Shown piece by piece: positions 1 through 64,000 of a stretch of 64,000 bases of DNA. Origin of the DNA: an uncultured Candidatus Saccharibacteria bacterium (GTDB lineage Bacteria > Patescibacteriota > Saccharimonadia > Saccharimonadales > AWTP1-31); assembly GCA_964536985.1 (NCBI GenBank), contig CAZIBG010000002.1, forward strand, positions 18,738 through 82,737, written 5' to 3'. Positions within the stretch are counted from its first letter, which is position 1; each line of letters starts with the position of its first letter. The notes beneath the pieces were generated by a model that worked only from the letters and a program-made list of their open reading frames with translations, ran no database searches and was not told where the DNA came from. The translations under genes were made by a program, and so were the position numbers.

Positions 1-942
1 TGAAATAACACTTTTAATCTGAGCAACATGCCCTGTATATAGGCCACCATTCCCTCGCATGATTTCGAATAGATCGTAGTTATGTTTCTGTGGCATGATA
101 GATGATCCCGTAAGAAAATCTGGCGGCAAGGAAAAGTAGTCATACTCGGATGTTGTAAACAACAGCATATCTGCGGCAAACTGACTGGCTAATATCATTA
201 CTGGCTCCAGTACTTGCAGCATTTGCATCTCGAAGAAGCCTCGACTGAGTCCGCAATATATTGGATTAGCTTGAGTTTGGGCGAATCCCAAATAATCTGT
301 CGTTAATTGTCTTTCCGGCACAATTGCTTGCCCCTTAAATCCAAATCCTGAACCTGATCCAAGAGGATTTTGATCTACCATTTTTCGCAATGGAATCAAG
401 AATCCACTTACGTCTTGAAGAGCCTGAGCATACGAATCAAGCCACTCACCTACACTTGTTGGCATAGCCTTTTGCATATGTGTATAGCCTGGCATGTCAT
501 ATCTGCTATTCTCTTTAGCGGCATGCGACAAACTACTTTCAAGAATGTGGATCAGTTGGCTTATTATCTCCAACTGATCCTTCATATACAGACGTAGCAT
601 AACTAAAGACTGGTCATTGCGGCTTCTTAGGAAGTGTACCTTCTTGGCAATATTCCCCGTTTTTTCGATTAAGTACGACTCTAGAAAACTGTGCCCATCC
701 TCGAAGTCTTCGGGTATAGCGAAGCTTTGTGGCAAATCTTGGGCTAACAAATCGAGCTCCTCGACAAGCTTATTGCACTCTTTCTTAGTCAGGATTTCGA
801 TCGCCATCAACATGTTTATGTGCGCTTTGGTTGCGTGTATGTCATAGGCCAGTAGCTTACCATCAACTATGTTATCATTGCCTTTAGTATACCGTTCCAC
901 CAAAGGGTTTATATTGTAGTCACCCCAGATTTTTTTAGTCAT
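1..942 (-). CDS. argH: Argininosuccinate lyase, N-terminal ~314 codons of the copy-1 gene; the 3' end lies beyond the window edge
   Basis: Sequence is identical to 4239..5180 of the complete copy-2 gene. Confidence 0.8.
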   Translation of the reverse strand, partial: MTKKIWGDYNINPLVERYTKGNDNIVDGKLLAYDIHATKAHINMLMAIEILTKKECNKLVEELDLLAQDLPQSFAIPEDFEDGHSFLESYLIEKTGNIAKKVHFLRSRNDQSLVMLRLYMKDQLEIISQLIHILESSLSHAAKENSRYDMPGYTHMQKAMPTSVGEWLDSYAQALQDVSGFLIPLRKMVDQNPLGSGSGFGFKGQAIVPERQLTTDYLGFAQTQANPIYCGLSRGFFEMQMLQVLEPVMILASQFAADMLLFTTSEYDYFSLPPDFLTGSSIMPQKHNYDLFEIMRGNGGLYTGHVAQIKSVIS

Positions 943-1462
943 GAGTATCTCCGGCCGGAAAGTCGTAGGTAAATCTCTTTCTTCCCGCTTCGTTTATCTC
1001 TTCTTTACCCCACATCCAATAGCAACTACTTGTAAATCCCAGCTTCTTTGCAACCGACTGGGAATGAGAGTTAAAAAATCCCGTCACTCCTTGTGCAGCC
1101 GGTTGATCGTTATAGAAACCATCGTCCGTTAGCATCAAAACGAGATCCGTATTAAGTCCCTTGCCTTGCCAATCGGGCAGCGTGGCGCATGAGCCAAGCA
1201 GCAAATAGTGGTGCGATTGCCAACTGTCATGGTTTCGCTTGTCCACTATTTCTTCTACTGATTTAATACTTGCCATGGCGACCACAATACCTTCGATGAC
1301 AGTAATTGCGGTGGCCTTGTTCTCCATCAAACTCTCCACGCTAACCGGCAGCATTTCAGCTTGTTCCTGCGCATACTGCACTATCGGTCCAAAATCCGCC
1401 TCAGTTGGATGCGGAAATTGACCATTTTCTATTATTCCTTGTAACATATATTTCCTTAACAA
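935..1462 (-). CDS. GNAT-family N-acetyltransferase (copy 1); overlaps the argH start and is probably co-transcribed
   Basis: 175 aa with a Q/R-x-x-G-x-G-like motif (LPDWQGKGL). Its 8-bp overlap with the argH start suggests an amino-acid acetyltransferase linked to arginine biosynthesis. Confidence 0.55.
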   Translation of the reverse strand: MLRKYMLQGIIENGQFPHPTEADFGPIVQYAQEQAEMLPVSVESLMENKATAITVIEGIVVAMASIKSVEEIVDKRNHDSWQSHHYLLLGSCATLPDWQGKGLNTDLVLMLTDDGFYNDQPAAQGVTGFFNSHSQSVAKKLGFTSSCYWMWGKEEINEAGRKRFTYDFPAGDTHD

Positions 1463-1468
1463 ATTAAA

Positions 1469-1491
1469 AGCCCCTTATGAACAAAGGGGCT
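1469..1491 (-). terminator. Intrinsic terminator hairpin for the upstream 235-aa gene (copy 1)
   Basis: Stem agcccctt / aaggggct with a 7-nt loop, followed on the minus strand by tttaattt. Confidence 0.5.
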
Positions 1492-1620
1492 GCTAAGGCT
1501 TATATATTTAGAGTAATCTCAAGAGCAGTCCCCGGACATACGGGTGCTGCGGCGGTTCTGTAGGATAGTGAAGTTTGAGATCTTCATAAACACTACGATA
1601 CCATGCTATTACGTTAATGT

Positions 1621-2328
1621 CTACTCTTCTGAGAATAGGTATTTACAAAACTCTGGTCCACGTTCGGAAACACTTGTAATGCTTTCGTCGATAACTACAT
1701 CCACTCCAAATTCGCCAACATCTTTTTTAGCGAACTGTTCTTCGGTTTCATGATGTACGAAAACGGAGTCTCCGTTTTGGCTACTGAAGCCGTTAACTTG
1801 GTTTTCTAGTTCGGCTTTAAGCGCGCAGGATAGTTCCTCTTGGTCGGAATATCTACTATCTGTAATGAAACTCGCTTTTTTTACCTGAACAACATCACCT
1901 ATAAGCTGTAACCGTAATTTGGTGGTGTCTTCGAACTCTTCTGGCTCAAGAGCCCACACTTCGCCAGTTACACCAAATCTAGCACCAGAACTGGTAGTCA
2001 AAATCTTATCGAGAGGCTTATGATCGAACTCCTCAACCACGTCAGCTTTGTCGGCTATTGTCATGGCTTTGCGGATTGTTGGTATTAAGCCAATTGTAAC
2101 GCCTAGAATAACTGGTGCGAGTGCCACGCAAGCAGCTTTCTTGAGCTGCTCACGAGAAGGAGTCCTTCTTTTCTTTTCTATAGGAGCGGCGGCGGCGCGC
2201 TCTGCTAACCAGTCGTTGCGGGCAGATGTCACAAAGCGTTCTAGCTCATGATCGCCAATGCTACGGTAGTTTTGGTCCATGACTAGATCTCTTCCCACAC
2301 CTTTTTTTGCGCTTCTAGTAAATCCCAA
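1621..2328 (-). CDS. Hypothetical membrane-anchored protein (copy 1)
   Basis: 235-aa ORF with a hydrophobic segment (ALAPVILGVTIGLIPTI). No recognisable domain. The start is uncertain because it overlaps the upstream gene by 46 bp. Confidence 0.45.
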   Translation of the reverse strand: MGFTRSAKKGVGRDLVMDQNYRSIGDHELERFVTSARNDWLAERAAAAPIEKKRRTPSREQLKKAACVALAPVILGVTIGLIPTIRKAMTIADKADVVEEFDHKPLDKILTTSSGARFGVTGEVWALEPEEFEDTTKLRLQLIGDVVQVKKASFITDSRYSDQEELSCALKAELENQVNGFSSQNGDSVFVHHETEEQFAKKDVGEFGVDVVIDESITSVSERGPEFCKYLFSEE

Positions 2329-3752
2329 CCGGCCCAGTTTGGCACATCCGCAACAGCAACAAAGACGCCGTCAGGATACGTATTGTCACGTTCTTCTTCT
2401 GCAACACGATACTCCTGATGTACTCCTGTAATTTCTGCACCAGAGCCTCCGGCAACAATTTTGAGTGCTCGCATGAACTCATCCATGCCTCTGTTGTCGA
2501 AATTTAACAAGTCATAGTCTGGCATGCCGTCTTCGCTAAAACCTGAACCGCGGGTGGTCATAGTTAGTATCTGTCGATTCTCTTCGTCAAAATGCAAACG
2601 CACGTAATTGTTGTAGTCGAGTCCGCCAACATTCACATCTAACTCCGGGTAATCTAGCCGGTTTTGACTGATAGAATTATTCAGATATAGACCGTCAACT
2701 TCCGCTATATAGGGGTCGTCGACACTTTTCTTATAGCCAACTTCGTAGCGCGAAAGCATCCTATCTAACACCGTACTTTTTGCTTCTAAGGCCAGATATA
2801 TTGCTTCGTCGGCAATATTATCCTGGTCAACAAGCTGTGCTAGAAGACCCGATAAATAATCGGATGTTCTGTCGCCTAAACCAGGCTTTGAATGGTTAAG
2901 CATGTCTACCAGGGCAGTTATTGTAGGCAAAGTACGTGATTCCAAACTATATGTATCAGAATCTGTTCTTATGCGTCGTGCTGCCTGTGCGGGAGTCATC
3001 GCCCCTCGTGTAGCAGCCTCGGTATATCGATCTTGTTGCTCAGTCTCATCAAAATTAGTTCGCGCCCAAAGGTCAGCAACGTCAGCGGGGTTCAGTGTTA
3101 ATAAATCCATAAATTCATCAATAACAAGATTTCTATTCTTTGGGTCTAGCGGACAGTCTTTTTCAAATTGGCTTATGATATGATCCGTTAAAAGATATTC
3201 AGCGCCATGACTATGACGAGTTGCGTCTTGACCAATATAAATTCCAAAAACTTTATCACCACCAATAGACATCGATCGCTCACCCTCAAGTCCGTCGAAT
3301 GAAATTTGAATAGTGTCAACCTTGATGGCATCTAGAAGTTCGCGGGGCATTTTATCTACAAAGTTAAAAAAGCTTCTGAGTGCATAATCTGCGTCTTCAC
3401 GCTTCTCGCCAGCTAGTGTTCCGATGTTTCTGTCAAAACTGTAGCCGGTAGTTGCAATTCTGCTATTTACGGTTTCGACTAGAGCACCAGTTTCCGCCTC
3501 TTCGCCGAGATCTCCAATACCCAAGCCAACTTCCACGGGTTTTTCGCCGGCAGTCTTTAGATAATCATAGGTTTGGTACGTAAGGGCGTCACGTTCAAGG
3601 GTTGACATACGGCAAGCCACAGCACCAATCGGCTGTGTAGATAGTTCTGGACTTCGGTCGGCGCTGTTTATTGCGCTCTCCGTGGATACAGACGGGATTA
3701 GGCTAAGTGCTGCGATTGTTGCACCGGCACGTAACATATCGATGTTTTTCAT
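2283..3752 (-). CDS. Hypothetical secreted protein (copy 1)
   Basis: 489-aa ORF with an N-terminal signal-peptide-like segment (MKNIDMLRAGATIAALSLIPSVS). No recognisable catalytic motif. Confidence 0.55.
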   Translation of the reverse strand: MKNIDMLRAGATIAALSLIPSVSTESAINSADRSPELSTQPIGAVACRMSTLERDALTYQTYDYLKTAGEKPVEVGLGIGDLGEEAETGALVETVNSRIATTGYSFDRNIGTLAGEKREDADYALRSFFNFVDKMPRELLDAIKVDTIQISFDGLEGERSMSIGGDKVFGIYIGQDATRHSHGAEYLLTDHIISQFEKDCPLDPKNRNLVIDEFMDLLTLNPADVADLWARTNFDETEQQDRYTEAATRGAMTPAQAARRIRTDSDTYSLESRTLPTITALVDMLNHSKPGLGDRTSDYLSGLLAQLVDQDNIADEAIYLALEAKSTVLDRMLSRYEVGYKKSVDDPYIAEVDGLYLNNSISQNRLDYPELDVNVGGLDYNNYVRLHFDEENRQILTMTTRGSGFSEDGMPDYDLLNFDNRGMDEFMRALKIVAGGSGAEITGVHQEYRVAEEERDNTYPDGVFVAVADVPNWAGWDLLEAQKKVWEEI

Positions 3753-3820
3753 AAATTTCCTTCGTGTTATTTTCTGGTAGAGAGGGTCCAGAACACTCAG
3801 GATATGAGAGTTGCTAGTTG

Positions 3821-3870
3821 CCCGGTTACGCTACTGACTCCACAATACTCAAGCGTCCAAATTACGAGTT
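3821..3870. repeat. Conserved ~50-nt leader motif A (copy 1); related copies at 8059..8106 and 8257..8310
   Basis: Shared core ccggttacgctaYtgRctc...aagcgtccaRattac. A short stem acgct/agcgt is retained in all copies while the loop varies. Confidence 0.5.
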
Positions 3871-3986
3871 ATTGCTTCACGGTCTACAACCAAATTGCTT
3901 TGATTAACCACAGCGTACTATGGAAGTTTGTTTGCTGTCAACAAAGTTACATAAAATCTATACTTTTTAGATCTAAAATGTTGTAA

Positions 3987-5180
3987 TTACTGTGCTTCAT
4001 ACTCTTTTTTTATCTTAATATAGGCATCTCTAAATGGTAGACCACTCGCAACAAGGTCGTTAGCCTTTTGCGTTAAATACAAGTCGGGGCTCATGGCTGC
4101 ATCTAATTTTTGCTTGTTCACCACAATAACATCTACAGAATCAGTCCAAACATTTATGGTTGAAGTTAACAATTCCAGTCCCTCTATGAATGGTTTTTTA
4201 GTGAGCTGCAGGTCTCTCTGATAGCCTGATGTTTTCTTTGAAATAACACTTTTAATCTGAGCAACATGCCCTGTATATAGGCCACCATTCCCTCGCATGA
4301 TTTCGAATAGATCGTAGTTATGTTTCTGTGGCATGATAGATGATCCCGTAAGAAAATCTGGCGGCAAGGAAAAGTAGTCATACTCGGATGTTGTAAACAA
4401 CAGCATATCTGCGGCAAACTGACTGGCTAATATCATTACTGGCTCCAGTACTTGCAGCATTTGCATCTCGAAGAAGCCTCGACTGAGTCCGCAATATATT
4501 GGATTAGCTTGAGTTTGGGCGAATCCCAAATAATCTGTCGTTAATTGTCTTTCCGGCACAATTGCTTGCCCCTTAAATCCAAATCCTGAACCTGATCCAA
4601 GAGGATTTTGATCTACCATTTTTCGCAATGGAATCAAGAATCCACTTACGTCTTGAAGAGCCTGAGCATACGAATCAAGCCACTCACCTACACTTGTTGG
4701 CATAGCCTTTTGCATATGTGTATAGCCTGGCATGTCATATCTGCTATTCTCTTTAGCGGCATGCGACAAACTACTTTCAAGAATGTGGATCAGTTGGCTT
4801 ATTATCTCCAACTGATCCTTCATATACAGACGTAGCATAACTAAAGACTGGTCATTGCGGCTTCTTAGGAAGTGTACCTTCTTGGCAATATTCCCCGTTT
4901 TTTCGATTAAGTACGACTCTAGAAAACTGTGCCCATCCTCGAAGTCTTCGGGTATAGCGAAGCTTTGTGGCAAATCTTGGGCTAACAAATCGAGCTCCTC
5001 GACAAGCTTATTGCACTCTTTCTTAGTCAGGATTTCGATCGCCATCAACATGTTTATGTGCGCTTTGGTTGCGTGTATGTCATAGGCCAGTAGCTTACCA
5101 TCAACTATGTTATCATTGCCTTTAGTATACCGTTCCACCAAAGGGTTTATATTGTAGTCACCCCAGATTTTTTTAGTCAT
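3987..5180 (-). CDS. argH: Argininosuccinate lyase (copy 2, complete)
   Basis: 397 aa with the fumarate-lyase family signature GSSIMPQKHN and overall ArgH-like layout. Confidence 0.85.
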   Translation of the reverse strand: MTKKIWGDYNINPLVERYTKGNDNIVDGKLLAYDIHATKAHINMLMAIEILTKKECNKLVEELDLLAQDLPQSFAIPEDFEDGHSFLESYLIEKTGNIAKKVHFLRSRNDQSLVMLRLYMKDQLEIISQLIHILESSLSHAAKENSRYDMPGYTHMQKAMPTSVGEWLDSYAQALQDVSGFLIPLRKMVDQNPLGSGSGFGFKGQAIVPERQLTTDYLGFAQTQANPIYCGLSRGFFEMQMLQVLEPVMILASQFAADMLLFTTSEYDYFSLPPDFLTGSSIMPQKHNYDLFEIMRGNGGLYTGHVAQIKSVISKKTSGYQRDLQLTKKPFIEGLELLTSTINVWTDSVDVIVVNKQKLDAAMSPDLYLTQKANDLVASGLPFRDAYIKIKKEYEAQ

Positions 5181-5700
5181 GAGTATCTCCGGCCGGAAAG
5201 TCGTAGGTAAATCTCTTTCTTCCCGCTTCGTTTATCTCTTCTTTACCCCACATCCAATAGCAACTACTTGTAAATCCCAGCTTCTTTGCAACCGACTGGG
5301 AATGAGAGTTAAAAAATCCCGTCACTCCTTGTGCAGCCGGTTGATCGTTATAGAAACCATCGTCCGTTAGCATCAAAACGAGATCCGTATTAAGTCCCTT
5401 GCCTTGCCAATCGGGCAGCGTGGCGCATGAGCCAAGCAGCAAATAGTGGTGCGATTGCCAACTGTCATGGTTTCGCTTGTCCACTATTTCTTCTACTGAT
5501 TTAATACTTGCCATGGCGACCACAATACCTTCGATGACAGTAATTGCGGTGGCCTTGTTCTCCATCAAACTCTCCACGCTAACCGGCAGCATTTCAGCTT
5601 GTTCCTGCGCATACTGCACTATCGGTCCAAAATCCGCCTCAGTTGGATGCGGAAATTGACCATTTTCTATTATTCCTTGTAACATATATTTCCTTAACAA
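5173..5700 (-). CDS. GNAT-family N-acetyltransferase (copy 2)
   Basis: Identical to 935..1462. Confidence 0.55.
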   Translation of the reverse strand: MLRKYMLQGIIENGQFPHPTEADFGPIVQYAQEQAEMLPVSVESLMENKATAITVIEGIVVAMASIKSVEEIVDKRNHDSWQSHHYLLLGSCATLPDWQGKGLNTDLVLMLTDDGFYNDQPAAQGVTGFFNSHSQSVAKKLGFTSSCYWMWGKEEINEAGRKRFTYDFPAGDTHD

Positions 5701-5706
5701 ATTAAA

Positions 5707-5729
5707 AGCCCCTTATGAACAAAGGGGCT
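5707..5729 (-). terminator. Intrinsic terminator hairpin (copy 2 of 1469..1491)
   Basis: Identical hairpin plus T-run. Confidence 0.5.
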
Positions 5730-5858
5730 GCTAAGGCTTATATATTTAGAGTAATCTCAAGAGCAGTCCCCGGACATACGGGTGCTGCGGCGGTTCTGTA
5801 GGATAGTGAAGTTTGAGATCTTCATAAACACTACGATACCATGCTATTACGTTAATGT

Positions 5859-6566
5859 CTACTCTTCTGAGAATAGGTATTTACAAAACTCTGGTCCACG
5901 TTCGGAAACACTTGTAATGCTTTCGTCGATAACTACATCCACTCCAAATTCGCCAACATCTTTTTTAGCGAACTGTTCTTCGGTTTCATGATGTACGAAA
6001 ACGGAGTCTCCGTTTTGGCTACTGAAGCCGTTAACTTGGTTTTCTAGTTCGGCTTTAAGCGCGCAGGATAGTTCCTCTTGGTCGGAATATCTACTATCTG
6101 TAATGAAACTCGCTTTTTTTACCTGAACAACATCACCTATAAGCTGTAACCGTAATTTGGTGGTGTCTTCGAACTCTTCTGGCTCAAGAGCCCACACTTC
6201 GCCAGTTACACCAAATCTAGCACCAGAACTGGTAGTCAAAATCTTATCGAGAGGCTTATGATCGAACTCCTCAACCACGTCAGCTTTGTCGGCTATTGTC
6301 ATGGCTTTGCGGATTGTTGGTATTAAGCCAATTGTAACGCCTAGAATAACTGGTGCGAGTGCCACGCAAGCAGCTTTCTTGAGCTGCTCACGAGAAGGAG
6401 TCCTTCTTTTCTTTTCTATAGGAGCGGCGGCGGCGCGCTCTGCTAACCAGTCGTTGCGGGCAGATGTCACAAAGCGTTCTAGCTCATGATCGCCAATGCT
6501 ACGGTAGTTTTGGTCCATGACTAGATCTCTTCCCACACCTTTTTTTGCGCTTCTAGTAAATCCCAA
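5859..6566 (-). CDS. Hypothetical membrane-anchored protein (copy 2)
   Basis: Identical to 1621..2328. Confidence 0.45.
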   Translation of the reverse strand: MGFTRSAKKGVGRDLVMDQNYRSIGDHELERFVTSARNDWLAERAAAAPIEKKRRTPSREQLKKAACVALAPVILGVTIGLIPTIRKAMTIADKADVVEEFDHKPLDKILTTSSGARFGVTGEVWALEPEEFEDTTKLRLQLIGDVVQVKKASFITDSRYSDQEELSCALKAELENQVNGFSSQNGDSVFVHHETEEQFAKKDVGEFGVDVVIDESITSVSERGPEFCKYLFSEE

Positions 6567-7990
6567 CCGGCCCAGTTTGGCACATCCGCAACAGCAACAA
6601 AGACGCCGTCAGGATACGTATTGTCACGTTCTTCTTCTGCAACACGATACTCCTGATGTACTCCTGTAATTTCTGCACCAGAGCCTCCGGCAACAATTTT
6701 GAGTGCTCGCATGAACTCATCCATGCCTCTGTTGTCGAAATTTAACAAGTCATAGTCTGGCATGCCGTCTTCGCTAAAACCTGAACCGCGGGTGGTCATA
6801 GTTAGTATCTGTCGATTCTCTTCGTCAAAATGCAAACGCACGTAATTGTTGTAGTCGAGTCCGCCAACATTCACATCTAACTCCGGGTAATCTAGCCGGT
6901 TTTGACTGATAGAATTATTCAGATATAGACCGTCAACTTCCGCTATATAGGGGTCGTCGACACTTTTCTTATAGCCAACTTCGTAGCGCGAAAGCATCCT
7001 ATCTAACACCGTACTTTTTGCTTCTAAGGCCAGATATATTGCTTCGTCGGCAATATTATCCTGGTCAACAAGCTGTGCTAGAAGACCCGATAAATAATCG
7101 GATGTTCTGTCGCCTAAACCAGGCTTTGAATGGTTAAGCATGTCTACCAGGGCAGTTATTGTAGGCAAAGTACGTGATTCCAAACTATATGTATCAGAAT
7201 CTGTTCTTATGCGTCGTGCTGCCTGTGCGGGAGTCATCGCCCCTCGTGTAGCAGCCTCGGTATATCGATCTTGTTGCTCAGTCTCATCAAAATTAGTTCG
7301 CGCCCAAAGGTCAGCAACGTCAGCGGGGTTCAGTGTTAATAAATCCATAAATTCATCAATAACAAGATTTCTATTCTTTGGGTCTAGCGGACAGTCTTTT
7401 TCAAATTGGCTTATGATATGATCCGTTAAAAGATATTCAGCGCCATGACTATGACGAGTTGCGTCTTGACCAATATAAATTCCAAAAACTTTATCACCAC
7501 CAATAGACATCGATCGCTCACCCTCAAGTCCGTCGAATGAAATTTGAATAGTGTCAACCTTGATGGCATCTAGAAGTTCGCGGGGCATTTTATCTACAAA
7601 GTTAAAAAAGCTTCTGAGTGCATAATCTGCGTCTTCACGCTTCTCGCCAGCTAGTGTTCCGATGTTTCTGTCAAAACTGTAGCCGGTAGTTGCAATTCTG
7701 CTATTTACGGTTTCGACTAGAGCACCAGTTTCCGCCTCTTCGCCGAGATCTCCAATACCCAAGCCAACTTCCACGGGTTTTTCGCCGGCAGTCTTTAGAT
7801 AATCATAGGTTTGGTACGTAAGGGCGTCACGTTCAAGGGTTGACATACGGCAAGCCACAGCACCAATCGGCTGTGTAGATAGTTCTGGACTTCGGTCGGC
7901 GCTGTTTATTGCGCTCTCCGTGGATACAGACGGGATTAGGCTAAGTGCTGCGATTGTTGCACCGGCACGTAACATATCGATGTTTTTCAT
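6521..7990 (-). CDS. Hypothetical secreted protein (copy 2)
   Basis: Identical to 2283..3752. Confidence 0.55.
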   Translation of the reverse strand: MKNIDMLRAGATIAALSLIPSVSTESAINSADRSPELSTQPIGAVACRMSTLERDALTYQTYDYLKTAGEKPVEVGLGIGDLGEEAETGALVETVNSRIATTGYSFDRNIGTLAGEKREDADYALRSFFNFVDKMPRELLDAIKVDTIQISFDGLEGERSMSIGGDKVFGIYIGQDATRHSHGAEYLLTDHIISQFEKDCPLDPKNRNLVIDEFMDLLTLNPADVADLWARTNFDETEQQDRYTEAATRGAMTPAQAARRIRTDSDTYSLESRTLPTITALVDMLNHSKPGLGDRTSDYLSGLLAQLVDQDNIADEAIYLALEAKSTVLDRMLSRYEVGYKKSVDDPYIAEVDGLYLNNSISQNRLDYPELDVNVGGLDYNNYVRLHFDEENRQILTMTTRGSGFSEDGMPDYDLLNFDNRGMDEFMRALKIVAGGSGAEITGVHQEYRVAEEERDNTYPDGVFVAVADVPNWAGWDLLEAQKKVWEEI

Positions 7991-8147
7991 AAATTTCCTT
8001 CGTGTTATTTTCTGGTAGAGAGGGTCCAGAACACTCAGGATATGAGAGTTGCTAGTTGCCCGGTTACGCTACTGACTCCACAATACTCAAGCGTCCAAAT
8101 ACGAGTATTGCTTCACGGTCTACAACCAAATTACTTTGATTAGAAAT

Positions 8148-8176
8148 ATAATACGTCTTTGTGGATTGTTTGTCAA
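8148..8176 (-). promoter_or_regulatory. Sigma70-like promoter for the copy-2 secreted-protein gene
   Basis: On the minus strand: TTGACA, 17-bp spacer, TATTAT. It lies right at the duplication boundary, so copy 1 does not have this promoter. Confidence 0.4.
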
Positions 8177-8207
8177 TAATTATGTATCGAATGTATTCAA
8201 TCAAAAA

Positions 8208-8229
8208 CCCCGGACATTTCTGTCCGGGG
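8208..8229 (-). terminator. Rho-independent terminator
   Basis: Perfect hairpin ccccggacatttctgtccgggg followed by ttttt on the minus strand. It lies downstream of the trhO stop. Confidence 0.7.
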
Positions 8230-8256
8230 AAACACCACCAGCTGTCTCTCCTGTCG

Positions 8257-8310
8257 TCCGGTTACGCTATTGGCTCATTCACGTATAAGCGTCCAGATTA
8301 CTACGTGAGT
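8257..8310. repeat. Motif B, related to leader motif A; it lies inside the candidate sRNA unit
   Basis: tccggttacgctattggctcattcacgtataagcgtccagattactacgtgagt, aligned to the A motif. Confidence 0.5.
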
Positions 8311-8385
8311 TCATCGCCTACGACAGAAATTGAGTAGGTGGTTCTTATTTTATATCCTATTGATTAGCGTTGTCAAGTATATGAA

Positions 8386-9273
8386 CTACGCTATATGTGC
8401 GGTTTTATCTGTAGTTTGATGAGAAACACAGTGAGTTTTTTGATCACAGTTATCACATACGAGTACCAGTTTGTTGCAAGAAACTTCGGCGCAGTTGATG
8501 TATCGACTAGTCTTGCCTTGGCAATGAATACAATCACCAATATCTTTTGATTTATCGCTAAAGCGATGTGTCATGCGGTCGTCAAAAATGTGAAGTGCGC
8601 CTTCCCAGAGACCATCATCACCATACTTTTCGCCGTATTTTACGATTCCACCATCTATTTGGTATACCTCTTTAAAGCCACGGTTCTTCATCAGGACACT
8701 AAGGGCTTCACATCGAATACCGCCCGTACAATACGTAACGATTGGCTTGTCCTTGATATCGGCATACTTATCGCCCTCTAATTCTGTTAGGAAATCTCTG
8801 GTAGTTTGGGTGTCAGGCACAACTGCATCTTTAAATTTACCAACTGCGGCTTCATAAGCGTTTCGACCATCGAAGAAGATAACATCGTCGCGTTCATTTA
8901 CTAAGGCATTAACCTGCTCTGGCTTGAGGTGTTTACCGCCACCAACTACGCCTTTATCGTTGACTACTATCTCGTCAGGTGCGCCAAAGCTAACCAGCTC
9001 ATCTCGGACTTTGACGCTGAGCCGCGGGAACTCTCGCCCGTCGCTATCGCTCCACTTATACATGATGCCTTTGAAAATAATTGAGCGATTCATTTCTCGC
9101 TTATATTCGCGGAGGTTTTCTATATCACCACCAAGAGTTCCATTAATACCATGCTTGCTGATAATGATGCGACCTTTTAGCTGAAGCCTGCTGCAAAGCT
9201 CCTTTTGCCAACGCATAGTAATAGCCGCGTCAGCGACAGGCACAAATTTATAGTAAAGGATAACTTTATTCAT
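8386..9273 (-). CDS. trhO: Rhodanese-domain tRNA U34 hydroxylase (TrhO/YceA family)
   Basis: 295 aa. The N-terminus (ILYYKFVPVADA) and a rhodanese CTGGIRCE cysteine loop are typical of the YceA/TrhO family. A tataat box sits 8 nt upstream of the ATG. Confidence 0.7.
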   Translation of the reverse strand: MNKVILYYKFVPVADAAITMRWQKELCSRLQLKGRIIISKHGINGTLGGDIENLREYKREMNRSIIFKGIMYKWSDSDGREFPRLSVKVRDELVSFGAPDEIVVNDKGVVGGGKHLKPEQVNALVNERDDVIFFDGRNAYEAAVGKFKDAVVPDTQTTRDFLTELEGDKYADIKDKPIVTYCTGGIRCEALSVLMKNRGFKEVYQIDGGIVKYGEKYGDDGLWEGALHIFDDRMTHRFSDKSKDIGDCIHCQGKTSRYINCAEVSCNKLVLVCDNCDQKTHCVSHQTTDKTAHIA

Positions 9274-9387
9274 CGACGTTCATTATAGCCTGTCTGAGCT
9301 AACTTGTCATCTGTTATAACAGGGGTTATACTGAATTCAAACAAGTAACGCTAATCTGATTAGCCACGATATTAGCTTAGGATAGCC

Positions 9388-11175
9388 GTGAACCAACCCA
9401 AAAAAGTATCATCAGAAGCAATGGACGAAACGCTTCGTCGATACAACCGCGAGATATTGCTGAACAAACGATTCATGTTCCCAGCTTTTATATTGCCTGG
9501 CGTTGGTGTGGCGCTATCACAGTTTGTCCCAGTACTTTTGGTATCGCATTTGCTACAAATCTACCAGACAACCGGCACAATTGCCCCTCAAAAACTCATT
9601 ATTCAAATTGTACTAATTTATGTCGTTTGGTTCGCCGGTGAGATGGTTTATCGCCTGTCCGAGTACTGCAACGAACAAGGTGCCTACCGTGCCATGAAGC
9701 ACTTGTATAGCCAAGCGATGGAGGAGCTACTCCATAGAGACATGGCATTCTTTAACGACAACTTTGCGGGATCTATCACAAAACGTGCCCTTGATTACGG
9801 CGCAAGTTTTGAGGATTATGCAGATAAAATCGGCAAGAACTTTGCCACGTTTGTCATAACCTTCATTTTCAGTGTCATTGTATTATTCAGATTCTCGCCG
9901 TGGATACCATTAGTTTTATTTGTATTGTTTGCCATTACGCTTCGAGGAAGTTTCTTCTTTTTGCGTAGACGTTTACCGATAGTGTTGCAGCGAAATGCCG
10001 CATACAACGAATCAGCAGGCGTATTAGCGGATGTTGTTGCTAACGTAAACACCGTCAAGACATTCGGAAGCGAAGAACAAGAGCTGTCCCGCTATCGAGA
10101 TACAGTTAAGAAACAGATGGATCTACGTTTGAAGTCGTGGAGATACTGGAACGAACGCCACGATATGTTTGTATCTCCTATGTATGTATTAATCAATGTT
10201 CTTGGCTTATGCCTGGCCATTTATGTTGGTCAGAAATCTACCGTAAATTCTGCAGCTATTTTTGTGACATTTAACTATATAGCCCTTATAACTCGTACTC
10301 TTTGGGAACTTGGTCCAATTTACGTCGGTGTGGAGCGCTCTATAAGTAACGCCGCAGAACACGTCGAGCCACTACTGCATGAATCACGAGTCAACGACTA
10401 TCCGCACGCTGTCGATTTAAAAGTCAAAAACTCGGAGATAGAGTTCAGAAATGTCAGCTTTTATTATGAATCCAAAGCCGATCAAGCCTTATTTAAGAAT
10501 CTCAACCTTACCGTTAAGCCCGGCCAGAAGATTGGTCTAGTTGGACATAGTGGTGGGGGCAAGACAACTATCACTAAACTGCTTCTCCGCTTCATGGATA
10601 TTCAAGGCGGCCAGATACTTATAGACGGTCAAAATGTTGCAAGCGTGACTCAACAGAGTCTGCGTAGAAGCATAGCTTATGTACCACAAGAACCCCTGTT
10701 ATTTCACCGATCCTTGGCCGACAACATCAGTTACGGTAAAAGTGGTGCCTCAAAAAAGGACGTACAAATGGCTGCTAAAAAGTCACACGCCGCAGAATTT
10801 ATCGATCAATTACCCGATGGCTTCGAAACGCTTGTAGGTGAACGAGGAGTCAAGCTGTCTGGCGGCCAGCGGCAACGAATTGCTATTGCTCGGGCAATAC
10901 TAAAAGATGCCCCCATACTAGTACTCGATGAAGCAACCAGCGCCCTGGACAGCGAGAGCGAAATCCTAATCCAGAAAGCACTGTGGCAGCTCATGGAAGG
11001 CCGTACGGCAATTGTCATTGCTCACCGCTTAAGTACCATTCAGAAAATGGACAGAATTATCGTACTCGATCAAGGTCAGATTATCGAGGATGGATCACAT
11101 CAAGAACTCCTTAAAAACAAGGGTAAGTACGCCGAGCTTTGGGCACATCAATCGGGTGGTTTCATAGAAGAATAA
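9388..11175 (+). CDS. ABC exporter, fused TMD-NBD half-transporter (MsbA/type I exporter family)
   Basis: 595 aa with six N-terminal TM helices, Walker A GHSGGGKTT, signature LSGGQRQR and Walker B ILVLDEAT. The start is GTG. Confidence 0.85.
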   Translation: MNQPKKVSSEAMDETLRRYNREILLNKRFMFPAFILPGVGVALSQFVPVLLVSHLLQIYQTTGTIAPQKLIIQIVLIYVVWFAGEMVYRLSEYCNEQGAYRAMKHLYSQAMEELLHRDMAFFNDNFAGSITKRALDYGASFEDYADKIGKNFATFVITFIFSVIVLFRFSPWIPLVLFVLFAITLRGSFFFLRRRLPIVLQRNAAYNESAGVLADVVANVNTVKTFGSEEQELSRYRDTVKKQMDLRLKSWRYWNERHDMFVSPMYVLINVLGLCLAIYVGQKSTVNSAAIFVTFNYIALITRTLWELGPIYVGVERSISNAAEHVEPLLHESRVNDYPHAVDLKVKNSEIEFRNVSFYYESKADQALFKNLNLTVKPGQKIGLVGHSGGGKTTITKLLLRFMDIQGGQILIDGQNVASVTQQSLRRSIAYVPQEPLLFHRSLADNISYGKSGASKKDVQMAAKKSHAAEFIDQLPDGFETLVGERGVKLSGGQRQRIAIARAILKDAPILVLDEATSALDSESEILIQKALWQLMEGRTAIVIAHRLSTIQKMDRIIVLDQGQIIEDGSHQELLKNKGKYAELWAHQSGGFIEE

Positions 11176-11260
11176 TGATTTATTAAATCACCCCTTGTCA
11201 TCAGAGGTACGCTTATGGTAGAGTGTAAAAATCATTATTAACGAAAAGGGCGGCCCAACC

Positions 11261-11320
11261 ATGCACAGCATGAAACAACTATATTCTCCATCAGCGGTCG
11301 CTCACATCGTGACTCGCTAG
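11261..11320 (+). CDS. Candidate 19-aa small ORF (MHSMKQLYSPSAVAHIVTR) in the ABC1-ABC2 intergenic region
   Basis: ATG-to-TAG ORF seen directly in the sequence. It has only a weak RBS and no homology, so it is highly speculative. Confidence 0.15.
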   Translation: MHSMKQLYSPSAVAHIVTR

Positions 11321-11397
11321 TCGAAAACGATAGTAAAAAACTTCAAAACAAAACAATAATACCAAGTTAGAACCACTGCAGCAGGAGGCTGTCAGCT

Positions 11398-13185
11398 ATG
11401 AAAAAAGTTATCGACAATACCAACAGGGAGACATTCCGTCTTTACTGGAAATTCGCATGGAATCATAAATCGTACGTAATTGGCTCTATTATCATGAGTT
11501 CTTTATTCGTACTTTTGTACCGCTATCTGCCGCCCCTAATTGTATCTAAGATTTTGGATAGAATTAATACAGGCGACTTTGTTAAAGGCGACCTTGTGGG
11601 CTCGTTCGGAGCACTCCTATTAAGCTACGCCCTTGTAGTATTCGGCGGCGGCGTACTCGCAGGCCGCGTCTTAAACTATATTGTTTGGAAGCTCGAAATG
11701 AATGTCATGGCCGATATCCACCGACACATCTTTAATCACCTCCTAGAACAGAGCAACAATTTCCATGCTAACCGATTTGGTGGCTCGTTAGTTAGTCAGA
11801 CTAACAAATTTGCAGGTGGATATATAAGGATGTACGACACACTAATCTTTCAAACAATTTCGTTGGTGCTGTCGTTTGTATTTAGTGTAGTTATTCTATA
11901 CCCAAGAGCTCCTGGTGTAGCCCTATTCTTAGTTGTGTTTTCTATCCTGTTTATTGTTATCGCAATTAGCATCACAAAAAAAGTTCGTGAGATGTCTACT
12001 ATTTGGGCGCAAAAACAAACCCGTCAAACGGGCTATCTAGCCGATGCCGTATCCAATGTAATTGCCGTGAAGAGTTTTGCGAGACTAAAGTTTGAGAATA
12101 ATAGATTCATCAAAGCCACTAATGAGACCAGGAAGGCCATGGATGATACGAGAAAAGTAAGCATTAGCCGCGAGCTGGTTTTCTCATCTTCTAATGGGAT
12201 CCTTTTGACTTGCAGTCTTGCTATAGCCGTTGCTGGCGTAGTGTTATACGACTACAACGTTGCTACCGTCTTCTTAGTATTTAGCTATATCGGAATTATT
12301 GCCGAAAACTTGTGGGTTTTCAGTAACCACTCGTTGAAGAATATCAATAATGCACTTGGTGACGCATACGATATGACAAAAATATTAGCTATCACACCGA
12401 GCATACAAGATCCACTCCTGCCGCTTAAGCTTTCTGAAGATAAAGGAAATGTTGATTTCAAGAACATCACATTCACCCATGCCGATAACGACCGAGCCCT
12501 GTTTAATAACTTAAGCCTCAGCATAAAACCGGGTGAAAAGATTGGCCTAGTTGGGCATTCGGGCAGCGGCAAGACAACCATTACTAGCCTGATCCTTCGA
12601 TTCGCAGACTTGGACGCCGGGACAATCGAAGTTGACGGCCAAGATATTTCACAAATTAAACAATCCGACCTACGATCAAAAATAACCTACGTTCCACAAG
12701 AACCCTTAATGTTCCACCGCACCATTGCCGAAAACATAGCATACGGCAATCCAAAAGCCACACAAGAACAAATCACCGCAATCGCCAAGCTGGCTAATGC
12801 TCATGAGTTCATTCATACCCTTCCGCTCGGCTACGATACGTTGGTCGGAGAGAGAGGCGTTAAGCTTTCGGGTGGTCAGCGCCAACGTATCGCCATTGCT
12901 CGAGCAATGATTAAGAACGCACCGATCTTAGTTCTTGACGAGGCGACTAGTGCCCTAGATTCAGAAAGTGAAAAGCTAATCCAGCAAGCACTATGGAAAC
13001 TCATGGAAGGCCGCACGGCAATTGTTATTGCCCATCGTCTAAGTACTATCCAGAAGATGGACAGGATCATAGTACTCGATCGCGGCAAGATACTAGAACA
13101 AGGTACTCACGATCAACTCCTAAAGAACAAAGGCAAGTATGCCGAACTTTGGGCTCACCAATCCGGCGGATTTATAGAGGATTAA
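11398..13185 (+). CDS. ABC exporter half-transporter, paralog of the preceding gene
   Basis: 595 aa. The C-terminal ~110 aa are almost identical to ABC1 at protein level while the DNA is diverged. An AGGAGG RBS lies 9 nt upstream of the ATG. Confidence 0.85.
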   Translation: MKKVIDNTNRETFRLYWKFAWNHKSYVIGSIIMSSLFVLLYRYLPPLIVSKILDRINTGDFVKGDLVGSFGALLLSYALVVFGGGVLAGRVLNYIVWKLEMNVMADIHRHIFNHLLEQSNNFHANRFGGSLVSQTNKFAGGYIRMYDTLIFQTISLVLSFVFSVVILYPRAPGVALFLVVFSILFIVIAISITKKVREMSTIWAQKQTRQTGYLADAVSNVIAVKSFARLKFENNRFIKATNETRKAMDDTRKVSISRELVFSSSNGILLTCSLAIAVAGVVLYDYNVATVFLVFSYIGIIAENLWVFSNHSLKNINNALGDAYDMTKILAITPSIQDPLLPLKLSEDKGNVDFKNITFTHADNDRALFNNLSLSIKPGEKIGLVGHSGSGKTTITSLILRFADLDAGTIEVDGQDISQIKQSDLRSKITYVPQEPLMFHRTIAENIAYGNPKATQEQITAIAKLANAHEFIHTLPLGYDTLVGERGVKLSGGQRQRIAIARAMIKNAPILVLDEATSALDSESEKLIQQALWKLMEGRTAIVIAHRLSTIQKMDRIIVLDRGKILEQGTHDQLLKNKGKYAELWAHQSGGFIED

Positions 13186-13186
13186 T

Positions 13187-14950
13187 ATGAAAAAATTTGA
13201 TAACATGAATGCCTCCAAAAAAGCATTACTGTTCATCATGAAGAAGCATAAACGATTCTTCATAACTGAGACATTGCTAGTTGTCACAGCTACATTGCCG
13301 CTGTCATTAATGACGCTTATTCCGGCACGCATTGCGGGAGCGGTCTTTAGTGGTAACTCAAAGCAATTACTAATAGAGTCTGTGATCTTCTGTTTGCTGG
13401 GATGGATCCACGCCATTTTCTGGAACAAAGCAGATTTGTACTACGTAAAGAATACTTACCCATTGTTCTATGACTTGGGTCAGGAAACATTCGAATATGT
13501 ACTAGATAAAGAATATCCAGCGTTTGTTGCCAGTAGTCCGTCTAAAATGGCACAGTACACCAACGAGCTAAGGGACAACGTCGATCGAATATGGTCGAGC
13601 ATTCACTGGGGATATATAGGCTTTGCATTCCAGGTACCGGCAATCATGATCATTTCGCTCAAGGTAAGTTGGGTTCAATCAGTCATATACCTACTTAGTG
13701 TAATGCTAATGGTAATTGTGTTAGTTCGAAGATCGGCACGACTTAACACTCTTACAGATAAGATGTTCACCCAGGACAGTAATCTAAACTCGGTAGTGAT
13801 TGATTCGCTGACCAACTTTGTTAACGTTAAATCGTTCAATGCCGAGCGTAAAGAGATTGATCAGTACGCCGGTCTAATTGTCACATCTAAAAAGAAGTAT
13901 GACGTGGCCAATACTGCCTACATGATGTTCTGGTTTGCTGCGTCCATAGTGATTCGATTTATCACCTGGCCGCTCATCCTAGCCAGCACATACTTACTGT
14001 TTTCCCGTAAGCAGATTAGCGCTGAACAAGTAGTTCTATCTATATCGGTTCTGATAAGTCTGACTGAATTTGTATGGGGACTTGTAGATCGAATTGCAAA
14101 TGCCAAGAAGAACTTCTCAAAAATGCAGAATGGATACCATTATCTTGCAAAGAACGAACAGATATTTGGTGATGGCAAGTCTAAAAACAAAGATAAAAAA
14201 TCTGCTCCAAGCTTTGAATCTACATTAACGTTGCAAGACTTAAGTTTTGCCTACCCTGACCGACCAGAGGAATTTGTCTTGCAAGACCTAAATCTAACCA
14301 TCAATAAGAATGAGAAAATTGGAATAGTCGGCAAGAGTGGAAGTGGAAAATCTACCCTCGTAAAATTGCTGCTTGGTTTTTACGACTATAGCGAAGGGAG
14401 CATACAGTTAGATGGCCAATCGGCAACAAAGCATGACCTTTCAATGCTCAATTCTTACGTGCCCCAAGACACATCACTGTTCCAGCAAACAATCAGCTAT
14501 AACATAGCCTATGCAAAACAATCAAAAGCAACTGAATCCGAGATTGTTACTGCAGCAAAAAAAGCACATGCCCATGAGTTCATAATGAACCTTAAGGATG
14601 GATATGACACGTTGGTCGGTGAACGTGGTGTGAAGTTGAGTCTTGGACAACGACAGCGAATTGCGATTGCACGAGCCTTTCTAAAGAATTCCGAACTTCT
14701 AATTTTAGATGAAGCAACCAGTGCTCTTGATAGCAAGACGGAAGCCAATATACAAAGTGCCCTAGAGGAACTTTGGCAAGATAAGACTGTTATTGCTATC
14801 GCTCACCGATTGTCGACCCTCAATAATGTTGACCGTATTGTGGTAGTAGATAACGGTAAAATCGTGGAAGTTGGAACAAAAGATCAGCTACTTGCTATGA
14901 ACGGTGTATTCACTTCACTATGGAATCAGCAAAAGAACGGCCTGCTATAA
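13187..14950 (+). CDS. ABC exporter half-transporter (third, more divergent)
   Basis: 587 aa with Walker A GKSGSGKST, LSLGQRQR and ILDEAT. Its start abuts the ABC2 stop, suggesting an operon. Confidence 0.85.
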   Translation: MKKFDNMNASKKALLFIMKKHKRFFITETLLVVTATLPLSLMTLIPARIAGAVFSGNSKQLLIESVIFCLLGWIHAIFWNKADLYYVKNTYPLFYDLGQETFEYVLDKEYPAFVASSPSKMAQYTNELRDNVDRIWSSIHWGYIGFAFQVPAIMIISLKVSWVQSVIYLLSVMLMVIVLVRRSARLNTLTDKMFTQDSNLNSVVIDSLTNFVNVKSFNAERKEIDQYAGLIVTSKKKYDVANTAYMMFWFAASIVIRFITWPLILASTYLLFSRKQISAEQVVLSISVLISLTEFVWGLVDRIANAKKNFSKMQNGYHYLAKNEQIFGDGKSKNKDKKSAPSFESTLTLQDLSFAYPDRPEEFVLQDLNLTINKNEKIGIVGKSGSGKSTLVKLLLGFYDYSEGSIQLDGQSATKHDLSMLNSYVPQDTSLFQQTISYNIAYAKQSKATESEIVTAAKKAHAHEFIMNLKDGYDTLVGERGVKLSLGQRQRIAIARAFLKNSELLILDEATSALDSKTEANIQSALEELWQDKTVIAIAHRLSTLNNVDRIVVVDNGKIVEVGTKDQLLAMNGVFTSLWNQQKNGLL

Positions 14951-14960
14951 GCAGGCCGTT
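14936..14960. terminator. Bidirectional terminator hairpin between the convergent ABC3 and rplY genes
   Basis: Perfect 10-bp stem aacggcctgc / gcaggccgtt with a 5-nt loop. It overlaps the ABC3 stop codon. Confidence 0.65.
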
Positions 14961-14981
14961 CTGGGCGAAATACCTTAGGTA

Positions 14982-15644
14982 TTATTCTTTGGTTTCTTCG
15001 GCTGGTGCGTCGCCACCGTTTGTGGCAGGAACAGCACTGGCGTCGCCTTCGGCTGCTTCTTCGGCTTCAGCTTCTTCTGAAATCTGTGCCTTTGTTTCTT
15101 CGATAACTGCAATTGGATGATCAAGCTCAGTGAGCATTTCAATTCCCTTTGGAAGTACGATGTCGGCAACTGTTAGCTTATCGCCAATTTCAGTTAGTCC
15201 ACTCGCATCTACAGTCAATTCATCGATAAGATCACGCGGAAGTGCTTCGATGTCGACAACATCAAGCTGGCGAATGACCATGAGGCCAGCTTTTTCTGCT
15301 GGAATCTCACCAGTTAGATGGACTGGGACTTCTGTCTGTTGTTTTTCGTCGGCTGCGATTGCATTAAAGACGACGTGTAGAACTGTATGCTTGCGCGGCT
15401 CGAACTCAACATCTTTGATAAGTGCCATGTATTTCTTGGATCCGACAGTTAGGTTAACTGGATGGTGTTTTCCGGCAGACTGGTAAACCTTAACAATATC
15501 GCCAGATTTTGCCATTACATGAACGGAGTCTTTGCCGTGGTCATGGATAACGGCGGGGATCTGTCCACCTGCACGCATTTGATTAAGACCTTTTCCAAGG
15601 ACTTCTCGTTTTTCTAATGCTAAACTAATTTCTTCGCTGCTCAT
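14982..15644 (-). CDS. rplY: 50S ribosomal protein L25 / general stress protein Ctc
   Basis: 220 aa. The N-terminal L25 fold sequence plus an acidic Glu/Ala-rich tail is typical of the Ctc form. Confidence 0.75.
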   Translation of the reverse strand: MSSEEISLALEKREVLGKGLNQMRAGGQIPAVIHDHGKDSVHVMAKSGDIVKVYQSAGKHHPVNLTVGSKKYMALIKDVEFEPRKHTVLHVVFNAIAADEKQQTEVPVHLTGEIPAEKAGLMVIRQLDVVDIEALPRDLIDELTVDASGLTEIGDKLTVADIVLPKGIEMLTELDHPIAVIEETKAQISEEAEAEEAAEGDASAVPATNGGDAPAEETKE

Positions 15645-15718
15645 TCTGTATCCCTTCGTTGATCAATAGCATTCAATATTCGATACATCTAGTATATCAA
15701 AGAAGTTAAGCAGGGCCG

Positions 15719-16411
15719 TTGTCGAATCTACCAACAGAAGTAAGGTACAATGTAGTAATGTTTAATATCGAAAGTATCATATCAGCGGGCGGAATATTTT
15801 TAATCGCGGCAATCATCTTTGCAGAATCAGGGCTTTTGGTTGGATTTTTCCTTCCTGGAGACACCCTACTGTTTGGAGCTGGTCTGGCAGCATCACAAGG
15901 TAAATTCTCTTTGATCTGGCTCATTGTGGCCGTAGTTATCGCCGCAATTGTAGGTGATAATGTTGGTTATAGTATCGGGCGACGAGCTGGACCACGGATC
16001 TTTAAGAAGAAAGATGGAATTTTATTCCGCCAAGAGTACCTGCAAAAGTCCGAAGAGTTTTATGAAAAGCATGGCGGGAAGACAATTATTCTAGCCCGGT
16101 TCACTCCTATTGTTAGAACTTTCGCACCGGTTGTCGCTGGTGCCGGGAAAATGTCCCGCGAAAAGTTCATGTTCTATAACGTCATCGGCGGAGTAGTTTG
16201 GGGTGCCGGGATGTCAATCCTTGGATATGTTATCGGCGCTCGAATACCACACCTAGATAAGTACATCGAGGTTGTCATTTTTGGCGTTATGGCGCTCAGC
16301 ATCCTGCTAGCTTTTGCACACCTCATGAAGGATCCTAAGACTCGAACCATGGTAATCGAAGGCTGTAAATCTTGGCTTCGCAAAATCTTCCTCAATAAAA
16401 AGGTCGACTAG
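15719..16411 (+). CDS. DedA/SNARE-associated family membrane protein
   Basis: DedA motifs (GFFLPGDTLL ... ARFTPIVRTFAPVVAG). The true start is probably Met14, at about 15758. Confidence 0.75.
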   Translation: MSNLPTEVRYNVVMFNIESIISAGGIFLIAAIIFAESGLLVGFFLPGDTLLFGAGLAASQGKFSLIWLIVAVVIAAIVGDNVGYSIGRRAGPRIFKKKDGILFRQEYLQKSEEFYEKHGGKTIILARFTPIVRTFAPVVAGAGKMSREKFMFYNVIGGVVWGAGMSILGYVIGARIPHLDKYIEVVIFGVMALSILLAFAHLMKDPKTRTMVIEGCKSWLRKIFLNKKVD

Positions 16412-16896
16412 GCACTGACTGTATGGGCTGCAGCTAATAGTTGCTGTTTTAGTACAAATTCCACCAGCGGTTCACAGCGACGCATCTGTCCAATGATGTG
16501 CATATTCTCTAGAACTGACTCCTCGGGTACGAACTGACGCAAATCAACCTGGTCAGGCTCAATCTCCAATGCTTCAGGAAGTTCGGTAACTTGGGCAGCT
16601 TCCGTCAGGAAATTAAATATTGTACTGCCACGTACCACCGTTTCGGCATGGGCAAGATACTTGCCTACGGGTCGATACAATCTTGTTAGACGCTGGGCCT
16701 GTTTAGCGGCCGTTGTGCGTGGGTCAAGCATATCAGCCTCTAATGTCGGGAAATCGCGTCCAACAGGTAGATCAATCTGTCTAGAAAGATCATCATCTGC
16801 AAATTGGAAAGTCGCCTTGTGTAGTTCTGGAAATCGCAAGGCGTGCAAAGACAATAGAAATATATGCCCAGCTTCTTGCTCTTTAGTTCCGATCAT
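16408..16896 (-). CDS. Hypothetical protein
   Basis: 162-aa ORF with no recognisable motif. Confidence 0.35.
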   Translation of the reverse strand: MIGTKEQEAGHIFLLSLHALRFPELHKATFQFADDDLSRQIDLPVGRDFPTLEADMLDPRTTAAKQAQRLTRLYRPVGKYLAHAETVVRGSTIFNFLTEAAQVTELPEALEIEPDQVDLRQFVPEESVLENMHIIGQMRRCEPLVEFVLKQQLLAAAHTVSA

Positions 16897-16903
16897 CGAA
16901 ATA

Positions 16904-19747
16904 CTATAACATTTTTTTGAGGAATTGACCAGTGTAGCTAGCAGAAACTTTGGCTACTTCTTTTGGTGTTCCCTCTGCAACAACCTGACCACCGCCAGAT
17001 CCGCCTTCTGGCCCCATATCAATGATGTGGTCAGCGGACTTAATGACATCTAGGTTATGCTCGATTACAACCATGCTGTTTCCGGTGTCTACTAGTGCGT
17101 GCAATACCGTCAGTAACTTGTCGACATCAGCAATATGAAGACCAGTGGTTGGCTCATCCAAAATATACAAAGTTCGTCCTGTGGGACGACGGGAAAGTTC
17201 GGTTGCTAGCTTGATACGCTGTGCTTCGCCACCACTGAGCGTGGTTGCTGGCTGACCAAGCCCAATATACCCAAGTCCTACGTCAACCATTGTCTGAAGC
17301 TTACGAGCGATTGATGGGATGTTATTAAAGAATTCCAGAGCCTGCTCGCAGGTCATTGCTAGTACATCGCTAATGGTCTTGCCCTTGTAGTGAATTTCTA
17401 GTGCTTCGCGGTTATATCGCTTTCCATGGCAAACTTCACATGGCACATAAACATCAGGTAAAAAGTGCATCTCAATTTTGATAATTCCGTCGCCAGCACA
17501 GTTTTCGCAGCGTCCGCCCTTAACATTAAAGCTGAATCGCCCAGCGCTATAACCGCGAAGCTTAGCTTCTGGAACCCCCGCAAACAATTCGCGAATCGGC
17601 GTAAACAAACCTGTGTAGGTGGCCGGGTTACTACGTGGCGTTCGGCCAATTGCCGACTGATCAATAATAATTACTTTGTCCAACTGATCGATACCGGTAA
17701 TCTCGTCATGTCGACCTGGTACGCTACTAGATCGCATCAAGCGAGCGGAAAGTTCTTTGGCTAGGATGTCGTTAATTAAGCTGGACTTGCCCGAACCAGA
17801 AACGCCACTAACGACAACAAGTTTACCGAGTGGGATCTGAACAGTTACATTCTGAAGGTTGTTTTCGCGGGCGTTCTTTATTACTAGCTCTTTGCCGTTT
17901 CCCTTTCGATAGGATTTTGGTGGAGTGATCTGCTTTTCGCCCCGCAGATACTGACCAGTGATACTTTCCTTAGTTTTAGCAACTTCGTCGGGTGTTCCTT
18001 TGGCGACAACGTGACCTCCATGGACACCTGCACCTGGCCCAATATCGAGCAGGTAATCTGCTGTGCGAATAGTCTCTTCGTCATGCTCGACAACGATAAC
18101 GCTGTTTCCGATGTCTCGAAGATGCTTAAGCGTCAAGATTAAACGGTCGTTGTCACGCTGGTGCAAACCAATCGAAGGCTCGTCAAGCACGTACAGCACG
18201 CCTTGAAGTCCAGAACCAATCTGTGTGGCTAAACGGATACGCTGCGCCTCACCACCACTAAGCGTGGCCGCAGAGCGTAGTAAGTTAAGGTAGTTAAGCC
18301 CGACGTCCTGCAAGAACTGTAGACGTGCAGTAATTTCCTTAAAGATCATGGCCGCGATGTGTGATTCTTTTTCGTTAAGCTTAATAGTCTTGAAGTAGGC
18401 GATAGCGTCGTCGATAGATAGTTCACAGATGTCCATGATGGATTTAGTGCCAACGGTTACAGCCAGAACTTCTGGTTTCAGTCGCTTTCCCTTACATGCG
18501 TGACAAGGTCGCTCTTGCATAAATCTTTCGATATCTCGGCGGATAAAATCGCTTTCCGTTTCCTTGTGACGTCGCTCTAAGTTGTTTACAACTCCTTCGT
18601 AGGTTGTTTCAAAATTTCGCCCCAGCCCTAGGCTGACTGAGTATTTTTCGTCGCCCGTTCCATACATCAATAGGTTAAGTTGTTTTTCGGTTAATTCACC
18701 GGTTGGTACATGCAGGCTAAATCCGTAGCGATCGGCAACGGCCTGGAGTTTTTTGGTATACCAGGCGTCGGTATTGATTCGGTTGAATGGACGAATAGCA
18801 CCTTCCGCAATAGTAAGTCGGCCGTTAGGTATAACAAGTTCTGGGTCGACTTCTAGCCGTGAACCTAAACCAGTACAAACCGGGCAAGCACCATGCGGAC
18901 TGTTAAAGCTAAAAGTTCGTGGCTCGAGCTCAGGAATAGTCACTTCTGGGTGGTCGATGCAAGCATACATCAGGCTGTAGCTTGATTCTTCGTTGGTGTC
19001 AGCATTGACAACGCGCAGCTGGCCAGCAGCAATTTCAAGCCCCTGCTCCACCGACTGCGCCAAACGGCCATGACTGTCTTCGTTGTTTACGAGTCGATCC
19101 ACAACCACTTCGATGGTGTGTTTAAACTTCTTATCGAGTTCGGGGAATTCATCCAGTGCATACACTACCCCGTCTACACGAGCGCGCGCAAAGCCAGCAC
19201 GTTGGTACTGTTCGGGAATATGTTCGAAGGCACCTTTTTTATCTATAACTACAGGCGCAAGGATTAGCAAACGAGCATCGTGCGAATGACTAGCCACCTT
19301 ATCAACAATCGCCTGTGTAGTTTGACGCTCTACCGGCTTACCGCAAACTGGACAGTGAGGTATACCAATGCGTGCGAAAAGCAGACGCAGATAGTCATAG
19401 ATTTCGGTTACTGTCGCTACGGTACTTCGTGGATTACGACTGGTAGACTTCTGGTCGATACTGATCGCTGGGCTTAGACCATCGATCTGATCGACGTCTG
19501 GTTTTTCCATTAGTCCTAGGAACTGACGAGCATAACTACTGAGCGATTCTACATAGCGTCGTTGACCTTCGGCGTAAATGGTATCGAACGCCAGGCTAGA
19601 TTTACCCGAACCACTAAGGCCGGTAATAACCACTAACTTACCCCGAGGGATCTGGACATCAATATTCTTGAGGTTATGCTCGCGTGCTCCACGGACATCA
19701 ATAACATCAGTATTTTGAAAAGAAGAATTAGATGGAACATCGCTCAT
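16904..19747 (-). CDS. uvrA: Excinuclease ABC subunit A
   Basis: 947 aa with two ABC ATPase modules ([20 protein letters not shown]), LSGGEAQR signatures and zinc-finger cysteines. Confidence 0.9.
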
Positions 19748-19851
19748 ATACTACCTCTTTGGCCTGTCTTTACTGCTCATTTAGTCAATTAATTATACAT
19801 GTTATCAAAGATGTTGTCACTGATCAGAAACGTACCGTATACTGAGTTCAT

Positions 19852-20667
19852 ATGGCACATGGCAGATACCCGCGAGACGCAGTTCCTCATCCTTTTGAAG
19901 GCTATCCTGCATACGGTGCAATACACGAGGTTCTTCCGGATACGCGTCTAAGGCAGTTTCTGGCTTCATTTAGCGAAATTGCAGATAGTGTTTTTAGAGG
20001 TAACGCCGATGAAGCCCCTGTAGAAGTTAACCCGATACCTGACTACGAACCGGACGAGGAGTTTGAACCAGTCGGTCTACTTCCTGAGGCTCCAACTATT
20101 GCACCCTACGACCCGAGAGTTTTCTATAAAGTGTTTGATCCCGACAGGATGGCAGCTACAGTATTAGAAATGGACCCTGCGCAAAAAATGGCACGGACTT
20201 TACAGCAACTTTTCGAACGTCAAGATTTTGGTGCCGTTGAGCAGGATGCGCGAAATGAGATAGATCGCCACGCACCGGTGTTATTCCCCTCACTCACCTT
20301 TAAAGAAGTGATCGGCGTGGGTCGGCGTATGCCAGGCGTAAATAGTCGCAATGTATACCAGAAATTAGCACTTATCGCTGACACGACATGTAATCTAGAA
20401 ACCCTGGAATTCATGGGTCTCGAACAGGAAAAGCTTATTACAGCTCTCAAGCGACGCTTTAAGCAAGATGTCGCACCATGGTCACTAATACCCCTCGTAC
20501 CTTTTACCATTCTCAAGCGACCCGTCACAAACGAACAGTATGTCGAGATAATTGAGCAAACTAATGCCCTCCTTCATACCACCAATGAGGATGATGAGGC
20601 AATACCTGCACCCTTACATATCGACCTGGAACGTAAACTGAAAATCAGACATAAGTCTAGTCGATAG
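19852..20667 (+). CDS. Hypothetical protein
   Basis: 271-aa ORF with no recognisable domain. The promoter TTGTCA, 18-bp spacer, TATACT ends just before the ATG. Confidence 0.4.
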   Translation: MAHGRYPRDAVPHPFEGYPAYGAIHEVLPDTRLRQFLASFSEIADSVFRGNADEAPVEVNPIPDYEPDEEFEPVGLLPEAPTIAPYDPRVFYKVFDPDRMAATVLEMDPAQKMARTLQQLFERQDFGAVEQDARNEIDRHAPVLFPSLTFKEVIGVGRRMPGVNSRNVYQKLALIADTTCNLETLEFMGLEQEKLITALKRRFKQDVAPWSLIPLVPFTILKRPVTNEQYVEIIEQTNALLHTTNEDDEAIPAPLHIDLERKLKIRHKSSR

Positions 20668-20689
20668 ACTCGCCTTCCCACCCCTGATA

Positions 20690-21550
20690 ATGCATGGTAT
20701 GATTGCTGACATGAAGATCGCGACACAGGGCGTAGCTGGCTCGTTCCATCACCAAGCCACCAATGAGCTATTCGAAGGCCAAGACTATCAAATAATTGAT
20801 GCCGCCACTTTTCGAGACGTCTTCCAAATGGTTAAAGACGGCACCGCTGACTTTGGGGTGGTTGCGGTAGAAAATTCGCTGCACGGTTCGATCAACCCAG
20901 TATACCGATTACTGGCAAGCAAGAAATTGCAGGTCTGCGGAGAACGAAGGCTTCATATCAGCCTGTGTCTTATTGGTCACTCCACTATGACCATCCAGTC
21001 CGTTAATAGCTCTGGGGTGGAAGTCCTTTCGCAACGCGAAGCACTAAGCCAGTGCGAGCAATGGTTCATCGACAATATAGAAAATGCCACCGTAAAAGAG
21101 ATGAACGACACCGCCGAAGCAGTTCGTTTTGTTATGAACGACACTAGCAAGCAAAAAGTAGCTGTCGGCAGTGCTGAGGCCGCGAGATTATACGGAGGCA
21201 CTATTATCGCCGAGCCGATTAATGATGAGCTACAGAATTACACCCGATTTCTTTGCATTACAAAACCAAGTCCACAACCTAAAGATGCCGATCGGACCAG
21301 CATTATTATTAGCGGTGGGTTAGATCGACCCGGTTTACTTCATGATGCTCTTGGGGCTTTTGCCAAAAAAGGTATTAATCTATCTAAGCTAGATAGCCAT
21401 CCGCTACCTGGTAAAGAACGCTCGTACGCCATGTACATTGATTTTGAAGCGCCACTAGAAGACTCGACCACCAAGTCTGTCCTTGAAGAACTAAAAAAAC
21501 AGGGGTGGAATGTCCAAGTACTAGGCTCTTACAAATCCCACAAGCATTAG
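20690..21550 (+). CDS. pheA: Prephenate dehydratase (PDT plus ACT domain)
   Basis: PDT domain start (KIATQGVAGSFHHQA) and a C-terminal ACT-like region. The true start is probably Met9, at about 20714. Confidence 0.7.
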   Translation: MHGMIADMKIATQGVAGSFHHQATNELFEGQDYQIIDAATFRDVFQMVKDGTADFGVVAVENSLHGSINPVYRLLASKKLQVCGERRLHISLCLIGHSTMTIQSVNSSGVEVLSQREALSQCEQWFIDNIENATVKEMNDTAEAVRFVMNDTSKQKVAVGSAEAARLYGGTIIAEPINDELQNYTRFLCITKPSPQPKDADRTSIIISGGLDRPGLLHDALGAFAKKGINLSKLDSHPLPGKERSYAMYIDFEAPLEDSTTKSVLEELKKQGWNVQVLGSYKSHKH

Positions 21551-21592
21551 CGTAATACAATCTTATTGACATAAGCGCAATGATAATGTATA

Positions 21593-21886
21593 ATGCTGAC
21601 AAATTTAGTGGGAGATGTTTGGATGCTGGACTTTATCGTTCTAGGAATCGTACCTGGTACAACTTTTGTCATAACCCTTCGTTGGGTTCTATTAGCTGCG
21701 CTTATACTGTGTGTAATTGCATTAATGTATCTAGAACTAAAGAAACCACGTAAAGCTTCACATTCTCGACGCGTTAGCCATCCTGCAGTTAATCTTGAAG
21801 CAATAAGTACTAACGGTCTACTTGGCATGACATTCTTTTCCCCCGGCCGATTGTCTTGGCTCGACAAAGTCGCTAAAAAAGACTAA
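21593..21886 (+). CDS. Small hypothetical membrane protein
   Basis: Two hydrophobic helices. The start is uncertain. Confidence 0.3.
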   Translation: MLTNLVGDVWMLDFIVLGIVPGTTFVITLRWVLLAALILCVIALMYLELKKPRKASHSRRVSHPAVNLEAISTNGLLGMTFFSPGRLSWLDKVAKKD

Positions 21887-21898
21887 TTTACTGTAGTT

Positions 21899-23362
21899 TT
21901 ACTCGTTATCCAGGTCGCTCGGTACTAGACTTTGCCCGTACAGCGTCAGATCCTCAAGTAGATATTGTTTAGCAGCTGGTAGATCAGGCTGCATGCGTAG
22001 TTCTTCTATTCGCTTAAAATACAGAGCTAGCTTACTGGCATCGCCACCATCGAGTAGTTGCTTTGCGCGATATGATTCCCACTGGCGGCGTTCATCGGGG
22101 TCAAGTTTGCGTGGGAAGTTACGTGCTTTATAAAGTGGCAACAACTCTTTGAGTCGCATATCCTGACACTGATCAATATAGCCACTCAGTTCGCTTGGAG
22201 GTGACTGGCGGATCCGCTCCATAGTTTTTGCATCTCCCTCTCCAACGAATCCATCATATATTTGGCCGTCCACATGTGTGTCTTGTCCGGCGAATCGCTC
22301 GGCTTGTGCGCCGTCCATAATCTCTAGAGCTTCTAATACCTTTTTTGGCCAGTCTGGTATTGCTTTGAGCTTAGTTAAATTTGCTTGTATGGTGGACATG
22401 TCGATCTTAAGTCGTTCCTGTGTTTCAGTATCCTCTTTGATTACCCCAAGTGGTGCTACCGCAGGGCACCGATTATACTTAAGTGACTTAATCGGTAAAC
22501 GAGGCGCATCAGGTGATTGGTCTTCTGGCTTTTGCCACTGCCAAGCCTCGACTAATTGAGCTGGTGTCATATTCGCGAACGGCGTTGGATCATATCGCAG
22601 GTCATAGACCAAAGCACCGTCTTTACGAGCAGTCTCTGCTATCATAACCACTACCGCCGTCTTCTGAGCATCGTTATGATATTTTCCTGATGTATAAACA
22701 AATGGATTTCCTGTTTGCACCAACTGCTGGACTGCTTGCTTGGAGCGCACGCTCAATAGGTAATCGAATAGTTTTGGTTGTTTACTGCGCAACAGCTGTG
22801 CAAGAGATATGGTTGCCAGCACGTCGTTAAGTGCGTCATGCGCGTGGCTATGATCTAAGCCGTTCTGGGCAGTCAAAAGTTCCAGTCGGTTAGTCGGCTT
22901 GCCTTCCGAATCAACTGGCCAGTTTATACCCTCCGGACGTAGTGCCCGTGTCATGCGAACAACGTCTAATAAATCCCACCTGGAACGGTCGTCCTTCCAT
23001 TGCCACTGATATGGATCGTAAAAGTTTCGGTAGTTTAGGGCACGCATAAATTCGTCGTCAAAACGGACTGAGTTATAACCCACAAAGATAGTACCGGGCA
23101 CGGCAATTTCCTGGTGGAAAGTCTGCAAAAAGTCAGCCTCAGTCGTGCCCTCGGCCTGGGTATGCTGCGGCGTTATACCGGTTACCAAAATGGCATCCGG
23201 GTCGGGCAAAACATCTTCTGTAAGGGCAATCAAGATATTATGTGGTTCGCCAATAGGGTTAAGGTCTAGATCCGTGCGCTGTCCGGCGAACTGCATGACT
23301 CGCGATTGTCGAGGCTTAATACCGGAAGTTTCCAGGTCGTAAAAGTAAAATGAATTAGCCAT
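21899..23362 (-). CDS. sbcB: Exodeoxyribonuclease I (DnaQ-like 3'-5' exonuclease)
   Basis: 487 aa. The N-terminus FYFYDLETSGIKPRQSRVMQFAGQRTD matches the Exo I FLFHDYETFG...QFAAIRTD region. Confidence 0.75.
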   Translation of the reverse strand: MANSFYFYDLETSGIKPRQSRVMQFAGQRTDLDLNPIGEPHNILIALTEDVLPDPDAILVTGITPQHTQAEGTTEADFLQTFHQEIAVPGTIFVGYNSVRFDDEFMRALNYRNFYDPYQWQWKDDRSRWDLLDVVRMTRALRPEGINWPVDSEGKPTNRLELLTAQNGLDHSHAHDALNDVLATISLAQLLRSKQPKLFDYLLSVRSKQAVQQLVQTGNPFVYTSGKYHNDAQKTAVVVMIAETARKDGALVYDLRYDPTPFANMTPAQLVEAWQWQKPEDQSPDAPRLPIKSLKYNRCPAVAPLGVIKEDTETQERLKIDMSTIQANLTKLKAIPDWPKKVLEALEIMDGAQAERFAGQDTHVDGQIYDGFVGEGDAKTMERIRQSPPSELSGYIDQCQDMRLKELLPLYKARNFPRKLDPDERRQWESYRAKQLLDGGDASKLALYFKRIEELRMQPDLPAAKQYLLEDLTLYGQSLVPSDLDNE

Positions 23363-24716
23363 GTGTTTGTATGTAACCCTCTATGTTGAATTTGCGCTTC
23401 AACCCATTGTAATTCATATATCGAATACTGCCATAAACGTCACGCTCGAACCAGGGCCGATCATGTACACCAGCCACACTCCACAGAATCCCAACATACC
23501 CGTTAGGATCTCCGCCATCAATGCTGTAAAAGTCGTTGAGCTTTATCAGCGTTCCAACAGCAGTCTGTGCATCTTCCGACCATTCTAAGACTTTCTTAGC
23601 CCAATACATACGCATATAACCATGCATTTTACCGGTTACAGTCAGTTGCTTTTGAGCCGCGTTCCAGGCTGGATCGTGCGTTTGGGCATCGGCAAACTGT
23701 TTGTAGCTATATATAAACTCACGAGGATCCGCAGTGTGCTTGGCCAAAGTATCTTGCGCCCACTGAGCAGCTCCACTCAATTGATCATACATTGGATTGT
23801 AATAACAAAAATTGTCGCTCAGTTCTTTACGGACTATAAGTTCCTCTAGGAACACATCGGCGTCAAGGCGCAGCGACGGTTGTTCACCTACCGCAGATTC
23901 AACCTCTACGGCAATCCGTAACGAAGAGAGCTGCCCAAAGTGCAAGTACGGACTCAACCCACTTACGCCGTCAAGGGAGGGGTCGTTACGATTTTCGTGA
24001 TAACCTGCTAATCTATTGGCTATAAAATCCTTGAGTGCTTTATTGGCAGCAATCTCTCCGCTCTTTAGGGAAAGTTTTTGCCCGTTTGAAGGCACCTTTT
24101 CTAAGAGTTCGTCGATAAGCTCACTAAGCGTAGAAAGATCCTTAACAATACCCGGCCAAACATAGGGATGCTTGATAGCCTGGCCCGGCACAATCAAATA
24201 GTCAGCGATTTTAGCGAGCACCTTAGGGCGAATAGTCCGGGCAGCGTATTCTTGCTTATTACTTAATTCCCACGCAGGAATGACATTATGGGTATCAACA
24301 ACATAAACCGCGCATTGTGCCTGGTCGGCAATAGATTTTTGTAATGCTCGTGGCCCTCGTAAGGGGTTAAAATCAAAATAAATAGCAGCCGGATTTGTGT
24401 GATGAATCATGCCGCCCAAAGTTTGCTTGGGATCACCAATCAAAGCCATAAAAGGAATACTTAACATGTTGAGGTTTTTTTCGACCTCACCTAGTCCTTG
24501 CAGCATCCATCGGTATTGCTCCTGTGAACGATTACCGGTACTTGGGAGTAAGCAGAATACTACAGCCAATGGCAATTTTAGCTGTAAGGCAGTTTGTTGA
24601 GCAGCGAGAAGTGCGTGATTGTCCGCGACACGCTGGTCTCGGCTCATTACATACAGCACGCAATCGCCACTGAGTGGCTTGTCATTAAGTTGTTTTTGAC
24701 GCGTTTGCTGAACCAT
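23355..24716 (-). CDS. phr: Deoxyribodipyrimidine photolyase, class II type
   Basis: The N-terminus VLYVMSRDQRVADNHALLAAQ...LPLAVVFCL closely matches the class II CPD photolyase hallmark V(V)YWMSRDQRVQDNWAL...LPLHVCFCL. Confidence 0.7.
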   Translation of the reverse strand: MVQQTRQKQLNDKPLSGDCVLYVMSRDQRVADNHALLAAQQTALQLKLPLAVVFCLLPSTGNRSQEQYRWMLQGLGEVEKNLNMLSIPFMALIGDPKQTLGGMIHHTNPAAIYFDFNPLRGPRALQKSIADQAQCAVYVVDTHNVIPAWELSNKQEYAARTIRPKVLAKIADYLIVPGQAIKHPYVWPGIVKDLSTLSELIDELLEKVPSNGQKLSLKSGEIAANKALKDFIANRLAGYHENRNDPSLDGVSGLSPYLHFGQLSSLRIAVEVESAVGEQPSLRLDADVFLEELIVRKELSDNFCYYNPMYDQLSGAAQWAQDTLAKHTADPREFIYSYKQFADAQTHDPAWNAAQKQLTVTGKMHGYMRMYWAKKVLEWSEDAQTAVGTLIKLNDFYSIDGGDPNGYVGILWSVAGVHDRPWFERDVYGSIRYMNYNGLKRKFNIEGYIQTHG

Positions 24717-24737
24717 GCAAACAGTGTAGCAGGAACT

Positions 24738-26015
24738 TTAGTACTCTAACGAACCAAGGTCGTTACCGATCACGATCTTCTGTCCGGGAGCAATATCTTG
24801 ACGTCGCAGCTGATGCATAATGCCCATCTTCTTCATAATGTCGCGGAGTCGCTCGGTACCATGTGAACTACCAAAGTCAGTTCGTTCGGCGAATCGTTCG
24901 ATCTTACGACCTGTAACCATAAACTTGTTACCAACTTTTTCGACTTTCCAGCTGTTGAGTGTTTCTGGTAGTTGGATGACGGGAATAACTGGGTTGGCTT
25001 CGATGATTTCCTTCTTTTTGGCGCGATCAGCATCAACCATCTTCTTTACTTCGTATAACATAGGAATGACGGCTTCGCCGCTACTGGCAGAAATAGCAAA
25101 CTGCTTGGTGCCTTTAGGAATGACTTTTTTAAGCTTCTTCTGAATTGATTCGATAATTTCTGCGTCAAGTCCATCGATCTTGTTCAATACCACAACCTGA
25201 GGTCGGGTAGTTAGGTCCACGGAATACTCGGCCAGCTCTTTTTGAATGGTCTGAAAAGCGGCAACAGGATCTTCGTTGTAGGCGTCGATCATATGTATTA
25301 GCACACTAGTGCGCTCGACATGGCGTAAGAATTCAACACCAAGGCCTTTGCCCTTGCTGGCACCCTCTATTAGTCCTGGCACGTCGGCAAGTAGCAAGCT
25401 GTTGCTACTGTCGAGGTCAACGACACCTAAATTAGGGATTAGAGTTGTAAAGGCATAGTTTGCGATTTCTGGACGAGCATTACTGCTACTGGCAAGCAAT
25501 GTTGATTTTCCAGCATTAGGTAATCCAATAATACCGGCGTCGGCGATAACCTTAAGTTCTAGCTTAAGATCAAGTACATCACCACGTTCGCCTTTTTCGG
25601 CGACGCGAGGTGCCTGGCGAGTTGAGGAGATAAAGTGAGCGTTACCAAATCCACCCTTACCACCACGAGCAATGACCATCTGCTGTTGATCGGCGATAAA
25701 GTCGGCTAAGATATCGCCTTCTTCGTTAAGTACAATTGTGCCGACTGGAACTTGAATAGTTAAGTCTTTACCGCTGCGTCCGTGCTTTTTTTGCTTGAAT
25801 CCTGGCTTACCTGGTTCGGCTGAAAGCTCACGGTGATAACGGAAGCTAGCGAGCGTGTTTTGATTCCGGCTGGCGACCATAATAATACTACCGCCATCGC
25901 CACCATCTCCACCATCTGGACCACCACGATCGATAAATTTTTCATGACGAAAACTAACGTATCCGTTACCGCCGTCACCTGCTTTTAGTTTTATCGTCGC
26001 CTGGTCTATGAACAT
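24738..26015 (-). CDS. obg: GTPase Obg/CgtA
   Basis: Glycine-rich Obg fold start (FIDQATIKLKAGDGGNGYVSFRHEKF...GGPDGGDGGDGGS) and a GTPase domain (GLPNAGKSTLL). Confidence 0.9.
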   Translation of the reverse strand: MFIDQATIKLKAGDGGNGYVSFRHEKFIDRGGPDGGDGGDGGSIIMVASRNQNTLASFRYHRELSAEPGKPGFKQKKHGRSGKDLTIQVPVGTIVLNEEGDILADFIADQQQMVIARGGKGGFGNAHFISSTRQAPRVAEKGERGDVLDLKLELKVIADAGIIGLPNAGKSTLLASSSNARPEIANYAFTTLIPNLGVVDLDSSNSLLLADVPGLIEGASKGKGLGVEFLRHVERTSVLIHMIDAYNEDPVAAFQTIQKELAEYSVDLTTRPQVVVLNKIDGLDAEIIESIQKKLKKVIPKGTKQFAISASSGEAVIPMLYEVKKMVDADRAKKKEIIEANPVIPVIQLPETLNSWKVEKVGNKFMVTGRKIERFAERTDFGSSHGTERLRDIMKKMGIMHQLRRQDIAPGQKIVIGNDLGSLEY

Positions 26016-26081
26016 ATCAAATTATTATACAATTTTTACAACAAATCTTCAACGTAGAATTGAATATCTACAGATAGCTCA

Positions 26082-27344
26082 TTAGTAAATGTAGGAATAT
26101 CGGGCCGCGTCTTCAGGAGAAAGTGTCTTAGTACTGCGGACAGCCCAACCGCGAGTGTTCATTTCGGAGACGTTAACACTACCATCTGCATTGACTGATT
26201 CAACATAGCCAACGTGACCGTAATAGTCGCGTGGTGGAGTCCAAATAACCGCACCAGCTTGTGGCGTGTTGCCGACTGCAAACCCAGCACGTGACGCTAA
26301 TGACTTCCAGGTACTGGCGTTACCAAGGTTACTTGGAAGATCTGGGCGTCGAACTTTGACGTACCAAGTACAGTAACCATAGTCGTATCCATTATTGCCA
26401 TATACTGCTCCACCGCCCCATGAAAAACCTGCAGGATTCGCTCGCGCCGATCGTGGTGCCACCGGTGCAGCTATAGAACCATCTCGGATCAAGATATTTC
26501 GACCAACTACAAGGTTAGCGCTCTCTGCATCGTTATCGGCTATGATTTGATCCTTTGTAGCCTTGAACTTGCTAGCAATACTATCGATTGTATCGCCGTC
26601 CTTAACTTTATAAACAACTCCGTTGACGGGAGAAATTAGAATCTTCTTACCAGCCTGGATAGCATCGCCCTGTAGGCCGTTAGACCAGCGAATAGTATCC
26701 GATGTAATGCCAAACTTTGCAGCGATTGACGGTATTGTGTCGCCTTCGACCACTAAGTATTCTTGGATGTCTTTATAGGACTTGAGAGTAGTTGCAACCA
26801 CCTGAGGTTTAGCGACCACCGTATCGTCGGAAGCGGTTACCGCTAGTTGTGCGTTAACGGTATCAGCCTTGTTAACAACTGATGGAGTTTCGGGTAAGTT
26901 AGTCATAAAAGCTACATGCACAGCGATGTCAGCAGAAGAAAGCTGATCCAGAGCATTGGAAGCGACGGTAGAATCTTCCGTAACGACACTATTATTAGCA
27001 GCTACAGGGGCCGTGCCAGGACTACGCATCACAAAAGTAGCCACACCCACGAGCATGACAATATTGGCAACCAAAATGCCATATCTCACGATTCGTTTCT
27101 TGGAACGTGTATTTAAACCGGTTTTGATTTGTTTTTGTGTTTTAGATTGAATCTGTGCGATTTTATCAATCGGACTAGTTTCCACCGTTTTTCTAAAGAT
27201 ACGAATTGTATTCTCCTGGGCTGAAGCCGCAGATCGAGGATGGTTGTTAATTGATATTTTGAGCGATCGACTCACTCTTCTTATTAGTAAACAACCTCGA
27301 TACAGTTTACTTGCTCCATAACAGTGGTAACAGGGGTGGATCAC
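26082..27344 (-). CDS. LysM-domain and CHAP-domain peptidoglycan hydrolase; the start is uncertain
   Basis: Two LysM-like repeats (DTIPSIAAKFG, DTIDSIASKF) and a C-terminal CHAP Cys/His region (CTWYVKV...GHVGYVE). The ORF-track N-terminus is probably over-extended. Confidence 0.65.
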   Translation of the reverse strand: MIHPCYHCYGASKLYRGCLLIRRVSRSLKISINNHPRSAASAQENTIRIFRKTVETSPIDKIAQIQSKTQKQIKTGLNTRSKKRIVRYGILVANIVMLVGVATFVMRSPGTAPVAANNSVVTEDSTVASNALDQLSSADIAVHVAFMTNLPETPSVVNKADTVNAQLAVTASDDTVVAKPQVVATTLKSYKDIQEYLVVEGDTIPSIAAKFGITSDTIRWSNGLQGDAIQAGKKILISPVNGVVYKVKDGDTIDSIASKFKATKDQIIADNDAESANLVVGRNILIRDGSIAAPVAPRSARANPAGFSWGGGAVYGNNGYDYGYCTWYVKVRRPDLPSNLGNASTWKSLASRAGFAVGNTPQAGAVIWTPPRDYYGHVGYVESVNADGSVNVSEMNTRGWAVRSTKTLSPEDAARYSYIY

Positions 27345-27426
27345 CGTAAACTGATACCATTGAGTATATCATATTCTGGTACAGCAACCAAGGTTTTTAT
27401 ATACCAACGACCCCTGTTACGTAAGC

Positions 27427-28476
27427 CTACTGACAGAGTTTTGTGCAATATTTTGCGGTCAGTGCCTCGTGTTCCTCTAGGGTACGGCTAAAGTGAGTTA
27501 CTCCGTCATCCCCAGACACAAAGTACAGCCAATCAGTAGACGCCGGATTTGCAACGGCCTTAAGTGAACTCTCGCTTACATTACTAATGGGACCAGGAGT
27601 TAGCCCTTCGACTAAGTACGTATTGTACGGCGAGTCATAGGTGAGCGAAGGGTCAACGCCGTCTAGTATGGCGCCGTAACTGGCAGTAGCATCAGACTGT
27701 AGTTTTATATCAGAGGATAGACGCTTGAGGAATACTTGTGCCACCTTTGTACGGTCGCCACCGTCGGACACCTCGCGCTCAACAATGGAAGCCAAGATTA
27801 TGGCACGATGAACACTCAGTCCTTGGCTTGCAAATGCTTCACGGATATCTGGAGTTAACCGTTTCTGCATCTCGTCTAGTGAGGCTCGTACAATCTCCTC
27901 AGGGGTAGTGGCAGCAGTCTTTTGAAATGATTCAGGATATAGGTAACCTTCTAGCGATGCATCGACTGGTTTATCAACCAGGGCTGGATGACCGGCATAC
28001 GTTGCTGGGTCTAGGGCTTTCTTGACCGCCTCGGGCTTGAAGCCGCTGTTAACAAGCGTTTGTTCGATCTGGTCAATGCGCTGGGCAGGCTTGATAGTTA
28101 TAAGATTACTGGCCACCTTACCCTCCGTAATTATCTTAACAATATCGGCAACACCCTGGCTGGGTTTAATTGCGTAGGTACCAGCCTGGATTAGGTTCTG
28201 ATAGTTTCTACTGAGCACATATTGTCGGAATGCCCATTCATTACGAATTAGCTTTTTATCATGAAGTAGCTTGGCTACGTCGGATAAGGCAGACCCCGTG
28301 GGTATCGTTATCGTAACGGTCTTCTGGCTGGTACTGACGGCCTGCAAGTTATTGAAGTAGTATCGCCGTGCCAATAAAACACTTCCTAACCCGGCAAGGA
28401 CGATCAGGCAAACAATGGTAATGACTACTTTTGATCGTAATAAAAATCGTGCAGGGTTAGATCTACTCATTACCAT
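27427..28476 (-). CDS. mltG: YceG/MltG-like endolytic murein transglycosylase
   Basis: 349 aa with an N-terminal TM anchor and YceG-like layout. Its position after ruvX is the conserved ruvX-mltG arrangement. Confidence 0.6.
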   Translation of the reverse strand: MVMSRSNPARFLLRSKVVITIVCLIVLAGLGSVLLARRYYFNNLQAVSTSQKTVTITIPTGSALSDVAKLLHDKKLIRNEWAFRQYVLSRNYQNLIQAGTYAIKPSQGVADIVKIITEGKVASNLITIKPAQRIDQIEQTLVNSGFKPEAVKKALDPATYAGHPALVDKPVDASLEGYLYPESFQKTAATTPEEIVRASLDEMQKRLTPDIREAFASQGLSVHRAIILASIVEREVSDGGDRTKVAQVFLKRLSSDIKLQSDATASYGAILDGVDPSLTYDSPYNTYLVEGLTPGPISNVSESSLKAVANPASTDWLYFVSGDDGVTHFSRTLEEHEALTAKYCTKLCQ

Positions 28477-28907
28477 TCCTTCCCTTCGTCTAAGAAATCA
28501 CTCAAGATATAACATGCTGCCAGTGAGTCAATGTCCCCTTTGCTGTAAGGCTTGCCTCGGGCGTCCAACTCATCTTCGGCCTTACTAGAGGTTAGCGCCT
28601 CATCCTGCATGTTTATAGGAATAGTGATGTGCTCAGCCAATGATTCAACAAATCTGAGGATGGCAAGCGTTTGATTAGTTTGCTGACCTTCTAGGCCTCT
28701 CGGCAGCCCTACCACCAGCGCCACAACGTCGTTATCTTTGATGAGCTTAGCGATATCATCGTAGACCGTATCGGTAACGATTAGATGTTCTCGTGGCGAG
28801 GCAATACGAGCTACACGATTCGCCATCGCAACGCCAATTCGTACCGCGCCAACATCAAGCCCCATAACAGCGTCATTATCGGACTTAGGGTTACTTGTCT
28901 TGCCCAT
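28470..28907 (-). CDS. ruvX: Putative pre-16S rRNA nuclease / Holliday junction resolvase-like YqgF (RuvX)
   Basis: 145 aa with the MGLDVGAVRIGVAMAN start typical of YqgF. Confidence 0.75.
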   Translation of the reverse strand: MGKTSNPKSDNDAVMGLDVGAVRIGVAMANRVARIASPREHLIVTDTVYDDIAKLIKDNDVVALVVGLPRGLEGQQTNQTLAILRFVESLAEHITIPINMQDEALTSSKAEDELDARGKPYSKGDIDSLAACYILSDFLDEGKEW

Positions 28908-30645
28908 TGCTTGCTTGTTGGTAGACGATTGTTATTTTCTTAGGGTTGCTCGGTGTCTTATAGACCCAGAATGGACTATAACTGACCTGCACTTCTTTTA
29001 CGCCAGCACGTGCGTTAATTAGTTGCTGTACTTCGCCCTTCTTCTTGCCAGCTATCTGTGTCTTGAGTGAATCTTGCTCTTCCTGAGCACCCGTACTAAC
29101 AGTAGTTTGGATAGAAAGCTTTTGCTGCGTTGGAGATATCTGGTCAGTGGCCTTTATGACTGCATCATCTAGGCCATCATTACTTATAGTCTGCTCTTTG
29201 GTATCGATCTTCTCTTTTGCGCTATCGACGATTATAGACTTTAGGTCGTCTCGATCAACACCCAGTAGCGTGTAGGTGACGATATTGGTAACGGTGATTT
29301 CGGTTGCTTCTGCTCCAACGGTTGGTGATGCAGTGATATTTGCAGGGGTAACAGTAACGGTTTCAGCAATTGCATAAAGTGAATTATCTTTCAGCTGAGT
29401 TGTTAGCTCTTTAATTGCTGCGTCTTTGCTTTTATCGGTAAGCTTTTGAGTTGCAGCGTCGATATCTTCCTGGCTTACAACGGTAACTTCTTTGTTGGTT
29501 CCGCCAGTCATGGAGCTACTATCGTAACCCGCGACATTACTGAACCCGACTACGCTGAAGGTTCGTCCACCGCTGATATTGTATTGGTCTCCTGAATTCT
29601 GAGCTACAACGTTGATGGTAGCAGTTGTGAATGCCGGGAAATCCTGGTTGTTGCATTTGCTGCCAAAAAGAACTCGGATAAAGGTAACGTCTTTCTGCAA
29701 GATAAAGTTAAGTCCTCCCGAGGTGACTATAGTGCCCGAAGGAACGGTGACCGACTCTTTAGAACAATCGGTTAACCTAAGGCTGACGGTGCCTTTTGCT
29801 TGTTCGCCAACATTCTTTTTGCCGGTGGCTGGAACTTTTTCGGCATCAGTTTTCTTTATGCTCTTAGCGGTTGCTGGAACGATCAGTTTTTCTTTATCTA
29901 TCGCTTTAGCGTCTGTGCTGAGCGTTACGGCTACATCAGTACTGACACTGACGCTATCGGTAATAACGGTTATTTTTGCAGTCGGGAGAACAAAGCTCGA
30001 GACATACCAACCTATGAGTAACAAAACTACGAGTCCGCCGCCTACTAACAATTTAGTTCTGAACTGGTTAAAGTCAGGTATCTTGAGCTTCTTATCTTTT
30101 TTGGAAGCCTTTTTGGCAGCAGCTACAGGCGCGGCGGCTTCGAGTTCGGGCTCGTCATCAATGTCTATAGTTTCCTCGAACTGCTGTGACTTAACTGGTT
30201 TTGCAGCTGCGGCACCGGCAAGCTCACCAACAGCTTTTTTGGTATCAAGTTTTTTATCTTCTACAACGTCGGATTCGATATCGTCATCATCTTCGTCAAT
30301 AGCAGTAATATCGTCTACCGAGTCATCAAGCGCAACGTTATCGGACGGGACGTCAGGAGCGGCAGGTACTGTGGGTTTTGACTGCAAGGTCTTGGCTACG
30401 TGTAGCTTTACTGCCCCTGCAAGCGGTAAAAGGCCAGCCTCTGAGGTTATCAGGACAATCTTCTTTTTGTGTGTATCGCCACTTCGCTTGAGCAGCTTCA
30501 TGTTTACAATGCTCTGTAAAACGCTGGCCCGCTTAGGCAACACTAAAGCAACAATCTTGTGTTTGCTTTGAGACACTTTGTCTATGATGCCGGTGATCTC
30601 GTCATCAATGTCGATATAAATAGTGTCTTTGGTCGCTTCTGCCAC
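28891..30645 (-). CDS. Hypothetical acidic low-complexity protein with a single TM segment, sitting where ftsZ would be expected
   Basis: 584 aa with an Asp-rich stretch (DDITAIDEDDDDIESD) and a TM (LLVGGGLVVLLLIGWYV). No GTPase motifs are visible. Confidence 0.5.
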   Translation of the reverse strand: MAEATKDTIYIDIDDEITGIIDKVSQSKHKIVALVLPKRASVLQSIVNMKLLKRSGDTHKKKIVLITSEAGLLPLAGAVKLHVAKTLQSKPTVPAAPDVPSDNVALDDSVDDITAIDEDDDDIESDVVEDKKLDTKKAVGELAGAAAAKPVKSQQFEETIDIDDEPELEAAAPVAAAKKASKKDKKLKIPDFNQFRTKLLVGGGLVVLLLIGWYVSSFVLPTAKITVITDSVSVSTDVAVTLSTDAKAIDKEKLIVPATAKSIKKTDAEKVPATGKKNVGEQAKGTVSLRLTDCSKESVTVPSGTIVTSGGLNFILQKDVTFIRVLFGSKCNNQDFPAFTTATINVVAQNSGDQYNISGGRTFSVVGFSNVAGYDSSSMTGGTNKEVTVVSQEDIDAATQKLTDKSKDAAIKELTTQLKDNSLYAIAETVTVTPANITASPTVGAEATEITVTNIVTYTLLGVDRDDLKSIIVDSAKEKIDTKEQTISNDGLDDAVIKATDQISPTQQKLSIQTTVSTGAQEEQDSLKTQIAGKKKGEVQQLINARAGVKEVQVSYSPFWVYKTPSNPKKITIVYQQASNGQDK

Positions 30646-30660
30646 GTTGATCCCCTGTCG

Positions 30661-31971
30661 TTATACTCTTAGAATTTTATCAATTTTTTGCCGAAATGAC
30701 CCGTCGTCTTTTATCCCGCCATCTTGTTGCATGGTATCTAGGCCAACTCGCAGTAAGCCCATGGCCGTAATAAAAGTGTGATCGGTGACAGTTCCAGTGT
30801 GATCATCGATGCCCACAACGTGACTTGGCTTGATGTGCTGCACTACCGGCTTACGGGTAAAGGGTAGATCAGCATACCAATTGGACGATTCCAGCTGGTG
30901 CATCAACATATCTAGGCTAGAGCCACCACCACATAGCAGTATCCGTCTGGGCAAGTGATCTAGCTGATCAAACTCACCGAGGGCTAGTTCTACGCCGGCC
31001 GTCCAGACATCTAATGTTTTCTGCAGACTCTTTTCGATCACCGGACGCTTGGATTCAGCAACTTTATGAGTCGATAGGCCAAGTTTAAGTTCTTCTGCCG
31101 AAGCAAAGCTGACACCAAGGTCCTTTTCGATACTACGAGTGTAAGCACGTCCGCCAATACCAAACATTTTGGTTCCTTGGACTCCGCCATCATTAATGAC
31201 AGCAATATCGGTAGTACCACCACCAACATCCATTAAGATGGCGCTCATACTGGCATTGGAGTCGTCGCCAATTACTGATCGAGCTACCGCAAATGGCTCT
31301 GCTGCAACGGCCAACAGATCCAGGTCTAACTCTTTGGCGGTTCGCTCTAAGGCGCCGATATGGATCATTGGAGCAAAGGCGGTGTAAAGCTGGACGACCA
31401 CTTCTTTACCCTTGAATCCAACAGGACTAGTTACGGGATAACCGTCGATCTCGATGTTAACAAGCGCACTATTTACTAAACGAATTTCTACGTCTTTACC
31501 ACCAAGTTCCCATGCCAGTTGCTGTTTGGCTCTCTCGCGAGCACGGCCCTGAACCAGGCCAATAATCTTTTCGACTTCGGCGATATCGAGTTCTTTTTCG
31601 GGGTTCTTGCGGTTACAGTGGACGGTCGTGGTCGTACCCTTAACAAGTTCACCAGCGATACCAATAACCGCCGACTTAGTACTAACGCCAGCCTGTTTTT
31701 CGGCCTGACTTAGAGCATCATCACAATTGGCGACTACCGATTGTATATCAGCGATAGCGCCAGCTTGCATATCACTTAATTCCTGATGGGTACGACCGAC
31801 ACCAACAATATCAATGCCGTCGTCAGTAACCCGGCCTATCAGAGCTTTTACAAATTCAGTACCAATATCAAGGGCGACAAGGTACTTGTCGTCATCGTTC
31901 TTGTTACGGCTAGCTTTGGCAGCAACGGTGTTTTTGAGGGTCTTTATTTTATCTAGCATAAGCTGATTCAT
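30661..31971 (-). CDS. ftsA: Cell division protein FtsA (actin-like ATPase)
   Basis: 436 aa with LVALDIGTEFVKAL and ILMDVGGGTTDIAVI motifs characteristic of FtsA. Confidence 0.7.
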   Translation of the reverse strand: MNQLMLDKIKTLKNTVAAKASRNKNDDDKYLVALDIGTEFVKALIGRVTDDGIDIVGVGRTHQELSDMQAGAIADIQSVVANCDDALSQAEKQAGVSTKSAVIGIAGELVKGTTTTVHCNRKNPEKELDIAEVEKIIGLVQGRARERAKQQLAWELGGKDVEIRLVNSALVNIEIDGYPVTSPVGFKGKEVVVQLYTAFAPMIHIGALERTAKELDLDLLAVAAEPFAVARSVIGDDSNASMSAILMDVGGGTTDIAVINDGGVQGTKMFGIGGRAYTRSIEKDLGVSFASAEELKLGLSTHKVAESKRPVIEKSLQKTLDVWTAGVELALGEFDQLDHLPRRILLCGGGSSLDMLMHQLESSNWYADLPFTRKPVVQHIKPSHVVGIDDHTGTVTDHTFITAMGLLRVGLDTMQQDGGIKDDGSFRQKIDKILRV

Positions 31972-32011
31972 TATAGCACTCCTCTCCTTCTCTAAAAAGG
32001 CTTATGGCAAA

Positions 32012-33910
32012 CTAAACAAGTGCTGCCTTGATACGCCTTACACCGGACGAGCTAGCCTCTTCTTTGAGAATCTTGAATTTCTTGCCCTCTTCGAATAACT
32101 GTAGAGAGTGGTCTACGTGTGGACCGCCGCAGATTTCGAAGCTGAATGGCTTTTCGGCTCCATCGGCAATCATCTTATAAACCTTAACCGTGTCGCCATA
32201 GCGATCACCAAATTGACCAAGCGCGCCTAATGGCCCTGTAGCTTCTGCTGTTGGGTACTCTGCCCAGCTAACTTTTAGATCATTTCCGATCTGTTCGTTA
32301 ACAATCGCTTCTACTTGATCGAGTTCTTCACGAGTTACTTTTTGGTCGTGACTAAAGTCAAATCGCAGTCGTTCCTCGGTAATATTACTACCTCGTTGGA
32401 TAACGTGATCGCCGAGTACTTCGCGGAGTGCCTGGTACATAAGGTGTGTTGCCGTGTGATACTTCTTGTGTTGATCCGTTTGGCCACCAAGCCCACCCTT
32501 GAACTGACCCTTGGTAGCCGTCCGCGACATGTCCCGCTGTTTTTTCATATGAGCATCAAATTGCTCACGCCAATCTTCTGCTAGGTCAATCGCCTGCTTT
32601 TCTGCCTCTTCAACACTGAGCTCAACCGGAAAACCATAGGTGTCATATAGCTTAAAGATGAGTTCGCCGTGAATAGATTTGTCTGAGTCCTTGAATAGCT
32701 TTTCAAACTCTCTCAGTCCTTTGGTTAGTGTCTGACGGAATACTTTTTCTTCTTTGCTAAGAGTAGCCATGATTTCGTCTTTTTGAGCTGCAATTTCTGG
32801 AAAATCTTGATGGTATGAATCAAGCACAATAGGAATAGCTAGCTGCATTAGATCTTTTTCAATACCAAGATCAAAGGCGAATCTAATTGCTCGACGCAGT
32901 AGCCGACGCATAACATACCCTTGTTCTTTATTGCTTGGAACAACACCATCAACTGCTAAGAAAACAGCTACACGTAAGTGATCAGCGATAACACGCATGG
33001 CAGCGGTATGGTCGGTATAATCCTTGCCTGTTTCCTTTTGAAGTCCTTCGATTATTGGCCAAAGCAAACTAATTTTAAACATGTCCGGGCTATCGATTGC
33101 AGCAGCGGCAATACGCTCTAGGCCACCACCAAAATCAACGTTCTTGTTTGGTAACTCTTCGAAACCTTTGTCGGTTCGCTTGTAAGTCATAAATACCGAG
33201 TTACCAATTTCCATAAAGCGACCACAGTCACAGTTTGGATGACAATGAGGACCAAAGTCGGTGTTGTGCTCGATCTCGTCGAACATATAAAATACTTCGC
33301 TGTCTGGACCACATGGGTCACCAACAGGAGTGGTCGCTGGCTTTCCGCCTCGGCTCCACCAGTTCTTGGCACCATCATAATAGAAGATACGCTCGCCTTC
33401 GTTGATGCCACGCTTATAGCCGTCTGCTTCTGAGCCAATCATCGCTGGCTGGGCATCGATACCTTTTGCTTTGAAAAGGTCTTGCCAGATTTTAACTGAT
33501 TCATCATCTTTAGGAAGATCGAATTCATCGTCGCCAGCAAAGACCGTTACATAGATTTTATTTGGATCAAGTCCAACTTTTTCGGTCAAGAAGGTGAAGA
33601 ACCATGGCAGTTGCTCGGCCTTAAAATAATCGCCAAAGCTCCAGTTACCAAGCATCTCGAAGAATGTTGTGTGGCGGTTATCGCCAACCTCCTCAATATC
33701 ATCGGCCCGAAAACATGTCTGACTATCAGCCACCCGTGAACCAGCCGGATGAGGCTCGCCTAACAGATACGGAAGTAGTGGCTGCATTCCAGAGCCGGTA
33801 AATAGTGTTGTCGGGTCATTATCGGGTATTAGCTTGGCACGCGGAATGACAACATGTTTGTTTTGTTTGCAAAAATCGAGATAGGCTTTACGGATGTCTT
33901 GAGCGTTCAT
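32012..33910 (-). CDS. alaS: Alanine--tRNA ligase, short form lacking the C-terminal editing and C-Ala region
   Basis: 632 aa. The N-terminal catalytic domain (FTGSGMQPL ... FEMLGNWSFGDYFK) is clear. A tataat box lies 6 nt upstream of the ATG. Confidence 0.85.
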   Translation of the reverse strand: MNAQDIRKAYLDFCKQNKHVVIPRAKLIPDNDPTTLFTGSGMQPLLPYLLGEPHPAGSRVADSQTCFRADDIEEVGDNRHTTFFEMLGNWSFGDYFKAEQLPWFFTFLTEKVGLDPNKIYVTVFAGDDEFDLPKDDESVKIWQDLFKAKGIDAQPAMIGSEADGYKRGINEGERIFYYDGAKNWWSRGGKPATTPVGDPCGPDSEVFYMFDEIEHNTDFGPHCHPNCDCGRFMEIGNSVFMTYKRTDKGFEELPNKNVDFGGGLERIAAAAIDSPDMFKISLLWPIIEGLQKETGKDYTDHTAAMRVIADHLRVAVFLAVDGVVPSNKEQGYVMRRLLRRAIRFAFDLGIEKDLMQLAIPIVLDSYHQDFPEIAAQKDEIMATLSKEEKVFRQTLTKGLREFEKLFKDSDKSIHGELIFKLYDTYGFPVELSVEEAEKQAIDLAEDWREQFDAHMKKQRDMSRTATKGQFKGGLGGQTDQHKKYHTATHLMYQALREVLGDHVIQRGSNITEERLRFDFSHDQKVTREELDQVEAIVNEQIGNDLKVSWAEYPTAEATGPLGALGQFGDRYGDTVKVYKMIADGAEKPFSFEICGGPHVDHSLQLFEEGKKFKILKEEASSSGVRRIKAALV

Positions 33911-34035
33911 GCAGCTATTATAACAGAGGTAGCAGCAGACTCAAGTTGTAACTTAGCTCCTGGGCTTGGCATTCCGTAAAAGAATCATGTGACTGGCACG
34001 CACCCTTAGCGTCTATGGGTGGCAGGCACAGTTAC

Positions 34036-34311
34036 TCACTTTGAGGGCGCTGATGTAACTGCAGTCTCGAGGGTAACTACTATTGGCGGTGCGATCACAA
34101 CTTCTGGCTGAGGGTCGGGTATAAGTAACTTAACCGCCAACGCCGTTGCCGTCACAGCCAAGATCGCTAGACCGGAGCCGACCATTGTCGCAATATATTC
34201 CTGATTATCAGTTGTACCTTTATTCGGCTGGAGGGCCCGTTGATTGACAGGTACATGCTCTCCGCGCCGCCAATTAGACATCATCTCGCCACCTCGGCCT
34301 CTGGGCGCCAT
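34036..34311 (-). CDS. Small hypothetical TM protein; the start is uncertain
   Basis: 91-aa ORF with one TM helix (GSGLAILAVTATALAVKLL). A separate 34-aa ORF with a strong RBS overlaps its 5' end in another frame. Confidence 0.3.
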   Translation of the reverse strand: MAPRGRGGEMMSNWRRGEHVPVNQRALQPNKGTTDNQEYIATMVGSGLAILAVTATALAVKLLIPDPQPEVVIAPPIVVTLETAVTSAPSK

Positions 34312-34378
34312 TAATTCCTGCAGGTATAGCCACTACACCTAGAGTGACTGGTGTTTCTTGTTGTATTTGTTTGCCCAT
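34274..34378 (-). CDS. Candidate 34-aa ORF (MGKQIQQETPVTLGVVAIPAGINGAQRPRWRDDV) with a strong GAAGGAG RBS
   Basis: GAAGGAGataatt precedes the ATG. The ORF lies just downstream, in the minus-strand sense, of 85-bp repeat copy 1. Confidence 0.25.
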   Translation of the reverse strand: MGKQIQQETPVTLGVVAIPAGINGAQRPRWRDDV

Positions 34379-34456
34379 AATTATCTCCTTCAGAGGTTAT
34401 GGAACTCGTCTCCACAAACTAAAATAAACACCTGGTGGTGTATGAGTTTAAGAGGG

Positions 34457-34541
34457 AGAATTCGTCCCGGTTTCGCTACTTGCTCCCCGTGTATCCAAGC
34501 GACCAGATACAGATATACGGATCATTGCATGACTTTACGTC
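34457..34541. repeat. 85-bp exact direct repeat, copy 1 of 2
   Basis: Identical to 37370..37454. It contains the imperfect hairpin ccgtgtatc...gatatacgg. Confidence 0.9.
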
Positions 34542-34661
34542 AATATTTACTATATTACTTTTTTGACATATTGTCTATATACTTATTTATACTTTGACTC
34601 GAAGACCCCGTTCCTGAACAATGATTAATACCACCGATGCAACACAAGGTTGATCTTCATG

Positions 34662-35909
34662 CTATTTTTTGGGAATAGTATCGAAGACCAATGCCGCTTC
34701 TGTTGGCGAAACATATTCATCACCCCTGTTGCATACATATACACTTTGACCGATAGGTTCTACTGTGAGCCACTTCGAGATTTTCTTATTCGTAGTGAAT
34801 ATTGCTACCCGGGATGTATCTACATCTGGACTAAGGTCTAGAACGGAACAGTCTACTGGCAGTAAAGCGTTCATTCCTTCTATGCGTCGGGGGGATTTCC
34901 CTCGTAAATCAGACGCCATCAGGCCAAATTTCGCTGCCTCGGATGGAATATTCTGGGGACTAATATACGCAATAGGTTGCTTGCTACCTTGTTCCAGCGG
35001 GTCAAGCCCTGCAATATCAAGATTCTTTTGCTCGTAAAGTTCTTCTGGACTCGGAGAATTCCATTCGCCAATAACACTGATAGCAGCACTCACCCCATCG
35101 GATCCAAGTTCGGTAGAAGCAGGAAGAAATCCACTGTAGCCCGGTACCGGAAGGGTCAGTGCAATAAGCGTGATTCGCGCTGGCGAGATCACACGACCAA
35201 GACCATTGGGTCCTTCTTTAGTAATAGCTTTTCTAAGCACTTGTAGTGCCTGACGACCAAGCTTTTGGCTGGCGTTAAGAAATTTGTACCTCTTGGTGGT
35301 TTCATAAACTGCACGCTCCGTTAAAGATTCGATGTCCTTAGGTGCAAGGTGAGGAGTCTCGCTTTGACGGGCAAGTGTAGCTGGTTCGATTTTAAGTCCT
35401 TTTGCGTAATTCCAGACTGCTTTGGTAGCCTCCCGTAGCACTGATTCCTCAGGCGCTTCGTCTGTATCATGGGAAAGTGAGACGATAGGAGTGTGATCAC
35501 CGACTTGCCGAATCATAAAGCCGGCCCCAAAGTTTCCACGGTCGGTACGACTAAGCAAATACGAGACAACTTTAGCATCTAACTCATCGTAATAGGTGTT
35601 GAGTCGACGAATTATATAGCGAGTACCATCATCGTTACGAACTTCTGGAAACTCTATTTCTTCGTCGCCATCTAGCAGTTGCCTTCGGGCATCCGGGCTA
35701 GCGCTTAAAGCTGCCTGCGCAATATAAGATAGCGCATCAAAAAGACGCCCCGACATATCCGCCATAGGGTCTTTACTGCCCTCAAGCCCAAGAACATTTT
35801 GCCCCTCCGGATAATCACTTAGTGCCAGCATACGAACCGGCTTACGTGGTTCCGGAATGTGATCGACCGTCTGAACGTCGATAATCTGATTACGTTCCAG
35901 ATAAGCCAT
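34662..35909 (-). CDS. Hypothetical protein (415 aa), last gene of the repeat-bracketed cassette
   Basis: Long intact ORF with no recognisable motif. Confidence 0.5.
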   Translation of the reverse strand: MAYLERNQIIDVQTVDHIPEPRKPVRMLALSDYPEGQNVLGLEGSKDPMADMSGRLFDALSYIAQAALSASPDARRQLLDGDEEIEFPEVRNDDGTRYIIRRLNTYYDELDAKVVSYLLSRTDRGNFGAGFMIRQVGDHTPIVSLSHDTDEAPEESVLREATKAVWNYAKGLKIEPATLARQSETPHLAPKDIESLTERAVYETTKRYKFLNASQKLGRQALQVLRKAITKEGPNGLGRVISPARITLIALTLPVPGYSGFLPASTELGSDGVSAAISVIGEWNSPSPEELYEQKNLDIAGLDPLEQGSKQPIAYISPQNIPSEAAKFGLMASDLRGKSPRRIEGMNALLPVDCSVLDLSPDVDTSRVAIFTTNKKISKWLTVEPIGQSVYVCNRGDEYVSPTEAALVFDTIPKK

Positions 35910-35911
35910 AG

Positions 35912-36616
35912 CTACTTCTTTTCTACACCTTTGGAGCCAGGTTGTTCTGGCGCTAAACTCTGCTTCTCTACCTCTCGCGCTTTACGATATGTAGTGACTC
36001 GCAAATCACCCACTAATGCACCTACAAAAAGCCCCGTTACAACGCCCAGAGCACTTATCCAACGCTGCTTCTTGTCATTATTATGTGAGACGAGTACATC
36101 CTGCGCAGGCGTAGAAGTCTGCTGAAAAGTCTCGGCAGCACTTAGTCCGTTCAACGCAAGTGTATAGCGTTGGATATAATCATAAATATCTAGTTCTTGT
36201 GTACCGCAAGGCTCCCCGGGATAGGTCTTCAGCATTTCCATTTTTTCCGTATCGGGACTAGATGCCAAAGCGCCTCCCGTCACAACTATCTTCAGTTTTG
36301 CTTCGCATGCCTCCGGTAGTTCGTCTCTTAAATCGTTAAGGGTCCTCGTGGCCCTGCTGACACCTGTTGCCGCCATTTCGTCTTTATCAGCCAGATAATT
36401 CTGCAAAGCAGCAGCCTTTTCGGTGGCAACGTGGCTTGCAATTTCAAAACCTCCAGCACTAAATGCCCCAACGAGAAGTAAACCCGCACCATAACCCCGT
36501 ATATTGGCGCCTATTCTAGTAATGCGATCGAACCGTTGCTCATTAAATACTTCCGTTTCTATTGCGGGCTGCGGAGCGGATACCTCGGTTGTTGCAAGAT
36601 GCTCTAATTGTGGCAT
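35912..36616 (-). CDS. Hypothetical membrane protein, paralog A
   Basis: 234 aa with an N-proximal TM, a central Cys pair and a C-proximal TM. It has the same architecture as the adjacent upstream gene. Confidence 0.5.
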   Translation of the reverse strand: MPQLEHLATTEVSAPQPAIETEVFNEQRFDRITRIGANIRGYGAGLLLVGAFSAGGFEIASHVATEKAAALQNYLADKDEMAATGVSRATRTLNDLRDELPEACEAKLKIVVTGGALASSPDTEKMEMLKTYPGEPCGTQELDIYDYIQRYTLALNGLSAAETFQQTSTPAQDVLVSHNNDKKQRWISALGVVTGLFVGALVGDLRVTTYRKAREVEKQSLAPEQPGSKGVEKK

Positions 36617-37317
36617 TACGCTACCTCTTCCGTTGAGTCTGTTATCTGCAGCATTGGCACTTCCGGCAATGCAACACGATGTGCCGGTATGTAAACTCCG
36701 TTTGTGTTTGTGTGGCCGTTTCTATAATTGCGTCGTGAATCTACAGAAGTTCCTATGCCAATAGCAGCGCCAATTCCAGCGCCAATAAGTGATAATGCTT
36801 GAAGTGCCCCTGTGCTGTGATTTGCTTTTTCATCTGCGGCATCAAAGCTAGCCTCCGCTTCCTTAAGTGCAGAACTTTTCTTGGTATTATCAGCGTCCGC
36901 TGAAAGTAAAGGATGCACTTCGGCACGTACGTCCCTGTCAAACTCCCCACATGGTTTTGATGGCAGGTCAATCATGTCCTCAACAACGGTGTTCTCTGGA
37001 GTCCCAAACAATATTCCACGATCAAGGTATAGTTTTAGCGCCAAAAGACAACCCTCTGATGCATCTTCCCGGGCAGTGTCGTAAACACGGCTGGCAAGCT
37101 CCGCTTTTGGACGAGCAGCATTAAGAGCTTGCTTCGCATTACCTCGTGCCGAGTAATCGTTGCTGCTAGCACCCGCTGATACACCAGCTAAAAATCCACC
37201 CGAGATTAAAGCACCTATAGTGACATGTTTAGCTACAATTTTTGTTTGATCTAGAATAGACCGAGTTCTAGATACCTCATAAAACGGCCGAGCTGGCTCA
37301 GCAATACGGTTTCCCAT
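36616..37317 (-). CDS. Hypothetical membrane protein, paralog B
   Basis: 233 aa with matching TM and Cys-pair architecture. Its start overlaps the stop of paralog A. Confidence 0.5.
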   Translation of the reverse strand: MGNRIAEPARPFYEVSRTRSILDQTKIVAKHVTIGALISGGFLAGVSAGASSNDYSARGNAKQALNAARPKAELASRVYDTAREDASEGCLLALKLYLDRGILFGTPENTVVEDMIDLPSKPCGEFDRDVRAEVHPLLSADADNTKKSSALKEAEASFDAADEKANHSTGALQALSLIGAGIGAAIGIGTSVDSRRNYRNGHTNTNGVYIPAHRVALPEVPMLQITDSTEEVA

Positions 37318-37369
37318 AGTTAATACTCCAACTAATATTTATTAGTGGGCGAAATATGCAATTATGCAA

Positions 37370-37454
37370 AGAATTCGTCCCGGTTTCGCTACTTGCTCCC
37401 CGTGTATCCAAGCGACCAGATACAGATATACGGATCATTGCATGACTTTACGTC
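37370..37454. repeat. 85-bp exact direct repeat, copy 2 of 2
   Basis: Identical to 34457..34541. It sits about 50 nt upstream of the cassette's first start codon and is flanked by AT-rich DNA. Confidence 0.9.
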
Positions 37455-37499
37455 TTGTATATATTACTACTTTATTGATTATTCGTCAATAATTATGCT

Positions 37500-38546
37500 T
37501 TATACTAGTATGCCACCACCAAGAACTGCCTGCTGGTCATAAATAACTGCCGATTGCCCAGGAGTTGCAGCGCGAATATCATCTTTAAGCTTAAGATGAA
37601 TATCGTCGCCCTCAATTACAAGCTTTGCGGAAATTAACGGAGCCCTATGGCGAGTTCTGACCTGCACCTCTTGTCCATCTTTTGGAGTAATGTTTATCCA
37701 ATGAATGTCCGTCATGTTAAGCCTGTTAGTCCACAGATTCTTATCGTTAATATCAGTAGTAACGCGCACCTGGTTGGTAGCCATATCTTTACCAATGACG
37801 TAATACGGTAAGCCACCACCGACATCCAGTCCGTGACGCTGACCGATTGTGTAAAAAATAGCCCCGTCATGCTGACCAACTGTTATGCCGTTTTCGTCTA
37901 TAATATCGCCAGGTTTTTGAGGGCCCAATTCGTAGATTAAAAAGTCTTTGATGCCGACCTTGCCCACAAAACAAATGCCCATGCTCTCTTTTTTGGTTGC
38001 CGTTACCAGATTGAACTTTTCTGCCAGTTTGCGAACCTCCGGTTTAGTATAGTCACCAAGAGGAAATAGAGTGTGCTTAAGCGCCTCCTCTGTTACACGG
38101 TAAAGAAAATAGGTCTGGTCTTTGTTCTCGTCTTTAGCTCGCAGTAGCTTACCATCTTTTACCCGAGCATAATGTCCGGTTGCGATTAGGTCTGCACCAT
38201 CCTCTAAGCACATATCAAGGAAGACTTTAAATTTTACCTCCTGATTACACATGATGTCAGGGTTGGGTGTGCGACCTGCCTGATATTCGGCAACCATGTA
38301 GTCAACGACTTTTTGACGGTACTCCTTCTGGAAGTCATACATCTTAAAGGGGATTCCGAGCTGAACGGCGACTCGTTTTGCATCCTGGTAGTCCTCTTTC
38401 CAGGGACAAGGCATGCCAGGGAGGTCCTGACTCCAGTTCTTCATGTATACGCCCGTAACATCATAACCCTGTTCTTTTAACAGGGCAGCGGTAACGGAAC
38501 TATCTACTCCGCCACTGAGGCCGACATATACTTTTTGCTTGTTCAT
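37500..38546 (-). CDS. mnmA: tRNA-specific 2-thiouridylase
   Basis: 348 aa with the PP-loop YVGLSGGVDSSV and MnmA-like layout. A tataat box lies 7 nt upstream of the ATG. Confidence 0.85.
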   Translation of the reverse strand: MNKQKVYVGLSGGVDSSVTAALLKEQGYDVTGVYMKNWSQDLPGMPCPWKEDYQDAKRVAVQLGIPFKMYDFQKEYRQKVVDYMVAEYQAGRTPNPDIMCNQEVKFKVFLDMCLEDGADLIATGHYARVKDGKLLRAKDENKDQTYFLYRVTEEALKHTLFPLGDYTKPEVRKLAEKFNLVTATKKESMGICFVGKVGIKDFLIYELGPQKPGDIIDENGITVGQHDGAIFYTIGQRHGLDVGGGLPYYVIGKDMATNQVRVTTDINDKNLWTNRLNMTDIHWINITPKDGQEVQVRTRHRAPLISAKLVIEGDDIHLKLKDDIRAATPGQSAVIYDQQAVLGGGILV

Positions 38547-38578
38547 TGAAGCTATTATAACAGAGGTGGCAGAAAATA

Positions 38579-39082
38579 TTAAGCCGATGTTGACAAGGCT
38601 TTGGCAAGGGCTGTCTCGCTGCCCTTAAATAATTTCTGAAGGCTAAAATCAAAGGTCTGCGTGGCCGTCCGCACAACACAGCCCCCAGCAATATTGGGCT
38701 GGACACCAACAGATATAAGCGTGTTGGGATGACCGTTGTCGCGGAACCATCGAATGAGCGGTCGAAGCGCCTGCTTGGTGGGGTCGGAGGCAAAACTAAT
38801 CTGGACCACCGGCGCCGTGCGTCGTACAAAATTGAGTTGGCTCGCTAGGCGTTTCCTATCCGATGCCAACAATGGGTTAGTGTCGGTATCCTTGATGATC
38901 TTATTGAGTGATGGACTAGTATAAGGGAGCTTAGAGGCGCTCCGCGAGGCACTTAAAAACTCATCGAGAGCAAAGAGTTCGCGTTGAATCTTCCCAAAGT
39001 CAAGCGGGCTGGCGACCGCATCGGGCAGCAGTAATCCCGGGTCCAATGCCCTTTGAAGTGGACTCTGTTGATTAGAATTCAC
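38579..39082 (-). CDS. Hypothetical protein
   Basis: 167-aa ORF with no recognisable motif. Confidence 0.4.
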   Translation of the reverse strand: MNSNQQSPLQRALDPGLLLPDAVASPLDFGKIQRELFALDEFLSASRSASKLPYTSPSLNKIIKDTDTNPLLASDRKRLASQLNFVRRTAPVVQISFASDPTKQALRPLIRWFRDNGHPNTLISVGVQPNIAGGCVVRTATQTFDFSLQKLFKGSETALAKALSTSA

Positions 39083-39680
39083 GCTTAATGTCCTCGACGA
39101 TTGCCGTTTTGTTTGCTTCTAGGTTATGGAGAATATATTGAATCTGCTCACCGACTTCCATATGAGCGCCAAGAGTTTGTTCGACATGATGAATAACCAC
39201 GTCGGCCATATTCTTCTCGAATCGAGCTAAACGGCGATGCTTCTCTGCCAGAAGTTCTTGATCGAGCTGCTCTGTCATCCGTTTCTGGTAATCCTCTATC
39301 GCTCGGTCCACCTTAGCGAAGGCCTCGGCCATGTGTTGTTGGGCTGCAGCCACAGATTGCTTTTGATCAGTAAATTCGTCCTTAAGAATTTGAGTGGCCT
39401 CTTCCTTAATATGCTCGCTGACGCTATCGCTGATTTTACGGAGATCTTGCTGTAAAAAGGCAGCATTCTGATCCAGGGTATGTTCAAACCGAGCGACGCC
39501 ACGCTCTTGAAGCTTGGTTCTAAATTCATCTGTAAAAAGGTCGGTTCCATTAGTTCCACGGGGGCCACGGCCTCGGCCTTTTGGTCCTAAACGGACGGCA
39601 ACCCAAATAAAAGCCAATAAAATGGCCAGGACGCTGCTAATAAATATTACGAGAAGTGTTAACTGCGTATCCATATCCAC
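39072..39680 (-). CDS. Hypothetical membrane-anchored coiled-coil protein
   Basis: 202 aa with an N-terminal TM, a GPKGRGRGPRG stretch and a long charged helical region. Confidence 0.4.
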   Translation of the reverse strand: MDMDTQLTLLVIFISSVLAILLAFIWVAVRLGPKGRGRGPRGTNGTDLFTDEFRTKLQERGVARFEHTLDQNAAFLQQDLRKISDSVSEHIKEEATQILKDEFTDQKQSVAAAQQHMAEAFAKVDRAIEDYQKRMTEQLDQELLAEKHRRLARFEKNMADVVIHHVEQTLGAHMEVGEQIQYILHNLEANKTAIVEDIKREF

Positions 39681-39721
39681 CCGTTATACTAATGCTTTTA
39701 GTATAGGATAGAATGGCGAAC

Positions 39722-40864
39722 TTAGGAAGTAAGCTCAGCTAATGCGGCAACGGTGGCCCGGACATCCTGCTCCGTAGTAGAGCGACCCATAGTAAAGCGC
39801 AGGCTAGTTTGTGCTTGTTCATCCGTAAGACCAATAGCCTTAAGAACATGTGATGGCTCATCGCTACTGGCGCTACAAGCCGAACCAACGGCGCACATAA
39901 TGCCCCGCTCGTCGAGCTCCATCATCATTCGCTCGTTGTCGGTACCCGGAATTGTAAGGTGGACAATATTAAATAGCCCCGCACCGGGAGCGGTAATTAC
40001 GGCATTGGGCACCTTAACTTCTAGCTCCGTGTAAAATAGCGATCGAAGCGCACTAAGATGTTCTTCCTGGCCACGTCGCATAGCCACTGCTTTTTCCAGA
40101 GCATGACTAAAGCCGACAATACCGGCAACGTTTTCGGTGCCACTTCTTAAGCCAAACTCCTGGCCACCACCGTAAATGAGTGGCTCTAACTCAATCCCGG
40201 TTGCAACATACAGGGCGCCGGACTGCTTTGGGCCGTAGATCTTGCCTCCATTAAGGCTCATCAAATCAATGCCAATCTTCTTGGCTAGTACCGATAGCAA
40301 GTTAGGGGCCTGTGCGGCATCGGTATGTAGATAGAGAGGATTATTATTTTCATTGCTCGACACCCGATTGTCTCGTATTTTAGACAATACGGCATTAATG
40401 CCACTGAAGTGCTGAATGGTGCCGATTTCGTTATTGGCATACATTATACTCACCAACACCACATCGTCCGTCACAAGCTTTGCCAGCTCAATTAAATTTA
40501 CATGGCCATTGGCATCCACCGGAATAACTGCGTGATTATATTGGCGTGCAGCAGCCAGAACAGAATCATGCTCGATTGCTGACACCAGAATTTTACCCTC
40601 AGGATACCTCGCCATAACGCCGTGAATCGCCAAGTTATTAGCTTCGCTGGCACCAGCCGTAAAAACAATTTCTCGGGGGCGAACACCAAGGGCTTTAGCG
40701 GTTCGAGCTCGGGCATCATCAATATCATGACGAATAGACTTTGCCGCCAAATAGGTTGCGCTTGGATTGTAAAATTGATCCGTTAAATACGGCTGCATTG
40801 CTGCCAGAACTCTGCCATCCAACGGTGTTGCAGCGGCGTGATCAAGGTAGATAGATTGGCTCAT
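39722..40864 (-). CDS. Cysteine desulfurase (class V aminotransferase, IscS/NifS-like)
   Basis: 380 aa with a PLP-lysine region (NGGKIYGPK) and active-site cysteine (VGSACSASS). Its position upstream of mnmA fits a sulfur relay. Confidence 0.8.
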   Translation of the reverse strand: MSQSIYLDHAAATPLDGRVLAAMQPYLTDQFYNPSATYLAAKSIRHDIDDARARTAKALGVRPREIVFTAGASEANNLAIHGVMARYPEGKILVSAIEHDSVLAAARQYNHAVIPVDANGHVNLIELAKLVTDDVVLVSIMYANNEIGTIQHFSGINAVLSKIRDNRVSSNENNNPLYLHTDAAQAPNLLSVLAKKIGIDLMSLNGGKIYGPKQSGALYVATGIELEPLIYGGGQEFGLRSGTENVAGIVGFSHALEKAVAMRRGQEEHLSALRSLFYTELEVKVPNAVITAPGAGLFNIVHLTIPGTDNERMMMELDERGIMCAVGSACSASSDEPSHVLKAIGLTDEQAQTSLRFTMGRSTTEQDVRATVAALAELTS

Positions 40865-40872
40865 AGCCGTAA

Positions 40873-41241
40873 TTATACTCGGTTATACAGTTGAGCTTTA
40901 ACGCGCTGACGATACAAAACGGCCGCATCTCGTAGGTGCTGAGCTTCTTCTTCGGTAACAAACTGTTGAGCCATACCATCTTGAGCTTTTAAAATGCCGT
41001 TTGGTCGGACATCATAACGAGTAGTCTTGGTTTTACGCTGGCCTGTAGCGTCATTCCATTCTTCATGCCAAATCCATGTTCGCTCATCTAGGCAAAAGAA
41101 TTCACGTTTACCGCCGTTGGGCATTGGACCAAACAGTGTTCCGCCAATTTGGGCTTCATGTCGAATAAGGTTGCGGTATAGTTCGGCCTGGCGATCTTCC
41201 TGGCTAGTGCCAAGAACAAGTTTTATAAATTTCTGGATCAT
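40873..41241 (-). CDS. Hypothetical protein
   Basis: 122-aa ORF. Confidence 0.35.
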   Translation of the reverse strand: MIQKFIKLVLGTSQEDRQAELYRNLIRHEAQIGGTLFGPMPNGGKREFFCLDERTWIWHEEWNDATGQRKTKTTRYDVRPNGILKAQDGMAQQFVTEEEAQHLRDAAVLYRQRVKAQLYNRV

Positions 41242-41242
41242 A

Positions 41243-41674
41243 CTACACCCCCGCTAAAAAGTCGCCAGGCACAGAAGTTGGACCTTGCTCTGCGTAGAGG
41301 CTAGCCAGGTTACTGCGTACGTCTGTGAGGCTTTGGTCGCCTTCGGCTACAGGTGCCGTCTCTAGTGTAGGCATCTGTGGTGCGACCATCTTTGTCTTTG
41401 GCTCAGCATTAAAGCCTGATGGGTTATCGAAGTTAAGAGTCGGTGATTCAGGTCGGGTAAATTGGGCCATCCGGCCAACTTGCTCAGCGGCTCGTCTAAC
41501 TGCAACTGGATGGGATGAGTTAGGGCTAGCTGGAGCATTGATAAGAACATCAGGGGCTATATCGATAATATGGACTCTTGAATCGACCATTTGTTCTGGT
41601 GAAAGTGGCGCGGCTTCTACTCCTCGGTTTCGAGAAGTGAACGGTGCGGTAATGTAGTCGATTATTTCAAACAT
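41243..41674 (-). CDS. Hypothetical protein
   Basis: 143-aa ORF. It overlaps the tatD start. Confidence 0.35.
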   Translation of the reverse strand: MFEIIDYITAPFTSRNRGVEAAPLSPEQMVDSRVHIIDIAPDVLINAPASPNSSHPVAVRRAAEQVGRMAQFTRPESPTLNFDNPSGFNAEPKTKMVAPQMPTLETAPVAEGDQSLTDVRSNLASLYAEQGPTSVPGDFLAGV

Positions 41675-42483
41675 AGCGTAAATAGTCCCTGGGCATTATT
41701 AGTGGTTGCTCGGGCAAATTCCTCAAACGATTCACTGCGTAAATTGCTTAAAAACTCTGCCGTTACTCTCACATGCTTAGGCTGACAGATTGTACCACGA
41801 AAAGGGCTCGGAGTCAAGAAGGGAGCATCTGTTTCTAGTACGATCTTATCAAGCGGTACAGCTTTGGCTGCATCCAGCTGATCCTGATTCTTAGTAAAGG
41901 TCATAATCCCATTGAGCCCCACAAGCAAGTCACGTTTGAGAATCTGTTCTAGCTCAACCATTCCAGCACTAAAGCTATGGATTACACCCTTGGGTTTAAA
42001 CTCGTCATACAGCGTCCAGAAATCCTGCCAAACACTATCTGTATGGCTCGGATCCACCCCTTTAGCATCCCTAACATGGAAGATAACCGGCAAATTATGT
42101 TCCTGGGCGACCGTTAGCTGAAAACGAAGCATCTTAATCTGATCCTGGCGATCCGAGTGACCATAGTAGTAATCAAGGCCAATCTCGCCCACAGCCACCA
42201 CTTTAGGCTTACTGGCCAAGGAGTGAAATTCTTGAAGGGCATGTTCATCATTAACATAGTGCTTAGCTTCATGGGGATGCAGCCCGATACTCGCCCAAAT
42301 ATGTTCGTGTCGGGCTGCGAATGCGATACCGAGTTTACTATCCTCTAGCGTACAGCCTACGCACAGCAATTTAGTTACCCCATCTGCTTGTGCAGCGGAA
42401 ATAACCTCTTCCGGGTCTAGTTCATAGTCGGAAATGTGTATATGACAATGGGTGTCGAATAGTTCTATTGGCGTACTAGACAT
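41662..42483 (-). CDS. tatD: TatD-family metal-dependent DNase/hydrolase
   Basis: 273 aa with the LFDTHCHIH metal-binding start and TatD layout. Confidence 0.85.
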   Translation of the reverse strand: MSSTPIELFDTHCHIHISDYELDPEEVISAAQADGVTKLLCVGCTLEDSKLGIAFAARHEHIWASIGLHPHEAKHYVNDEHALQEFHSLASKPKVVAVGEIGLDYYYGHSDRQDQIKMLRFQLTVAQEHNLPVIFHVRDAKGVDPSHTDSVWQDFWTLYDEFKPKGVIHSFSAGMVELEQILKRDLLVGLNGIMTFTKNQDQLDAAKAVPLDKIVLETDAPFLTPSPFRGTICQPKHVRVTAEFLSNLRSESFEEFARATTNNAQGLFTLCLK

Positions 42484-42501
42484 AGCATTATTATACCTCG
42501 A

Positions 42502-43956
42502 TTACTTTTCGGCTTTTGGTGCTTTGGTTTCGTGACGAGGGAACAGTGTGCCTTCGCTTGGCCGGATGACACCCTCTTCAAAGATGTGCTTAATCTTGGC
42601 GGCGGTTTCTGGCATGAATGGTTCGAGCATTTCGGCAATCTGCAGCAGGTTGCTGGTTTGGTAGGCTAATATTTCTTGCAAGTGATCGTAGTCACCTTCT
42701 TTGGCGATAGCCCAGGGCTTTTCTTCTTCGATGTACTGGTTTAAGCCACGGATTTGCTCCCAAACGTGATCGAGGGCGCGGTCGAATTTGCAGGCCTCAA
42801 TAGCCTCCCAGTACTGCGCCATGTCATGATTTTGTGGTGGGATTTCACCAATGATTCCCTTTTGATATTGCGTGATCATAGCTGATGTTCGCTGTACGGC
42901 ATTACCTAACTCGTTACCGAGTTCGTTGTTGTAAGCTTTTTCTAGCAAGTCCCAAGAAAAATCTCCGTCTTCGTAACTTGGGATATGTCGCAAGATGTAA
43001 TAGCGGAATACATCGGCACTATATTTCTTAACGATTTCGTCCGGACTAACAACATTGCCGATTGATTTGCTCATTTTACCGCCAGCTATATTGATGAAGC
43101 CGTGTACATACAACTTTTCGGGCAATGGCAAGCCAAGTGCCAACAACATACCCGGCCAAATAGCAGCGTGGAATCGAATAATATCCTTTCCAATCACTTG
43201 GACGTTTGCCGGCCAAAATTTCTTGAAGTCTTCGTGTTCGGGATAGCCAAGTACCGTAATATAATTCATGACCGCTTCAAACCAGACATACATCACCTGA
43301 GTTTTATCGCCGGGAACCGGAATACCCCAGTCTAATTTGCTGGATGGCCTGGAAATACTGATATCATCGAGTCCGTCGACAATGACTTGTAAGATTTCGT
43401 TGCGGCGGGTTTTAGGGATGATTTCGAATGTACCCGCCTGAATGGCAGCCCTAATTTGCTCTGAATAGTTAGAGAGTTTGAAGAAGTAATTCTCTTCCTC
43501 GAGTCGTTCGTATGGCTTTTTGTGGATCGGACATACACCATTGTTGGCCTTGGCTACTGCTTCGGTAACGTATTCTTCACAGCCCGTACAGTACAAACCA
43601 ATGTACTTACTTTTATAGATGTCTTTTTCGAGCTGCTTCCAGATAATCTGGGCACGCTGCATATGGCCTGCGTCGGTTGTACGAATAAAACGGTCGTTAC
43701 TTACGTTGAGTAGCTTGCCAAGATCACGGAACTTTTGACTTTGCTGATCAGCTAAAGCTTTGGGGGTTAGCTTGAGCTCAGCAGCTTTTTCGGCAATCTT
43801 TTGACCGTGTTCATCGGCTCCGGCGGTAAAGATGACTGGCTTGCCCTGCTTTCGTGCAGCACGTGCCAGAACGTCAGCCATGACAAGCTCCATGCCGAAC
43901 CCAATGTGGGGATCGCCGTTAACATATGGAATAGAGGTGGTAATTAAACAATTCAT
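42502..43956 (-). CDS. metG: Methionine--tRNA ligase (short form)
   Basis: 484 aa with HIGH-like PYVNGDPHIGFG and KMSKS motifs. Confidence 0.9.
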   Translation of the reverse strand: MNCLITTSIPYVNGDPHIGFGMELVMADVLARAARKQGKPVIFTAGADEHGQKIAEKAAELKLTPKALADQQSQKFRDLGKLLNVSNDRFIRTTDAGHMQRAQIIWKQLEKDIYKSKYIGLYCTGCEEYVTEAVAKANNGVCPIHKKPYERLEEENYFFKLSNYSEQIRAAIQAGTFEIIPKTRRNEILQVIVDGLDDISISRPSSKLDWGIPVPGDKTQVMYVWFEAVMNYITVLGYPEHEDFKKFWPANVQVIGKDIIRFHAAIWPGMLLALGLPLPEKLYVHGFINIAGGKMSKSIGNVVSPDEIVKKYSADVFRYYILRHIPSYEDGDFSWDLLEKAYNNELGNELGNAVQRTSAMITQYQKGIIGEIPPQNHDMAQYWEAIEACKFDRALDHVWEQIRGLNQYIEEEKPWAIAKEGDYDHLQEILAYQTSNLLQIAEMLEPFMPETAAKIKHIFEEGVIRPSEGTLFPRHETKAPKAEK

Positions 43957-44052
43957 AGATGTATTGTACCTGTCTTAAGTAGTAAATAATAGGAAACTGA
44001 AGAGTAAATAAAAGTATAGCCGGCTACGGCATCAACATCATGTAAGAATGTT

Positions 44053-44784
44053 GTGTTACTTTTCTCATTACAGTTATTATACCATTGTTCTATACTGTTG
44101 TTAATGGCTCTTGATGCACTTGACCGCGAACGACTAGGCAACCTCTATTTTGTAAGTAAAACTTTTGATATAGGGTCGTTTGAACTATCTGCCCACCTCG
44201 ACAATCCTGACCTTCCGCCTTCTCCGTATTACATGCACTTTCCTACACCCAATAAGCCTGGGGCTCTGTATCTTCCTGAGATTCAGGCAACTGCAGGCCG
44301 GCTACTATTCCAGCTCGCTGAGGAGGAAGGTATCACCGGACATATGTTTGCAGGTGTTCCTGAGGGCGCAAACGAAATCGCAAGAAATGCAGCCGAACTT
44401 TGTGGCCCCAATGGCTCTAATCTATTGACGTTCAGTAAGGAGAAGCTCGGGAGACTGGTAATTTTCCATCACATCGAGGGGCATGCCATGCCCGGCGAAA
44501 AAGTCGTAGGAATAGATGACCACACCTCGGGTGGGCGCAATGCCCGACTATTTCAGAGGATGCTAGAAACCGAAATGCGGCTGAAAATGACTCACTTCCT
44601 GAACATCGTTGACCGCGAGCAAGGCGGACGGCAGCGACTAGCCGAGAACGGAGCAACAATGCGCTCCATCTTTACCATTTCCGAACTTTTAAGTCTCGGT
44701 TTAGCTGAAGGTCACCTGACGCAGACTCAGTTTGATGATCTACTGCACTACGTTCGGACTAACCCTATCCCTACCCAGCGCTAG
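44053..44784 (+). CDS. Phosphoribosyltransferase-fold protein (orotate PRTase-like)
   Basis: PRTase PRPP loop VVGIDDHTSGG plus a PyrE-like N region (GSFELSAHLDNPD..SPYY). The true start is probably Met18 at 44104. Confidence 0.5.
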   Translation: MLLFSLQLLYHCSILLLMALDALDRERLGNLYFVSKTFDIGSFELSAHLDNPDLPPSPYYMHFPTPNKPGALYLPEIQATAGRLLFQLAEEEGITGHMFAGVPEGANEIARNAAELCGPNGSNLLTFSKEKLGRLVIFHHIEGHAMPGEKVVGIDDHTSGGRNARLFQRMLETEMRLKMTHFLNIVDREQGGRQRLAENGATMRSIFTISELLSLGLAEGHLTQTQFDDLLHYVRTNPIPTQR

Positions 44785-44949
44785 CTAGATGCCAAAGGCT
44801 ACAGTGTCTGCACCTGTAGGTTTTAAGTTTAGTGCCATGTTGCAGGTCGGCAACAACTGCTGCAGCTTTGGCTTGTTTTTGAGTGTCGAACGCTAATTTC
44901 TCAACACAAGGTTGAACGTCTTCTTGCATATAGCAAGTCTACCACAAGG

Positions 44950-45168
44950 CTACTGACCCGCTGCGGCCGCCGTACCATCTTGGTACCGTTCTGTTTCATC
45001 TATATCGGTGTCGGTAGAAGGATGATCGGGTGGCACTATTACTTGCGGTGCATCATCTGCTGGTCCGGCAGGATTGTCGTCATCATTCTGCGGAATCGGA
45101 ACGACGTGATCGCCACGAGTTTCTTCTAATGCATCATCTACTGAAATGTCTTGTTCGTCTGTACCCAT
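44950..45168 (-). CDS. Small acidic low-complexity hypothetical protein
   Basis: 72-aa Asp/Pro-rich ORF. It is weakly supported. Confidence 0.2.
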   Translation of the reverse strand: MGTDEQDISVDDALEETRGDHVVPIPQNDDDNPAGPADDAPQVIVPPDHPSTDTDIDETERYQDGTAAAAGQ

Positions 45169-45251
45169 GCGATTCTCCTGATTACGTTGTAGTTACAACT
45201 GTAGTGCAGTAAATTGCTTGCGACTATAAGGAATCTAACAGCATGCAGCGA

Positions 45252-46520
45252 TTAATCTTGCAGCAGATAATCGTCGCACAATTTTTTGAAAATAGCGTTT
45301 GTCCAGCCAAATCCAGTCTGACTTGGGTATACACCTTCTACTGGATGCTTATGGGGCTTAACAACGTTGTACTTTTCTAGGAAAACTCCATGCTGCTCGT
45401 ACCAAGCCAAGTTAGTCCGCAGCCATTTACGTGCAATTCGCTCGGCCTCTTCGTGATAGCCGTAGTTCTTGAGCCCTTCGATCACTGCGTAGTGCAGTGG
45501 CGCCCAGCCATTAGGATGAGCCCACTGAGTTTTGAGCGATCCAAAGATACTCATGTCTATCAACGGTCGGGTAGTAGTAGATAGCCCGCCAGAATGTTCG
45601 AACTTCTCAATATTCTTAACCATCCGGGCAGCTTGTTCGTCACTGGCTAGCCCCAACCACATAGGGTAAAAACCTGCTAACGACCAGACGTCTCCACCTT
45701 GGCCTTTGTTGTAGTTGTAGTCAAAGTAAAACCCTCGACGTGTATGCCACATGTACTTGTTTACTTCGTGTTTGCGACTCGCCGCTTTTGCGGACCAATG
45801 CTTTGCTTCTTTTGGATCGTCCAGCTCACCGGCCGCCCAAGCAAAATCGGCCTCGTATTTATACAGTAAAGCGTTGAGATCAACAGGCAGATAGTCTAGA
45901 CACTTTCGTTCAAACCGGGTGGTCATATCCCAGCCACTTTCGGCTTCGGCCATATCATGCAGAACATTAATGTCGTAGTAGCGACTGAGTCCATGATGCA
46001 CTTTATGCCAAAATGGATGGAGTTCACTGGTCCAGACTTCTGTGTATTCCGCCTTAGCAATGTCCATACGTTCTTTTAGCCAAGCTTTGTCTTTGTGGCC
46101 AGTTTCGTAGATAAGCCTGATGTACATGGTCAAGATTGGCGGTTGGGAGTGGCTCATGTGATACATCTGATTTGCATTAGGGATAAATCTAAAACGCTTA
46201 AACAATTGCAAAAGATTCTCTAGCATTCCCTCGGCCATATGTTGGTGCTTGGTACCAACTAGTGCTAGTGAGGTAAAATAACTATCCCAGTAGTACTGTT
46301 CTTTGAGTGTGAACTTTGCTTTTGGATCAGCTGCCGGAACAATATAAGGATAGGGCAGACCAATTACCGTGCCTTGGTCTTCCTTTGCCTGGTGCTCCAG
46401 TACCTTCCAATGATCTTCGATATAATCGAGGGCATGAGCAATGTGTGGAATATCAATATGACCCTGCCTGCCAGCAATTTTTCGGATCAGTTTTTTAGCT
46501 AAGTTCTGTTTAGGAAGCAT
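45252..46520 (-). CDS. Glycoside hydrolase, trehalase-like (six-hairpin fold; GH37/GH63-like)
   Basis: 422 aa with EQYYWDSYF, close to trehalase signature 1 (...YYWDSY). Confidence 0.5.
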   Translation of the reverse strand: MLPKQNLAKKLIRKIAGRQGHIDIPHIAHALDYIEDHWKVLEHQAKEDQGTVIGLPYPYIVPAADPKAKFTLKEQYYWDSYFTSLALVGTKHQHMAEGMLENLLQLFKRFRFIPNANQMYHMSHSQPPILTMYIRLIYETGHKDKAWLKERMDIAKAEYTEVWTSELHPFWHKVHHGLSRYYDINVLHDMAEAESGWDMTTRFERKCLDYLPVDLNALLYKYEADFAWAAGELDDPKEAKHWSAKAASRKHEVNKYMWHTRRGFYFDYNYNKGQGGDVWSLAGFYPMWLGLASDEQAARMVKNIEKFEHSGGLSTTTRPLIDMSIFGSLKTQWAHPNGWAPLHYAVIEGLKNYGYHEEAERIARKWLRTNLAWYEQHGVFLEKYNVVKPHKHPVEGVYPSQTGFGWTNAIFKKLCDDYLLQD

Positions 46521-46560
46521 CCTCTTATGCTAAGCCAATAGCCAGTAAGGAGCAAGTATT

Positions 46561-47184
46561 CTATCCGTGGAATTGCGCTCTGGTTTCGATCCCTCTATCT
46601 GCGATGCGAGCGAGTGTTTGTTGGACCATTGCTTCGAGTCCTAAGCTACCATCAACAGGAATAACAATATCAACCAATTCATCCGCTTCGGAAGGCAAAA
46701 CAAGTTCAGAATGGAGCTTATCAATTGTCTTTAGTGGACCACCGTCACCCCACGAATGCCGAGGTGCAATAAGTGTTTTTGTGTCGATCCATCGCTCCAT
46801 GCGTTCACGAGCAAGCTTAACATCAACTTCTACTGCAAAGGCAACAACAGTAGAATCTGTGTCCTTTGCCCATTGGATTGGGCGCTCAGCACGACCTTCC
46901 GGAGTATTAAAGAAGGCGTCGCATACCACATCCTCGTCTCGCACTAAGGCTTGTATAGTTCTATCGCGTACCGTTCGCTTTACTTCCGCCTTGCAATCCC
47001 GATTGCGTCGAGTTCGATCGGCATATGCTGTCTGCTTGAGCCTATCCTGGGACACCAACACAGCACCAAGGCCATGTGCCACTAAGTCGCCGAATTCTTG
47101 TTCCGTACCTCCAGGCACACCAGCTTTGAAGAATATAACCGGCTCGAATTCTTCGTGACCATCTACTTTATAAATTTTAGGCAT
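46561..47184 (-). CDS. Hypothetical protein with a degenerate P-loop-like motif
   Basis: 207 aa. GVPGGTEQE sits where kinases have GxPGSGKST, so it is probably not an active NTPase. Confidence 0.3.
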   Translation of the reverse strand: MPKIYKVDGHEEFEPVIFFKAGVPGGTEQEFGDLVAHGLGAVLVSQDRLKQTAYADRTRRNRDCKAEVKRTVRDRTIQALVRDEDVVCDAFFNTPEGRAERPIQWAKDTDSTVVAFAVEVDVKLARERMERWIDTKTLIAPRHSWGDGGPLKTIDKLHSELVLPSEADELVDIVIPVDGSLGLEAMVQQTLARIADRGIETRAQFHG

Positions 47185-47225
47185 AAATTATATATTACAC
47201 CATAAATTACAAAATTACGAGAATA

Positions 47226-47906
47226 TTATGTAGCTAAAACTTCACCGGGCTGGAGATACCTAGTGTGGCCAGTGGTGACCTTGTCTGCCAAAGCTCCGAT
47301 AAACGGAGCTGCCACGTCCAGAATAAACGGTTCTCCTCCAGAGTTTGTATAGCGGACCCATTGGTGTCCCGATCGGTCGTTAGGGCTGTCGATTGGTGAG
47401 CGAAAATTTCTATGGATTCGTGGTGTTCCACTTAGAACACCATCTTGTTTAAATAACTCAAGTAATGCTCCAACCGCGAGTGACTGTTCGCGGCAGACAC
47501 CCGTTCCATCATCAATGTACTCAGAGAGCTCGATCTTTGCGTCTTTTGGCATTCGATCCTGCCCATAGGAGCGACGGGCAACCCTTCCCTCAGTAGCCTG
47601 TTCACCCTCTTTGGAGTAACGCATATTGTCGTACACCGTTCGGAATACCGAATCCAAAACGTAATCCCTCTGAAGCATGCCACGAACACTAGCACGTGCC
47701 ATAGCCTCGGCCTTGAGCCTCTGGTAGGCTCGTGGATATTTTATAGGATCAACGACAATTGCCGGGGCATGAACTCGAGGGCCGTACATGTCGATACCAC
47801 CAATGATAGTGGTGTTGCGAGTGATGCGGAGGCGACCACCAAAGTATGGTCCAGGTATGGATGCTGGGGCCGGTGAATATCCCCAATTAAATCGTTGTTC
47901 TGCCAT
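47226..47906 (-). CDS. Hypothetical protein, possibly a transglutaminase-like cysteine protease
   Basis: 226 aa. GVCREQSLAVGALLE ... GHQWVRY ... ILDV resembles the Cys-His-Asp transglutaminase core (GxCRDFA...HAWVEVY). Confidence 0.35.
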   Translation of the reverse strand: MAEQRFNWGYSPAPASIPGPYFGGRLRITRNTTIIGGIDMYGPRVHAPAIVVDPIKYPRAYQRLKAEAMARASVRGMLQRDYVLDSVFRTVYDNMRYSKEGEQATEGRVARRSYGQDRMPKDAKIELSEYIDDGTGVCREQSLAVGALLELFKQDGVLSGTPRIHRNFRSPIDSPNDRSGHQWVRYTNSGGEPFILDVAAPFIGALADKVTTGHTRYLQPGEVLAT

Positions 47907-47954
47907 AATACATATTATAATATATTCTAACCATATTTACAATTTCTCACGTGA

Positions 47955-48470
47955 TTGCAGTGGAGCTGGCGGGTACTCTACGATGATATAATTAAAAATA
48001 TGAAGATCTGTCGTAATTGCAATCAAAACTTCGAGCCAAGCAGTAAGCATCTTGATTGTCCATCATGCAGATACCACCTTTCTAAGAAGGTCCTTTGTCA
48101 TTCGTGTAAAGTACATTTTCATTCTCCAAGATATCAGAACTGCCGCAGTTGTACGACGAAACTTAAGCCAGACTACGGAAAAGGCTCTTATATAAAAAAT
48201 GGCTACAGAATGGTGTTTTCTGCCGAACATCCTAAAGTCAAAGATAAACGCAGTAAGTACATATTCGAACACGTGTTAGTGATGGAGGAACATATTGGCA
48301 GATACTTGCTTGATAGAGAGAACGTGCACCATCTGAACGGTGTCCGTGATGATAACAGATTAAAAAACCTAGAGCTCTGGATAAAAACCCAGCCAAGCGG
48401 GATTCGGGTAGAGGATGCCGTAAACTGGGCGCATGAGATTATCGAAAGATACTCCAAACCTCGAGAATAG
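47955..48470 (+). CDS. HNH endonuclease with an N-terminal Cys4 zinc-finger cluster
   Basis: HNH motif (NVHHLNGVRDDNRLKNLELW) and multiple CxxC pairs. The true start is probably at 48000 (MKICRNC). Confidence 0.7.
   Translation: MQWSWRVLYDDIIKNMKICRNCNQNFEPSSKHLDCPSCRYHLSKKVLCHSCKVHFHSPRYQNCRSCTTKLKPDYGKGSYIKNGYRMVFSAEHPKVKDKRSKYIFEHVLVMEEHIGRYLLDRENVHHLNGVRDDNRLKNLELWIKTQPSGIRVEDAVNWAHEIIERYSKPRE
47958..47974. repeat. Left copy of an imperfect direct repeat flanking the HNH cassette
   Basis: cagTGGAGCTGgCGGgt versus atgTGGAGCTGcCGGtg at 48499..48515, matching at 13 of 15 core positions. Confidence 0.4.
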
Positions 48471-48473
48471 AAA

Positions 48474-48495
48474 AACTCGAGATTACTCTCGAGTT
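48474..48495 (+). terminator. Terminator-like hairpin after the HNH gene
   Basis: Perfect 9-bp stem aactcgaga / tctcgagtt with loop ttac. No strong T-run follows. Confidence 0.45.
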
Positions 48496-48498
48496 CTT

Positions 48499-48515
48499 AT
48501 GGTGGAGCTGCCGGT
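48499..48515. repeat. Right copy of the imperfect direct repeat flanking the HNH cassette; overlaps the tRNA-like fragment
   Basis: See 47958..47974. Confidence 0.4.
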
Positions 48516-48532
48516 GATCGCAACCGGGTCCG
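48500..48532 (-). other. tRNA 3'-end-like fragment (T-arm, acceptor 3' strand and CCA), possibly an integration-site remnant
   Basis: Minus strand reads ccggt-tgcgatc-accgg-cagctcc-a-cca. No matching 5' acceptor strand (ggagctg) lies upstream, and the T-loop is non-canonical. Confidence 0.3.
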
Positions 48533-48952
48533 TCAGTTAACATGGCTCAATGACTACAGGCTTAGTTTGTCTTATATTTCTTTAGCCAAAATGCTAGAGA
48601 CAAACAAAAAACATGCTGGCTGCAGCCCTAAGGCTTAGCTATACGTAGGGGCAACTACGTATAGAGCAATCAGAAGTATATAGCGCTGACACAAAATATC
48701 TGATGTCTCTTGTGAAGCGGCATCCTAATTAAATTAGGCTGCTAGTGCGTAGTCTGCGTTTCGAGCGAAAATTTCTTTTACGCTTGTTAGCAAGTCTGCG
48801 CGAGCTGTAGAATTTTCTGCAACTGTGTTGTTTGATCCAGCTAACGTGTAGATCAATCCGGCCTGCCATTTGAGTCTGTTAAAGTCCAACGTCGAGCTTA
48901 AAATTCAGCCCCATTAAGCAGTATTATATCATAAATTAAGCATTAGTGATAT

Positions 48953-50629
48953 TTAATGAGCGGCTGCAGGTGATTTGTTGTGCAGTTCTTCTAGGTCATG
49001 GGTATGAGGCAGGAAGAAGGAGACACCGAATCCGAGTGCAATAAAGAATCCCATATAGAGTACTGCGGTGCGGGCTGCATCGGCGGAAGCCTGATGAGCA
49101 ATTGCGGTTAGCTCTTTCTGGACAGCTGGTGAAACTGGTGCAGCATTCTTATCCTGACGGATTCCGCTAAGCTCAACTTCTGAGGCAGTAGATGCAACCT
49201 TAGCGGCTAGCGCTGGCTTGGCTGTAGCAGGAATGACGCTACTGTTTGTTACGCCACTAGCTAAGCTACTGGAAAGCGTAGTTAATAGCACGGCACCAAT
49301 TATTGCCGAGCCAAGTGAGGAACCAACTTGTCGAATAGTATTGTTGACTCCTGATGCCTCGCCGGACATATATTCCGGGACTGCGGACAGCGTAAGGTTG
49401 CTTGCCTGAGCCATGACCATTCCCATTCCTAGGCCGAATATAATCATGCCAGGTATAAAGCTAGCAGCCGTAGAGTCGGCAGTGATGGAATAATGCATAA
49501 CGATACTAGCCAGTACGGCAAACACTAATCCAACTTGAATAATACGTTTTGGGACAAACTTTTTTGTTAAAACTGCAGCTGAGAATGGTGCAACAAATAA
49601 CATAGTTAGCGACATAGGAAGCAGTGCTAAACCAGTGTGAAAGGCGTCTAGGTTACGGACCGACTGAAGGAAAACAGGAATGGCAAATATTAAGCCAACC
49701 ATCCCTAGAGATAAGAATGCCATCACCGAAGCACCTGAAGTAAACTGCTTGTTTTGAAAGAGGTGCATCGAGACCAAGGGGGTGCGTCCGTGGTTCTCGG
49801 CATCATTCTGCCACCAACCAAAAAGTACCAATAGCGCCAAACCCAAGGCCATAGCCACAGGCGTCGGTGAAAGTCCAAAAGGTATTGTTCGCCCGAATAC
49901 TTCGAATGGCTTGATGGCACTCCACCAGCCGTAACTTGAAGATTCTATGATGCCATAAACAAAAAGCAGCAGGCCGGTTGCCGACAGGAACACTCCAAGA
50001 AAATCCAGTCGAGCCTTTTCGACTCTGTCTCGGCCTTCTGCGATGAACAACGATCCGAGTAACAATACAACAGCGACTACAATGTTAATCCTGAATGCCC
50101 ATCTCCAGCTGTAGTTAGATGTCAGGAAACCACCTAGAATTGGTCCGATTGCAGAAGATGCGGCAGCAACACCTCCCCATACACCAAATGCTAATGCCCG
50201 ATCACGACCACTATAGTTGGAAATAACCAAGGAGGTAGTAGCTGGAAGCATTAACGCCGCACCAATACCTTCAATAATCGCCTCTCCTGCAATCATCATG
50301 CCTAAGCTATGACTAATGGAAGTAATGAATGACCCGATAGCAAAGATAACAGCTCCCAACATGAACATCTTTTTACGACCAAATAAATCGCCCAACCGTC
50401 CTCCGGTGACTGTCAGCGCGGCAAGAGTTAATGCGTATCCTGCAATAACCCACTGCATACCCTGCAAGTTAGTGTTGAGGTCGTTAACAATTACCCGCAG
50501 TGAAACGTTAAGAACGGTAGTGTCGATAATGATAATCATCATCGCCATGCTCAGTACCGCCAGCGGTATCCATTTTTTGATTCCACTTCGTTTTGGCACA
50601 GTCTCAGTATTTTTTTTGTTTTTTACCAT
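48953..50629 (-). CDS. MFS transporter, 14-TM drug:H+ antiporter (DHA2/EmrB-QacA-like)
   Basis: 558 aa, about 14 hydrophobic helices, MFS motif GRLGDLFGRKK. Confidence 0.8.
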   Translation of the reverse strand: MVKNKKNTETVPKRSGIKKWIPLAVLSMAMMIIIIDTTVLNVSLRVIVNDLNTNLQGMQWVIAGYALTLAALTVTGGRLGDLFGRKKMFMLGAVIFAIGSFITSISHSLGMMIAGEAIIEGIGAALMLPATTSLVISNYSGRDRALAFGVWGGVAAASSAIGPILGGFLTSNYSWRWAFRINIVVAVVLLLGSLFIAEGRDRVEKARLDFLGVFLSATGLLLFVYGIIESSSYGWWSAIKPFEVFGRTIPFGLSPTPVAMALGLALLVLFGWWQNDAENHGRTPLVSMHLFQNKQFTSGASVMAFLSLGMVGLIFAIPVFLQSVRNLDAFHTGLALLPMSLTMLFVAPFSAAVLTKKFVPKRIIQVGLVFAVLASIVMHYSITADSTAASFIPGMIIFGLGMGMVMAQASNLTLSAVPEYMSGEASGVNNTIRQVGSSLGSAIIGAVLLTTLSSSLASGVTNSSVIPATAKPALAAKVASTASEVELSGIRQDKNAAPVSPAVQKELTAIAHQASADAARTAVLYMGFFIALGFGVSFFLPHTHDLEELHNKSPAAAH

Positions 50630-50638
50630 TGGTACTCC

Positions 50639-51103
50639 TTAGTTCGAATCAGTTTGATGGCAGGCACCTGGTCGATCGGATCGACAGGCAGCGCCATGCA
50701 GTATTGTTAGTGTTTCTAGTAGTGCGGCTTGTTGCTTTTCGTTCAACGTACCGAAAACGGGTGCATGGTAACTGTTTAGTACACTCATTGCTTCGTCCGT
50801 TAGTCGTTCGCCCTTTGCAGTTAGTACCGTGATATGTTCACGGCGATTAGCAGGATTAACAGTTGTTTGTAGCATTCCTTGTTCGAGCAATAGCTTTATC
50901 TGACGGCTGATGCTGGCTTCGGTTTGACCCAACTTTTCTGCTATATGCTTTTGCTGGATATTTGGTTTCCACTGGAGCGTCATCATAATCTTAAACTGGC
51001 TAAATCCAATTCCTAAACGTTCTTGTAGAACTTGGTCTGATTGTCGACCAAGAACAAATGCTAGATGATTGAGCAGATAACCAATGTTGTTTGTGGGACG
51101 CAT
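50639..51103 (-). CDS. MarR-family transcriptional regulator
   Basis: 154 aa with a winged-helix region. It sits immediately upstream of the MFS gene. Confidence 0.75.
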   Translation of the reverse strand: MRPTNNIGYLLNHLAFVLGRQSDQVLQERLGIGFSQFKIMMTLQWKPNIQQKHIAEKLGQTEASISRQIKLLLEQGMLQTTVNPANRREHITVLTAKGERLTDEAMSVLNSYHAPVFGTLNEKQQAALLETLTILHGAACRSDRPGACHQTDSN

Positions 51104-51155
51104 AGTTTTGACCTCTACATTCAGCTTACGCTCCGATACTTAACGTGTCAAGTAA

Positions 51156-52526
51156 CTACGGCTTGGCTACGGGATTTGGACCTGAATAGTCAGATCCCAG
51201 TGATTTAAGTCGCTTCATCGGATAGGAGCCGTCGGTACCCAGTACTCCATTCGAACAGTTTTGACCCTTATTAATACAGCCCTTCGTCCAATGCTCCATG
51301 ATCTGATTATTCCAACCACCATACCAGTCGCCATGTAGTGATGTACCATCCGGGACATTAGCCATACGATCAGATGAAAGATGCCAGCCAGAATAATTAA
51401 GGTTACCCGGCCATGATACATGGTAGCTTACTTGCGGCATGATGTACGGATGAGACGGAGGGCAAGCTAACTTACCATTTACACTCGTGAAGTATGAAAG
51501 ATGATCCTTGTGATTGGTCGATGGGTTTTGATCGAGTTGCGTTGAATCGAGCACCGGAGAACCGTTGGCATGGACAGCAACACAAGGTTGAAAATAGATT
51601 ACGGCCATCAACTTAATATCGTATTTATCACAAACGTTGGGATCGCAGTTAGTAGCTTGGTTAGGATTTGGCGGACAACTATCTGGAATCGTTTGCCCCT
51701 CGTAGGTATATACCAGACTGCCCGTGTAGCACTGCCACTGAATACCGTTTTCATTCATCAACGACGGATCAGTATTACCTGTCGCTTTTCCGGCGATCAT
51801 TTTTAGACCTTGCGGCATGATCTTTGTCTGGGCATTAAGATTAGCTGCCGATTTATAATACATAAGAATATCATTAGGAATTACCACCTTATCATTTGCA
51901 TCCTGAACTGCAGGCATCCAATACCCTGTACGATTAGCCTCGTAACCAGCGCATGTTCCACCACCACTATTAACTAAACTACTATCAGTAGTAGAGGCGT
52001 TAGCTTTGGTATTACCCCAGAACATATGTAAATGAGCCTTGCCAACCTGTGGAACCCCGTTAATTGGCGGATAGACAATTGGATCGTCATAGTTAAGGTG
52101 AGAAAACTGGCAGTAGAATCTAAACTGACCCTGTCCGTTGGGCGTGTTATAGCCACCAGAACTTGCATCATAATTACCTCGGTTATCGAGGTTTTGGGTC
52201 ACCACAGCCTCGGAGTCATTGGAGTACTGTGCCGGTCGGGCACCTAATGTGGTATTAATAACAACCCCGCCTAAATCTGTAGGCGTAGCTTTGCCAAACT
52301 TCACCGCCCTACCGCCAGATGCGCCGGGCACTTGCTGTTCAAGTGCAATACTTTCCTGGCCCGACTCAGCCTCAAAGCTGGCCTGATTGGTAGCAGCTTT
52401 AGTAAAGACCAGTAACGCGGTTCCTAAAAGTGCGAATATAATAACTGTCGAAAAACCAATAACCAGACGCTCATGGCGGGCAAACCATTTGCGTAGCTTA
52501 GGATATTGTAATAACGCTCTACTCAT
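51156..52526 (-). CDS. Secreted/anchored hypothetical protein, paralog 1 (DUF1996-like HLHMFWGN / DWYGGW motifs)
   Basis: 456 aa. The N-terminal anchor plus linker are shared with the neighbouring gene, as are C-terminal motifs (FSHLNYDDP, GKAHLHMFWGNT, GYWMPA, GDWYGGW). Confidence 0.5.
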   Translation of the reverse strand: MSRALLQYPKLRKWFARHERLVIGFSTVIIFALLGTALLVFTKAATNQASFEAESGQESIALEQQVPGASGGRAVKFGKATPTDLGGVVINTTLGARPAQYSNDSEAVVTQNLDNRGNYDASSGGYNTPNGQGQFRFYCQFSHLNYDDPIVYPPINGVPQVGKAHLHMFWGNTKANASTTDSSLVNSGGGTCAGYEANRTGYWMPAVQDANDKVVIPNDILMYYKSAANLNAQTKIMPQGLKMIAGKATGNTDPSLMNENGIQWQCYTGSLVYTYEGQTIPDSCPPNPNQATNCDPNVCDKYDIKLMAVIYFQPCVAVHANGSPVLDSTQLDQNPSTNHKDHLSYFTSVNGKLACPPSHPYIMPQVSYHVSWPGNLNYSGWHLSSDRMANVPDGTSLHGDWYGGWNNQIMEHWTKGCINKGQNCSNGVLGTDGSYPMKRLKSLGSDYSGPNPVAKP

Positions 52527-52549
52527 AATACTTATGGTAAGTATAACAT

Positions 52550-54160
52550 CTAGGGCTTACAGTAAGCACCGGACATTGGAGCATTTTGGTTATAGGCGTG
52601 TGTTGGATTCAATGGTATACACAGCTGGCTGTATAGGGAGTTCAGCGAAACTTTGTAGTTAGCGCTATTACCTTGTGTATCATACTGAGGCCGATATTTT
52701 AATGCCCGACCAGGGTAAGGAGTTGCGTTATTTGGTCCACCGTTGCTCAAGTACCCAAAGCCACAGTCTGCAGCTGCACCGCTTGGATCTTTATAGTTAA
52801 CACAGTTGTCGACCCACTCTTTATTGATGTCTTTTTGCCATCCACCCCACCAGTCGGCGTGATGCATGGAGCCGCGTGTTCCAGTTAGTCGCGGCGTTGT
52901 ACCAACAGATGTTTTGTCTACATCCGAAGATAAATACCAGCTGGAAGTGTCCTCGCCGGGCATGACTACATAGTTTATGAAGTACGAGATAGCTGGATAA
53001 AGATCGTTATCACCCGTAGGACCGTTGCCACCATAACGTCCATCACAATTACCGAAGAACCATGAGCCACGATTCACGCCGGATGCACGCCACTGTGTGT
53101 AATCACCATAGTTCGTGTTATTTTTTGGCCAACAGTAGAAGAACTTAATCTCCATTTCTAATACCGTTCGGACATTCGGATATGACCCGCTTTGGCCAAC
53201 ACATGTCGGAATCTCATCCACACCTTTGGGTGTATTAGGTCCTGAAAAGTTATCACTACATTTATAGTTCGCTTCGCCTTGGCCACCGCCATTCTGAATA
53301 GGCACCTCTGCGACTGATGTTGGCATTGGGGAGATGTTGGCCATACCCGGCTTGTAGACCTGGGCGTCCTGAACAGGATTTGGGCCTTTATAGTACACCA
53401 CTACTCGCTCTGGGATTCTGGCATTTCCCTGGCCGTCGATCATTGCAGGCGCCCAGTAACCCGAGCGATTAAGCTCCTGTCCGTTGCAGGTTGATGATCC
53501 TGAATCCTTAAGCGTGTCGTATGTGCTATAAGCGTTTACGTCAGTGTTTCCAAAGAACATATGTAAGTGAGCTTTACCGGGGACGCCGGGGTAAAGCAAT
53601 GGATCGTCATAGGCAAAGTGCGAGAATTCACAAGCTGTTCGATTTTGACCTCCCTCTGGTATCGGGAATGCTTGCTCGGGGTTGCCATTTGGATTATTCA
53701 AGTATGCCGACCGGGGGCCTAACAGCGGAGAATCATTACCAATAGGTAATTGCGACTGAAGCGTATTCTTGTACGCTGAATTATCATGGTTTTTGTTCCT
53801 AATTGTTTGTGACTTAATCATGGCCAAGTTAGTCTGATACCCGTTAACTGCCCCAGCCGCTCCAAAACGAACTGCCTTGCCGCCTGATGCGCCGGGCACT
53901 TGTTGTTCTAATGCAATACTTTCTTGACCTGACTCAGCTTCGAAACTGGCTTGGTTTGTGGCGGCTTTTGTAAACACCAACAAGGAGATGCCGAGCACAA
54001 CGAATACCAGTACACTTGCACCGCCAACCACCTGTCGCTCATGGTGCTGCAGCCATTTAATGGCAGACTTTACGGGAACCCCAAACCGTTTAGTAAAATT
54101 TTGCATATTAGTTATGCCTAGTATATCAGTTATAATCTGGTAATTGATAGCAAATGACAA
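52550..54160 (-). CDS. Secreted/anchored hypothetical protein, paralog 2
   Basis: 536 aa with a shared N-terminal 37-aa stretch and C-terminal motifs (FSHFAYDDP, GKAHLHMFFGNT, GYWAPA, ADWWGGW). The true start is probably internal, at about 54106. Confidence 0.5.
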   Translation of the reverse strand: MSFAINYQIITDILGITNMQNFTKRFGVPVKSAIKWLQHHERQVVGGASVLVFVVLGISLLVFTKAATNQASFEAESGQESIALEQQVPGASGGKAVRFGAAGAVNGYQTNLAMIKSQTIRNKNHDNSAYKNTLQSQLPIGNDSPLLGPRSAYLNNPNGNPEQAFPIPEGGQNRTACEFSHFAYDDPLLYPGVPGKAHLHMFFGNTDVNAYSTYDTLKDSGSSTCNGQELNRSGYWAPAMIDGQGNARIPERVVVYYKGPNPVQDAQVYKPGMANISPMPTSVAEVPIQNGGGQGEANYKCSDNFSGPNTPKGVDEIPTCVGQSGSYPNVRTVLEMEIKFFYCWPKNNTNYGDYTQWRASGVNRGSWFFGNCDGRYGGNGPTGDNDLYPAISYFINYVVMPGEDTSSWYLSSDVDKTSVGTTPRLTGTRGSMHHADWWGGWQKDINKEWVDNCVNYKDPSGAAADCGFGYLSNGGPNNATPYPGRALKYRPQYDTQGNSANYKVSLNSLYSQLCIPLNPTHAYNQNAPMSGAYCKP

Positions 54161-54172
54161 TATGAGGTACCG

Positions 54173-54331
54173 ATGGCCATTAATCCAAAATGTGACATGT
54201 GCGGAAATGAATTAACAGAGTTTGGAGCGATACTACTAAGCCCGCCAGACGACGCTAGCACCGTAAAGAAATTCCATATCTGTGTTAATTGCTATGCTAA
54301 GCTTCTCGAAAAGATGAAGTCAGAAGCCTAA
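54173..54331 (+). CDS. Candidate 52-aa zinc-ribbon protein (not in the ORF track because it is under 60 aa)
   Basis: ATG-to-TAA ORF MAINPKCDMCGNELTEF...HICVNCYAKLLEKMKSEA with two CxxC pairs. Confidence 0.3.
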   Translation: MAINPKCDMCGNELTEFGAILLSPPDDASTVKKFHICVNCYAKLLEKMKSEA

Positions 54332-54333
54332 GG

Positions 54334-55116
54334 CTAGGCATCGGCTTTCTCGTATAGGCTATACCATTGCTGTAGGCTTAGTTCCTGAGGTCGGCAGTTA
54401 GGGTCGATCTGAGCTTTCTCGAGTAGCTCAGTGGCTTCGTCTTTGCTAATACGCAGTCCAGCACTTAGGCTACTGCGGAGCTTTTTGCGTCTTTGTGCGA
54501 AACCGGCTTTGACTACTCGGAAAAACTTTTTGGTATCTAGATCGGGGAATAAAGGCTCTTCCCGGCGGACCAGAGTAATAATCTGGGAGTCTACCTTTGG
54601 AGGAGGAGTAAATAAAATTGCAGGGACAAGCTCCCCTAAACTCGCCTGATAGTAGAGCTGTACGCTTACACTCAATAAGGACATATCACCTGGCTCGGCA
54701 GCAACCCGCTCTGCGACTTCTTTTTGCACCAATAGCGTTATGACAGCTGGTGGATTTAGTGCTTCACTAAGCACTCGGAGTAAATTGCTTGTTAGATAAT
54801 AAGGGATGTTTGCGACAACTTTGTAGCCGGCTGGCAATTCAGAATAGTTATAGGTAAGGCAGTCAGCGTGGATAGTTTGAAGATTTTTACTCGGAACCCT
54901 GCCAGGCAGCTGCCGAGCAAGATCTTGGTCATACTCCAGTGCTATCACTTCTTTTGCGTTGTCTACCAAATACTTAGTTAATGTCCCCAGCCCTGGGCCA
55001 ATTTCGACCACTGTATCCTGATCATTAACCATGCCGGATTGAACCATAGCTACCAAGCTCAGTTCATCATGAAGCCAATGTTGGCCAAGGCTCTTTTTAG
55101 GACGTGTGTCGTACAT
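54334..55116 (-). CDS. rsmA: 16S rRNA (adenine1518/1519-N6)-dimethyltransferase
   Basis: 260 aa with the KSLGQHWL start and SAM-binding VEIGPGLGTLT. Confidence 0.9.
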   Translation of the reverse strand: MYDTRPKKSLGQHWLHDELSLVAMVQSGMVNDQDTVVEIGPGLGTLTKYLVDNAKEVIALEYDQDLARQLPGRVPSKNLQTIHADCLTYNYSELPAGYKVVANIPYYLTSNLLRVLSEALNPPAVITLLVQKEVAERVAAEPGDMSLLSVSVQLYYQASLGELVPAILFTPPPKVDSQIITLVRREEPLFPDLDTKKFFRVVKAGFAQRRKKLRSSLSAGLRISKDEATELLEKAQIDPNCRPQELSLQQWYSLYEKADA

Positions 55117-55165
55117 CAGTACATTCTACCAAAAATGTTGCAAAAAATACAGAAGATGTTCTGGT

Positions 55166-56479
55166 TTACCACCAGTGGTTCACAACCCAAAACTGGTATG
55201 CAGCAGACCAGCTTCCATATCTGCCACGAGCATAACCAGTGCACCACTTAAGCTGGGTAATTGGATTAGAGGCCCAGTCGGCACCAGCACTTGCCATCTT
55301 GTAGCCTGGCGTAGCCTGGCAAAGTCCATAACCAGTTTTTGGAGATGTTGGCGCACCGTGGAATGCCGGACAACCACCATATTCGCCCTGCCACTTAGTA
55401 GGACACCAACCAGATTCACGACCAACAATATAATCGACGGCATAGTATTCGGATGGTGAGATTCCGGCCGCCACCAACCATTCGGCGCGTCCACCAGTTA
55501 CTAATACTTTTGTTCCCTTAGCTACAACCCGGCGAACAGGATTAACGGCGATCACTTCTTGCAGTACTCGGCGCCCTGTCTCTGTACCGTTTTGCAAATC
55601 TAGTTCATAAGTAACGATCTTCTTACCATCTAGTCCTGGGTCTTTTACAACTGTCGATCCAAGAGCTAAGCTGGGGTCGTCTTCGTTGGCGACAGGAGCG
55701 GGAATGACTTCTTCGCTAGTAATAACTTGCTTACCATAGCGGACTACGAATACCTGAAGTCCATCCGTAATTGGCGTTTCTGGTGACGGCTGAATAGTAT
55801 CGCCCTCAATTGTTTTAATGTCCTTTTGTTCAAGCAAATCAGCAACAGTCTTGGCACGACTTCGAACAGATATATTATTTCCGTACAGGTTAACTGTTAC
55901 AGGGGTTGCCCGGTCTACCACAATCTGGTCGCCAATGATCAAAGATTTGTTTGGCGACTCGACAGGAGTTTGTGTTTCTATGCCATCCTCGGGGTACAGT
56001 GTTATACCGGCTTGCTTAATTACCGTTCGGGGTTGCTGGTGGGGGCTTAGGACTGTTGTTGCTCGACCTCCGTCGAGGATTGTTACGGGGCGAGCTTGCT
56101 GGACGGTTATCTTCATATCATCCTCTAGAATCGGCGTATCCAGTTTTGGCGAAACGATGTCCTGGTCGTTTACCGTAATTTCTAGGTTCTTGAGTAAATC
56201 AGAGACTTTTTTAGCACGTGTTGGTACAGTACGCTCTGCCCCATCTACACTAACGGTAACAATTCGGGAATCACTAGCGCCAATTGTCTGAGTATTGCTT
56301 ATAACCAGTCCAACTGCACTAACAAAGACCAATCCAAGAAATGTTAGTACCGGTAAGACAAAGGGGTGGCCTCGAAGAGGATGGGCTCGCTTAAGCTTGC
56401 GACGCCCAATGGCGGTGTACTTACGTGATAGTCGTTTAAGTCTACGCATATATATGCGACCTTGGAGGATAGCGAACAA
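55166..56479 (-). CDS. RpfB-like wall protein: repeated DUF348-like segments, a G5 region and a C-terminal transglycosylase-like domain
   Basis: 437 aa with an N-terminal TM. The C-terminus RESGW...YGLCQATPGYKM...W resembles the Rpf/3D lysozyme-like fold. Confidence 0.45.
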   Translation of the reverse strand: MFAILQGRIYMRRLKRLSRKYTAIGRRKLKRAHPLRGHPFVLPVLTFLGLVFVSAVGLVISNTQTIGASDSRIVTVSVDGAERTVPTRAKKVSDLLKNLEITVNDQDIVSPKLDTPILEDDMKITVQQARPVTILDGGRATTVLSPHQQPRTVIKQAGITLYPEDGIETQTPVESPNKSLIIGDQIVVDRATPVTVNLYGNNISVRSRAKTVADLLEQKDIKTIEGDTIQPSPETPITDGLQVFVVRYGKQVITSEEVIPAPVANEDDPSLALGSTVVKDPGLDGKKIVTYELDLQNGTETGRRVLQEVIAVNPVRRVVAKGTKVLVTGGRAEWLVAAGISPSEYYAVDYIVGRESGWCPTKWQGEYGGCPAFHGAPTSPKTGYGLCQATPGYKMASAGADWASNPITQLKWCTGYARGRYGSWSAAYQFWVVNHWW

Positions 56480-56508
56480 TCCGGACAGTGTTACCCTCGT
56501 TCAGTCAG

Positions 56509-56994
56509 TTATAGTTTATCAAAATTCGAGGTCTTCTTAAAGTGCTTGAGCATCATGATAGTAGTCTTACTCAGAGGAACTGACCTCAATTGGTCGATGG
56601 GCTGCCAAGTGTATTCTGCTATCTCATGCGCTTGCACGCGAACCTGCGGACGAGATTCAAGAGTGGCCGAGTAACCTACGATGTGGGCCGAGAACCCATT
56701 GCTTTGTGAACGGAAATCACCAAGGTAGACTAACTGCTCGGCCTCTAGGATTATACCCGTTTCTTCCGTAACTTCGCGAACTGCTCCGTGCAGGGCAGGC
56801 TCGCGTCGCTTTAGTCCGCCACCGGGAAGTTTCCAACTACCCGTCCCAAGCCAATCCTTTACCAGGAGCACGGCATTGTTTTGGATTATGATAACTCTTG
56901 TACGCGGCGGAGAGACATGAATGACCAACCAAATTCCCGGCCACGTTAGGTAAAAGAACACTTTTCCTGCTAAGCTAAACAATCTGCGCTTCAA
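56509..56994 (-). CDS. NUDIX hydrolase
   Basis: Nudix box GGGLKRREPALHGAVREVTEETGI. Confidence 0.8.
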   Translation of the reverse strand: MKRRLFSLAGKVFFYLTWPGIWLVIHVSPPRTRVIIIQNNAVLLVKDWLGTGSWKLPGGGLKRREPALHGAVREVTEETGIILEAEQLVYLGDFRSQSNGFSAHIVGYSATLESRPQVRVQAHEIAEYTWQPIDQLRSVPLSKTTIMMLKHFKKTSNFDKL

Positions 56995-59195
56995 AGCTTT
57001 TCCAGCGGTGCAAATGCCACGTTAAGTTTTTTAGATCCCTTGCCTTTAAAATAGATAACCGCGCTATCGCCGTCAATCTCCATTACCTGACCCTCACCAA
57101 AAACGGTATGTCTGACAGAATCTCCTTCGTTAAGCTCAACAACATATCTTGGCTCATCACTTACGGGGTGGTTGAATGCATTGGGATCAGGTGCAGATGC
57201 CGTTTGATTATACCGGTCATAGCCATTCATCATAGCCGAATTACTATAGATATCATTATTACCTTTGTCCTGGAATTCGCCGTCTATCTCACTCAGGAAG
57301 CGAGAGGGAGGATTGTGCTGTACGCCGCCGTATAATACTCGGCTACTTGCGTAAAGCATGTGCAGCTCTTCGCGCGCTCTCGTCATGCCGACATAACAAA
57401 GCCTGCGCTCTTCTTCCATTTCGTGCTGATCATAAAGGGCCCGGGAATGGGGAAATATAGTCTCTTCCATTCCTACCATAAAGACTGCGGGGAACTCTAG
57501 ACCTTTGGCCGAGTGAAGCGTCATGAGTGTAACAACGTTGCTTCCAAACTCAACATTGTCTAGATCGCTTACCAGGGCAACTTCTTCTAGGAACCCGTCC
57601 AAACCAACATCCTGGTACTCCTGAGCAACACTAATAAGTTCCTGAACATTCTCTTGGCGTGACTCGCCCTGTGCTGTCCCATCATCCAGAAAATGAAGAT
57701 AATCGATGCGACGTATCAATGAATCAATTAGACCAGCTACGGTTGAGTCGTCTAACACTGCTCGTAAGCTAACCAGCACGTCACCAAGCTCGCTCAGTGC
57801 CTTGCGAGCCTTGGGTGTCACCACCGAGCACTGTTCTGACTGCACAAGCGCCTGATTAAGTGTCAGGCCTTGTGCGGTTTGCCACCCAAAAAAGTTTTCT
57901 AAAGATTTCTTGCCGATACCACGCGCCGGTACGTTGACAATACGTTCAAAGCTGACTCGATCTTCTGGCTGAAAAACTAAACGTAAATAGGCCATTAGAT
58001 CTTTGACCTCTTTGCGATCATAAAATCGCTGACCGCCAACAATGCGGTAAGGGATACCGTAGTGAACAAAGGCTTCTTCTATGGAACGGCTTTGTGCGTT
58101 AGTGCGGTACAGAACGGCAAAGTCTTTATATTGCCGCAATCCACTGTCGACGCCGTTGCGGACACGCCGTACAACGGCTTCGCCTTCGGCTCGTTCGCCG
58201 TTTACTTGGGAAATCTTAACATGTTGACCATCACCCGCGGCTGTCCAGAGTTTCTTATCACTTCGTTGAGCATTCTTGGTAATGATGGCGTGTGCCGCAT
58301 CAAGAATATGTTTGGTACTTCGATAGTTCTGCTCCAATTTAATAACCGTACAGTTTGGATAGTCACTTTCGAACCTTAAGATATTGCGGAAATCTGCTCC
58401 GCGCCAACTATAAATCGATTGCCAGTCATCGCCAACCACTGCCAAGTTGTTATGGTCGGCCGTTAGCAGCTTAACTAACTGATACTGTGCGCTGTTGGTG
58501 TCCTGGTACTCGTCGATCATGATGTACTTAAACTGAGCTTGCCACTTTTCTCGGATCTCTTGATTGTTTTTAAGCATGTTGACGGTCTTAGCAATAAGAT
58601 CATCAAAATCTAATGCCCCTGCATCCTTAAGTGCTTTTTCATAAGCGGGATAGACTTGTGCCGCGGCCATAGCAGCCGGCCCACTGGCAGTACTAGAATA
58701 CTGACTTGGCCCGATCATTTCGTTCTTTGCACTACTGATCATTCCGCTAACCATCCTGGCCGGAAAAAGTTTTTCGTCTATGTGTAATTCTCGACTGGCT
58801 CGCTTAATAGCAGTTTGCCTATCTGATTCATCAAAGATAACAAAAGTTCTAGGTAATCCAGCATACTCGCTATCCTGACGAAGCAAGCGAACACATATAG
58901 AGTGAAATGTCCCCATGTATGGCATAAATGAGCGATTCTGGGCATTCTCGCCCAGTAACTTAGCAACACGCTCACGCATTTCTTTAGCAGCCTTATTGGT
59001 AAAAGTAACCGATAAGATGTTATACGGAGTGGCTTTGTGACTTGAAATAATATGGGCAATACGGTGCGTCAGCACCATAGTTTTACCGCTCCCTGCCCCA
59101 GCCTGAATCAACAGAGGTCCTTCGGTAGTTTGGACGGCACGTTTTTGCTCGGGGTTTAACCCTTCTAGTAGATCTGTTTTTGCTTCAAAAGGCAT
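56991..59195 (-). CDS. pcrA: ATP-dependent DNA helicase PcrA/UvrD (SF1)
   Basis: 734 aa with Walker A AGAGSGKT, DEYQDTN and other UvrD-family motifs. Confidence 0.9.
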   Translation of the reverse strand: MPFEAKTDLLEGLNPEQKRAVQTTEGPLLIQAGAGSGKTMVLTHRIAHIISSHKATPYNILSVTFTNKAAKEMRERVAKLLGENAQNRSFMPYMGTFHSICVRLLRQDSEYAGLPRTFVIFDESDRQTAIKRASRELHIDEKLFPARMVSGMISSAKNEMIGPSQYSSTASGPAAMAAAQVYPAYEKALKDAGALDFDDLIAKTVNMLKNNQEIREKWQAQFKYIMIDEYQDTNSAQYQLVKLLTADHNNLAVVGDDWQSIYSWRGADFRNILRFESDYPNCTVIKLEQNYRSTKHILDAAHAIITKNAQRSDKKLWTAAGDGQHVKISQVNGERAEGEAVVRRVRNGVDSGLRQYKDFAVLYRTNAQSRSIEEAFVHYGIPYRIVGGQRFYDRKEVKDLMAYLRLVFQPEDRVSFERIVNVPARGIGKKSLENFFGWQTAQGLTLNQALVQSEQCSVVTPKARKALSELGDVLVSLRAVLDDSTVAGLIDSLIRRIDYLHFLDDGTAQGESRQENVQELISVAQEYQDVGLDGFLEEVALVSDLDNVEFGSNVVTLMTLHSAKGLEFPAVFMVGMEETIFPHSRALYDQHEMEEERRLCYVGMTRAREELHMLYASSRVLYGGVQHNPPSRFLSEIDGEFQDKGNNDIYSNSAMMNGYDRYNQTASAPDPNAFNHPVSDEPRYVVELNEGDSVRHTVFGEGQVMEIDGDSAVIYFKGKGSKKLNVAFAPLEKL

Positions 59196-59234
59196 CTATC
59201 TATTGTACCTCAGATACCGTCGCAGGCTCTTGGA

Positions 59235-60410
59235 TTATTTGTTCAGCTTGAATGACTTGAGCATCTCGGTCACGCGGGCCAGATCTTGCTCGCTGAGCTT
59301 TGTAGCTTGCAAATCTTTATCGACAATCTTGATGTCTACGTATGCATCTTCGCCAAGTGTAAATGAGGTCAGCCCCAGATAGGCACCCATTTCGGACTTA
59401 CCGATTTCTGGCTTAATTTCTCCCTCTGCAGTGGTCGTCCCCTTTTGTGTGACTTCGATTCCTGCGAGAGTATACGGTTCAGTATCCTTGGAGCCCATGT
59501 ATTGATAGGTGCTCAGATAATAATGAACACTTGATGGCCTTCGGCGGCTTTCCGGGAAATTAGCATCAGGCAGTTGTTCGTAGCTGAGAAGTTTGTATGA
59601 ACTACAGAAGTTGCCAGCTTTAAACGGCACATCTTTGGCCTTTGGCGTACAATCACCGCCTCTGCCACCAGGATTAACATTAAATAACAAACTTTGAGTA
59701 CTATTGATGGCAAACGTTAATGTTCCGAGTATTTCTTTGCTATTAAATTCGCTGAGCTCTTTAGAACTATCCAGCTCAGTCGCTTCCCAATCATAAGCAT
59801 TGGTTACCGAGAAATTACCGACTTTACTGGTATACAGCTTTGAGTCAGTCTTTGCTGCGGGCGAAGTTGCAGCTGGCAGGTCATTTGCTGTCGCTGTTTT
59901 AGCATCATTAGCTGACTTATCTTGATCCTTCTTCCACAAGAAGTAGCCACCAGCCGCAGCAGCGATTAAAAGTATAACCAAGAATATAGCTACGAACTTC
60001 TTCTTACCCTTGCCATGGCTGCCGACGTGCCCAAAGAAAGCCTCTTGATGGCTCAACTTATGCACCGGCTCAGATACATTAGCTGTTTGTGGAGAAGGTG
60101 CAGGAACGGTAGGTATGAGAGCTTCCAACTTTTCTTCAAAATCTGTTACCGGGGCGGGTGGAGCCGTTGGCTCGGCAACTTGTTCTGGTTGAGCTTCTGG
60201 CTCGGGCGCTACAGGTGGGGGTGCGATTGGATTGCTTGGCGCAGCTGGCGCGAACATCGGATCGGATGTAACTGGTTGGTTTGAGGTTATAGTAGATCGA
60301 CTATTCGGAGCAGCTGGTGCGGTTCCGGGTTTACTGATATCAAAAAATCGTTTTGGTCCGTCCATTACTGTTCTCCCCTTTCGGTTTGTAGTCGATATGC
60401 TGCGTCGCAA
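59235..60410 (-). CDS. Hypothetical Pro-rich protein with one TM segment
   Basis: 391 aa with a low-complexity PAPAP region and TM (FVAIFLVILLIAAAAGGYFLW). Confidence 0.45.
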   Translation of the reverse strand: MRRSISTTNRKGRTVMDGPKRFFDISKPGTAPAAPNSRSTITSNQPVTSDPMFAPAAPSNPIAPPPVAPEPEAQPEQVAEPTAPPAPVTDFEEKLEALIPTVPAPSPQTANVSEPVHKLSHQEAFFGHVGSHGKGKKKFVAIFLVILLIAAAAGGYFLWKKDQDKSANDAKTATANDLPAATSPAAKTDSKLYTSKVGNFSVTNAYDWEATELDSSKELSEFNSKEILGTLTFAINSTQSLLFNVNPGGRGGDCTPKAKDVPFKAGNFCSSYKLLSYEQLPDANFPESRRRPSSVHYYLSTYQYMGSKDTEPYTLAGIEVTQKGTTTAEGEIKPEIGKSEMGAYLGLTSFTLGEDAYVDIKIVDKDLQATKLSEQDLARVTEMLKSFKLNK

Positions 60411-61192
60411 ATACCACTAAACTTTTCATAATTTAGACTTGCGCTGCCAATGAGTGCGCCATCACAGCCTTCCAACTCTAGGTATCCCCGTACTATCTGG
60501 TTATCGACACTTCCTCCATATAATAAGCGGAATGCTTTGGCGGCAGATGGACCATACAAGTCTTTAACCTGTGCTCGGATGAAGTTAAGTGTTTCCTGGA
60601 CGTCGCTCGGCTTAGCCAAAGTGCCCCCGAATGTACTGATAGCCCAGACGGGCTCGTAGGCAATAACCAATTCCTTAACTTGTGATGAAGTTACGTTGCT
60701 GAGAGCCGTTACGATCTGGTCGTGCAATACCTGGCGAGTCTCGCCTGCTTTATGTTCAACTTCAGTTTCTCCGATACAAATGATAGGTGTTATATCATTC
60801 CTTAAAGCGGCAGCAACTTTATCACGGACAACTTCGAGCGTTTCTCCAAAGTAAATCCTTCGCTCAGAGTGACCTATAATTACGTAATGCACCAAGTCTT
60901 GCAGCATCGTGAAAGACACTTCGCCCGTAAAAGCACCCTCGTCTTTGTGATATGCATTTTGAGCCGCTAGCCGAAATTTACGGCGGTCAATCTGGACACT
61001 CATCGGTTGCAAAGACAACATGCTTGGAGCTAGTACTAGCTCGATATCTCGACGAATTCGAATACGTTCATGCAGCCGGTGCACGAGCAAGCTGGATTGC
61101 TGCACGTTGAGATGCATTTTCCAATTTCCCACCAAGAGTATTTTTCTATCTGTCATAATGCTTATGTTACACCCAGTATAGAATAGATGCAC
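60365..61192 (-). CDS. tpiA: Triosephosphate isomerase
   Basis: TIM motifs LLVGNWKMH and IAYEPVWAI. The true start is probably Met13 at 61156. Confidence 0.9.
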   Translation of the reverse strand: MHLFYTGCNISIMTDRKILLVGNWKMHLNVQQSSLLVHRLHERIRIRRDIELVLAPSMLSLQPMSVQIDRRKFRLAAQNAYHKDEGAFTGEVSFTMLQDLVHYVIIGHSERRIYFGETLEVVRDKVAAALRNDITPIICIGETEVEHKAGETRQVLHDQIVTALSNVTSSQVKELVIAYEPVWAISTFGGTLAKPSDVQETLNFIRAQVKDLYGPSAAKAFRLLYGGSVDNQIVRGYLELEGCDGALIGSASLNYEKFSGICDAAYRLQTERGEQ

Positions 61193-61208
61193 TAAAGTAG
61201 AAAGTACT

Positions 61209-61934
61209 TTAACTAACGCTATATGAGATACGTAAGGTTTCTGGTCCGGCCTTAATCTTACGAATTACTTCGGGTCCAATATCACGAAGCTTGGCAACAT
61301 GTGTTCCGCCGCATGGTACGCCAAAGTCGCCATATAATACGACTCGGCTTGGCTTGTCCTTTGGCAAGTAGTCGGGCACATGTCTACACAAATTAGCCAT
61401 CTCTTCCTTAGACACAAATTTAATCGTGGTTGATATGTCTCGTTCTTGGATCTCGGCAATTTTATCTGAAAGCTTTTTAATTACGTCATCCTTTTCCTCA
61501 TTCCCCAAGGACCCTAAGTATTCTACGTATGAGCCTTCAGGAAAGTGATAACCCTTGCCCGGAATCCAGTCATATCCTAGTTCGTTAACAGCCATATCGA
61601 GCAAGTGGCCACCAGAGTGGACACGAGTGTTGAGCTCACGTCGCTCACGATCTACACTGCAGGTAACATCTTCGCCGGTCATAAATGGCTGACCCTCGAA
61701 TCGCCCGATGTGATGGACGATCCCTTCTGCAAACCTGACCTCTTCAACTAAAAATTTGGTTGATCCAGCAGTTATGATCCCGGTGTCGTAGGGCTGTCCA
61801 CCACCCTGTGGGTAAAAAACAGTCTGATCAAGAAAAACAACTGTTTTGCCATCTTTTTGCTCGACGGCCTCAACAAACGCCTCGCATTCTAGTTGTTGCA
61901 TATCTTCCATGTACAGTAGTTTGGTGTGTTCCAT
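61209..61934 (-). CDS. alaX: Alanyl-tRNA editing protein AlaX (AlaX-M type, stand-alone editing domain)
   Basis: 241 aa with HSGGHLL and CGGTHV zinc-binding editing-domain motifs. Confidence 0.75.
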   Translation of the reverse strand: MEHTKLLYMEDMQQLECEAFVEAVEQKDGKTVVFLDQTVFYPQGGGQPYDTGIITAGSTKFLVEEVRFAEGIVHHIGRFEGQPFMTGEDVTCSVDRERRELNTRVHSGGHLLDMAVNELGYDWIPGKGYHFPEGSYVEYLGSLGNEEKDDVIKKLSDKIAEIQERDISTTIKFVSKEEMANLCRHVPDYLPKDKPSRVVLYGDFGVPCGGTHVAKLRDIGPEVIRKIKAGPETLRISYSVS

Positions 61935-61982
61935 AGTTTCTCCGTTTGATTAATGTAAGTATACCAGTGCTACACTACTGAT

Positions 61983-62456
61983 ATGAAACCAAACGAATCT
62001 TCAGATATCCACATAAAATCAAGTCGAATAGTATATGGGAGTCGTTTTCTGATTGCGATTTGCATGCTGAGTGTCGCGGGTTATTTCTTTTTCAGAGACA
62101 ACCCTGATTTGTTCTTTGCTGTCATGTATGCAGGTACTGGATTCTTTTTATTAATCGTATCTGCACTGAGTAAACGAGTCTTCGTTAGAAGTAAGGGTGA
62201 AAAATTAATAGTTCAAACCCTAATGACACAACGTGCTGTTGATATCAGCAAACTAACCGATGCTAGCTTTCTGCCGGGTAGAAATGGTGGATTAATAATA
62301 TTGAAGAATTCCGACAATCAAGTACTTAAGATTGTCACTATTTTTAGCAAAATAGACACTGTTGATCTGTTTAGATACTTACAAACCTACGTTACAAAGC
62401 CTGGTGTTGCTCGAAATAGTGCATACGACCAAAGAGTGGCTAAACTCGGTATTTAA
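61983..62456 (+). CDS. Hypothetical membrane protein
   Basis: 157 aa with two N-terminal TM helices. Confidence 0.4.
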   Translation: MKPNESSDIHIKSSRIVYGSRFLIAICMLSVAGYFFFRDNPDLFFAVMYAGTGFFLLIVSALSKRVFVRSKGEKLIVQTLMTQRAVDISKLTDASFLPGRNGGLIILKNSDNQVLKIVTIFSKIDTVDLFRYLQTYVTKPGVARNSAYDQRVAKLGI

Positions 62457-63739
62457 GCGTCTTGGAGCGCTTCGACACCTGGAAGTTTTTTACCGGACAT
62501 CAGTTCAAGGCCTGCACCTCCACCTGTTGAAACGTGATCAAAGCTATCGGTTAACTTACGCGATTCAACGTAACCAACCGTATCGCCTCCGCCCACAACG
62601 CTGAAGGGTCTATGGCCATACGTACCGAGGATTGCGTCGACAAGTATTTCGGTTCCATGGGCGAATGGTCCAACTGGACCGTGCACGGCTTTAGTTTCCG
62701 TAACACCCAATGCGCCGTTCCAGATAACCGTATTTGCTAGCTGTAAGCTTCCTGCAACAAAAGCTCCAGAGAAAGGGCCAATATCCAAAATCATCTCGTC
62801 GGCCTGGATTTGGCTGGCTTTGCGTGGAGGCTTTCCGGGGTAACTTTCGACGTCGGCGATTACATGGGCATCCCAGTCAACAATACGAGTAGTAGTTTTG
62901 GAGTCTATTTTGCTAGAGACAATTCCGTCCTGAGGTAGGTAGAACACAAAGGGTCGCTTCTTAGCCTCTTTGCGGGCGGCGTCCATAATTTCGCGGGCCA
63001 ACGGAAGATCTTCTTTATCTACCAGGCTTTTGCCTACTTCGATTCCTTCGGCAAGCAGAAAGGTGTTAGCCATAGCACCACCAACAATCACAAAGTCAGC
63101 AATGGTTATAAACTTATTGAGGATTCCGATTTTGTCGGCAATCTTAGCGCCTCCGACCACAGCTAGTAGTGGACGCTGAGGCTTAGCCATAACATTGGTA
63201 ATGGTATCTACTTCTTTCTCGAGAAGTAATCCTGCAACGCTTGGCAGGAACTTAGTAACTGCGCTAGTGCTGGCATGCGCTCGGTGCACTACACCAAACC
63301 CATCTTGCACAAATATGTCGGCATAACTTGCCAGCCTTTTAGCGAAGTCAGCGTTATTAGCTTCTTCTTCTGGATGGTACCGGAGGTTTTCTAGCATTAA
63401 GACCTCGCCGGCCTTAAGTTTAGTAGCGGCGATAATAGTGTCGTCCGCTACGCAGTCATCAGCAAATTGCACGGGCACATCGAGTAGCTTAGACAATCGC
63501 TTAGCAACTGGTTTAAGCGAACAGCTTTTGTCGTTTGGCCCCTTAGGTCGTCCAAGATGGCTACAAATAATAACCTTGCAGCCTTGCTTTAATAGATACT
63601 GTACCGTCGGAAGTGACTGAGTAATACGGTAATCGTCGCTAATCGTTCCGTCCGGGTTTACCGGCACATTGTAGTCTGCTCGCAGCAAGACTGTTTTGCC
63701 CTTGATTTCGATGTCACGGATTGTTTTTTTAGTAAACAT
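62453..63739 (-). CDS. pgk: Phosphoglycerate kinase
   Basis: 428 aa with PGK signatures (RADYNVP, SHLGRPKG). Confidence 0.9.
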   Translation of the reverse strand: MFTKKTIRDIEIKGKTVLLRADYNVPVNPDGTISDDYRITQSLPTVQYLLKQGCKVIICSHLGRPKGPNDKSCSLKPVAKRLSKLLDVPVQFADDCVADDTIIAATKLKAGEVLMLENLRYHPEEEANNADFAKRLASYADIFVQDGFGVVHRAHASTSAVTKFLPSVAGLLLEKEVDTITNVMAKPQRPLLAVVGGAKIADKIGILNKFITIADFVIVGGAMANTFLLAEGIEVGKSLVDKEDLPLAREIMDAARKEAKKRPFVFYLPQDGIVSSKIDSKTTTRIVDWDAHVIADVESYPGKPPRKASQIQADEMILDIGPFSGAFVAGSLQLANTVIWNGALGVTETKAVHGPVGPFAHGTEILVDAILGTYGHRPFSVVGGGDTVGYVESRKLTDSFDHVSTGGGAGLELMSGKKLPGVEALQDA

Positions 63740-63784
63740 ATACTTGAATTTTAACCATTAGCGTTTACTTTGACCAGGCCAATC

Positions 63785-63985
63785 TTAAAATGCCGGCCTA
63801 TACCAACCTGCGATTCCAAACACAAAACCACTCGAAACTAAACGCTTTTGAGGCATGCTTAGACAAAATTCACACTGCCCCTCTTCATAGTCTAAATAGC
63901 CAACTCGATAGTAGTAGCCAACTGGCAATGGTATGGTAGTGATCTCCGAGTCATAGCCGTATTTTGTGCGAATCTTTGTATTCAC
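63785..63985 (-). CDS. Small hypothetical ORF near the window edge
   Basis: 66-aa ORF. It is weakly supported and may be spurious. Confidence 0.15.
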   Translation of the reverse strand: MNTKIRTKYGYDSEITTIPLPVGYYYRVGYLDYEEGQCEFCLSMPQKRLVSSGFVFGIAGWYRPAF

Positions 63986-64000
63986 ATTTGAGATTAATGC

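Follow-up and report, generated by a model that had tools for sequence, protein, structure and literature searches.

A putative homing endonuclease cassette at the 3' end of the tmRNA gene of Saccharibacteria

The DNA analyzed here, a stretch of 64 kb from a Saccharibacterium that we call the window, contains a gene for a small HNH endonuclease lying between two imperfect direct repeats, one of which resembles the 3' end of a tRNA. How did this gene come to be there, and which of the two repeats is the trace of its arrival? The initial annotation took the right-hand repeat for the scar, saw no 5' half of the RNA nearby and a decayed non-coding region of 450 bp beside it, and regarded the whole block 45252-48952 as accessory, either a remnant integrative element or a homing-endonuclease insertion.

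An intact tmRNA gene facing an HNH endonuclease gene

The region thought to be decayed is occupied by a full-length tmRNA gene (ssrA). The Rfam covariance model RF00023 matches 48500-48912 of the minus strand over model positions 1-374, scoring 78.5 bits (E 8.5e-29; gathering score 47), and this stretch, as read from its sequence, is an intact ssrA gene provided with a putative promoter, a tag and a terminator. The elements of the locus, in window coordinates, are the following:

47914..47942, minus strand: promoter-like TTGTAA-17-TATAAT (promoter scan, 10/12 matches)
47960..47977, minus strand: displaced native ssrA 3' end, containing the left-hand repeat (18/18 match to the native end)
47978..48527, no strand assigned: putative inserted cassette of ~550 bp (placed from the displaced fragment and by analogy with the phages MulchMansion and LilMartin)
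47984..47992, plus strand: putative extended -10 element of the HNH gene, TGATATAAT, in inverted repeat with the ssrA promoter
48000..48470, plus strand: HNH endonuclease gene, 156 aa (Pfam PF13392, HNH_3), antisense to ssrA
48471..48498, both strands: hairpin AAGAACTCGAGA-GTAA-TCTCGAGTTTTT in the gap where ssrA and HNH converge (RNA folding)
48500..48912, minus strand: ssrA (tmRNA), full length (Rfam RF00023)
48500..48510, minus strand: 3' terminus of the live tmRNA (acceptor strand CAGCTCC, discriminator A, CCA), the core of the right-hand repeat
48511..48527, minus strand: live T-arm CCGGT-TGCGATC-ACCGG (Rfam alignment and reading of the sequence)
48734..48820, minus strand: tag reading frame (resume codon from the Rfam alignment, translation)
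48923..48931, minus strand: putative extended -10 element of ssrA, TGATATAAT

The missing 5' half is the acceptor strand GGGGCTG at 48912-48906, placed about 400 nt upstream of the 3' end, which is the spacing expected for a tmRNA. It pairs with the CAGCTCC of the 3' end (...CAGCTCC-A-CCA, terminating at 48500) in a tRNA-Ala-like manner, with a G3:U70 pair, A as discriminator and an encoded ACCA. The tRNA-like string noticed at the outset (ccggt-tgcgatc-accgg-cagctcc-a-cca, minus strand) is real and has its matching RNA gene in the genome, but it is the end of that intact gene and not a scar. The two palindromes are present as well, and the Rfam alignment assigns both to the tmRNA: tatacgtag..ctacgtata is a pseudoknot hairpin, and cctaatt-aa-attagg is the hairpin (48720-48742) in which the tag stop codon sits. 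The tag frame runs from the resume codon GCA (Ala, 48820-48818) to the stop TAA (48736-48734), and its 28 codons encode a peptide of 28 aa, AENSTARADLLTSVKEIFARNADYALAA, ending in YALAA, with the hydrophobic ...ALAA tail.

The putative promoter element of ssrA precedes the mature 5' end by 10 nt, and a syntenic relative (L108) has a similar element, TGGTATAAT, before its tmRNA. The same TGATATAAT stands in front of the HNH gene, where it would serve as a promoter element too; the 10-mer ATGATATAAT is shared by both promoters, and relatives carry TATAAT-like boxes at the equivalent place before their HNH genes. Since this element ends 7 nt before the ATG, a leaderless HNH mRNA is suggested. The hairpin at 48471-48498, between the two convergent genes, has a predicted folding energy of -15.3 kcal/mol for the tmRNA strand (z -5.07) and of -11.8 kcal/mol for the HNH strand (z -2.4). 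On this folding prediction it is a strong intrinsic terminator for ssrA and a less strong one for the HNH gene; a simple terminator scan gave no flag at these positions.

The tmRNA gene had been easy to overlook. ARAGORN called neither a tRNA nor a tmRNA anywhere in the window, which the Rfam match shows to be a false negative for ssrA, and called no tmRNA in 11 Saccharibacteria genome loci scanned. The probable reason is the T-loop, which is TGCGATC in the window and GGCAGTA in most Saccharibacteria and deviates in both cases from the canonical TTCRANY. The non-canonical T-loop is a trait of the Saccharibacteria clade, and the assignment as tmRNA holds despite it because the covariance model scores over the full length. 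For annotation this means that an essential gene invisible to ARAGORN can pass for junk DNA in Saccharibacteria, as happened here.

The HNH gene itself begins at 48000, as had been proposed, and its product matches PF13392 (HNH_3) with an E-value of 1.1e-7 and 31.8 bits (cut-off 24.8). The protein is composed of two N-terminal CxxC...CxxC zinc ribbons, the HNH_3 nuclease domain and a C-terminal helix. All the residues invariant in the family (H91, H110, H111, N119, N123 and six cysteines) are present, and so is the nearly invariant seventh cysteine, C51. It matches phrog_20891 in PHROGs (E 5.7e-27), and the comparison of its AlphaFold2 model (pLDDT 91) with BFVD yielded 46 structural matches to phage HNH or homing endonucleases, while the Foldseek comparison with the solved homing endonuclease I-HmuI was non-significant (E 0.95). 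The protein thus groups with phage HNH and homing endonucleases. An HNH protein truncated to 86 aa in a sister strain (L003, P0006) was considered as a sign of decay and discarded, since its DNA does not differ from that of the window (100% identity) and the difference lies only in gene calling.

The displaced native 3' end and the extent of the cassette

The direct repeats GTGGAGCTG(G/C)CGG described initially are found at 47960-47972 and 48502-48514; they are the sole two copies in the window and can be extended to 28 nt in a repeat search. The left-hand copy belongs to an 18-nt fragment (47960-47977, AGTACCCGCCAGCTCCAC) that is unique in the window and reads AGTA-CCCGC-CAGCTCC-A-C on the minus strand, i.e., the last 4 nt of a T-loop, the 3' strand of the T-stem, the 3' strand of the acceptor, the discriminator and the first C of CCA. 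It matches at 18/18 positions the commonest 3' end of Saccharibacteria with an empty site, GCGGG-GGCAGTA-CCCGC-CAGCTCC-ACCA. The claim that HNH lies between two copies of part of the end of a tRNA-like gene was thus right, with the roles of the repeats exchanged: from this sequence match, it is the left-hand repeat that is the true scar, being a displaced native 3' end of ssrA. The intact tmRNA end (48500-48527) and the displaced fragment lie on the same strand and bracket the element, the arrangement by which Islander recognizes islands.

Along the tmRNA strand, the order is tmRNA body, T-arm, acceptor strand and CCA attributed to the cassette, terminator, antisense HNH gene with its putative promoter, the 18-nt displaced end and the native genes. 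The cassette would therefore contain a replacement for the end of the tmRNA, a terminator and the HNH gene, and the live T-arm of the window is of a non-native type and probably arrived with it; the boundary on the tmRNA side is placed by analogy with the phage pair described below. On the other side, the native flank starts with the promoter-like TTGTAA-17-TATAAT site, which belongs to the native 226-aa gene 47226-47906. A larger island covering 45252-48952 can be rejected, since in the syntenic relative L108 the order MFS-ssrA-...-trehalase-acidic protein is kept without HNH and the GC content of the 45.2-47.9 kb block is ordinary; 45252-47906 is accordingly native DNA.

Most relatives lack HNH, which was present at 1 of ~58 Saccharibacteria-type tmRNA loci (~2%). 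Where it does occur, 11 of 14 Saccharibacteria HNH loci (distinct loci from genomes and Logan, the window included; absent in L014/L015 and L021) have an element homologous to the displaced fragment, placed 30-45 nt ahead of the start of HNH and followed at several of these loci by the native terminator. The metagenome locus L106 also has the displaced element upstream of HNH, and its live and displaced T-stems differ (CCCCGC versus CCCAC). Two further loci (L150 and L151) have duplications without an ORF, which look like scars of lost cassettes. The native T-arm, with a 5-bp stem and a GGYRGTR loop, was found in 1 of 15 HNH-occupied alleles versus 52 of 54 empty ones (Fisher p 1e-11, in a test that ignores the relatedness of the loci and uses loci gathered in two different ways). 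The sample contained no close occupied/empty pair within Saccharibacteria, and none near-identical to the window. As for the Logan contigs, all of them stop at the tmRNA 5' end; this was considered as a biological junction and rejected, since contigs of one sample overlap there, and the break at this conserved end is probably due to branching of mixed-strain assemblies.

A close pair does exist among phages. Streptomyces phage MulchMansion has the cassette and LilMartin and Angela do not, with flanks 99.4% identical; the cassette was found in 1 of 93 matching phage records. The MulchMansion insert brings a T-arm of its own (GGGGG-TTCGAAT-CCCCC), together with an acceptor strand, a terminator and the HNH gene in antisense orientation. 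Its insertion point can be located to the nucleotide, at the 5' edge of the native T-stem, and the native copy GCGGG-TTCGACT-CCCGC-CATCTCC-A is retained downstream of the insert. The flanks of MulchMansion and LilMartin are identical right up to the insertion, so that no co-conversion tract is visible in this pair.

We therefore favor, with a probability of about 75%, the reading that a cassette of ~550 bp, with HNH_3 as its only gene, has invaded the 3' end of ssrA, and that the HNH protein is a homing endonuclease that spreads by break repair. Of the two possibilities raised initially, the foreign homing-endonuclease insertion is the one favored, and the remnant of an integrase-type element is not. 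The outcome named at the outset as refuting an insertion does not occur: the tRNA-like fragment matches an RNA gene of the genome (ssrA), and HNH is not shared by all relatives.

Distribution of the family and competing explanations

A scan of 185,579 species genomes returned 239 HNH loci. The clade is common to Actinomycetota, their phages and Saccharibacteria, and the abutment of HNH and tmRNA occurs in many phyla. Among 80 HNH homolog loci in reference genomes, a tmRNA gene was found at 71, in 64 cases convergent with and abutting HNH, in 4 co-oriented and in 3 within 1.2 kb; no tmRNA was found at the other 9. All the close homologs examined abut a tmRNA gene. In the case of one permuted two-piece tmRNA, HNH lies at the opposite end of the gene and still beside the piece that contains the T-arm and acceptor. 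More distant phage homologs adjoin other conserved genes (primase/helicase, RNA ligase and similar), a placement like that of free-standing homing endonuclease genes.

The pattern in Actinomycetota gives some room to an explanation without mobility, in which HNH would be a host factor, domesticated and retained next to ssrA under selection, e.g., for acting on the locus or its transcript. There, the adjacency is highly conserved and the ORFs are intact, the displaced fragment is mostly missing (only 2 of 51 loci reach at least 15/20, L091 with 19/20 and L040 with 15/20; L045 and L083 have a distal repeat with 14/20), and the junction has a conserved hairpin that covaries with the acceptor stem. 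Such a pattern is compatible as well with long vertical descent of HNH or with its domestication in that phylum. As a general explanation, however, domestication is unlikely: HNH is sporadic in Saccharibacteria, in the phage records and in the genome scan alike, insertion events are evident from the native ends that were displaced and from the T-arms that were imported, and at one locus (L147) the same ssrA site is occupied by a cassette with an unrelated nuclease, of the GIY-YIG family.

A second alternative is that an integrase-type island or prophage inserted in ssrA was deleted down to the HNH gene between attL and attR. A regenerated target and a displaced fragment in direct orientation are the signature of tDNA islands, and ssrA is the most enriched genomic-island target (PMC4383910). 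This alternative is nevertheless improbable. A domain search found no integrase among the window neighbours, and none is called or annotated within a few kb around HNH at related loci. The cassette keeps its size (~0.5 kb) and content across distant lineages, a constancy that independent decay would not yield, and the tmRNA 3' difference between MulchMansion and LilMartin consists of the cassette, in phages reported to be without lysogeny genes (PMC10690885). Two further loci (L150 and L151) have duplications without an ORF, which look like scars of lost cassettes.

The third alternative is that HNH sits inside a group I intron of the tmRNA T-loop, the left-hand repeat being the true 3' exon. 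Such introns are common at that position and some contain homing endonuclease genes (PMC11915505), and the displaced fragment does begin within a T-loop. We regard this as very improbable, since a complete T-arm, acceptor strand and CCA, and then a terminator, precede HNH on the tmRNA strand, the CCCGC of the left fragment has no GCGGG partner in the tmRNA body and its CCA is missing, the HNH gene is antisense, and no intron family reached the Rfam gathering threshold in the 64 kb window.

Finally, a chance repeat beside a stray phage gene unrelated to the RNA gene is refuted: the window repeat has only 13 nt with one mismatch, but its pattern occurs twice against 0.08 times expected by chance, the left copy matches the native consensus in full, the element recurs in relatives despite diverged surrounding intergenic DNA, and a tmRNA gene stands at most homolog loci.

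Proposed homing into ssrA and comparison with known systems

In the invasion that we favor, endonuclease-driven homing and its target site are inferred from sequence comparison. The HNH protein would be a homing endonuclease that recognizes unoccupied ssrA DNA and cuts in the conserved T-arm/acceptor segment. The break would then be repaired by copying the occupied allele, with the tmRNA body and the displaced fragment as homology arms, so that the cassette would spread and the essential RNA would stay whole. The right-hand homology, of 18-25 nt, is short for RecA-type repair. The cassette would not splice out in the manner of an intron; like the integrase islands at tRNA genes, it would bring along a copy of the part of the gene that lies downstream. 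The live T-arm, non-native in 14 of 15 occupied alleles, probably renders the occupied allele uncuttable; immunity by truncation of the site is weakened as an explanation, since the displaced copy of MulchMansion keeps a whole T-arm. The predicted target is explicit, ~25 bp where a gene universal in bacteria is most conserved, and homing should be directly testable with MulchMansion and LilMartin, a cultivable pair that differs at the tmRNA 3' end by the cassette.

With less assurance, we lean towards a wider proposal, namely that there is an undescribed and widespread class of cassettes, formed by an HNH_3 subfamily and, independently, by GIY-YIG nucleases, that home into bacterial and phage tmRNA genes and spare the target by bringing a replacement T-arm, acceptor strand and terminator and displacing the native end. 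If true, this would be a third way of sparing the target, neither the splicing of introns and inteins nor intergenic placement. At least two nuclease families have come by convergence to the same short stretch of ssrA. In the literature found, whose coverage is incomplete, we saw no prior description of an HNH or GIY-YIG cassette at ssrA; what is covered there are HNH genes in tRNA arrays, ssrA islands (PMC4383910) and tmRNA T-loop introns (PMC11915505). Finders of islands that require an integrase and finders of introns that require a ribozyme would both miss the cassette.

The distribution of the family may have a further use. Saccharibacteria live as epibionts on Actinomycetota, and thus, the cassette may mark gene flow between host, phage and epibiont, which makes the distribution of the HNH family a possible marker of exchange among Actinomycetota, actinophages and Saccharibacteria.

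Three known systems resemble the cassette. The islands described by Islander and TIGER also sit in the 3' part of ssrA, regenerate the gene and leave a 3' fragment as a direct repeat at the far end (PMC4383910). They differ in having several kb and an integrase, whereas the cassette has ~0.5 kb, a single nuclease gene and neither integrase nor attP-type module. In the window, HNH is the only ORF between the repeats, with no tyrosine integrase of the kind demanded by Islander, which would discard such cassettes for that reason; there is also no identical core across the T-stem, because the sequence of the replacement T-arm differs from that of the displaced one.

The tmRNA_intron class shares with the cassette the T-loop/T-arm target, a homing-type nuclease gene and a tmRNA that remains functional (PMC11915505). 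Unlike these introns, the cassette has no ribozyme or splicing, and the tmRNA ends before the insert because the cassette supplies a new 3' end and terminator. Its nuclease is of the HNH_3 or GIY-YIG type and antisense to the RNA, in contrast to the LAGLIDADG nucleases of tmRNA introns.

The free-standing homing endonuclease genes of phages, such as the seg and mob genes of T4 (e.g., SegB in the tRNA region), form the third system. Those of the HNH_3 type in actinophages are included here, and the resemblance extends to the protein family and size, the presence or absence in near-identical genomes and the position beside a gene of high conservation in which the recognition site would lie. Free-standing genes are usually intergenic and do not duplicate the target, whereas the cassette lies within the span of its target and carries a replacement part; moreover, besides phages, much of the spread of the cassette is in cellular chromosomes, those of Saccharibacteria and Actinomycetota. 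It would follow the logic of tDNA islands, in which the target is regenerated and a fragment displaced, with a homing nuclease in the place of the integrase.

The ssrA gene and its HNH neighbour

What the initial annotation took for 450 bp of decayed, non-coding DNA beside the HNH gene is a live ssrA gene, since an Rfam search detected a full-length tmRNA on the minus strand (48500-48912; RF00023 model positions 1-374, 78.5 bits, E 8.5e-29, gathering score 47). Thus, the tRNA-like minus-strand sequence, which is indeed present and had been described as a tRNA 3'-end scar without a 5' half, is the live ssrA 3' end, its 5' half lying about 400 nt upstream as in tmRNAs in general. The two palindromes noticed there are also real, and in the Rfam alignment both are tmRNA helices, one of them holding the stop codon of the tag. 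The gene shows the following features on the minus strand:

48912-48906: 5' acceptor strand GGGGCTG, pairing with CAGCTCC at 48510-48504, a G3:U70 pair included
48820-48734: tag frame, from the resume codon GCA (48820) to TAA (48734), encoding AENSTARADLLTSVKEIFARNADYALAA
tmRNA 3' end: ACCA, encoded in the gene
10 nt upstream of the mature tmRNA 5' end: extended -10 box TGATATAAT
directly 3' of the CCA: strong hairpin (-15.3 kcal/mol, z -5.1)

The tag peptide is long (28 aa). The HNH gene starts at 48000, as had been guessed, and encodes a 156-aa protein with a Pfam HNH_3 domain (E 1.1e-7, above the curated cut-off). The direct repeat GTGGAGCTG(G/C)CGG proposed to flank it is found at 47960-47972 and 48502-48514, the sole copies in 64 kb, where 0.08 matches are expected by chance. 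An identical 10-mer, ATGATATAAT (extended -10 box), is present in the HNH and ssrA promoters in inverted orientation (47983-47992, plus strand; 48923-48932, minus strand).

Public contigs of the same strain do not differ from the window in sequence. One of them has an annotated "86-aa HNH", which was discarded as a sign of decay because the DNA is identical and only the gene calling differs. Several Logan contigs from different samples (L001, L002, L004) stop at the tmRNA 5' end (window ~48883-48909), which we read not as a junction of biological origin but as an assembly break in highly conserved sequence common to co-occurring strains.

ARAGORN made no call in the window, and it is blind to Saccharibacterial tmRNAs, none being called in the 11 genome loci L019-L029 either; those missed were recovered by Rfam or motif mapping. 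The Saccharibacterial T-loop is conserved and non-canonical, GGCAGTA or GGCGGTA versus TTCRANY (window, L019-L029 and comparison loci L099-L178), and that of the window reads TGCGATC (within the T-arm at 48511-48527). Saccharibacteria genomes annotated with ARAGORN-based pipelines will be reported without tmRNA.

Elsewhere in the window, four c-di-GMP-II-type riboswitch aptamers were found at the Rfam gathering score, which seems many for 64 kb of an apparent Saccharibacteria genome:

8049-8132 and 8247-8330, minus strand: two RF01786 aptamers in tandem, 115 nt apart
34456-34541 and 37369-37454, minus strand: two RF03169 aptamers

Linkage of the HNH family to tmRNA genes

In PHROGs (E 5.7e-27) the HNH protein of the window falls among the HNH and homing endonucleases of phages, and its structural model (pLDDT 91) gave 46 BFVD fold matches. 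The more distant phage homologs adjoin primase/helicase, RNA ligase or MazG genes, a placement like that of free-standing homing endonuclease genes. The closest homologs (49-61% identity) have differing gene neighbourhoods, yet all adjoin a tmRNA gene: five are convergent with it at gaps of 3-29 nt (L012, L013, L014, L015, L018), and one (L011) is co-oriented and downstream. In L016 (6001-6804), the tmRNA is permuted and two-piece, and the HNH ORF overlaps its acceptor piece, both being on the same strand; this piece lies at the 5' end of the permuted gene, and the coding piece GGGGGTGAC begins 3 nt past the HNH stop. Although located at the opposite gene end, the T-arm/acceptor-3' segment is thus again the neighbour of the HNH gene, as in every geometry examined in detail. 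L016 is a phage-like contig, with N6/N4 methyltransferase and DEAD helicase genes as neighbours.

The linkage is family-wide. An alignment of 43 family members, used to scan a single genome for each species, yielded 239 relatives. The best 80 are mostly Actinomycetota besides 11 Saccharibacteria MAGs, whose presence identifies the window as Saccharibacterial DNA. Since tmRNA is a single-copy gene, its adjacency to the HNH gene in these best 80 loci is far beyond chance.

Position of the tmRNA gene in the best 80 of 239 HNH loci (ARAGORN, Rfam and motif mapping combined)
Convergent, 3' end <=200 nt from the end of the HNH match: 64/80
Co-oriented, with its end close upstream of the HNH gene: 4/80
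0.6-1.2 kb from the HNH gene: 3/80
No tmRNA found near the HNH gene: 9/80

Among the last nine, L056 has downstream sequence too short to tell, and L085 has a tRNA-His at that spot, the family member ending within the tRNA-His gene on the same strand (1949-2023). This may represent a target switch inside the family.

Displaced native ends and empty alleles

A conserved ~22-nt element, TGGTGGAGCTGGCGGGTACTCC, precedes the HNH start by 30-45 nt in 11 of the 14 distinct HNH loci of Saccharibacteria (genomes and Logan contigs, window included), within diverged intergenic DNA, and the metagenome HNH locus L106 carries it likewise. Read on the opposite strand, the element is the 3' end of a tmRNA (GGAGTA-CCCGC-CAGCTCC-A-CCA). 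To compare with native ends, 80 Saccharibacteria-type tmRNA loci were picked from metagenomes by their tmRNA 5'-end pattern, independently of HNH content; their usual 3' end is GCGGG-GGCAGTA-CCCGC-CAGCTCC-ACCA. The left repeat of the window (47960-47977, reverse complement AGTACCCGCCAGCTCCAC) matches it at 18/18 positions, from the last four T-loop bases to the first C of CCA. The left repeat is therefore the true scar, the displaced original ssrA end. An attachment-site-like remnant had thus been rightly suspected, although it is the left repeat and not the right one. In L026, a Saccharibacterial genome locus, the live end and the displaced copy have a perfect 18-mer in common, and several loci show, after the displaced copy, a terminator hairpin that is probably the original ssrA terminator.

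The Actinomycetota loci may instead reflect long vertical inheritance or domestication of the HNH gene, as most of them lack the displaced fragment and have a junction hairpin covarying with the acceptor stem (L031, L033, L034, L037, L039, L043, L050, L053, L054, L062, L065, L098; ~1960-2010 each). The 40-nt junction from the HNH C-terminus to the tmRNA 3' end contains there, besides an inner hairpin, the acceptor 3' strand in inverted copy, and in translation it forms the ..SSNNA.. tail at the end of the HNH ORF. The inverted copy and the acceptor covary (CAGCTCCA/TGGAGCTG, CATCTCCA/TGGAGATG, CACCTCCA/TGGAGGTG), giving a long hairpin that takes in the tmRNA end.

The cassette is distributed sporadically. 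Of the metagenome tmRNA loci, ~58 extend 300 nt or more downstream, and L106 alone among these has the HNH gene; among 93 phage records matching the region only Streptomyces phage MulchMansion does. Its gene 182, the best phage homolog (49% identity, full length), is convergent with the phage's own tmRNA gene at a 15-nt gap, and phages LilMartin and Angela, with flanks 99.4% identical, lack it. MulchMansion and LilMartin align identically up to ...CAGGAC, where the empty site of LilMartin continues as GCGGG-TTCGACT-CCCGC-CATCTCC-A. MulchMansion continues as GGGGG-TTCGAAT-CCCCC-CATCTCC-A, after which come a terminator hairpin, the HNH gene in antisense and, last, the intact native GCGGG-TTCGACT-CCCGC-CATCTCC-A. 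The insertion is therefore nucleotide-exact: the cassette comes with a T-arm and acceptor strand of its own, and the native copy is displaced. Just past the displaced fragment, MulchMansion has an extra ~190-nt segment with a small ORF (gene 183; L219 1255-1434), absent from LilMartin and possibly part of the cassette.

The architecture of the window cassette is the same. Its live T-arm, CCGGT-TGCGATC-ACCGG, is of non-native type and the displaced fragment keeps the native CCCGC strand. In L106 the T-stem strand reads CCCCGC at the live end versus CCCAC in the displaced copy, suggesting that the live T-arm was imported. A native T-arm (5-bp stem and GGYRGTR loop) was found in 1/15 occupied versus 52/54 empty Saccharibacterial alleles (Fisher p ~1e-11, in a test that ignores the relatedness of the loci).

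Other inserts use the same ssrA site. L147 (tmRNA-oriented 387-1010) has an 84-aa GIY-YIG nuclease gene (Pfam E 2.6e-18) flanked, as in the HNH cassette, by the live end on one side and by a displaced copy with terminator on the other; its tmRNA and that of the HNH locus L024 are the most similar in the set (87% identical). In L150 and L151 the tmRNA 3' end is duplicated (70 and 168 nt) without an ORF, resembling the scar of a lost cassette.

Overall, the initial observation holds in part, and so does its interpretation: a homing-endonuclease-type insertion is present. The larger accessory block does not stand: in L108, a syntenic relative without HNH, the tmRNA is directly preceded by the gene of an MFS transporter 79% identical to that of the window and followed by those of trehalase and a small acidic protein, so 45252-47906 is native; GC content is ordinary there and dips to 0.42-0.44 over the HNH gene only. 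The L108 tmRNA is only ~60% identical to that of the window, with a different pseudoknot-1 type and tag (AKSFRAMVNEAISFRNLAPVAA). This divergence, despite the similar MFS proteins, could be due to fast tmRNA evolution or to much of the gene having been replaced together with the arrival of a cassette.

Proposed mechanism and comparison with known systems

We propose that the HNH protein would cut unoccupied ssrA DNA within the T-arm/acceptor segment, and that an occupied allele would then be the template from which repair copies the cassette, the tmRNA body providing one homology arm and the displaced fragment the other. The changed live T-arm would shield occupied alleles from cutting. The tmRNA would be transcribed from its own promoter and stop at the cassette terminator, and convergent transcription from TGATATAAT (47984-47992) would yield the HNH mRNA, probably a leaderless one. 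The weak points of this proposal are that the right-hand homology arm is short, that no co-conversion tract is visible in the MulchMansion/LilMartin pair, and that most Actinomycetota loci lack the displaced fragment.

The literature searched, whose coverage is incomplete, yielded no account of HNH or GIY-YIG cassettes at ssrA. In tDNA islands the target is also regenerated and a displaced fragment left, but they use a tyrosine integrase, which Islander requires (PMC4383910), and the cassette locus has none. Group I introns, some with LAGLIDADG genes, occupy the tmRNA T-loop (PMC11915505). Unlike them, the cassette has no ribozyme and follows a complete tmRNA. Free-standing homing endonuclease genes have the protein type and the presence/absence behaviour in common with the cassette; however, they normally do not duplicate part of their target, as the cassette does.
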